From Catajapyx aquilonaris (taxonomy: Eukaryota), in assembly GCA_000934665.2 (NCBI GenBank), contig JYFJ02002921.1, positions 1 through 49,662 of the forward strand: a stretch of DNA of 49,662 nucleotides, in the 5' to 3' direction. The notes below the pieces were generated by a model. That model was not told the origin of the DNA and did no database searches. It saw nothing but the letters and a program-made list of their open reading frames with translations. A program made the position numbers and the translations under genes. Of this stretch, positions 1 through 49,662 are shown in pieces (position 1 is the stretch's first letter; each line of letters starts with the position of its first letter).

Positions 1-252
1 CTTTTCCGCTCCGATCCCCCCCTCCTCTCCGATGGGAAAATTATGGCTCCGGCGATTTTATCTACGGGCATATATCAGACTTTCATTGGGTGCAGGCGAA
101 GATGGCTTTTCCCCCACAGAAAAAGTCAATTCGAGGGAAGGCGACCAAATTTTAATTAAATATGAGTCGCCATGTGTATTTTGTGCTTCATCGTTGATGA
201 GAGAGCAAGTACGCTTATTTTCTCTGCTCCTTTTTCTCCACCATTTTTCCAG

Positions 253-402
253 TCGAGTTCCGCAGCAAAGTGGCGTGCGAGAACGACATAATCCACCTTC
301 AGTGCAACAAGACAGCCAGAATCGCCGTTTATTCCGCCAGCTACGGCCGCACAGAATACGAAAGCATCCAGTGTCCGCAGCCGCAGGGAGTTCCAGAAGA
401 AA
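253..402 (+). CDS. EVA1C-like exon: N-terminal half of SUEL lectin domain
   Basis: ttttccag|TC GAG TTC...GAA GAA A|gtaagt; EFRSKVACENDIIHLQCNKTARIAVYSASYGRTEYESIQCPQPQGVPEE. Confidence 0.88.
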
Positions 403-3400
403 GTAAGTTTAACACCCAATTGAAAAAGAAACGCAATCTGTCTCCAGAGAGAGAGAGAAATAGTATAAAACTTTGCAGATATCGCACATTTAAATAAAAT
501 TGGAGGAAAATGTTGCTGATAATTATCCGCATTGTGCACGCACTTTTGAATGCACGGCTTGTTCCCGAACCGTTAATAAAGGAGTCAACAGTATTGGGTG
601 TACAAGAGGGAGTTAATTGGTTCCCTTTGTTGGCTCAGGCTCTGTTGATATCAAAACCTATGGAAGGGGAGGGCTGGGAAAGGCTGCAAATTGTATCTAA
701 TACTGCCGAGATATAATGTGAGTTCGGGTGAGGCGCGATAATGAGCATCCCCCCCCCCCTTTCTGAATTGACTATTGTGGAGGAATTCATGCCCCCGGAA
801 GGTCCTTGGTTCCAAAACCTTTTCATCCTGCCGGGTAGATAACCCTTGCGCCATAATTGTCGCAAGGAGTTGCCTGAAGTACAGGCGTTTCATGTAGTGT
901 TAATTTGCGTTTCATTCCAGCTTGCCTTGCGAGCTACGCGACGGAGACTGTGATGCAAATGTGCCACGGGAAGAGGCGATGTGCCATCTCAGCAGATCCG
1001 GCAACTTTTGGCAATCCATGTCGACCGGACTCCAAGATGTACCTCAAAGTGGTGTACACATGTGGTGAGTAACAGTGCAATTTGGGGGTTTGGCGTTTTG
1101 CAGTTTCGCGAAAACGCTGTTGCTGGGTGAGATCAAAAGGCTCCTATCGCTAACTCCGGTTGGGTGAAAAGCGATTGGCACGAAACAGAAAAATAGGTTA
1201 CGTCCTGCGGAATTGAGTTTCCGCACAATGAACCTGAGTCGTGGATCACCTGAGGAACAGAGGAGATCGCGTGATCTATTTATTTGCAGCCAAGTACATG
1301 CTATGGATAATTCTGCAAAAATTATTTCCCACAATTTTAGTCCGTTTTCTTACTGAATCATATTCCAGGTGTGTTCTTGTTCTTAACTGTTATTAGTAAA
1401 TGAGAGAGTAAATATTCTCTCTGATAAAGTGAGGCCTAAGTTACTTCCCAATTGTTGGTTACTATTTACCCATTTTCAGCCTATTTTTTCACATAATGTA
1501 CTGTCGGGTTCAAATACTTTTGACCACTTTATCCTGGTCTTGAAGCAACCCTTCGCACATACCCCACGTTAAGGAGGTGTGTGTGAAGGGTTGCTTTAAG
1601 ACCAGGATAAAGTGGTCAAAAGTTTTTGAACCCGATAGTACCTTATTCGTAATATTATTAGTAATAAATGAGTACATTTCTACAAAAAAAATGTGAGGCG
1701 CAAATTAATTCGCAATTGTTGATTACTATTAATCAACAATTATTACAAGGTTGAGGCTACATACCTTCAATGCAAATGGATTAGAGAAGAATGCTGACTC
1801 GTAATATTTTTAGAGCTTAATTCCTTCCATATTTAAAGGCATTTTCATTAAGCGTCCCTGCAGATATAATTAGGTGCCGGATATGCCTTATTAGAAGCAA
1901 TACTTTTAAAGCACAAATTTTAATGAACACGTAATTACACTTCGGATTTTTTAAAAATGTCAACAGCACTGGAATTGGCCAATGAACTTGCAAGCACTGA
2001 GATTGACATTAAAATAAGGCCCCCGTTTAGGCAAGTGTCGGTGATTAGACGCATGGAATTTTCAATTAAACTGCTCCCCCTGCTAGTGCACTTTGGCTTG
2101 GGATTAATTACCAGGAAGTATTATTGATAAAGGGCCGAAGAAAACCGCCGGGGACGTTATGTCACCAGTACCCGTTATACTGCAAGGAACCAGTTGGCTG
2201 CCTGGAGTCCGATAAAACTCCGGTTCATTTCCGGACCAAGGGTATAAATGGGGGGGGGGGCGCCCTACTCTCTTGGTAATAACCCTCCGGAGCAAAGCAG
2301 GCGTAAAGAAAAAGGTACGCTCGTGGGAGGGGGCTCATTTGGAATCCGGGGGGGCAGTTTGGCCCCCCCATACCCTCAGAAGACGGCCATACCCGGTGAT
2401 TTAGCATCCGGGAGGAATGGCTGGGCGATGAAATATCCGGAGTCCCTTGGAGTCGGATCCATGATGCCGAGAGGTATTCGTCATAATTACGGAAACTCCG
2501 GGGTATGGCCCAGGTGGAATTAGGTGAGAAGCGATCGACTCATCCCGGATACATAAAAGCAAGCTGAAATTTCAGTACTTATAGATATTGGCAAGGGTTC
2601 ATTCACCATTAAGTATATTCCGCGCAGTCATGATATTGATAAAAAAAATCACATTTTGCCCAAATGATGGGGTTGCAGCTCATGTTTTAATTAGCGATTT
2701 AGTATATGAGCAGGCAAGGTGTGAATAGCCCACTGACACCACCCTGAAAATGATTCCTGGAAGTCCAGCCCACAGCCTGGAGGCGAATCTTCTTTTTCTC
2801 TCTCACACAATAATTAAATCTGGAAATGATTGGCTCAAAATTCCTCCCATCCGCCCATGCAACCGGATTTCCAACCCTTCGTCGGTGCCTAATCTGAGAA
2901 AGATTAGTTAATATCAATCAGAATTGAATTTTCGGAAGCCAGGGCGTTGATTTTCCAAAAGGCCCAGCAGAGAGTTTGAAGCCGTCAAATTTTGGGAGCC
3001 AGACTCGTTGGAGACGAGATGAAATTTATTTGCAGAAAACCTTCCCCCCCTGCTGGTGCCTGCTTCTGCTCAATTCACACGCAGGATTTATTGCTGAAAT
3101 ATTAATAACAGCTAGAGTGGATTTCCGCACTTATACAGTGCACAACCGGCGGGCTCATTTCCATCGTTTAAAATCACATCAACTTTTGCACTCATTTTTG
3201 CACCTGATGTCCTGCTTTAAAAAATCCGCTGCTTCTAACCCTCTGGAGTCTTTTTATTGCCAAAAATAACGTCTGGACATGCATATTTGCTAAAGCCAGT
3301 GTGCGTATGTGTTGAATCCTCAAATGTTGACGCTCCCACTTTTTTTCCGTGTCCCTTGACACGTGCATGGCAAGCTGTGATCATGGAGCCATGCTACTCT

Positions 3401-6400
3401 GGGAATTCCTCCATTGCCTTTGACCACTCCTGTTTGGTGTCCCCCTTTTCTGTAATTACATAACCCGTTGCGTGAACGGACACGACTAATTCGCTTCGAC
3501 TCATACTCTTTTTTTCCATGGCCGTGTCCATGGCTTACTTGGTTACATACACTTTGGAATAAGACTCCTCCGCTTTTGAACCAGTACAGCGACCTGTTTT
3601 GTAACACATTTACGAGTGGACTGGTTCGTATTGCCTTTGTGCATGTCATACCAGCCCCAGTGGAAGCGGAGTCTTCTCAAATTGCAACTTACACCCCAGT
3701 GCTTTTAACTCGGTTGTGGTATAGGAATCGCATCGAATGGATGAAGAAAAGGAAGGGGGTTTTTCAGTCTGGTTTTTTTTATACAATTTTTTGGCAAATT
3801 CAACCCACCCCACTTTTTTTCCCTCCTCATCTTTTCCCATTGGGAAACTGTTTGCTGCGCTTCCCGCCTTCCATTCCGGAATGGGTTTCGTGAATGCCGT
3901 ACGCACTGTAGCGTCCTTGGAAGCACCTTATTTAAGTGGAACTAGAAAGGAAGAAGGGAGAGTATCTTTTTAAGGATTTTTTTTTCTTCTTTCTCCAGTT
4001 TCCAAACCCTCGCATGCTACCCACTCTAAGACATCTTCTTTTTTTCTGGAAGGAGAAATAAGGAGAGGAGGAGGAGGAAGGGGGGAGAGTTTGAATTGAA
4101 TTTTCTTTTCGTTTGGTAGAAATCCGGTGACGTGGAGGGAAAGCAAACGCTGCTGATTTCACTTCCCAAACAGGTTATCCGGAGGAGATTCTCGGGTTTT
4201 GTTGCCTAACTGTTTTCTTCCGCGCCGGAAGACAACTGGGCCGCTCTGTTTTGTTGCGGGCTCGATTCGAGGTGGGACTGACAATAATGCTATTCAAGCC
4301 TTGCACATACACGCGGATTGAGCTGAATACGAGAATTGTGTGCACTAGGTCATCAGTTCAGGAACTTTCGGAGAAACGAAATTCTCTTCAGTGTGCTAAG
4401 CCGATTTCAGTGTTAACTATTGTTGTATTGCTTTATTTCTTTCCAGTGCCACGCAACATTCTTAAAGAGAAATACCAAAGTGAGCGAGAGGAAGATGAAG
4501 TATACGAGGAGGAGATGTACGAGGAGAATGACACGGAGGAGGTTATCGAGGGGGCAGTGGCCATGTCCCCTTCGCCTGACCTAGACTCCAAGGACCACAA
4601 TCCAAAGTTGGGTGCCAAGACTACTCCCAAGCCATACTCCAAGGGCTCCAAAGGCTCAGGTTAGCTCCAGGAAAATTTTCAGAAAAAAATAGAAACGTTT
4701 TATACACATTACTCTTCCATCACTCTTTTTTCTCAATTTCTGCTTTCTTGGGTGCTTCACAAAATGCTGTACTCTAATCTTTTAACCGACCAACAAGTTA
4801 ACTTAAACTGACGGTCTTTAAAGATTGGAGAAATCCGTACATGTAGTAATAATAGGGGGGGTTCTGTTTTTATAACTGTATGTTTGCTGTTATATGCGCA
4901 GCGATGTGTGTGTGAATGCGTGTTGGGCAGGTTTAGCATTTCTCTTTTTTTAAACAGTTAATATTATGCTTGCCACAATAAATGTAGGGGGTAGCCTTTG
5001 ATTTTATGCACGACCTGCAATATGTGGTTTATGTAAATTTTAATTAATATTAGCTGCGGAAGCATGCACAATATTTTGTGCGAGTGGTAGTTCGTGTGTG
5101 TTATATTTGTAGTGCCCATGGAGTTGTGTGATTCGTAATATTGTGGGAGGAACTTTAGCGACCGATAATGGAGGTTTTGAAAGCTCGTCCAATAATATTG
5201 ATTTCGCACCTGATTTTTAGCAGAGGATGCTGCGAATTTACGCAGGAAAAAAATAATAATTCCGACCAGTTTCTTTCCTATCAGTAAATCTCAGCGGATT
5301 AAGTGTCCGCATGATAATGTCTCGAGAGCGATTTCCTAGGTCAAACCCCCCTTATGCAGTTTATTAGTGACAAACCTTGGCAGTGTGTCAGGAAGGTTTT
5401 TTTTAAAATGAAGAGACCTCCTCACGCGCTAGTAGAAAAAGCTATAGGGAGCGACATTATTAGCCAAAATGCCAGATGAAAATGTCGATAAAATGCCTGG
5501 TGTAATGGCCCGTGTTAACCGCACAAATGGTGACTTGCAATTCAGGCAAGGGCGGGGGCGGAAAGCCTGCAACACACGTTACATGATTCACTCTCATTTT
5601 TTCGCGAATCATTATTGGGTAACCCGAACACGACTCATTACAAAACCTCGAGGCACGGAATCGATCTGGTATTATAGGAAAAGTATTTTTATTTGCTATT
5701 TAGAAGCTACAACTGCTATTGATATCCGCTATTTTAAAGAACTGCTAGTCGGCCATTTTGCTCGCCGCCCCCTAGTTATATGGGGCACAAAATATGAGCA
5801 ATATTCCGGGAGAGTCATCCGTTTATGGCACCTGATTGGCCCAAAAGTGAGGTTTGATGTGAAACCGGATATGATGGAAAATGTGGCGTCGGTTGGTGCG
5901 TAGGGGTCCTATAAATTTTGGGAGGGCTATCTTCGGTCGGGTCCCGATTATCTTCTTCTTTTTCGGATGACGATGGCCCAATTGGACTCTAGTCCCCGAG
6001 GAGTTTAATGGCGCCACTTGGACTGAATATGACGCCCGTGCAGCAGCCTCTTCCTTTTTTTTGTTGCTGGGGCTTCTCTCAATTGAAATGTGTGCCTAGG
6101 GGACAATCTCTTGGTCACATCAATCGATTTCGGTGTGGGTAGATGGGGCCAGGAAGGAAAACCATGTACCTGCCATCTGACGGTGGACTAGAGCAGCTCC
6201 TTCTCCTTCTTTTGTTAAAAAAAACTGTCTGTCCCTTTCACTGGCGCCATCTGTACTTTCTTCCTTTTCTTCCACTTTATTGAACTATGTTTGCTTATTA
6301 TTTCTCTCTTCATACTCTGCAAATAATTACTTCAAACACTTCTCTCTACCCACAAAATTTAAATGCTAAAATTATGCGAGCAACTCGCAAAAAAAATTAT

Positions 6401-9400
6401 TATTTCTAAACCTCATTTACGCGTTATTGCTGAGCAAATTGGCAGCTTGATATTGCGCACAATATCTCTGTTACGTTCGGTTTAACTAGAGTAACTGCGC
6501 TCTCATTGAACAATATAATTGAACACAAACACAAATCGCTTACGGAAGCTCAAACATGCTGAATTATATGTTATTGACAGGGGGGTTAAAATATATGCAA
6601 AATGGATAGCAAATTGATATCCTTTGTAATCACAATAATTTTCTGGTGGTTTGTGTAATTCCCGGAGTGAATGAGTAATTATATAGATTTGTGATGTTGA
6701 TGCGCAATACACCAGTCCATTAATTATTTCATGATAGACGGCTCTTGGAGCATTTTGTATACAACAAGAATTAAATGTATATTACATACCATATAAATAA
6801 CCATTATTATCGACAATAAAATGACAGTGCAGGATGATTGAAAGCTATTTTCGTGATTTTCGTTTAATTACGTTTAACTTTTCTGTTCTTCTCACCTGTA
6901 AACTATTGCAATTTTTTCTCTTCCGGTCCGTTTAGTTATCCCCCCTCCATTATTCTGTTATTTTCTTTTGTTGCAGCCATAATGTTGCCCAAAATGACCC
7001 CTCCCCCTCCCCCGCCGCCCACCCCTCCCTCCTCCACCCTTCCCCCAAAAGACATGCAGGGGGACGACTACCCCGAAGGTCTTGACCTCAGCAACTGTAA
7101 CATCACCATTATTTCGGACGGTAGCTCCCGGTTCATAGGCTTCATATCCGAGTGGATTAACGCCTACGACTTTATATCACGTAAGTACGACACGTGAACG
7201 AGCTTTTATGCACTTGTTATGTCCGCCATATTTTCTTTTTTACCATCGCATAATTATTATTATCGGGGCAAGGTCAACCACAAAATAATAATAAAATTAA
7301 TTAATATGTATACAATCGCGTTAACTTTGCCCTGAACGGTAACGAACCACGTGTACGGTACGCTCCGGTTAATTTAATGCGCATGCGCGGTTCTCACTTT
7401 GACACATCTGCGCATGCGTGGTTTCTCATTTGGAACCTTCTGCGCATGCGTGGTTCAAATTTGCAAACCCGTGGCGGATCTAGCACATTTTTAAAAAAAA
7501 TCTCTCTGCGTTTCTGCGATTGCGAAATTGCAAAAACGTTCACCTGGTTCTTACATGTGTAACGCTTGCCTAACGGTTACCAAGTCTGTTAATACGCTCT
7601 AAGCACGCTTTGTTGACATTTACCGGTGAATGATCTCGTGTCTAAGGGTTGCCGTGGTGCGCATGAAGTTTTGCTGTTTGTGTGTTTTTATCGTTCCAAC
7701 ATCTTGAAGTCTGTAATAACCGCATGGCTTGTGAATGGCGAAACCTGCACTCTGCTTAGATTCGCATGATTTTTTTTTCACGAGGTCGCTCCTTCTGGTC
7801 TCTGAAAGTACTGCGCGCTAATTGGGTAAATTGCAAAATTCAATTATGGCATAATATGTAACACCCGGTGAAAATCTAATTGCCAGTGCAAATTATTCGA
7901 CAGTATTTCGGATAAAACTCATTCATTGTACAGCAACTTTTTTTGAAACGTCAGCTGTGCAAAATATTTTTTGGCGAATATTGCGCAGAAAAATTCGAGT
8001 CATCGTCCACCATAAAATATTGAAGAGCTGATTTGGTTCCGTCACCTGCGACATTGTTTTAAAAGAATGAATAAAGCATCGATAGCTCTTTTCGTGCCGT
8101 CTGGCACGTAATATTTTCCCCCCTTCTTCCTGCGTGATTGCTATCTTAGCCACGTAAAACCGGCTCTGCATTTACGACAACAATGGCATAAAAATGTCGC
8201 GAACCTATTTTTGAACCACAAATAAATCACTCGGCGTGTGAACGGAATGATGACTTCAGTTTGACTCAAACTTGACAGAAATTCCTTACAATGAGATTGC
8301 AATGTAGCCTAAAATTATTGCACTATTACACCTACTTTCATAATTAGTAGTATTGCGTAATGAAATGAAATTTAATTACTAATTAAAATAATGAAATTGA
8401 AATTGAAAATATCATACGAGTTTGGACATTAAACCACAGTTGCGCAGAAGCCGAAGGTGTCATGATTGTCGCATTGGCGCCCAACGTGGGGACAGAGTAG
8501 TCAACTTGCAGGCGCGGGAAACCATACCGCGACAAACTCATTGCCAAAATTGGCAACAGTGCCCTGTGGATGTAGTACCGTATGTCTCACATATATGGCG
8601 CGTCCTCCTTCTCTACACACTACTGATGACTCACCGCGGACAAATAGAGGCACAGATTCAAGCTAATCTCTATATTTTAAATGAGAACGTTTGTCTGAGT
8701 GTCCAGGCTACCTAACACACTTTCACACTACGGTACTGCGAGTGCTGAAACTTAGAACACTGATGGCTTATCTGCCGTCAGATATGAGAAGACCGGAGCT
8801 CAATGTCCACTTCCCCTTGCGGCGAGAGAAAAAGCAGTGGTACCAAAAGCACCCAACAGGTGGAGTTGGGATGCCGTTCCTTTTTCCCCCTTCCCCCAAC
8901 GCCACCTCTTGGATGCTTTCGGTAACACTTGCTTTCTTTTATCGCCGCAAGGGAAGTGGATATTGAGTTACGGTCCTCTCACATCTGACGGCTGTTATGT
9001 GCCACTGATTGAGCGAAAAGTCCGAAACCCGCACTTGTTTTTTATCTATAGTAAAATATTAAAGTCCAGGATGACCAGAGACCAGCAAGGATCAGATTTG
9101 ACCTTTCCTTATGTGTTGTCGACTGACCAGTGGTCATCACTCCCGATTCATCCCGACAGGCAACATTGAAAAGTTCTACCTGTACCTGATCCTGAGCGTG
9201 ACAGGCGGTCTGGTACTGTTCCTCTCGCTCGTGATTGGTCGCCTTCTGGTCCAGAGGCACAGGACCCGGAGACACGCCAAGCCCCAGCTGTCGGACCCTC
9301 TTCCAAACGGGTTCGGTGACGAGCTGAGCGAGCTCGACCCAGGAGAGCTGGAGCTGGGTACCGGACCACCCGGACCAGCACCGGACCCTTCGGAAGTGGT

Positions 9401-9542
9401 CCGTTTCACCAACCCTAGGACCACGTCCGCCAGCACCAGTTCGGGTCAGCCTGGCGGGTCAGGGGTCAGGCAGCAGCTCGAGGGAGACACAAACCCAAGG
9501 AGTCTCAGCAGAGGAGGAAATTCGCAATATTACTACAGCTGA
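253..9542 (+). CDS. EVA1C: EVA-1/EVA1C-like protein (SUEL/rhamnose-binding lectin domain + FAM176-type transmembrane segment), 5'-partial; coding exons 253-402, 921-1064, 4447-4659, 6977-7180, 9160-9542
   Basis: All five exons have AG/GT boundaries and join in phase 1. The spliced product reads ACENDIIHLQC...IAVYSASYGR...CLASYATETVMQMCHGKRRCAISADPATFGNPCRPDSKMYLKVVYTC (SUEL lectin cysteine pattern), then an acidic/Pro-rich stalk, NAYDFISRNIEKFYLYLILSVTGGLVLFLSLVIGRLL (FAM176/EVA1-like TM) and a cytoplasmic tail ending SQYYYS-TGA. Upstream exons lie outside the window. Confidence 0.85.
921..1064 (+). CDS. EVA1C-like exon: C-terminal half of SUEL lectin domain
   Basis: ttcattccag|CT TGC...ACA TGT G|gtgagt; CLASYATETVMQMCHGKRRCAISADPATFGNPCRPDSKMYLKVVYTC. 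Not in the ORF track. Confidence 0.9.
1501..1638. mobile_element. Palindromic MITE, TA-flanked (Tc1/mariner-type target)
   Basis: Arms of about 63 bp (ctgtcgggttcaaatacttttgaccactttatcctggtct... / ...agaccaggataaagtggtcaaaagtttttgaacccgatag) with about 5 mismatches; TA at 1499-1500 and 1639-1640. Confidence 0.8.
4447..4659 (+). CDS. EVA1C-like exon: acidic stalk
   Basis: tttctttccag|TG CCA CGC AAC...GGC TCA G|gttagc; VPRNILKEKYQSEREEDEVYEEE... Confidence 0.82.
6977..7180 (+). CDS. EVA1C-like exon: Pro-rich stalk and juxtamembrane region
   Basis: ttttgttgcag|CC ATA ATG...ATA TCA C|gtaagt; poly-Pro then FIGFISEWINAYDFIS. Confidence 0.82.
8565..8647 (+). repeat. Dispersed repeat, second copy at 23219-23284
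   Basis: tgtggaYgtagtaYcgtatgtStcacataKatggcgc...cactactgatgactcaccgcggacaMatag is shared by both sites. Confidence 0.75.
9160..9542 (+). CDS. EVA1C-like last coding exon: TM helix and cytoplasmic tail
   Basis: cccgacag|GC AAC ATT GAA; hydrophobic FYLYLILSVTGGLVLFLSLVIG followed by basic RHRTRRH; TGA at 9540-9542. Confidence 0.88.
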
Positions 9543-12500
9543 GACGATCAAGTCGCCCTCTAAAAAAATTCGCAAAGAACTGGACGGAGGTGTTTTTTTT
9601 TTTTGCAAGTATCTCCTGGGGGCCTTCTTTCTCGTCTATTTTGAGTGTGTAGTAATTTCTTCTTTTTTTATTGGTGGGGGCAACTATTCGGATGACCTGT
9701 CCACTACCTCATATTCGAGCTTGAGGGCACGGGTATAATTGACACAAGTGTTGTGCGGACAATTTTTTTTTGGAAACGACGAGGTCATCTGCAACGAGTG
9801 GTATGATCATGTTTGGAAAAAAATTCCAGCCCCAAATTTTTTTTCCGGCTCTGACATAAAGACGTTGTGTACAGTATTTTGTGGACTTGGCGTGTGAAAA
9901 TCTCTCCTGGACGATTTTATGAAGACAAAAAAAACGAGGCGTATTTAAGAAACGAGGCTTTTTATCTTATTGCTGTTTTTAATTACTGGTATTATGACGT
10001 AATGTCTGTTATTATTTATGTGAGACCAAATGAGAGCATGGTGAAAGAAGCGCTGCTGATTTTTACAATGGTTTTTTGTCAAGTGAAAACTCGTTACTTT
10101 TCGACACACTGAGTGCATTGAAAACCCGACGGCAACTATTCAAATTTGAAATGATTTCTTCTCCACTTAATTAAGGATGAAATTTATTTGGAAATTACCG
10201 GTACTCCATAATTCAACAATTATAAAAATATTATGGTCTAACTGAGGTAATAGCTCGGAAAGTAAAATTTACGAAAGAAGTATAGTCAGCTAGAATGAAA
10301 TTTTCTCTGAATCTACTGCAAATGGAGTAAAAATTACTCAAAAATAATTTCGCAATATAAAATCAGTTCATTTTCGTAAAAGTGTGACTATATTGGTTTA
10401 TTTGTAATAATAATAATTATGATATTGTAACCGTACTTGGTTTTTAAAACCTGGTCTGGTTTTTTACACAGCATTAATATTATTGCGAATAACTACTAGT
10501 TATACATCTAAGGTGTTTAATTATTTGTAATTGGGTTTTCAATGTCTTGTCGTGATTTTATTTCCTTTAAAAAAAATTAAATTGGAAGACCTTGGTACAA
10601 AGCGGTCCAAAGCAAAACGGGATAGTCAACCACAATGATGATGGCCCCGAGTCATTTTTGTTTGGTTAATTTTTTTTATGTGTCTGGTTCAATCAAACTC
10701 AACGTACAAAGAGCAGTGTTGCAATTAGTCATTGTCTATTAATTTATTCTAATATTTTTTTGGTCGAGAGGCCCCCACTTATTATTTTTGTGGAAAATAT
10801 GATGGGCTCGAGTGCATATTTTAACACTGATTCCGGTGACATCACCACATTTTTGAGTTGTTTGCTGGTGATAACACAACCGGTTTATTTCCAACCGTGT
10901 GTCTCATAATAACCATTTTTGCCCGGTAGATGACAGTGTTTGAAACCCTGACATCTGTTGGATATTATATGAAATCAATTTGTGGGACACTCGGTGCAAA
11001 AAGTGTTAATGTTTGTACACGTGTGCATGACGTGTTGCGGTGCTACGTACAACGTGCGAGGAGCTCGGAGCTGACCCGGGTCAATGGGGGAGGTCAGTCA
11101 ATTTTTTGGTGACTAGTCTCGCAGATAGGTATACTATTATTTCTGATAAGAGGAAGAGATATTTTCGAAAAGAGGTGGTGTTGGACGGGGGAGAAAAGAA
11201 GATTTAAAATAATAAACAGAAACTGTTATTAACTGTGCGTCGTTGACATTCAAGTCGAGTTTAGTACATCTGGTTTCTAGTCATTCCTGTACACAAAAAA
11301 ATATGGTTCTACCCAAATCCACCCAGAGTGCGTGTGTGTATGAGATGGATTCGGATCTGGACTAGACTCGGAGAGGAACTGTCAACGGTCAAAGGACGTC
11401 TATTGGACACGGTGGAAGAAGACAAGTGAAAAGAAAAGAAGGAAATGAAAAGGGGGAAAAAAACGGAGAGAAAAAGTAACCCAACTCGATTATTCCAATC
11501 TTTTGATTCCACCACTTTTTCCCCCCACACATAAAAGAGAATAAAAATGTCGTAAAAAAAATTATAAACGAAATGCGTGTGTGGGGAAAAAATAGACTCG
11601 GCCTTAGTTTCGTCACACGAAATACTTGCATTTTCCCAATGATGAATGCAACGTTTCAAGTGGAAAAAAAGAAGGTTTCAAACAAAAAAAACAATTAAAA
11701 AATATATAAATATTGCCTACTGTAATGTACATAACCTTTATGCTGTACACCGTAGGCTTACTTTTTGTACTATAAAAAAAGAGTGCCATGATGACCTTGT
11801 ACTGTTGGATTTTTCATTCCTTGACATTGACTTATATTTAGAGTTAGTTGACAACCCCATTTCAGCACAACCGAACCTGAAATAGCAAGCCATTTTGGTG
11901 CCACAAATATTATATCAAATAATTTGTTGCGTCATGCATTTTCTGCAAAGTGATTGGAAATTGTAGCAGTCTGGTGTAATTATGCATATTTTGCATTTGT
12001 TAGCGTCATTGAAAAAAATTTATTAATATTCAAGTTTTTGCAACATTTTTATATCTCACAAAAAAATAATCGAAAAGGTCCCATTTTTGTCTGCTTGTCA
12101 ATACTTGTTGCGATTTGAACCTTTTTTTTAAAAAAAAATCAGAAATTGATCAGAAAAGTTGGCATACCTGTAAGGAAACTGTTACAACCCGCGATCTGAC
12201 GTCACTGGCAACGATGACGCCAGTTGGAGACGTGAAGCTTTAAAAATATTGCGGAATGTTCACTGTGACAATTTTGGCACCAAAATTGCATGACATTGCA
12301 ATTGTCCGTGCAGGTTCCCGATTCGACGAAAAGCGATTGTGAAAAGTGTCAGCAACATGTGATTTTTTTTTTTTTTTGCCGTTTTATTTTTCTGCTTTTG
12401 TCCCATTGTTTCACAGAAACACAAATCATCGATCGGGTAAGTGAACCACACCCAGGAAGAGTCATTCTACGAAATTCATTCACCACGTCGAAACACATTA

Positions 12501-15500
12501 TTTTGTCACTTGCTCGACTTGTGTTGGGGGGGTTATAGGATTGAAACTCATACACAAGGCTTTCAATTCGCAGTGTGGATAATTATTACTTTTTCAATGA
12601 TTTTTTTTTGGTTCCTCAGGTACTCTAACATCTACTCTAATTACTGTACATACATTGGGGCAAATTGGCAAAACGATTCATTCCTCTATGATTAACAACA
12701 AGTAGCAACGTACAAAGTGAAGGGAGAGGGGGAAATGGGGGGTGTATGATTGGGGGAGGGGGCTGTACAAAGTTGCAGGTTTATTTATTTTTACTGCAAA
12801 AATTGGGGAGGACACAAGTCCAAAACTACCGAGGACACGTGTCCTTTTATTTTGCAAACAAAGCACCAAAATTCTTTCTCTCGTTAAAACACTACAAAAA
12901 ACGGTGCATGGATTTTTCGCGACTCCTACGATTTATTAAGGCATTTATTAAGAGGGCTCCGTGTACTTAAAGGCGTCGTATTGCAATGCAAAAAATTTAA
13001 TACAGCATTTTAGTCATTGTGTATACCCCGCATGGCTTTAGACGCACTTGAAGTTGCCCAACTTTGATATGCTCTTTTTTTAATTTAATCAGGAGCTCGA
13101 GGTCAAAAAAACACTATGATCTACGAGCTACACGATGATCTGGAAGTAAGAGATCGCACTTTGTACATGTCAATCTCGCTGATGGGGGGAGGGGGGGGGG
13201 CGAAAAGCACTTGTAAAATGGTCAGTGACATAAGTACACTTGTGTCATTACATTTTTTTCCCATTTTCATTCGAGTTTATAATGCAGCAGCTGAAAGCTC
13301 GGAGCGTAATGTATTGCGCACATTGTAATTATGTATAATGTTCATATTGGGGGGGGTGAGGAGGCCCGGTTAATACTCGAATAGCGTGCATGATTTCACC
13401 GCCCCAGAGACAAATTGTCGCACTTGATTCGGGCCTTTCCCACTGCCGAAAATCGGGGGGCGTTGAAAGACTTGTATTCGACGTACATGCTCCCAAAAAA
13501 AAATTGTTTCGGACACATTTTTTTTTTGGAAACATATTCTACAGTCTGATCTTTCCATCCAGTGGATTGCGGTTTTTGGCAAAAGGTCGCTGCAGAGTTG
13601 GGGGTTAGTTTTTTGGGCAAATGCCTCTCTTGGCTTGGGACCCTGCCCTTATATGCCAGTGTAAATATCGAACCGCCTGATAAAAGCGTGACCTCAAATC
13701 TTTAGCCTTCCCTTTCCCTTCCCCGGAAAGGAAACCCGCACCCCCTAGAATTTTCATTGTCCGAAAAAGACAAAGGGTCGATTTCACGCTAGAATTCGCT
13801 CTATTTGCACACTGCAAAATGCACAGGGTGAACTTTCTCACAAGCCCGGAATAGCACTAGAGGAGATCGCCGTTATTATAAAATAGCAGTAGGCGCGATA
13901 GCAGTTACTTTTCGAAAAAAAACACACAGAGGGCCAAAAAAATCACGCCGGTTGCTAGAATAAACAATCCCTCCGATTTCACTCCCATTTTGACTTGTGG
14001 ACCACCCTGTAATGCGAATTGTGCCGGAATGACCCATGTTTGCCCCTCATTTTACGACCGGTTCGTTCCAGGATGATGGCCACTCTCATGGACTGTTACT
14101 GTTCTCTTGTTGCTATTCCCGAAGGGTAAGGCGAGCTGGATTGGTCGTCGGAATGAGATTGGCCAATCCGCCGAAAAAAAAAAAAAGTGGGGGGTCCTCC
14201 ATTGTTTAGGCTGCCCTAAATTCCATCCGGGGCTAACCCCCACCAAAAAAAAGTGAGGCGGAAGACGACCATTTTCTTTCGCATTTTCACCAGTCGATTG
14301 TTCCCAGCTCGAGAGTTAGTTCGTAATGGAAAAGCAGGAGGTTTATTTTCATCCTCATCAACAAGACTGTATGGTGACAATTAGGTCCAAATTAGGGCTT
14401 GGTCAGTGCTAAAATGCTCTGGAGACTCGTATAGGTGGAATGCGGTTGGGTGAATGGGTTGATATGCTCATATTAAATCGAGGCTTCATTTACTATATGG
14501 ACTGTACGGACCATTTAAACACATTTAAGGCATAAATGGATACGGCAGGCACGTCTCAGGCACATATTTAACAATTTTAAAATGCAGAAACTATACTGGT
14601 AGAATAATGCAATGTTACTGAACCTTCTAGTCTAGGCAAAACGTAAACAACATTGTTGGTCGAGAATTCTCTAAAAAGGCACTCAAAACATGATATGTAT
14701 TGAATTGATTAATTAGTAATTGAGCAATTTAGCTCGCTACGGCCATCTCCTAACGGCCGGTTAAAATTTTTGGATGGATATTACAGGTCTATAAAATTTA
14801 ACCGGCAGCTAACAAGCTCAGTTTTAGTTAATATCTTGACCACCGTTAGCTCTTAATTTGAGTACATGTTGCCGACTTGCTGTTTAATAATTTTTTAACA
14901 ACAACAAGTATTGTCGGTATATGAAAAACTCCGTCGTAACTCTGGGGCTTAGAGAGCTGCGAGGGGGGCCTCGTATAAGCCTCGTGGTCTTGACAGTATC
15001 GCATGAAAACCCTGTAATTAAACCCAGCTTGGATCGATGAAAAATGACGTGAGATAGAACGGAATTGGATGCAAAAATTAGGGGCCTCAGCTCTATAAGC
15101 AAGGTCGCTTGCAAGGTTATAAAGAGTCAGTGGTCAGGAAGGATCCACGAAAAACAACAGCATTAGGTCGAAATATCACTGAATCATTTTTTTCCTCATT
15201 GCAACAGGGTCGTCATTACACTTGGCATTGAATTTTTATACCCATGGTTTACCCTCTGGCGTTAATTATCCCCTGAAGGCCCTTTGCATGAATAATAAAA
15301 ACTGAGAGACGGACAGTATAAAGAGAATGAGGAAAAGAAGTCGATTAAGGACCGGGGTATCATGGACCCCCCAAAATATTTTATCCCACCCTCCCCCCAT
15401 CCCCTTAGTGTTGTATTGAATTATTGATGGTGTATACAAGGCCATGCAGCAATGTGGTAAAATATTGGTGGCGTGTGAAAATGAGGCCAAGTTGGATGGG

Positions 15501-16281
15501 TCAAGGATCAGGAACTGCTGCAAGAAACCCCCGCTTTCTGCCGTAGATCAAAACAACAGGGTGTTTTGTAAATGATCCGGACAAATCCTGAAGAGCAGAG
15601 GTTCGTTTTATGTAGAGGTGTCATTTGGTCTACGCAGCTCCGTTTTTACGATATTCACACATGATGTGGAAATATCGGGTTGTACAGACGACTGAAGTGT
15701 CGTAGGCCTTATAGCCATGCTCGCAAATCTGCGAAGACCAAATGACACCTCCGCAATGAATCGTTATGAAACACCCTGTTGTGGACGGGGTATAGGGCCA
15801 CCCAAACCACTCGAACTGTTTCTGACATATCGACTGGTGAAAATCGATGGACCTTCCGAAATAAGGACTCCCCTTGCCTTTGCAATGGGCCGTTGAATAA
15901 AGAATGACAACCCCCGCTCTCCACTAACTCCTCCTCCGGTTCCTTCCACTATTGAAACTAACCCTTTTCACTAATATGCCCTGTCATGTTTTTGCTTTGG
16001 AAGGGGGAAGGAAAAGAATCAGCGACCTTTTTTTTTGCCCCCCCAAAAATTCGAGTACAGGTCATATTTTCGTTGTGTGTACCTGAGTTTGGCTTGAAGA
16101 GTTCCTCTAGGTACCAGTCATTGTTTATGAGAGAGTCATCAAGTCCCACCATTAATTCCTACTTAAAAGTGATGAATCAGCCTTGTAGATATGGTTGGGT
16201 CAATTTTCTTATTTTTTTTTTGATAGTGGGTAAAATGTTCTTCTGAAAAATCCCTTGCTAAGTCTCTTGTCCTCTTGCAGT

Positions 16282-16345
16282 TCAGGTCGGTTCAGACAGC
16301 GCCTCCCGTCGTTTCCTCGACTTCTCCATTCTCTTACTCAAAGGC
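16282..16345 (-). CDS. Putative Teh1-like terminal coding exon
   Basis: atattttccag|G CCT TTG...CCG ACC TGA; completes the phase-2 codon (AG+G) and gives RPLSKRMEKSRKRREALSEPT*. Confidence 0.55.
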
Positions 16346-19300
16346 CTGGAAAATATTACAGAAAAATGTAAATATCCGGCAACATTTATTTAGGCTCTGG
16401 AATTTTTCAAGCGCAACATTTAGGCTGGTAATTACTTATTGTTAGTTGGAAGCAGTGAAAAGAAAATTTGTAACGAAATGAGGTCATAAGGAATAATTGC
16501 AACAATGCGATAATTTTGGGTTGGCACTAATGGACCTGATAACCGGGAACATCCAAGGTACTCCTGTGTACACCTGCGAGTGGTACTCCCAGGTACTCCT
16601 GGAATTTTGTATTCCAGTGTACCCAAGGGGGTAACCACTCGACTGACAAGTCTTGTCATTCGAGTGGTTACCCACTTGGGAACATCCTTGAACGTTCAAA
16701 CCTTTTATACGGAAATGCGGCACACGTGCAGTTAGAGAGGCATGCAGTGATTTCGTTAAATCAAAATTATATTTCCGCTCGCAAGTAACTCAAATGGGGG
16801 TAAATATAGTGTACTTCCTGCCTGTTGTCAGGGTACAACCGCCCACTTCATGAATGAGTATTTCTTTCGTTAATTATTCATTCCGGCCATTGCTTATGTA
16901 CTGCATGTTGAAACGAAAAGGGAAAATAATGCACATAATTATATGCATAGTGTATACACAACAAACGCTCAGATGGAGTTTGGATGTATGCGATATATCT
17001 GGTAGTATTGAATATTTTGTTGATTGTCATTTTTTGTTTCTATTTCTGGTAAAGCTACAGCTTCATATACCGTGATAACTTCTTTTTTTCTTCTGATATG
17101 CCTTCACAAGGCTGTGATATAATATTCTTGATAGATTTTACATGAGTCTATTATTGGATGTAATTATTATCAAAGGTTGTGACAAATCCACAAGATTATA
17201 TTGGTTATAAAATGTTTTTCTTGCTTTTTTTGCTTTTAATTGAGTATCTTTATGAGTTTGATACGAAATACATGATCGATGTTCAACTGAGCAAACGCAG
17301 AGGATAAATGTGATTTTTTTAAAAGACTAACATTGATCGCTACTATACTGTTATTTAAAAATAACAGTCATCACTTTCATGTGAACTGCATTTACATAAA
17401 GTGTTTCCTTCACCAAAAATGATCGCTGCCACTGTTATTTCATAAATAACAGTCATCATTTTTATGTGAGTTGCATTTACTTTATTAGACAATTTTAGGG
17501 CAATAATTTCTGTACGTATGTACGAAACAAATCCAGGCTCATTTCTATTGATTGTTTATTCAACACCACAGGTATTCAATAAGCCAACTTTAATCTGGAA
17601 AGCAATTGACAGCAAAAAAATGGCGAAATTTCTGTTACGCGACTTTTGGCGTTGTTAATTGGCACGTGCTCGAATCTAATAGTTATTGGAGAAGACCTTG
17701 AGCATTGTTGATATTTTGGAATCGCTTTTAATCACCTGATGAGAGAGAGAGAGAAGCTTCCCATTCCAGTTGAATAGAGAGCATTGTGAAGGCTTCAGAT
17801 GTCAGGAAGCTCCCTGAGCAAAGAGCGACCCATGCCATAGCACCATTTTTCAAGCCCCGTCGTGAGAAATGTAGGGCTCTGTCAGGCACACTGCCCTACT
17901 TGGGACACAAATCAAGCAATCTCGCTTCCCACACCTCCATCGATCCACAACCGATGACTTTTGTCCCATAGAGAGAGAAAAAGCCTGCAGCCGACTGCTT
18001 TTGATACTTATAAGCACCCTTCCTATATCCAGCACGTTATCTCTCCAGGATTCGGGTTCCTAATGGTTTTTTTGGTCAGCGACCTCCTTCCAATCACGAC
18101 TCTTGTCATGCTATCTCCCTCGATCTCTGATTCGTGCCCGTTAAGAACATTGCGCACCTATGGGGGAGTGCAATGTGCCTGTTACTCTATGTGTGTGTTT
18201 TTTTTCGGGGGGTATCTTCGTGTGTGTCAGCTGGACAAAGATAGCCAGCGGGGGCGCTCTGCCCAATCGATTGGACCTCCTCCAATGACGTAGATAGGAA
18301 TGGAGCACCCGCGTCTATTGCTATCCATATTCCTTATACCCACTTGTCCCGAGATATTCTGCGCCGACATGCAAACCCCGGACCGAATTAAACCGTGTCT
18401 GATTGAATCCCTGCTTTGCTGGGACCACCAAAAGTGCGACGTAGAATGTGCTAGAAAATAAGTTCAATTTAATAAGTACACTCCAAAAAGTGAAGGGCCA
18501 AATATTGTTAGCACAAAGTTGGGGTCAGAGGTGCATACAGGCCAAAGCGCAAAATATATGCGTGGGCAACCGCATTTCCAGCAGACAGGGAATTTCATTT
18601 ATGAATGGGGATTAGAGTAAATATTCATGATCATTCATAAACCATATGCGTTTCTGCATAGGCAGCAGGCACGTGGATATACGGAAAAAATATAGCTGTT
18701 GCTGCAGTTCGGCTATCACAACATGGTTTGCTTTTAGTCGCTATTATGATTACAGGAAAAATGATCGGGGTAAATTGCAAGGTGTGCGGAGGGTAAATAA
18801 AACAGCGGAGAAGATAAGTTGCAAAAATTGATGCCGATAACGCCGCTTAATTCGCTAAACTACACTTTTGCCAATTTTTTTTGGCAGCATATGGAACACG
18901 GCATGTGGTTAAACCTCAAGTGTCGGGCGTGACACTCTCAGCCGGAAGATTGCGTTTCACATGACAAAGAAAGAAAAAAACACGTGCTTTTGTGAATCAG
19001 GTTTGGATATACATTACGCGACATGGGCCCCCATAGAGTTTGAATACATGTTACGTAAACCTTGAGCAGAAAAAAAAGGTGTGCGGTATGTCACGCTCTG
19101 ACATTTTGACAACCGGGCACTTAGCCGCCCGCAGACTAATTGCACTCGATAACATGTAACACTTGCTCTCCATACACAGTATGCGATATACCAATCGATT
19201 ACAGAATTTGTAAAGCGTGTGTGTCGCACCTAATTTTAACTATGCAATCGCGGTTACACTTAACAATATCAATCGATAAAATAATGACCCTATTTCAATA

Positions 19301-22300
19301 GGTCTATTATTACAGGTTCACCAGGGGTTACGTTGAACTGCATTTCATTATAATAAGTGGCTTCCAACTATAGCTTCTTTTTTTTCTCTCTACCTCAGAA
19401 ACACGAGCCAATATTTCTCATTTCAGGTCGTAAAATTCATGGAATCGGGACATAAACAAGGAAAGAATTTATATCATCCGGTCCGAAAGTGGGGTGGACC
19501 TTGGCCCCCAGTAGTGTCCGGGACATGTAATAGAAACGGCATTGAAAAATAGTAGAACCGGCTGACTCTTCGAGCGAGCACTGCGCACCATCAAAATTTC
19601 ATCGCCTTTGATCTCTCTCTCTGTAGGATCCAAACAGCCCCTGGATCAAACGACTTGTTCCGCACCGAAGAACTCGGCTTGATTATACGCCAGAGGTTTC
19701 CTTTACTGCCACTAAGCAATATCTATCGTTAAAAAAAAGCTCGACCGTAAAGGTAAATATTTGGCGACTCAACAAGGGAGCAATGTCCTATACTAAGGCC
19801 ACGTAAGCAGTTCCGGCCGATTGTTTTTTTTCCTCCTGTTATTCAAACACAATTCTTCAACTTATAACAATATTATATTTGGAACGCGTGACTTTATTTG
19901 CAATAGGGTTATACTGTTTTGCTGAGCTACAGGATGAGCCTAATTTTGTTGCAAGTATAATGTGTTCCCCAGGTTGTTTGTTGGAAACTATTTGGCTCGA
20001 AAAAAAGACATGGGGGAAGCTATTATTATGACAGTAAGCTTTATGGACACCTGGAAAACGATAACTGCTCCTGACAGACACGCAATCCTCCAGCCATAAA
20101 TTTAGGATGATTTATGCAGTCCAATTCCGAGGGTCCCCCTCCTCGATATTATTTTGTCGCAATACAACCGCACACACATATTCGGAGCAGAATTTCGGAT
20201 AAAAATTCATTGAACCCGTATCCAAACAGGTAATTTTGCAGTAAGGCAGTAAAAAGCAGTAAAAATATAATATCTTGTAAAAGTACATTTCTCTTATGGG
20301 ACTATTTGGTGTATAGTACGCTGTAATATATTTCATTATTTAAATGTTTAAATACACCAATTGGACGGTGTTATGCAATAATGGGTCAACCCACAGGAGA
20401 ACAGTGTTGAGAAAAAGGGCTATAAATGTCACGTGTGAAATTAATTCAGTGACCCTTTCGGTCATTTATGACAGAAGTAATGCAGATTTCGCCAGATTAA
20501 TTTTAACCGCCGGAATAAAGTACGATCCTTTGAGTATATGTTCGTGGGCTTAACTCAAACGTGACATTGTTGTGGGTTGACACATTATTGCATATCACCG
20601 TCCAATTAGGGTATTTGATCTGGAGATATTGAGCTGAATTTTCGTCCCACTGTGACATACCAGTGTTGGCAGTAACTAGCAATGGGACGAAAATTCAACC
20701 CATTCTCATCAAATTAATACTTAACATTAAGGTCTACTCAATAAAAATCATGAGAAATTACGCAATAAAAATCCAGCCTCATCACTCTGCAAATGTAGCC
20801 ATCGGACAAGTTACGGTCAAAGGTAAATGTGTATGAAGCATTGATACCGAGAAGGTCCGAAACTCACGTGACAGAAAGGCATTGTGTCAGCCTGAAATTG
20901 GACCCGAGCAATTAATCAGTGTCACCCTCGCCATGTTGTTTTTTTATGGGTAGCCTTTTCTTTAGGGCGACGGTGGCTGGATTTGCAGGACACGACATCA
21001 CACGAAGAGAGGTGTATTGAACCGGAATAACCTCCCGACGACGACGACGACGGTGCCGACGCCACACCGCAGATGTTGGCATTTTAAAGGTGTTACCCTC
21101 CCCCGTCATTTTTTCAGGTCCTGACCTTTTTTACTTGGAAATATTTGAGCGAAAGGACACGACCGAAAATCCGGGTCTGTAATTCGGGACACGGCCTTGT
21201 ACACATCTCGCCCACACTTTGTGCCATTTATTTTTTGGGGGGTGGCCACAAGTACCCAATCAATAAGCTGCATTTTTAGGGAGCAGAGGAGTAGCCACCG
21301 TACAACGAATCGATGTATCGACGCGACAGATCGAAAAAAGTGAAAAAGTCTAAAAGGTATAGATATGGATTGCAAAATGAAGTCAGAAATGAATTAATAA
21401 AGTCCAAGCGGTGCTTCGAAACAGGTTTAAAAAAACAGCACGCGAAATGGTCATGCTCTTGCAAAACCTTTTTCCACCCAATCTCTGTTAATGAGAATTA
21501 ATTGGAGTAATATCCTTAAATCCTTGATTTCCTCTCACCCAAGCGCCTGCCAGCAAAGTGGGCCTTGGCGGCTCTTTTGCACGCAAATGAAACCAATTCG
21601 CCAAAATTCCCGGACATTAATGGACAAGCAACATGGGGGAGCTTTCTGATATGAGCCGGCTTGATATTGAATATTAAGCCTGTCCAAGGTAACGCCCGCT
21701 CATGCCTGGAAAGCATGGGGCTTAATTAGTAATGTGTTGTTGGACAAGGAGGCCAAAGCATGATTGCAATTACATGAGCTCCAGATTACTATCGAGAATA
21801 AACGCTCTACTTACGTCTGAAAGGCCTAATTTATATTGCGGAACTCTCACAAATATTCATACATGAGCGAATGGATAGTTCCTCCTTCCAACCACCAGAG
21901 GCGCTGTCTTGCCCCCATTGCGCATGCGCAGAACTCGGGGGCCAATCGGAAGCGTCGGGAAAACAACATGCGACGGGCCAATCAAACGCCTTACGCAAAC
22001 ACCCTGAATATGATTTTTAAATTATATACAGGGTGTCCGACAAGCGGAACAATCGATTAGATTATTGTAGGTAATTAGATTGTATTGTTAATTTCCAGTT
22101 GTGCCAACTAGCAGTATGTTGACAGTCAGTAAAGGTTGCGTTGGCACAGTTGGCACAACTGATGGAAACCAGTAATATAATTTCATCTAATTGACCTAGA
22201 GTTCCAAACTTGTTAGACACCCTGTAGTTGCTTCAATTTTCTGTCTATTTAACTATAGATTGCCAGAGTGAACAATCCGTGACTCAGCATTCTTTCCATG

Positions 22301-25300
22301 GCCCTTACACAATGCGACACCTGGATGCAAGCTATAATTTTCGCACAATTGGCTCTCAAATTGTGAAAATCTACTGGGACCATGACTAGTGACACCCACA
22401 CGACACGTGACGATCGGAAACATTCGGAGAAAAAGTGTTCAGGTGGTGCCATTGTGTGTCCAAGCGGGTAATTAGCGCTCGGAGTTAATTAGTCGAAGAA
22501 AATGGAGGGTGTGCGTTTCAACGGGCGTGCTCGAGAGGTCGACGAACCCGGATCGAAGAAAATTTCGAAACACTTTATAGAAACAAAGATTAGCACGCGA
22601 AAATCAGAATTTATTCTGGTGCCCTAGTGACAACGCACCCTAGTGCCATTGGCATTGGTGACCCGTGCGAAAATAATAGCCAAAAAAAGGGGGGGGGGAT
22701 ATATATATAAAAGCAACGCGTGACTCAAACGGAGATGTCCAAATCCGGATTCAGCAAAGTCGTGCCTTTTTTATGCGGATGTTCGATAGGCACGCGAACA
22801 ACACATTCTAGGAGTTGAAATTTTGATGTCTTTTCAAAGGTGGGGAGATGCGGCGTGGTTGGGTATATATATGGGAGGGGTCAAAATCAAGCCTTAGAAT
22901 CGCCGGGGGCCATGTTATTGCATCACATCGATGTGTATTTGCAGAAAGTGAGCGTGAATCATGCTACTGGGCCGTTATTCGCAAAACACGCTCGTTGCGA
23001 ATTCAAGGAGGTCATGCCCATAGGTTGCGAACTTTGGCCCCTCGCATTTATAGCTGATTTTAAAAAAATATTGTGCGCAACTTGTTTCCAACACTACGCT
23101 TGAAGGGGTAACAATATGGCCGACTTTTGCGACGCTGCCAAGGCTACCTTGATCACTGTGGCAACGTTGTCGTCGGAACAATGGATTTGCACAAGTATGG
23201 TTGCGCACTCGGTAGTGTTGTGGACGTAGTATCGTATGTGTCACATAGATGGCGCACTACTGATGACTCACCGCGGACACATAGCGATCAACATTATAGT
23301 ACCACTCTCGGTGATTGCTAGGGTGCAAAAGTTGGCCAATTTAGTGTCAAAATTTCTCTGGCATCGAGCCCTAAGTACACGGGAAATTTTGGCACGAGTG
23401 CAACGTGCTGATTTTCCAGCGGTAGCGGCTTCCCAGGGTATTTTGCCAAAAATTTGCACGCGACCGACCCAGTCCGTGCTTGGTACGCAAAGAAGCTTAT
23501 CCGGCGAAAAAGTTCCGCATCGGCACCCTTTTTTTTATATACATTTCTTCGCAAGGACACCATTCTGCTTAAAAGGGCCTAGTAAGGGGGTGGTGCAAAT
23601 GGCGTCGACCATTCGGCGAACCCCCAAAACGCATCCAAGGATCGATCGCACCTTTGGAAGGTGGAGGGGGTATAGGGAGGCAATCTCATCAACAATAAAT
23701 GATCTTACCTCTGGTCGTGGACCTTGGATCTACTCTGGAAGGTTTGGCAGTAGTCTAGCAGAGAACTGTGCATTAGGACGAGTAAGGTGAGGGAGACGAA
23801 GATGGCGCCTAGAGGAACCACCAGGGAGTAGGACAGCACTGCGATCTGCAATAATTATTACATAGACTCATTTAACAGTAATTACACTGGTTAAAATACT
23901 ACTTATAAGGAAAAAAGCCGTATCTGCAGCAGTTACGGTTTTTTTCTTGCTAGGAACAATATCGCCGTTATTGCGTATTTATAAAGCTCATAAATGCATA
24001 TTGACTCTGCACATGTCTGCCAATCGTGTAATCATTATTATGCTTCTTATCGGGAATTTGGTAAACAGGACCTATAGGGGCGCGCAGCAATGGCATAAAG
24101 CAAAGCGGCTGTAAGCGGTAATGAGACTTAAGCGTTCGTGACGGCGGTGATAACCAGTCCGATAATAATATCTTAGTAGCTATATAGGGGGGGGGGCAGC
24201 TCGTAAATCTTTCATTCGAACCAGGAGCTATTGAGTGACACAACTGCCAATACAGCCCGGGGATCAATCTCTTTAAGCATCAACCACGTGATCCTCATTG
24301 CCTGGTTAATTAAGTTGATTGACATTTCGTTCCTCACCCGCACGTACTTAATCAGCTGGGGATAGTCGAAGCGTGCGTGATAATTGATTTCAATCGCACT
24401 CTTATAGTCACGAGCATTGTTGAATCAGGCTTTTAAAGAATGACTAGAAAAACCATCGTCTCGATCGCTTTTTTTCCCTTCTATATAGGGCGCAGGAGTA
24501 GAAAGCCACTCGCTTTTTTTCTAGGCCTGCGGCCTGTGGTGGTGGAGGACATGTTTAGAATTTTTGGCAATATGTTTGATTACTGACCTGCTGTTGACGG
24601 TCGTAGTGCGGGAGGACTAGGGTTTGGTTGACCTTTGAGTAGTAGCATGGGAAGACGATGCCCTCGGTTGCGAACTGATCCCTGAAGTGTTTGCAGTCCA
24701 CTTCGGGCGGGAAGCCACAGCCTTTCACGTTGACCAGCAGCGCACCTTCCGTTCCGTTGTCGAAAGGGTCGGGGTCAGAGGCCGGGAGGAGACCCGGGCT
24801 GACCCCGGAGCCTCCAGAGGGGAAGAGCTGCCACAAACAGATGATGATGATTATTATTAGGGTCATACCCTGCGCACTGTTGGCATGGCATGGAACAATC
24901 CATCAAGCGGTGTATAATGCACAGGTATGGTTTTGCCCTAATTAACGAAGTTGCAGCAAGTTGGCGGGGGGCTAATTAATGGCTCCGGACCCAACCAGGA
25001 ATTTAAAGCGGCCAACATGCACCATAGGGAACGTTTAGAGAGCTGCTATGTGAGGCCTACTTGAAAGGTAAGGCGACAAGAGTTCTGCATTGCAGAGTTA
25101 CACATTTTTATTAAGACAACAAATGATCGTAAAGGCGGTTGTCCTAATAACTACAGGGCCTTTATAGTTTTCCTCTGAACTAAATGGGGCAGTGATTGTG
25201 GGTCAGGTGACCACAATTGAGGTTAGTCGACGCCCGCACGTGGAAAGGTTTAAAAATACCGGCGACAACAACTCGGAATTAGTCGGGGGTTTCTCGCGGA

Positions 25301-27769
25301 CTATAGGGGACGATAGCAATCTGAGAAACCACACGCGACACGTGCGGGGGTCCAATAGTACGAGGAGGGGCTATAATACCCAGGTTATATAGTATGCCTA
25401 GAAGCTCACGTGTACTATGCGGAGTAAAGACCAATAAGGATGATGGTATACCTCTTGGAAGGGGCTACTGGTGTAGCGGACGTGTATGTGTGTGCAGTTG
25501 TAGGCGTCGGCGGTGCAGCCTTCCCGGCACGACGTCCAGGTGCAGTTGTTGAGACCGCAGGCCGTCTCGACCCTGGTGGTGAGACAGGCCACGGGACGGT
25601 CGACGAACTCGGCCAGGAGAGTGGACAGCGCTGGATCCACGAAGAACGGCACCACGAACAGGAACGCGGTGCCGGCTCCGATCAGGACTAGCGCCAGGAG
25701 GGCCGTCATGTAGAACCTTAGCCTCTGACGACACGACGGCTGTCACCAGGAGATAAAAATTCATTTAAAAAATATTCTATTATTTCGCCCACACTCGTGG
25801 CACCCCTTCCCCATGTCACTTCCAGTCACACTTACACCTACATTTTGTTGCCATGCGCATCCTTACTGCGCAAGAACCACCCCGCATGCTCACTATATAT
25901 GAGTTATTTATGTGCACAACAGAGTGCGCGTCACAGCGGGCAAGGTTGGCATTATCTATATCTATATTTTATAGAAAGTTTGTTTGTTTGTGGGTTTGTT
26001 GTTTCCTCTTCCAAGCGTGAGTCGACTACGCTAACCAAGGCGGGATGTCGACCTCACATGAATTCGTATCGCATAGTCAGCCCAAGAAAAGTCTGCATTC
26101 CAGAGATTTTGAAGTAGAGTGGCCAGACGCTGACAAAGGCTCTGGGAACATGCTGCTCGAGTGTGGGTGCGCACTCGGTTGCGTTTGTACAAAAATTCAT
26201 CTATAGACATTTCTTCCACGTGTCTGCCATATCAGTCGCTGTCGGATGTGGTAAGGGGTAAAAATCTCAACATTGAGATGTCAAGTGCGGAGCTGACGTA
26301 AAGCTTCACGCAACGGGAACAGACCATGACACGCACCCCATAATTCCAACTCTGATTTACTATCCAGATGAATTTCTGCCCAATGGATGTTCCGACTCCA
26401 TGAGAAAATGTTTGGCAATAATGTGCTCGAATAGTGGACCAGGTCTAGACCGGGTCAAGTTTACTTCGTCCCAAATGTTCCTTCTTTGTGGATGAGAATC
26501 CCTGTCACTTTACGACCTAGTTAATTTCCACAGGTTGGAAAATAAGTGGGGATGACATGTTTTCCTCTCTGTATGTCACTGATTGGCGGTAGCGGTGCTT
26601 GTGACGCCTCCTGATTGGCCGTCGACATCATTTCGGACAGACACGGCCACAAACACACCGAAACGGAAATCGATGCCCCGGTTGACGATGCCTATATACT
26701 GTGCTCTGTGTGCATAAGGCCCCCTCCACTCGGGCATGATATTTATGCGATAAGAGTAGCCAATATTAGGAGTGCACTGTACAGTACAATAGATGAGGTT
26801 GACCATTTTTAAATATTCAATATTGGAATGTGGGTTGCGCAACAAAAGAAACAAGTCATGCTACTAGCACCCCGCAATTAATAGGCTATGAAGAAACACT
26901 TACGCGGACTGCTATAATATTGAAGGCCCTTTTACTTTACAGCTGTCATTGGGTGTCACGTGGTTCGACTTACCCAGAAAACCGCAAGCATTACTACTGA
27001 GTCTCCCATGCTCTTGTAATGCTTTACAAAAGCATTACAAGATCATTAAAATATGTGCTGCTCCATCGGAGACTCAGTAGTGATGTTCTTTTAATACTTC
27101 ACGGTTTACAGTGGCTGCTCCTCATTGGTTGCGACCAGGAAGAATGCCAAATGTTGTTCCCAAGTAAGAGGGCCTTCAACTATACACGGCAACTCAACCC
27201 AATAATGAAATTGACGGTAAATATATCTCATCCAATGAAACAACGCCAACAACAGGCGATTCATATCCAGCATGTTTCTCTGATTGTTTACTTTAGATCA
27301 CGACCCTGTTACTTGAAAGGTCACGTGATTTCGTACAAATGTACACTGGTGTACTATAGAGGTACTGCATATGAATGTATGTATTAGGTATTGACGTGAC
27401 AATGTCAACAATACTAGCAATGAACGAGGGTGTTATTCCAAGAACTGCTGGTGTTTCACGTAAGAGGGTCGTCAACTACATTGCATAAGATGCCAACAGA
27501 GCTTCATTTTTTTTTTTTACCTTTGGTGGTGGTGCTTTGGGTTGTCCCTTGAGCTGGAGGAGACGTTTCTTCTGTGCGGCCAGAGCGTCTGCACTGTTGG
27601 AGTGACTGGTGCTGGCGCTGTCCATGACCTTGCTGCTGGCACCGCTGACCGGCGTGAACCCTGACACGCCCTGTTGGTTGGCCAAGGAAGAAGAAGTGGT
27701 AGGGTGACCATTGTGGTGCGAAGGGGTAGCAGTCTTCCTGATCAGGAGGGCGTTGGAACACTTCAGCAT
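16282..27769 (-). CDS. Teh1: TipE-family (Teh1-like) voltage-gated Na+ channel auxiliary subunit; coding exons 27769-27521, 25739-25452, 24827-24588, 23845-23709, 16345-16282 (about 325 aa)
   Basis: The spliced product has TM1 (RFYMTALLALVLIGAGTAFLFVVPFFVDPALSTL), the TipE-family loop motifs NCTWTSCREGCT and ALLVNVKGCGFPP..C..F......G..FPCYYSK.N.TLVL, TM2 (IAVLSYSLVVPLGAIFVSLTLLVLMH) and a basic tail. Junction phases 0,0,0,2 all fit GT-AG. VDPA-STL and the short loop resemble Teh1 more than TipE as I recall them. The start codon is uncertain (27769 or the downstream ATG at 27625) and the last exon is inferred from phase only. Confidence 0.85.
16622..16680. repeat. Near-perfect inverted repeat (hairpin)
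   Basis: cccaagggggtaaccactcgactgacaag-t-cttgtcattcgagtggttacccacttggg. Confidence 0.8.
17334..17480. repeat. Diverged tandem duplication of a unit of about 60 bp containing an internal palindrome
   Basis: tgatcgct...actgttattt..aaataacagtcatca.ttt.atgtga..tgcatttac at 17334-17394 and 17420-17480. Confidence 0.75.
20611..20720. repeat. Degenerate inverted repeat (MITE remnant)
   Basis: tgaattttcgtccca / tgggacgaaaattca with weaker outer pairing. Confidence 0.55.
22029..22224. mobile_element. Tc1/mariner-type MITE
   Basis: TA|CAGGGTGTC...GACACCCTG|TA termini plus internal inverted repeats (cagttgtgccaact / agttggcacaactg). Confidence 0.8.
23709..23845 (-). CDS. Teh1-like exon: TM2
   Basis: attattgcag|ATC GCA GTG...GAC CAG AG|gtaaga; IAVLSYSLVVPLGAIFVSLTLLVLMHSSLLDYCQTFQSRSKVHDQ. 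Not in the ORF track. Confidence 0.88.
24588..24827 (-). CDS. Teh1-like exon: extracellular loop (VNVKGCGFPP, FPCYYSK)
   Basis: tttgtggcag|CTC TTC...CAG CAG|gtcagt; 80 codons. Confidence 0.92.
25452..25739 (-). CDS. Teh1-like exon: TM1 and SCREGC motif
   Basis: gtgacag|CCG TCG TGT...CAA GAG|gtatac; 96 codons. Confidence 0.92.
27521..27769 (-). CDS. Teh1-like first coding exon (start uncertain)
   Basis: MLKCS...MDSASTSHSNSADALAAQKKRLLQLKGQPKAPPPK|gtaaaa; phase 0 join to the next exon. Confidence 0.65.
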
Positions 27770-28401
27770 AGTTGCAATAACGCGAGGGGTCAGCGCACTG
27801 GGTCATGGTGAGGAGGTCGTCTCAAGGGTCATCGAGGCCATCCCATTCCGGCCGACTCCACAACACAGACTGTTGTGTGTGTCGGTCCGTGGGATTGGCT
27901 GGAACCGGATCAAAACTGAACCCCCCACCCCCTACCCCCCACCCCACAAACACCCACACCAAGCCTGCCAACCTGCCGATATTACCTTCCAGTTTTATAT
28001 ACCCTCTGGCTTTTATTCCGACTGGCCACCCCCGAAAACCCCTTAGCAGCCATCGATCGGGGATACCCCCAAAAGGAAAAAGGGGGTCGCTCGCCCCCGC
28101 GCTTTTGAAGGAGGAGACACAGTTACCAGGCTTTAGGAGGAGGAGCATCCCCAGGCCGTTGCCAGATGCAGGGACAATTAAAAAACCACGCTTGTCTAGG
28201 CCTAGCAATGCATGGTCACGATGATTCCGAACCGTAGAAAGAAGGTAGCAGACCTGAAGCTCAAATTAGCCTCTACCTCACGAGTCAAGAAAATGAGGGA
28301 GGATCGCCTCTCATGGAGGCTAATTTGAGCTTTAGGTCTTTATGGTTGCATTATGGAAGGATGAAAAGTAGCCTACCTAGGTGGAAGAGTAGGTTATTTC
28401 G

Positions 28402-28581
28402 GTACATACCTCTACATATAATGATCTGGAACTGAGCGAGGTATCAGACATGAAGCTCAAATTAGCCTCTATGCCTTACGAGTCGAGAAGGGAGGGACTC
28501 TTGGAGACTAATTTGAGCATTTTAGGTCTGCTACCTTACTCACAAAGTCAGTTCCAGATCATTCTATGCAGAGGTGTGTAC
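28402..28581. mobile_element. Palindromic MITE-like element with an adjacent partial copy at about 28243-28339
   Basis: gtacatacctctacatataatgatctggaactg... pairs with ...cagttccagatcattctatgcagaggtgtgtac; the core gaagctcaaattagcctc / gaggctaatttgagc recurs at 28256-28330. Confidence 0.7.
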
Positions 28582-29382
28582 AGAGATAACCAGAAAAACG
28601 ACTTGAACTTTTTATCCTTGCATGATGCAACCCAATTTACACGATAACACTTTTTGTAGTGTAATTTTTAGCGACTGGTGTACATATTGGGTTTACACCC
28701 GAAGTGGAAAAAGAATGGCTGGACCTTTGTATCTCGACAGATTTTTACGCCTGTAAAAAATAATATAGTTGCGTGAATTACGGCACAATGTGACTAACAT
28801 GACACTTCCGTCTCTTTTGCGCACATACATACAGTATATACACTCTATGTTGCCAGGGTCTCTACATGGCCAATGATTTATAAGGAATTGCGACTCGAGC
28901 AGGCTTTACGAACGCGCAGGCACGTTCGGGCAGAATTTAATGCGGCATCATGGCAGTCGAAATTCTCTGCGGTGCATTTAGAGTGGTAATAATCTTATTA
29001 AATCGCAGTACCTTAAACAGGTCTGCGGTCGTATTGGTCTACGTACCGGAGAAATATTCTCGGAATTTTGGCGCACTAAAATGTACTGTAGGTATACAAC
29101 TTTAGCGCAGTGACATTTAATGGAATAAATAATGAACAGACCATAATAATATAGGGAATTGTTAATAGTACATACTGTATGTAAGTTATATGAATTAATT
29201 AACAATCTGCAATTATATTATGAACACTGTGGAAACACTCATTCTCTGCTTGTGTCTGGCTAATGTTGGATGCCAAATTGAATTTAAAATGAACTTGTCT
29301 ATAGAATATTGAAATTGTCGGCCTGTATCACTACACTTAAATTAATCTAAAACTTGTTAGGTCTCGACGAAATATTTTCCAA

Positions 29383-29602
29383 GGGCCGAATTCAGAGAGG
29401 TTGCTTAACGTAAACGCGCCCGATTAAATCCTTTAGTCAGCCTCGATTAGCACATTTAATCAACCTGCTAATACAAAGACGGCGATTAGCGCTAAACGCC
29501 CCCTAATCGCACTTGCTAGCACTTTAAATTTGCTAATCGAGGATGACTAAAGGATTTAATCGGGCGCGTTTACGTTATAAGCAACCTCTCTGAATTCGGC
29601 CC
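29383..29602. mobile_element. Long palindromic MITE, PIF/Harbinger-like termini
   Basis: GGGCCGAATTCAGAGAGGTTGCTT...AAGCAACCTCTCTGAATTCGGCCC; about 70-bp near-perfect arms; target-site duplication not clearly preserved. Confidence 0.8.
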
Positions 29603-32444
29603 TATATGTTTCTGTACATAACGGAAACAGTGCGTAACTTTTTTTCTCTCTGCCGGAACGAGACCTCATTGGCACCACAATAAGGGCAAGTAAAAAGGAG
29701 AGTGAAATATGCGATCGATTGTAGGCTCCCAGAAATGAGAAGTAATTAGCCTGCAACACGATATCCCAGCATCGCAGACCTTGCGTGAAAAGTAAGAGGA
29801 TTATTACACACTGTACAGTGTGTTAGTCTGATACAGGTTTGAACTTTTACAACCACACTCCCTGGAGCGCTTTTAACACTTACATAAGTTTCGACGTCCC
29901 CGTTTATATATGCATAGTAGGCTACACACTGTGTGACTGTGATGCATGACGGAAAACTTTCTAACTACAGATAGAGTACATTATTGTGGCACATTATCGT
30001 AATTACAGTTGACGACCGATACACATAACAGCATCAGTCTCGGCTGTAACATACTTTCGCCTTTCGGTTATGACAAACCTCGTATAAGGCCGGTCCTGGC
30101 ATACTTCCATAAGGCCCTGTGTATTTTTACTCCTGATATAACATACTCATTTTCCACCCCACCTCGGCTATAACAGACCATTTTTTGGTCCCTCTCCTCG
30201 GTAGGAAATTATGCTGCTATGATTATTCAAATTCCTATCCCACGCGCAGGAAGGCAGCAGAGAATACAACTGGAGTGGGTGTGATTTTCGCATCTGTCAC
30301 TGATCTAAGTTACTCAAAATCATACTTTTTTCTGGTATGCCTATATTTCGGCAACAAGGAGACGGCTGATGAAAATGACGTGTTTTTTGCCCATGCCTAA
30401 TTTTGCACTTTTGTAGATAGTTTCATTAATAAATGCAGTAATGGGCATTATAAACATATGGAAAGCAAAAGAGGCGAGTTGCCTATACTCGTTTATAACA
30501 AACTTTTTCCGCGGTCCCTTGAAGTCTGTTAGGCTACATCCGGAGTCAACTGTACGATAAGGATTATTTGCTCCAGCAACCAGTTTATACAGAGAAAAAA
30601 AAACCGTTACAGCCATGTCTATAAAGTGTACACATAATTTCTGTTGCTTATATGGATGACGATTTTTATGGAACAATTTATATCAATTTGTGGTGAAATA
30701 TTTGAGTAATTGAATCTCTTGGCCTTCACACACTGTGTTGTTAATCATGGTAATATTATAATGGGTGAATGTTTACCTGAGGAGAATGTCGGCCTCCATG
30801 CGAACGGCTTGGCAGAAATGGATGAGACTGAGCCGCAAAGAGTTAGATGGATGGATTATTTTCCATTCCACCCCCCCCCCCCAAGTCCAATGTCCATCCC
30901 CTCCCTCCCTTGTTCCCAGATTCATGAAATTAGATTGGAAGATGGGCTCTGTGAGGGGGTGGACTATAGGGCTAGTCCATCACGCAGGTTTTGGCCTCAT
31001 CAATACAACCTTGGGGGTCGAGTTTAATTTCCTGAAGATAAGGATCTTTATTTTTTTTTGTCTGTGGGGTGCATGTGGTGGCCCATCCCCTCCCCTAATA
31101 TACCCGCCCCACAATTTTGAAGAGTCCTTATCTACTCTTGCATATATTTCCTTTCATTTCCGATTCGGCATTTTGTCCTCAAGGACCCCATTTGCGGTGG
31201 ACATGTTGCGCAATTCGGGGAGAAAATCTGCTTAAAATGATCATCTTGGTGAAACGCTATTATGTAAAGGCTTTTCTGGAATCATAACAGGCACTCTAAA
31301 GGCAGCTCAGCCAAGAGTATATGCAAATGCTCGTGGCCTTTGTTGCAGCAAATGCCTGACATTATCTCGGAGTCAGAAAATATGGTTGGCAACCGAGCGA
31401 GCAATGTGCGGGCTCGGTTGGGGGTGAGGAATTTCCCATGGTGTCACATCCATTAGACCTTTGGACAGGGAGCAGTACACTGCACCTGAAATCAGCAGAA
31501 AGAGTTGTCATGCACACCCTCTGACCTATCATCACACCAGTATCATTATCATCAAGACCTGCGGTAATGTTGAATGCGGTAAACATTTAATTGCACTATC
31601 ACATAGAAGGCGCAACCACATTCTTTGAACACTATACCGCCACTCTCAGGATCGTGCGAGAGAAAGTGGTAACCTATACTACATGCACATATAGGTGATG
31701 ACTCACCCAGTCCAAACTGAGTCACAGACTAAAGCCAATTCTATAAAAGTAATTACTGTATTTGAGTAAATGAGCTGACTTATTCTCTCAATAAAGTTGC
31801 ACATGTCACGTATTTTGCACCAGTTGCAATTACGGTACTATTCCAAGTAATGTTACTCTTTAAAACACAATTTTCCGGATAACCCCCGACGGAATTTAAT
31901 TTTCAAGCCTCTCCGAACATCGGCCGAATTTTTCAGGCCCCTATTTCCCAGGAAGTGTGTGATGTGATTTTTAACAAGTTTTCCAGGAAACAGAACTGTT
32001 TCCTGGAAAACAGTTGTAGTAACTTTACTTTTTGGATGACACCTCATTGGTGAGTGTCTACCAGTTAAATTATTAATGAGCAATGGGCTGGCCGCGTTAC
32101 TTTTTTTTTCACACAGCGGGGTTGCAGTACGACCACTTTTCCTGGTAGAAGCGTTACATTTTTACGTATTTCCCAGTCCCATGATGTTTCCGTTGGAATT
32201 TTCTAGGTAAAGCCATAACATATGGCTTAGGCTACTGTGCGAGTTGTGTAATTACTGTATATTTTCGTTATTATAGCCATATTGTTTAATTGTGGTTATA
32301 TTTTAATGCAATCGATGCGAGATCAATGTTTTTAGGACGACAGTGATTCATAAACACCCGCATTTAACTGCCCTAATGTACTCTGAACATATTTAATTAC
32401 GGTACAGTCCTTGTTAACTAATTGATTCTATACTTCCTCCTATC

Positions 32445-32510
<66 letters not shown>

Positions 32511-32527
32511 TGATGATGATGATGATG
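32445..32527. repeat. Compound microsatellite (TAA)21(TGA)6
   Basis: Read directly; forms the tail of the SINE. Confidence 0.95.
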
Positions 32528-32877
32528 GGGTAATGTGCTTTCGCACGGACCTTTATTTGTTGAGGTAGGCCCTACAATTGGTGCCTATTCATTTGAAACG
32601 CCCGGGCCCACGGGCAGGAGGTGCAGTGCACGGGCAAGAGGCACGGGCAAGGGGCACGGGCAAGAGGTGCAGTGCATCTGACGCTGTGGCCATTTTTTGT
32701 GAACTCCCCCGCCCCGGGTGGTTTAGTCTGTTGGAAATACCACCCGAGACGAACCCAGAGATGACCCCGAACTCTGGACGAGATGAAGGGGGTGTCCCCG
32801 GGCTGGGATCGAACCCGGGACCTATTAACATCCGTGGGCGCATACGTTACCGCAGCACCACTCCGCCTCCCGAGCCG
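32445..32877 (-). mobile_element. tRNA-derived SINE with microsatellite tail
   Basis: Minus strand reads an A-box-like TGGTGCTGCGG (32860-32850) and a B box GGTTCGATCC (32815-32806), then a body and a (CAT)n(TAT)n tail. Confidence 0.72.
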
Positions 32878-32887
32878 TTCTATATAA

Positions 32888-33095
32888 AGCCGCGTTTACA
32901 TGGGAGCGATGTATACTATATCGCTCAAAAACATGGGGCCGATTTTGCATTTGACTCAATAAGTGCAGCCTGCACTTGAATCAAATGCAAAATCGTCCCC
33001 ATGTTTTTGAGCGATATATAGTACATCGCTGATCGCCCCAAACACTATATATCTCTGCAACATCGCTTATCAAATCGCTCGCATGTAAACGCTTC
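32888..33095. mobile_element. Nested-palindrome MITE (Harbinger-like)
   Basis: Outer inverted repeat gcgtttacatgggagcgat / atcgctcgcatgtaaacgc and an inner long palindrome at about 32905-33030. Confidence 0.7.
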
Positions 33096-33189
33096 TGTCC
33101 GTCTGTCCGTCCGTGGACAGGTATCATGCCCTACATCGTAAGACACAGCGACAAACAGTTTTCGGATTCGGATTCAGCTGATCCTAAGG

Positions 33190-33560
33190 CCAACTTCCGC
33201 TGACCGGCCACTTCCGGTTTTCCGCTAAGGTCAAAATTTACATCCAAGTTAATTAATTACACTACAATACTGGTTGTTTAACCGGTGGCTAAAACCAGCT
33301 ATTTGACGAGGTTAAATTACTTGAAACATTAACTTTAATTCTGTAAAATTTGGCGTCTGGCAACCCCTGCACCTTTCAAGATGGCCGCCGTTTACGTGTG
33401 CATTTCTTCATTTCCAGACATATAAATTGAGCTGCAGGCCGTCGCTTCAGAAAAAGAACAGCAGCTCTGGTTTTGAAATCAGGTCCGTCTGAAGGAATAG
33501 TCTGATCACAACGAGTGCGTACAATTCCGCCAAACCAACCAAAAGATGGCCACCAATTTA
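33190..33560 (+). promoter_or_regulatory. Housekeeping-type promoter region of SEC63 copy A
   Basis: ETS-like ACTTCCG/CACTTCCGG motifs near 33192 and 33209, YY1-like CAAGATGGCCGCC (33377-33389) and AAGATGGC (about 33543), upstream of a likely 5'UTR acceptor ttttccag at 33603 and the ATG at 33623. Confidence 0.5.
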
Positions 33561-33622
33561 AAAACCAGATGTCAAATAATTTAATGTCCTTTTTGTTTTC
33601 CAGATTTGATTTTTTTTGGAAG

Positions 33623-36600
33623 ATGGGAGGACAGAAGTTCCAGTATGACGAGAGTGGAAACACTTTCTTTTACTTTGTGCTCTCCTTCCTGCTCCTCATA
33701 TTGGCTCCAAGCACGTACTATCTGTGGCCGCGAAGAGAAAAAGAAGGTAACGCACTGCGTACATGAAAAAAGGTTTAAACTAGTGGTAATGTTGCACTTT
33801 TTTTGGGGCAGATCCGGAGAGGAAAAAGGACGAGTGTAGGTGTCAAGGATGCGTACAGAAGGACGGAATACTTCTACGGGTCGAGCCGAAGAAGAGGATA
33901 AAGCGGATTACTACGTACGGATATGGCTCTGTAATTACATAGCGATTGGTGCTTACATATGCGATTTCAGGTATGGCCTGCTCATATTCGGCTGGCTGGT
34001 TTTCTTCGCAATTGCGTACAAAGTGGCGCAGTTTGACTACGAGTACGCAAACTTCGACCCATACGAAATACTCAATGTGGATCCGGTAAGTCCGTTTCAA
34101 TCGCTGCTAATTCCGATTATAATCCGCATGTACTACGCAGAGTTCATCGCAAGCCGAGATTAAGAAGGCGTACAGGAAGCTGTCGCTCATTTACCATCCG
34201 GATAAGGAGACTGGCGATGAAAAGACTTTCATGAAGCTGACCAAAGGTTAGTCCCATTTTAAATCTGAGTTGATCGGCCTTACTAACCAATGGCGATTGC
34301 AGCTTATCAGGCGTTAACTGATGAGGAAGCGAGGAAGAACTGGGAGAGGTACGGAAACCCAGACGGACCCGGAGCCATGAGCTTCGGAATTGCACTTCCA
34401 TCCTGGATTGTGGAGAAGGAGAACTCAGTCTGGGTCAGTTACAGATAGCCCGTGAAGTAGAGGAAGATAATTTAATATCTTATCTTTTTTATTAACCGCT
34501 TTTGGCCGGAGCGTTGACCCAGTCGCTATTGGTGTGCGAAAAATATCAAGACAATTTCGCTCATATTAGTGAAAAGTAATTCAGCAGAAACTAGTCTGTC
34601 ACAGAATATTTGTCATGTCGTAGAGAAAAACTTTCCAAAAATTTCTGCTGTCAGTAATTCTGTTCAGTACAAATATAATTTCATAGGAGTGACTGCCAGT
34701 TGCCAATTTTGCATTAGCAAGTCCGAGGAAATAATTGGGCTCAATTTTTTTTTTTCTTGAACAAGTATGGTGTCTTACAAATGCAAGCGCAATGTTTTGT
34801 TTTCACCTGTCACTGGGCAAAATAATGCCCCGTCCGATATGAGTTAACAGATTGCTGGGGAGTCGTATCTCTGTTAGAGACATGAAAGTATGACCTGCTC
34901 GTACCGATAATGCAGCGAAGCAAGCATTGGCATGTTGCCCATGAACATGCAAGGTAATCGATGTTATGTTGTCTGTTACGTACCATAGACAGTTCACGTA
35001 TTTCTTCGGCTTGTAACATGTCAGGTACATAACATTTTTTTCCATGGTATCAATAATTCGATAAGTAATTTTTATTCGACTTCAGGTACTAGGCCTGTAC
35101 GCCCTTGTGTTCATGGTGGGCCTGCCGACGGTGGTAGGAATGTGGTGGTACAAGTCAATCCGCTACTCAGGGGAGCAGGTTCTCCTTGGGACAACCCAGA
35201 TGTACTATTACTACTTCCACAAGACGACGCTGATCAACATGAAACGGGTGATCATGATCCTGGCTGCTTCCTTAGAGTTTGATCGCAGGCACAACAAGGA
35301 GGTCGGAGAGAGGGCCAGTGACAACGAGGAGGTTCCCGCACTCATCAAGCAGCTTCCAAACCTGAGTGAGAAGAACAAGGAGTATCCACTCTGCTGCGGA
35401 TATTCGGTCAAGGCGAGGGCCCTTCTTCATGCGCATCTGTTCAGGATCCAGCTCTCGGACACGCTGGAGCAGGACAGGCAGTTTGTGGTCAGGAAGGGGC
35501 CGTACCTGCTGCAGGAAATTGTCAACTGCGTCTCACAGCTTGTGTTGCTGGCACATGCTGGGAGAGGTATGATCACTGCGGTTGAAATTATGCTGCATTT
35601 CTAATGTACTTGCCTTTGCAGTGAATCGTCTTCCCGACCTGCGCACGATTGAGAATTGCATGCGGCTGAGTCCAATGATTGTGCAGGGTCTTTGGGACAA
35701 GAGCCCATTGCTGCAGCTTCCATATGTGACTGAGGACATGCTGAAGTATTTTGTGACGAAAAAGAGGCAGATCAGGAGCATCCAGCAGTTTGTGCAGCTG
35801 AAGGACGAGGAGAGGAGAAGCCTGCTCAAGAGTCTAGACCCGCAACAGTATGACAACGCTATGAAAATGTGTGCCAAGCTTCCGTACATCAAATTTGAAG
35901 CCACGCCTGAAGGTAAGTGCTGGTGGTCGTGTGATGTGGGCAGTACCTTATTTTGCGTCACGTTTCAGTGGTGGATGATGAAGCACCGGAGGAGTTCACT
36001 GCCGGAGCTATTGTGACGGTGACAGTGACACTTTCCCGTGACAGCCTGGCTGGAATGGTTGGGGAGAGCCATGCTGATCATCACATGGAGTACGATGGGG
36101 GTAACGAGGAAGACAGTGATGAGGATGTGGGTGGTGGCGACGGAAGGAAGAAAGAAGAGAAGGAGTCGGTGAAGAAGCCTGTTTGGCAAAGCAAGGCGAA
36201 GAAGGGAGGCAAAAAGAAGAAAGGCGGCGGAAACAAGAAGGTGGTGAAGCAGCAGAAGGTGGTTGCGCCAGTCGAGGAGGAGGCGCCGAAAGAGGAAAAG
36301 GAAGGGCCGAGGAGGCGGAAGAAGGTGGTTGAAGAGGAAGAGAGCGGCAGGAGTGAGAGCGAGGCGGATAAAGAAGAAAGCGGGGATGAAGACGTGGCCG
36401 GAAAGGAGATTCACAGCATGCTGAAGGCCGAAGAGGAGAGTGAAGGAGAGGACGAGGAGGACTGGGACAAGTTCCAGAACAAGATGTCCAAGAAGGAGAA
36501 GGCTCTGGAAGGAAAGAGCAAAGTCTCGCACCCTGTTCACTGCCCCTTTTTCCCCGAGGTAAGCTTCCAAATTACTTGTCTGCCTTTTACGACTACATAT

Positions 36601-37034
36601 TGTTATGTTTTTATCTCAGGACAAGCAAGAGTATTGGTGGGTGTATGTGTCGGACCGCAAAAATCAGATGCTGATAACGGCTCCGTATATCGTGACTGAC
36701 CTTGTGAGCCAGGAGGAAGTGCAGCTCAAGTTTACGGCTCCTCCTAAGCCAGGAGTGTACACATTCAGTGTGTGTCTCAGGTCGGATTCGTACTTGGGAT
36801 TCGATCAAGTGAAGGATCTGAAAGTGAGTATCAATTTGAGAAAGTTGTGCCTTCTATCAGAATCGTACTAGTGGTGAGCGCTTGTTGCAGCTTGATGTAA
36901 AGGAGGCCAAAAAGGTGGAGCATCACCCGCAGTGGGAATTCTCAGAGGACGAGGAAGACAAGGATGACGATGCTGGAGACGAATCTGAATTTGCGACAGA
37001 CGATGACGACGACTCGGATCAAGCCAACGATTGA
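33623..37034 (+). CDS. SEC63: Translocation protein SEC63 (copy A), 762 aa; exons 33623-33746, 33812-33914, 33971-34085, 34141-34246, 34303-34433, 35086-35566, 35622-35912, 35969-36558, 36620-36823, 36891-37034
   Basis: MGGQKFQYDESGNTFFYF N-terminus, three TM segments, luminal J-domain with HPD (34195-34203) and YGNPDGP, Sec63/Brl domain (SHPVHCPFFPEDKQEYWW, LRSDSYLGFD) and acidic C-terminus. All 9 introns are GT-AG and the 2289-nt CDS is in frame. Confidence 0.96.
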
Positions 37035-37609
37035 GAGTAGTCACTGTGTGTAGATCTGTGCGTGGCGAGAGAAGTGAGTCAGCATTGTGGGGAAATGTTT
37101 CCGTGGTACGGAAGATGGCCAGCCTGTCAAATAGGTTGGCGACCAGTATTTTATTAACCTTTATTTTCTGACCATTTAAGGTCACAGTGACTGTGCCAGT
37201 AGTTTTCTAACATGGTGGGGATTGAGAAGATTTATTCAAAGAAAAAGAGTTTTGTATGGCAGTTATGTAGGTGTGTAGTGGAAAAGAAAATAATTTTCTT
37301 CGCTTTGAGCATTCCCCCCTGCTGCGACTGAACTTCTGCAACAATCATTCGGTACTTTTAGTAGGACACGTTAGATCTGCGGTGTGAAGCGTCAAAAGCT
37401 TCAAACCTTCTGGTATTATTGAAGTGGAAGGATGTGGAAAAAATTTTGGTGTCGAATCTCAGTTTTTCCATCCTCCCAAAAAACCCTATTGCATTTTTCT
37501 GAGCTCCAATTATTTTTGTCTCTCTCTTTTTTTTTGTTGTCCATGGAATATTAGTGGTAATGGCATAATTTTTGGGGGTGGATTTTGCGGGTCCTTTTGA
37601 CAGAAATGG

Positions 37610-37615
37610 AATAAA
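37610..37615 (+). terminator. Candidate poly(A) signal of SEC63 copy A
   Basis: AATAAA about 580 nt after the stop codon, followed by TG/T-rich sequence. Confidence 0.45.
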
Positions 37616-38689
37616 TTATTTGTTACATATTGTCAAGCACCAAGTTGTAATTTTGCGCATATATTCAGCGTCATGCATTTATTCTAAGGAAACTTCGTGC
37701 AGAATGTAGGTTTTGGTCTGGCCGGGACAGGTTTATCGGTAAGTATATGAACTTTGAAATTTGGTGTGTGAGAAGTCACTGAATGGAATTAGCTCGGAAA
37801 GCAAGACTTTGTCTCATGCGTGACTTTTATCGATTTGCATGATGGTTCACTTATCAGGCTTCGATCGTCTTTTCAAGACCTGCCCATCTGCCAGTTGAAA
37901 ATGGTTAACACGACCGAGGGTATCACAATAAATGAAGCACAGTGAAACCTACATTTAAAAGAATCGCTCCGATATATGTTTGACAGAATAACATCAAAAA
38001 TTATTGTACCATATTGTTTATGGGTCGGGAGCCAGCTTTATTTTCGTGTAATATCCAGCCATTTTTAAAATAGAAAACATGGGAGGTGATCGCTAACAAA
38101 TTAATGTGATCTAGCCAGTTTTTTCAGTGCAGTTTATATACCGGTGATAATAATCAACGAGTGAAAAAAAAAAGAAAATTGGAGGCAGCCTTTTATCTTA
38201 GGTCAATAGGTGGTCCGCTTATCATCTCTGCGCCACATATCATGCTGATGCTCACTACTCACACTGCTTCAGTGACACAGACTAAGTAAGTTAACAATAT
38301 TTTTCAGAAGTAACAGTCATTATTAAAATGTTAATATGCAATCTCATATGTTTGCCTTGTTCTGCTTGCTTGAAACAAGATATCGGGTGATATACACGGC
38401 ATTCTGGATGCTGCAGGTGTTTACAATTTGTATTTCGAACGTCTAGGGCAATTACACCGTAACTGACGCAACATCTGGAGAGGATTCATGCTGTACTTAT
38501 ATTTGTTGCAATGGCAAATGTTACTGGAAAAGGAATTTAAAATATAATGATCTGCTTTCAATAAGCCATCTCCACCCCACAATAAGCGACTTCATTTTTG
38601 GATCATGTCTCTGTTGCCGTGGAATTACCCTCTAACATCAGTATTTATTTGTTTGAAGATACCATTAATATTGAAATCGGGATTGAAGC

Positions 38690-41600
38690 ATGGCAGGAAG
38701 TAAATTCGAGTATGACGAGAGTGGAAAAACCTCCCTGTACTTTGCATTGTCATTTCTGTTCGTCATTCTGATCATCGGCACATATTATGCCTGGCGCCGC
38801 GTGAGCAAACAATGTAAGTTACTTATGTTTTATGCTTTGGGATGTGCATGCTAATAATATTTAATTATGGATATTCAGCAGGAAAGAAACTTCGCTGTAG
38901 ATGCAAAGGCTGCGCTCAGAAAAATGAGAGATTGCGGCCAGCAGAAGATAGCAAAAGAAGAAAGCATATCCTTATGTACGTGTGGTACGCCAGGAATAAT
39001 TTGATTCACGCATTATACCTTTGCATAATTTTTATTTCAGATGTACTTTGCTTGCACTTGTATGGTTTGCCTTTTTCGCCCTTGTTTATTACGTGAACCA
39101 GTTTGAATACGAATATGTAAACTTCGACCCATATGAAATTCTACAGCTGGATGAGGTTTGTATACACGGCCGTATGATCAGCTAACGTTGGACATGTAAT
39201 TAACGCTAGCTTTCCATTTGGACAGGGATCGTCACTTGCTGCAATTAAAAAGTCCTACCGGAGGCTTTCCCTTATCTACCATCCTGACAGGGAGACTGGC
39301 GATGAAAAGAAATTTGTGAAGCTGACGAAAGGTATGAATATTTTGTTACAATTGTCTGATACTGATGCAGTCATTTCACAGCTTATCAGGCATTGACTGA
39401 CGAGGAAGCGAGACACAACTGGGAGTTGTATGGGAATCCTGACGGACCTGGCGCGAAGACCTTTGGAATTGCTCTCCCTTCTTGGATTGTTGAAAAGCAG
39501 AATTCAATATGGGTGCGTTTCGTACGACTAACTCTCCGCCTGAGTTGGAATGTAATGGTTGTTTTTTTCAGGTGCTAGGCTTGTACACATTGGTGTTTAT
39601 GATAGGTCTCCCTACTGCTGTTGGAGTGTGGTGGTACAATTCGATGCGTTATTCTGGGGATCAAGTGCTGCTGATCACCACCCAGTTGTTCAACTTCTGC
39701 TTCGACAAGACTCCCTTCATTAGCGTCAAGAGAGCCGTAATGATACTGGCTGCCTCATTTGAGTTTTGTCCCGCATACAACAATGAAGTTGTGTCCAGAG
39801 AGACTGACGGCCCAGAGTTGGCAGCGCTGATCAAAAGGCTCACCAGCAACCTTGGCGAGAAGGGCAAGGAAAGGCCTTTCTGCGCCCAGTATTCCGTCAA
39901 GGCGAGGGCCTTGTTGCATGCTCACTTCTCACGGATAGAGTTGGACAAGGAAAGCATGCTGGAAGCGGACAGGCTGATGATACTTAACAAATGTTCGCTC
40001 CTGATACAAGAAATGATCAGCTCAGTGTCAAACACCATGTTCAGGGCCCGATGGAGGAGAGGTGAGGTTCAATTAATGGCTCCATGGGCAATCCTGCAAT
40101 AATTTTATGTTTTACCAGCGGTATGCCCAGTGATAGTGAAAGGTAAATGGTGGGACAACCTGAATTACCTCGACCTACCGTACGCTTTGCAAATAATGCT
40201 GGCTGACCTGGCAACCAAACGGAAGAAGATCCGCAGCGTCAAGGAGTTGTTGCGTGTGAAGGAAGTGCAGCGGAGGGACCTGCTCAGGAAGTTGACTAAG
40301 CAGGAGTACGATTTCATAATGGAAGTTTGCTCGAGCAAGAGGTGCCACAATGTGTCTCTAGATTCGACTCCAGAGGGTAAGACTTTGTGTCTCTTCAATT
40401 GCAATGAATCTCTCGTAGTACTAGAGGAGGCCTTTTCAGTTATGATATTGGACTACTACACTCATATTTTCATGATGCAGGTAATTGCCTTCCGGAGTTG
40501 CGCACAATGGAGAACTGCATGCTTCTGAGCCAGATGATAGTGCAAGCCGTGTGGGACAACACTCCTATGTTGCAGCTGCCTTATGTAACTGAGAAAATGT
40601 TGGCCGACTTTGTTGTCAATCGGAGGACAATAGGCAGCATCCATCAATTTATGCAGCTGAAGGAGACGGAAAGGCGGGATCTGCTCGAGGATTTGGATGA
40701 TCAGGAATACAGTGACGTCATGGAAACTTGTGGAGCGTTTCCTCATGTAGAGATGGAGGCTACCCCAGAAGGTGTTGTTGGATTCTGCCTGTCAAAAATA
40801 ATTGGAAAACATTGCCATTAATGAATTGTTTGTAACATTGCAGTTGTGGATGATGAAGCTCCCAATGATTTCACCGCTGGAGCTATGGTGACAATGACTG
40901 TGAAACTGACACGGAGCAGCCTGAAGGGCTTCGGCACGAAGGATCAGGACGAAGTAGCGGATGATGGGGATAAACCCGAGGAAGAAGGGAAAGAGGTGGA
41001 GGTGACCACGAAGAAGCAGACAAAGTGGCAGAGCAAGGCAAAGAAAAAGATCACGAAAAAAGGTGGGAACAGGAAAGCCGGGAAGAAGGGCATGAAAGCA
41101 ACTGAAAATGTTCCGGAGGAAAGTGAAGAAGAGGAAGAGAAAAAAGAGGTTGAGGCAGCGGACGGCCGAGAAAGCGGGTCAGAAGGAGAAGAAAAAGAGC
41201 GGGACGTTACTTCCGACGAGAAGCATGACGACTGGGAGGATTTTCGCCATGTTACTCCCAAGAAGGAAAAGGCTTTGGAAGGAAAGAGCAAACTGTCGCA
41301 TCCGGTCCACTGTCCTTTCTTCCCAAATGTTAGCTTCAATAATTGCTTGCATGATTGTATGAATTTTTAAATCTCCTGTCTCTAATCTTTTGTGCTCGTA
41401 GGACAAACAGGAGTACTGGTGGGTGTATATTTGCGACCGCAAAAATCAGATGCTGTTAACATCACCGGTACTGGTTACTGATTTGGTAACTACCAAAGAG
41501 ATTGAGATTCATTTCAACGTTCCGTCAGAACCAGGACAATACACATACAGTGTATGCCTCAAATCAGATTCATATTTGGGATTCGATCAAGTAAATGACT

Positions 41601-41856
41601 TGCAGGTACTGTTACCTTACGTATGATAATGACAGTTGTTCTGTCTCCGTAATGATTACTAGAAGTAATAGCAGATTGGTTTTGCAAATGACAATTTGGT
41701 AATGGACGTTTATACTTTGGACAGTTTGATGTCAAAGAAGCCAAAGAGGAGGAAGACCATCCGCAATGGGACTTCTCGGATGAAGAAGAGGAGCAGGAAG
41801 AGGATAAAGAGGAGGACATTGGATACGACTCTGAGTTTGCAACTGATTCTGAATAA
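38690..41856 (+). CDS. SEC63: SEC63 tandem paralogue (copy B); exons 38690-38813, 38879-38975, 39041-39155, 39226-39331, 39382-39512, 39572-40061, [40119-40376], 40481-40771, 40844-41328, 41402-41605, 41725-41856; 724 aa without and 810 aa with the extra exon
   Basis: MAGSKFEYDESGKTSLYF start, HPD retained (IYHPDRETGDE), YGNPDGP, SHPVHCPFFPNDKQEYWW, LKSDSYLGFD, acidic tail. Intron positions and phases match copy A, six exon lengths are identical (124, 115, 106, 131, 291, 204), and I found no internal stops or frameshifts. Confidence 0.92.
40119..40376 (+). CDS. Extra duplicated exon (7a) of SEC63 copy B
   Basis: ttttaccag|CG GTA TGC...CCA GAG G|gtaaga; 258 nt, phase 1-1, open; aligns with exon 7 (PVIVKGKWWD..LPY...ML...TKRKKIRS......K...RRDLL..L..QEYD..MEVC...TPE). 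Confidence 0.7.
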
Positions 41857-42774
41857 ATTCTCCCCATGTCTTCTTATTTCTTCTTTTGATTCATCAATTG
41901 TCCTTTGCAAGGTTGGTGTAAGAAGGAGGAGTAACAGTAGTGGTTTCAATTTTGGTAGCATGTCAAGTTCAGATTGATTTCCATATCGCTGCTGTGCTTA
42001 ACGACGTCAAGTTGCATGGCTCTGTAGGCTAAACTATGGAGCTAAAAAGGGGGCAAAGTAGAATCTAGCTGGTTAATCGCAATTAAGTGTTCTCTGATCA
42101 CATGCACTCTCGTATAACAATTTTGTGTAAGTTTAATTACATTTTTTGTAACATAATGGCTGTGTCCCAGAGACTTTTTTAAACTCAAGTTTGAGTATTT
42201 CACAGCCATGTGTTTCATATTATGTTAAAAAGTTACCCATGGGCCTAAAATTCATACATTTTTTTTTTTCTCCTCACATTCTGGAATTACGTGCTACATG
42301 GGCATGTTATCACGAGGCTAATTGAGAGGTGCTTATGAAGTAGATGTCACAAAGAAATTGCAACACTTGTTTGTCAGGGTGACATTCTGAGATATTCATG
42401 ATGTAATGCAGGAAGGATTATTTTCTACCCCCATTAGTGGAGTTTGGTCATAGTATTTTTTGTACAGGTACTTACAGCCATGAACTACAACTGGGATCGA
42501 CCATCATGTGCTCCACAAGATCTCGGAGAGTAACAGAAGGTATTTAGCTATTTTTTTTTTAGCTAACTATATAGCTGTGTATTAGCCTTAGTTGTGCAAT
42601 TGTGACCTACCATGCACAAATTCTGTCTGTGACACAATTGTTGACATTGTAAGGACTTTTCCCATTCCAGCAATATTTGCAAAGTGTTACACTCCTGGGG
42701 TACAGGTGAAGGATGTGAATTCCCCACTTAACCCAACCAACTTAGATAAAGCAAGAGCAATCCTGCTAGATTGA

Positions 42775-42894
42775 TGCCTGATTGCACCAACTGAATCCGA
42801 TAGCTCGTAACAGATCGTTAGGTAGTCCTTTAAACATGTCCTAACGATCTGTTAGAAGCTATCGGATCAGTAATTCCATTGGTGCAATCAGGCA
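42775..42894. mobile_element. PIF/Harbinger-type MITE with 3-bp TSD
   Basis: TGA|TGCCTGATTGCACCAA...TTGGTGCAATCAGGCA|TGA; internal palindrome atccgatagct..taacagatcgttagg / cctaacgatctgtta..agctatcggat. Confidence 0.82.
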
Positions 42895-44542
42895 TGAGTG
42901 AAAGAGACTAAGATTAATTTATTTTATAGGTGATATGCACAAGGTTTGATGGTAAAAATTGAAGACTACAGAGTGGGGTTATGCGAATCATAACTGCACC
43001 CACACTGATCATGAGTCAATGTGTTTTCCTTCTCCGGACACAATGAATGAATGCATTTTGGACTGATTGTTACCAGAGAATCGTCCTAAGCCACCAGCTT
43101 AAATGGTAAAGAGATGTTTCCCGATGGACATAAAGCCAATTTCGACTTGATTTAAACCTCCAACCTTATTCCTGCCAGTCGTGGATGTCAGGAGGGCAAG
43201 TGTGTGTGATCGTCCTTGAGCCATTGATCACATTTTATTGTATGGTATGTAGTTAATGCACGTGACATTTTCCAGCATTACGGGTAATATTTCCTTCACC
43301 TGTTACGGCCTGTTTCCACCGGCATAATTTTTGTTCTGGACAAAATGCAAGCCAGAGCAATTTTTTGTTGCTTGCGATTAATAATGAAGTAACAAAGTAA
43401 TAATAATAAAGCTGGTTTGATTTTGTAATCCATTTTTGTGCTGGAAAATAATTATGCTGGTGGAAACAGGCCCTTACGGGACTGGACAACTGTGAACCAC
43501 ATTTCAATGTATTAAAGCTTGATTTTAAAAGGGGGCAACACTGACACATTGTGCTGTGCATTAAACTGTAGCATCTGATGTCACAGGATCTACTGAGAGT
43601 GATGCAACATGTACCCAGGCATTTGACCACAAGGTCATAGCCACTGCAGCTGGGAGAGTGGAGGGTGGGAAGGTAGCCACCCCCTACCCCCTTCTTCGCC
43701 TTCCCCCTACTCTTGCCTCTTTTTTATTGTGTCTAGATCTGGCTGGAAGGCAGAGGTACATTCCAACACTGGTTCAGATGGGGCAGATCTACAACCATAC
43801 GACCATTGCTACTTGACAGACCTGGAATGTACGGATATGGTGAGTACAGAAGTGATATTAATCAAAATCAGGTTATTTAAAGGTGACTGCAATATGCCAT
43901 CTCATTGTAATAGTTAATTAGCAATATAGATAAACTATTGCTTCCCAAAATCCTTATTTGACTCTCAAATGCACTTAGGCTGATATGATACTGTGTTATT
44001 TATTGATCTTCCCAGGTGCCTACTGGGTCTTAAAAGTAAAATGGTAAATGAGATCAAAATTTTAAACCAGCTGTGATCAGCAAGGACGTTACATGTGAAA
44101 TGAGAATGTGTGGCATCAATTCGCTGCCTCTCGACCTGCCTCGCAAATCGACCCAATTTGGATAGTAGCCCAGCTCATTAGTCGTCGCTCTTCAGACCAG
44201 GACTAGATTGGACAGGACCGTATCGTCACAAAACAATTCATATTTTATGGCTACCTGTGTTGCACATTACGAGTATTTAACCCCACCTATTTAACCCCTG
44301 TGTTGTAGATTATCTGTGGTTGGACATGTGTATGTTGGGGCTGTGTGGTTTTATTTGCCTTGAGGCCTCGAGGCGTGTGAGAAAATGGCTGGTGGTGGTT
44401 GAACAAAGTATGGTTTGTGTTCTTCACATGCTGTTGTGGGTGAAAAATAAACGGTAGACAAACTGGGCTCGCCATTGGTATTGTACTCCACCCACCCGAT
44501 TTGGTTGATTCTTACTGCCTTGTCTTCTAATTTCAATGGTTG

Positions 44543-45452
<910 letters not shown>

Positions 45453-46951
45453 ATGGTTGCAGGATGATACTGAAGACGACATGGTGGTTGGCGATTTGGA
45501 GATTTGAGGAGAATGCAAATGTGGTGGTGGTTTGCAGTTTGAACTAATGCGGATGAATGTCAGGTGGATGGCCGCATCGGCACTGTTTGGGAAGAAATTT
45601 CTGCAAGGTCTGAATCCACCAAGACTGAAGACAAGACAGGACACCACTTGCACCTGATGCTGGATGAGTGCAGCCTACAGCTCGACAGAATCAACCACAT
45701 CAAGTGTCGCAGAGAGGAGATTATATATGAGCTGGTGCTAACCATACCTCGATGACCTCCCAGATGAAATGTCTGCATGCCTGCTGCCAGAGGATGCATC
45801 TCTCAAGCCGGAGGGCAACCCCTGACCAATAAGATAAGTTGAAGGATGCTGTTTCAACAAGCTATTTTATTCATTTTCCAGTGCATTAATTTCTCAGGTG
45901 GGGTGGGGAATGGGAGTTGGTACACTTGGTCTCATCCTGGAAGCATTTTTCTCACCAGTTCCTCTGACAATGGGGCAGCCATCCCCCGCCAATGGTAGCA
46001 GGTCGACCTTACTGACCTCGCCTTACTGACTTGGACCTCCCCTTGCAGTGTGCCTGTAGGCTTCCCCTTGTGGGAGACGAAAGAATGGGATCAATGCCCC
46101 ACCGCAGGATGATGACCCATATTCCTCCTCTCCACTCCCAGCACTTGCACACAGGGTGATCCACTAACACATGAGGGCTACTAATGTTGTAGGAATTCTG
46201 CTAACGGGGTGGTGGCTGTGACACGGCAGAGTTAACTGCGCTGCATGATGGACTGCTATTTTGCTGATGTATGGTTTGATGCACCCACTTTCACCTGTTC
46301 CTTCACATACCCCACGACATAACAGATCCCTCTCTGAAAGGAATGCACTTCTTCCCCCCTAAGCATCTACCTTCTCCAAAAACTACAGTAAGTGAAAGGG
46401 ACTGTTGCAATAACCTGGACTTTTCTCATTATGTTGGTGTTTCAGAGAATAGTTCAGCTGCAAGAATCCCAGCTGGAGGATGGTCCTGTTTCCTCACTGC
46501 ACTTGCCTCGTACGCAGTTGCTCTCTACAAGAGAAGTTTGGATAAGGATTCAGCGAAGGTAATTATTGAACTTTCAATTTTGCCCAATCAGACTTTATTC
46601 TTAGGTAATGGTGCATTACGATTTCACGATTTCATTGCTGATGGTCATTCTCAATCAGGCTGATTTATAAGTGACTGCCTCAACATTGGAACACACGTCC
46701 AGTACCTAAAGCTGCTTATCAATGGCCAGGGGCGTCATGGACTAGGAGGCTGGGGTTGGGGAACCCATATGGCAACCAGGACGTGATTGATGGGATTTTG
46801 ACAAGGTAATAATTTCCAATGCTGTGACTTTGCATTGATTTCTCTCATGGGTAATGGGTCCTTGTCTGGGTCAAATGCTGTCTGTGAGTCTTCATCGGGT
46901 TCGAGGCAAGCAGCACGGGTACTCTGAAACATGATTGCGGCAACAACTGAT

Positions 46952-47170
46952 GAGGTCATCATTCACGCCATCCAACCTCACAATGTTCATGGGACACGAC
47001 AAATTTAATTTGGTGAGCAAAGGTCATTTATAGGCATAGCCCCAGCTAATTAGGAATTTGCATGTTGTCGTCATAATTATTTCAAAAATAGGTGGATTTT
47101 TATTTTTCAATTCCCTTGCTAGTCTAATATTATTGCTTCCAAAGAGTGTGGCAGTGGCATGGCATGCCTT
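46952..47170 (+). repeat. Diverged direct repeat, second copy at about 49444-49662
   Basis: ttcacgccatccaac.tcac.atgttc..ggg...acaaatt..at.tggtgagcaa...catttata...cagctaattag.aatttgc...gtcataatt...aattcccttg shared; spacing about 2.5 kb. Confidence 0.75.
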
Positions 47171-49662
47171 TGGATGCTTCACTGTTTGACCATCTCTAGA
47201 CGGGACCAAGCCACATCATGTCATGCATGGACTCAGACCAAGGATGAAGAAGAAGAGGAGGCGGAAGGGACACTTTTCCTCGCTGCTTGTGCCTTTTGTT
47301 GGGCACATTTGTTGGGTTATTGAGTGTATGTGTCATTTGCTTGGCACTCATTACAATGCTGCATTGATATGCATATCAATAGGGTAAAGTGGCCACTTGA
47401 AATGTTTTGCTGCATGATGGGTATTGGGTGTTGCATTGTGTTGTTGTCACTAACTATTTCTGCACCAATATCTTGAAATGTTCTTAATGGCTACATGAGT
47501 GATTCATGTGATCTAATGTGTGTTCAGAGTCATTTTAGGTCACTGCTGCTGTCAGCTGGACTCCTGATGAGTGAAGGACTCAGTACAGCTCATAGTAAAT
47601 GTTTAATGTATATGAACATTTTCGCGTTCTAGGGTTCTGCTGAGATAATGGACCCCAGCTTAATAACCAGCTGTAGATCCTGGCAAATATGAAGCAGAGC
47701 AAAGAGCTGTGGTTACCAGCCCATTTCACACCTGGTGTTCATCCCATACACAGCCTTGGGAACTCGTAGCCAACCCTGCTGCTGCTTCAGCGCATCTTCG
47801 TAAGGATATGACTCAACAAGCCGGCAGTCACTGCAGACAAAAAAGCAGGCGTAGCCGTGCAGAGTGAGATGAAGTAGTTGTGCCGCAGAACATTTCATTA
47901 TTCCAAGAACATTTCTTTCAGGGAAGAAGTGACTAGACGAACATCAGGTGGCAATAATCAGGGTGACAACGTGGCAACCCCCTCTTCAGAAGACAGCTAT
48001 TGAAGTGCACATCCATGCAGGTACATCGCTAGTTGTCTGCGATCCCTTGGATAATAATCGCTGTGCACATCAGGGGTAAGCAGCTGTGTATAGTCCATCT
48101 GCATCTTGGGCTGACCTGGTGATGTGGTGTCCCTCTGCCCAGTGACCTCCCACGTAAACAGTGAATCCAACCCGTCTGTTTTAGATGTCATAAGATGCTT
48201 CGTGGGCCAGACAACAACTATAATGGGGAGGAACACCAAAGTGAGCCCTGCGACATCTCAACCAAAAGTGATGTACGGATGGAAGCATGAGGCTGAGTCA
48301 ACACCTTTGCCTCCAGACGACTCACCAACCTGCAGGCATGACGGCAGTATCTCTGATGTGTCCAGATTAGTGAAACTGAGACCAGCATTCAGGGTTTCCC
48401 CTTCCTAATTAATAATATTTTATGATCATTTGTTTCAGGATTATGGCGACTCGGTTGACTGGCACTGCAACGGTCTCTCCAGATGATGACAAAGGAAACC
48501 TGCTGGGAAGATCTGCATAAGGACTTCATTTTTGAGGACTGGATCAGGCATGGGGCTTCAATGACTGCAGAGAAAGATGATGGAGAATGGACTCGTCTGT
48601 GGTTCAAGCCAAGAGGTCTGACTGCAAGAGTGTTAGGGTGAGTGGTCGTTTAAAGCCCATTAGTAGATTCGAGTGAGGCGTTCCCTCCTTTTCAGTTTCA
48701 CAGTCCAAGTGTAGTGCCCAATGGAAAATCACTGCATTCGATTGGGTTGCAAGGGACTGCAGGTTAGGGCAAGGGATGTTCTGCGGCTGATGTTGAACAG
48801 GATGGAAATGCCTATAATACCAGCCGGCAGGTTGCCTCCACCTAGTGCCCTCGTCCAGCTCATACTGGTCATTTTTGCGTCAATTTGCTCTGCATGTAAA
48901 AGGCTGGTGAATTTGGAGGGAAGAGTACGCCTCCATGTAGTACTTCTTGCACTGCAGATAATTCAGGAATTGTCAATTGATTTTAATGGAAGTGGAAGAT
49001 GCGGAGTTGGGGGGAAGGGTTGGGTGCAATTTTGCGCTTTACAGGAAGGGTGAAGCTGGCTGGAGAGGTCAAGGGTCACTGTGCCATCCACACCTGATGT
49101 CTAGTCCGGATCGGGATGCCTGCAAGCGAGCCATGGTGGTGTGTAGCTGCGATGCAGCCAAGCCAACGGTGGGTCTTCCGGGTCCCATACGCTGGGAGGA
49201 GCTGGTGGCATTTTTTCTCTCCATTGTAATGGAAGGTTGCAAGCATTTACATGCCTTGAGTTATTGTGGTTTGGCACATAATTTTACTAATTGCATTATT
49301 TTTTACTTGTGGTGTGCAATTACGTTTGGGACGTTGATGGTCCAACTCTTCCATGCCAACTTGCTGCTGCCTTCATGGGAGCCTGCCTTAGAGACGGCTT
49401 TCAAACAATCAGCAATGGCACTTGGAAACACTCCTACATCACCTGAGGTCAACAGTCTTTCTTCACGCCATCCAACATCACGATGTTCTGGGGCCATTAC
49501 AAATTAGATCTGGTGAGCAAGTGTCACATTTATAAAAGTATCCACAGCTAATTAGAAATTTGCCTGATGATGTCATAATTGCCAGTTAATGGGTTGACTT
49601 GTATTTGCAAATTCCCTTGTGCTAGTTTTATTGCTTAATGAGTGTGACATCACAATATGCCT

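Follow-up and report, generated by a model that had tools for sequence, protein, structure and literature searches.

Roughly one animal gene in ten (about 10%) contains tandemly duplicated exons, which have been linked mainly to mutually exclusive splicing (survey cited in PMC9013439). Among the described pairs, exons 7a/7b of ATE1 and exons 5a/5b of the SCN alpha-subunits are homologous, lie in tandem, have different surface residues and charges, and are used exclusively.

SEC63 is a core subunit of protein import into the ER, usually encoded by a single-copy gene and stable in its architecture. The available part of PMC8657602 reports binding of Sec62 by its acidic tail, both in yeast and in mammals, and a defect in Sec complex assembly when the Brl/FN3 region is deleted; nothing specific on the small helical module of SEC63 is given in that part. 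Structurally related Sec63 units occur in Brr2 (PDB entries 2q0z, 3im1, 3hib and 4f91), a spliceosomal helicase that repeats whole helicase-plus-Sec63 cassettes. In the literature outside subscription journals we found no report combining SEC63 with exon duplication. The reports retrieved from the same sources that mention both SEC63 and mutually exclusive exons contained none, judged by title or abstract, that concerned SEC63 exons.

Here we describe two neighboring homologous exons, 7a and 7b, in one of two SEC63 genes. As in other tandem exon duplications, the exons are adjacent, homologous and of the same phase, have their own splice sites and arose within one gene. Mutually exclusive use is the best-known outcome of such a duplication; in this gene, SEC63-B, both copies are joined and the new copy is truncated at its 5' end. 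Since 7a and 7b are joined in one mRNA, the outcome is an internal domain repeat. Unlike Brr2, SEC63-B repeats only the small helical module, and does so inside one Brl domain. We consider it probable that most of exon 7 was duplicated internally and in tandem in SEC63-B and that 7a is a working exon spliced in together with 7b, which would give a SEC63 protein of 810 residues with two serial helix-loop-helix modules in the cytosolic Brl domain.

The window (the whole stretch of DNA analyzed, 49,662 nucleotides) is eukaryotic and carries two SEC63 genes in tandem, both on the + strand. The coding region of copy A (33623–37034) consists of 11 coding exons with a single exon 7 and encodes 762 residues, as translated from a model based on contig joints at GT..AG introns. 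The coding region of copy B, or SEC63-B (38690–41856, stop codon checked at 41854–41856), consists of 12 coding exons with 7a included and encodes 810 residues. In the model of copy B the 5' introns were placed by homology to copy A and the 3' introns by contig joints. The introns of both genes are short (50–119 nt), apart from a single intron of 652 nt. Exons of the TipE family are also present elsewhere in the window.

Both genes share the parts of a canonical SEC63: J-domain exons, which contain the HPD motif in the frame translations, Brl-domain exons and an acidic C-terminal tail, which in copy B appears as an E/D-rich run in the last exon. Full-length SEC63 relatives contain PF00226 and PF02889. 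When exons were scanned singly, PF02889 scored 23.2 bits for exon 6 of copy B and 20.6 bits for 7b against a cut-off of 25 bits, and the scan of 7a alone gave no family. Exon 6 of copy B (39572–40061, + strand) encodes the helical-bundle part of the Brl domain (Pfam Sec63, E = 4.8e-5) and is 46–57% identical to annotated SEC63 proteins, 57% being the best. Exon 8 (40844–41328, + strand) encodes the beginning of the β-sandwich part and the charged linker.

The SEC63 proteins used for comparison came from insects, amphioxus and molluscs (P0001–P0010), and the best SEC63 matches were insect proteins; together with the TipE-family exons, this points to an arthropod. The proteins of copies A and B are 55.7% identical when copy B is taken in its 7b-only form. 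Eight of nine outgroup SEC63 proteins are nearer to copy A than to copy B, which marks copy B as the faster-evolving paralogue; by this comparison copy A is the conservative member of the pair and copy B the divergent one. A second significant exon-7 module was found in none of 21 other SEC63 relatives or fragments, whereas SEC63-B has two and adjoins a more conservative SEC63 gene.

Exon 7a (40119–40376, + strand) is 258 nt long with 85 whole codons, and exon 7b (40481–40771, + strand), copy B's canonical exon 7, is 291 nt long with 96 whole codons. The single homologue in copy A (exon 7, 35622–35912, + strand) is likewise 291 nt long, and its borders are given by the contig joints 35566>35622 and 35912>35969. 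An AG (40117–40118) precedes and a GT (40377–40378) follows 7a; 7b is flanked in the same way (AG at 40479–40480, GT at 40772–40773). Exon 6 ends at 40061 and is followed by GT, and exon 8 starts at 40844 and is preceded by AG. Three short GT..AG introns on the + strand thus separate these exons: exon 6/7a (40062–40118, 57 nt), 7a/7b (40377–40480, 104 nt) and 7b/exon 8 (40772–40843, 72 nt). The splice sites of 7a, a T-rich acceptor tract ending in CAG and a GTAAGA donor, are normal compared with those of the other 19 introns of both genes.

In both 7a and 7b the sole open frame begins at the third base; with a single base remaining from exon 6, both exons are of phase 1-1. Since their lengths are also multiples of three, every combination of the two keeps the reading frame. 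The arrangement described in an earlier note on this DNA, two tandem homologous exons that are open, bounded by AG/GT and of phase 1-1, was reproduced from the sequence, the frames and the alignment. Models built from the coordinates gave the same isoform sizes as claimed there: 810 residues with 7a and 7b (810 codons without interruption), 724 with 7b only and 713 with 7a only. Recomputed net charges (K+R minus D+E) also agreed: 7a carries +6, 7b carries −11 and the copy A exon carries +4.

A tblastn search of the window with 7b yielded exactly three copies of the module: 7b itself, exon 7 of copy A (59% identity over 96 residues, E = 1e-37) and 7a (42.7% over 75 residues, E = 6e-18). In a MAFFT alignment the identity was 41% between 7a and 7b and 38% between 7a and exon 7 of copy A, and 7a and 7b differed in length by one and two whole codons at two places. 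At the DNA level, 40127–40378 aligns with 40530–40773, with 157 of 257 columns identical (61%). The first 49 nt at the 5' end of 7b have no detectable counterpart in 7a. The claim that 7a is a homologue of exon 7 therefore holds as to homology and fails as to full length, the alignment starting only at 40127/40530; 7a is a diverged, 5'-truncated copy.

The introns flanking 7a and 7b showed no significant similarity, the observed score being reached by 623 of 2000 shuffles on the 3' side and by 1051 of 2000 on the 5' side. A MAFFT hint at a 5' remnant of the duplicated exon within the 57-nt intron was dropped on the basis of this 5'-side count. The features of a tandemly duplicated exon are present here: the homology is significant, each exon has splice sites of its own, phase and frame are common to both, and the contigs show use of the sites at either exon.

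Transcript evidence came from X1, the single public run covering this stretch, for which the kind of sequencing is unrecorded; its contigs were placed over the region 33400–42100. Of the 12 contigs, nine match the window at 99% or more. We took them as derived from RNA because they skip at least 15 GT..AG introns of both SEC63 genes. The introns on either side of 7a are absent from an X1 contig, whose joints 40061>40119 and 40376>40481 fall on GT..AG sites at a contig depth of 4.85; the shorter sides of the two matches are 137 and 52 letters. The next joint, 40771>40844, has a depth of 26.6. The raw joints had been shifted onto GT..AG by one or two positions, from 40059>40117 (+2), 40375>40480 (+1) and 40769>40842 (+2). 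Positions 39511–39801 of copy B have no X1 contig cover. It is our guess that four further X1 joints, beyond the 15 listed, are those of the four 5' introns of copy B (depth 2.2).

Because one contig links 7a directly to 7b, an mRNA carrying both exons exists. Two of the four joints named as a check in the earlier note are present, and the tandem-module isoform suggested there is borne out by a contig that runs from exon 6 through 7a into 7b with the frame of 810 codons open. One low-depth contig in one run thus supports the 810-residue tandem form of SEC63-B. It is very improbable that 7a is instead an untranslated pseudo-exon or an assembly artefact, that is, a dead intronic remnant with an erroneous contig. 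Such a reading could draw on the confinement of 7a to a single contig of depth 4.85 and on the first 22 letters of that contig, which match nothing in the window. Both joints of 7a, however, lie exactly where the DNA sequence predicts GT..AG sites and leave the frame intact, contamination by unspliced or genomic sequence would have retained the introns, and exact GT..AG joints were found in the same run at 13 other listed introns of both genes.

The alternative joints 40061>40481 and 40376>40844, which would skip 7a or 7b, were not among the 15 X1 joints listed; treated as a cassette exon, 7a appears among these only in the including form. As contigs lose rare variants, the missing skipping joints are no evidence against skipping. 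Contigs are also unable to give isoform ratios. The depth of copy A, which has no duplicated exon, climbs in a similar way from 5' to 3' (from about 5 to 16.6), and the step from 4.85 to 26.6 in copy B is for this reason not to be read as an isoform ratio.

Residues 12–92 of 7b align to residues 145–223 of PDB entry 2q0z, the Sec63 unit of Brr2, with E = 7e-7, and across the four Brr2 entries the E-values range from 7e-7 to 3e-5. In the subdomain terms used for Brr2 structures, the match covers the final part of the helical bundle together with the adjoining small helical domain. Exon 7b accordingly codes for the last helix of the bundle and a helix-loop-helix module. We modeled 7a and 7b with AlphaFold2 from the same 23-row alignment of SEC63 exon-7 regions. 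The 7b control (mean pLDDT 78.9) contains a long helix (residues 6–23) and further helices at 28–31, 37–43, 53–57, 61–67 and 73–85. The model of 7a is of moderate confidence (mean pLDDT 65.4). Its helices, at 24–31, 40–45, 48–54 and 60–71, pair with the final four of 7b, uniformly shifted by 13 residues. Neither the models nor the DNA alignment show a counterpart in 7a for the long helix 6–23 of 7b.

The model of 7a superposes on the same part of the Brr2 Sec63 units as 7b does. These units were its best Foldseek matches, with an rmsd of 1.3 Å over 53 columns and a probability of 0.97 at E-values of 0.36 or worse, a likeness that is partly built in because the model was guided by the SEC63 exon-7 alignment. 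According to the models, 7a would still fold as a helix-loop-helix module. In the tandem form it would probably be an extra module in the loop preceding the last bundle helix, with flexible ends that are predicted at low confidence. A protein containing 7a only would lose one helix of the Brl bundle and is therefore structurally doubtful.

In a tree of the exon-7 region with 23 sequences, 7a and 7b group together beside exon 7 of copy A, (A7,(7a,7b)), with support of 92/88; an older origin of 7a was not rejected (AU p = 0.35). The branch of 7a is about 3.7 times as long as that of 7b (1.04 vs 0.28). At the 32 columns in which 70% or more of the outgroup SEC63 sequences agree, 7b keeps 24 residues, exon 7 of copy A keeps 26 and 7a keeps 16. 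Identities in 7a are weakly enriched at these columns relative to the variable ones (Fisher p = 0.067).

Another reading is that of a tolerated passenger, an exon whose still functional splice sites keep it in the mRNA although the module itself does nothing. Lying in a surface loop, it would drift in sequence, with only its frame kept, since a stop would destroy SEC63-B. We regard this explanation as unlikely. It would agree with the long branch, with the loss of 16 of the 32 conserved positions, invariant Q and P columns among them, with the missing Pfam match, with the lower pLDDT of 7a compared with 7b, with the failure to reject omega = 1 and with the 3–12% chance of a stop-free copy under neutrality. 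Against it, the second codon positions of 7a and 7b differ less than the third (identity 0.70 vs 0.49), the omega estimate for 7a is 0.25, both indels are in frame, and 7a keeps the hydrophobic and RR..LL core positions together with all four helices.

Estimates of selection are mixed and, though suggestive, do not reach significance. The NG86 dN/dS ratio between 7a and 7b was 0.31 at a dS of about 1.6, and dS was infinite against exon 7 of copy A. A three-branch codon model, in which branch-length bounds were hit and synonymous sites were saturated, gave an omega of 0.25 for 7a, and a likelihood-ratio test against omega = 1 gave p = 0.088, so neutrality was not rejected. In neutral simulations starting from 7b, 12%, 5% and 3% of the copies stayed free of stops at 0.3, 0.55 and 0.8 substitutions per site, respectively. 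The earlier note had taken the open frame of 7a as a sign of selection. This is reasonable, as neutral copies are stop-free in only 3–12% of cases, although that same range leaves a drifting exon some chance of staying open and the p-value of 0.088 backs the argument weakly. Taken together, these observations suggest that at least the frame of 7a, and probably its fold, has been maintained under relaxed constraint.

No orthologue of 7a was found in the protein libraries searched, which evidently do not contain the organism's own lineage, the best exon-6 match in them being 57% identical. A word-index search for longer proteins returned no match with 7a and none with 7b either, which reflects a limit of the index. 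An exhaustive search of representative sequences with 7a gave 11 matches of 31–40% identity, namely ten ordinary SEC63 proteins and P0012, which was rejected as a relative of 7a because it is a repeat artefact. Three metagenome loci matching 7a were also rejected; they encode bacterial enzyme-like proteins and have a chance motif of about 25 residues in common with it.

The earlier note had proposed a charge switch controlled by splicing. In its general form this explanation holds that 7a, 7b or both are optional and that tissues could make an acidic protein with 7b alone, a protein with both exons or perhaps a basic one with 7a alone, so altering the charge of the Brl face. Phase 1-1 and lengths divisible by three allow any such combination, and the two exons differ from +6 to −11 in net charge. 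The 724-residue 7b-only form has the usual SEC63 architecture and length (744–770 residues in relatives), and the skipping forms are compatible with the X1 data, minor variants being dropped by contigs. Tandemly duplicated exons are, moreover, often alternatively used (PMC9013439).

Strict mutual exclusion is refuted by the 7a>7b joint. This also agrees with the remark in the earlier note that the 104-nt intron would not by itself prevent double inclusion; the intron is long enough, and the joint across it was found. The devices known to enforce an exclusive choice were not seen in this region: the intron measures 104 nt, all sites are GT-AG, double inclusion stays in frame, and inverted repeats (11-mers) in 39950–40900 are no more frequent than expected by chance (3, against an average of 3.29 over 100 shuffles). 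SEC63-B differs in this from ATE1 and the SCN genes, where use is exclusive; it has the 7a>7b joint and in-frame double inclusion, and we saw neither RNA structures that would compete, nor a steric limit, nor splice sites of incompatible type.

Short introns favor the independent removal of each intron, as expected under intron definition. With this general tendency, the existing joint, the missing enforcing devices and the lack of a counterpart to helix 6–23 in 7a, which makes the 7a-only protein structurally doubtful, regulated splicing of 7a and 7b is a possible but not a likely explanation. The charge switch as originally formulated is not supported, given the joint, the missing bundle helix and the absence of an enforcing device from what was seen in this region.

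Based on the gene structure, the contigs and the models, we propose the following course for the tandem inclusion of 7a and 7b, the reading we prefer. In the fast-evolving SEC63-B most of exon 7 would have been duplicated internally and in tandem. The copy, 7a, would be a basic, 5'-truncated module inserted into the loop that leads to the final bundle helix. Each of the three short introns (57, 104 and 72 nt), having ordinary GT-AG sites, would then be removed separately. Because the introns are short and their sites ordinary, inclusion of both exons would be the default and not a choice, and the tandem form would probably be the main or constitutive one. Exon 7a would supplement 7b with a further, positively charged surface, evolving under relaxed constraint, and would not replace it.

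A more far-reaching version of this proposal is rather improbable, namely that 7a is a lineage-specific, neofunctionalized add-on. In that case a basic (+6) helix-loop-helix module would lie on the cytosolic side of the translocon, beside the acidic (−11) module from which it was copied, and could bind a new partner, which might be an acidic protein, RNA or the protein's own acidic tail in competition with Sec62. Skipping of 7a could be tuned between tissues. If this were true, SEC63-B would be a specialized, splice-adjustable subunit of the translocon.

Exons 7a and 7b are a real but ordinary tandem exon duplication with a less-cited outcome, in which both copies enter one mRNA, and they involve no new mechanism. 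For annotation of the gene, the 810-residue model with 7a should be kept and 7a should not be dropped as an intronic relic. The SEC63-B paralogue shows that the Brl domain can accommodate extra sequence just ahead of its final bundle helix, and it provides a natural construct for probing the role of the poorly defined small helical module of Sec63.

The whole SEC63 gene is present in tandem duplicate (33623-37034, SEC63-A, and 38690-41856, SEC63-B), both copies being complete and having matching introns. Spliced contigs of the public sequencing run X1, which is taken as RNA-derived, contain both of them. SEC63-B, with exon 7b only, is 55.7% identical to SEC63-A. Judged by sequence comparison, SEC63-B is the more divergent copy of the pair, since 8 out of 9 outgroup proteins are nearer to SEC63-A. 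Upstream of SEC63-A, at 32445-32526, lies a microsatellite in which (TAA)n gives way to (GAT)n.

The X1 contig bearing exon 7a, the diverged tandem copy of exon 7b in SEC63-B, starts within exon 6 at position 39923 and carries 22 unmatched leading letters. A search of the window at up to three mismatches yielded no match for these letters, which could represent a chimeric contig end or an upstream joint that was not seen. Just 5' of the SEC63-B start codon, five loose X1 contig ends were observed at 38444-38628, together with a one-base insertion in the same run after position 38571. Repeats, alternative 5' leaders or other transcripts may account for these ends and the insertion.

Within 7a, a stretch of about 25 residues (40160-40235) shares 62-73% identity with a motif of enzyme-like bacterial proteins from the metagenome loci L001 (3001-3078) and L002 (3001-3066). 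These proteins were rejected as relatives, the likeness being judged a chance match raised by the pattern search.

An unbroken run of 504 A residues occupies 44944-45447 and may stem from a retroelement tail or from misassembly. On the plus strand, the SUEL-type galactose/rhamnose-binding lectin domain has matches in two open frames at 201-1069 (E = 2e-9 and 1e-3), which probably belong as exons to a lectin-domain gene extending beyond the window start. TipE is an auxiliary subunit of sodium channels. Two open frames on the minus strand at 24558-25742 match this Pfam family (E = 1e-25 and 2e-11), and the two matches indicate an arthropod source for the DNA and a putative TipE-like gene at this position.
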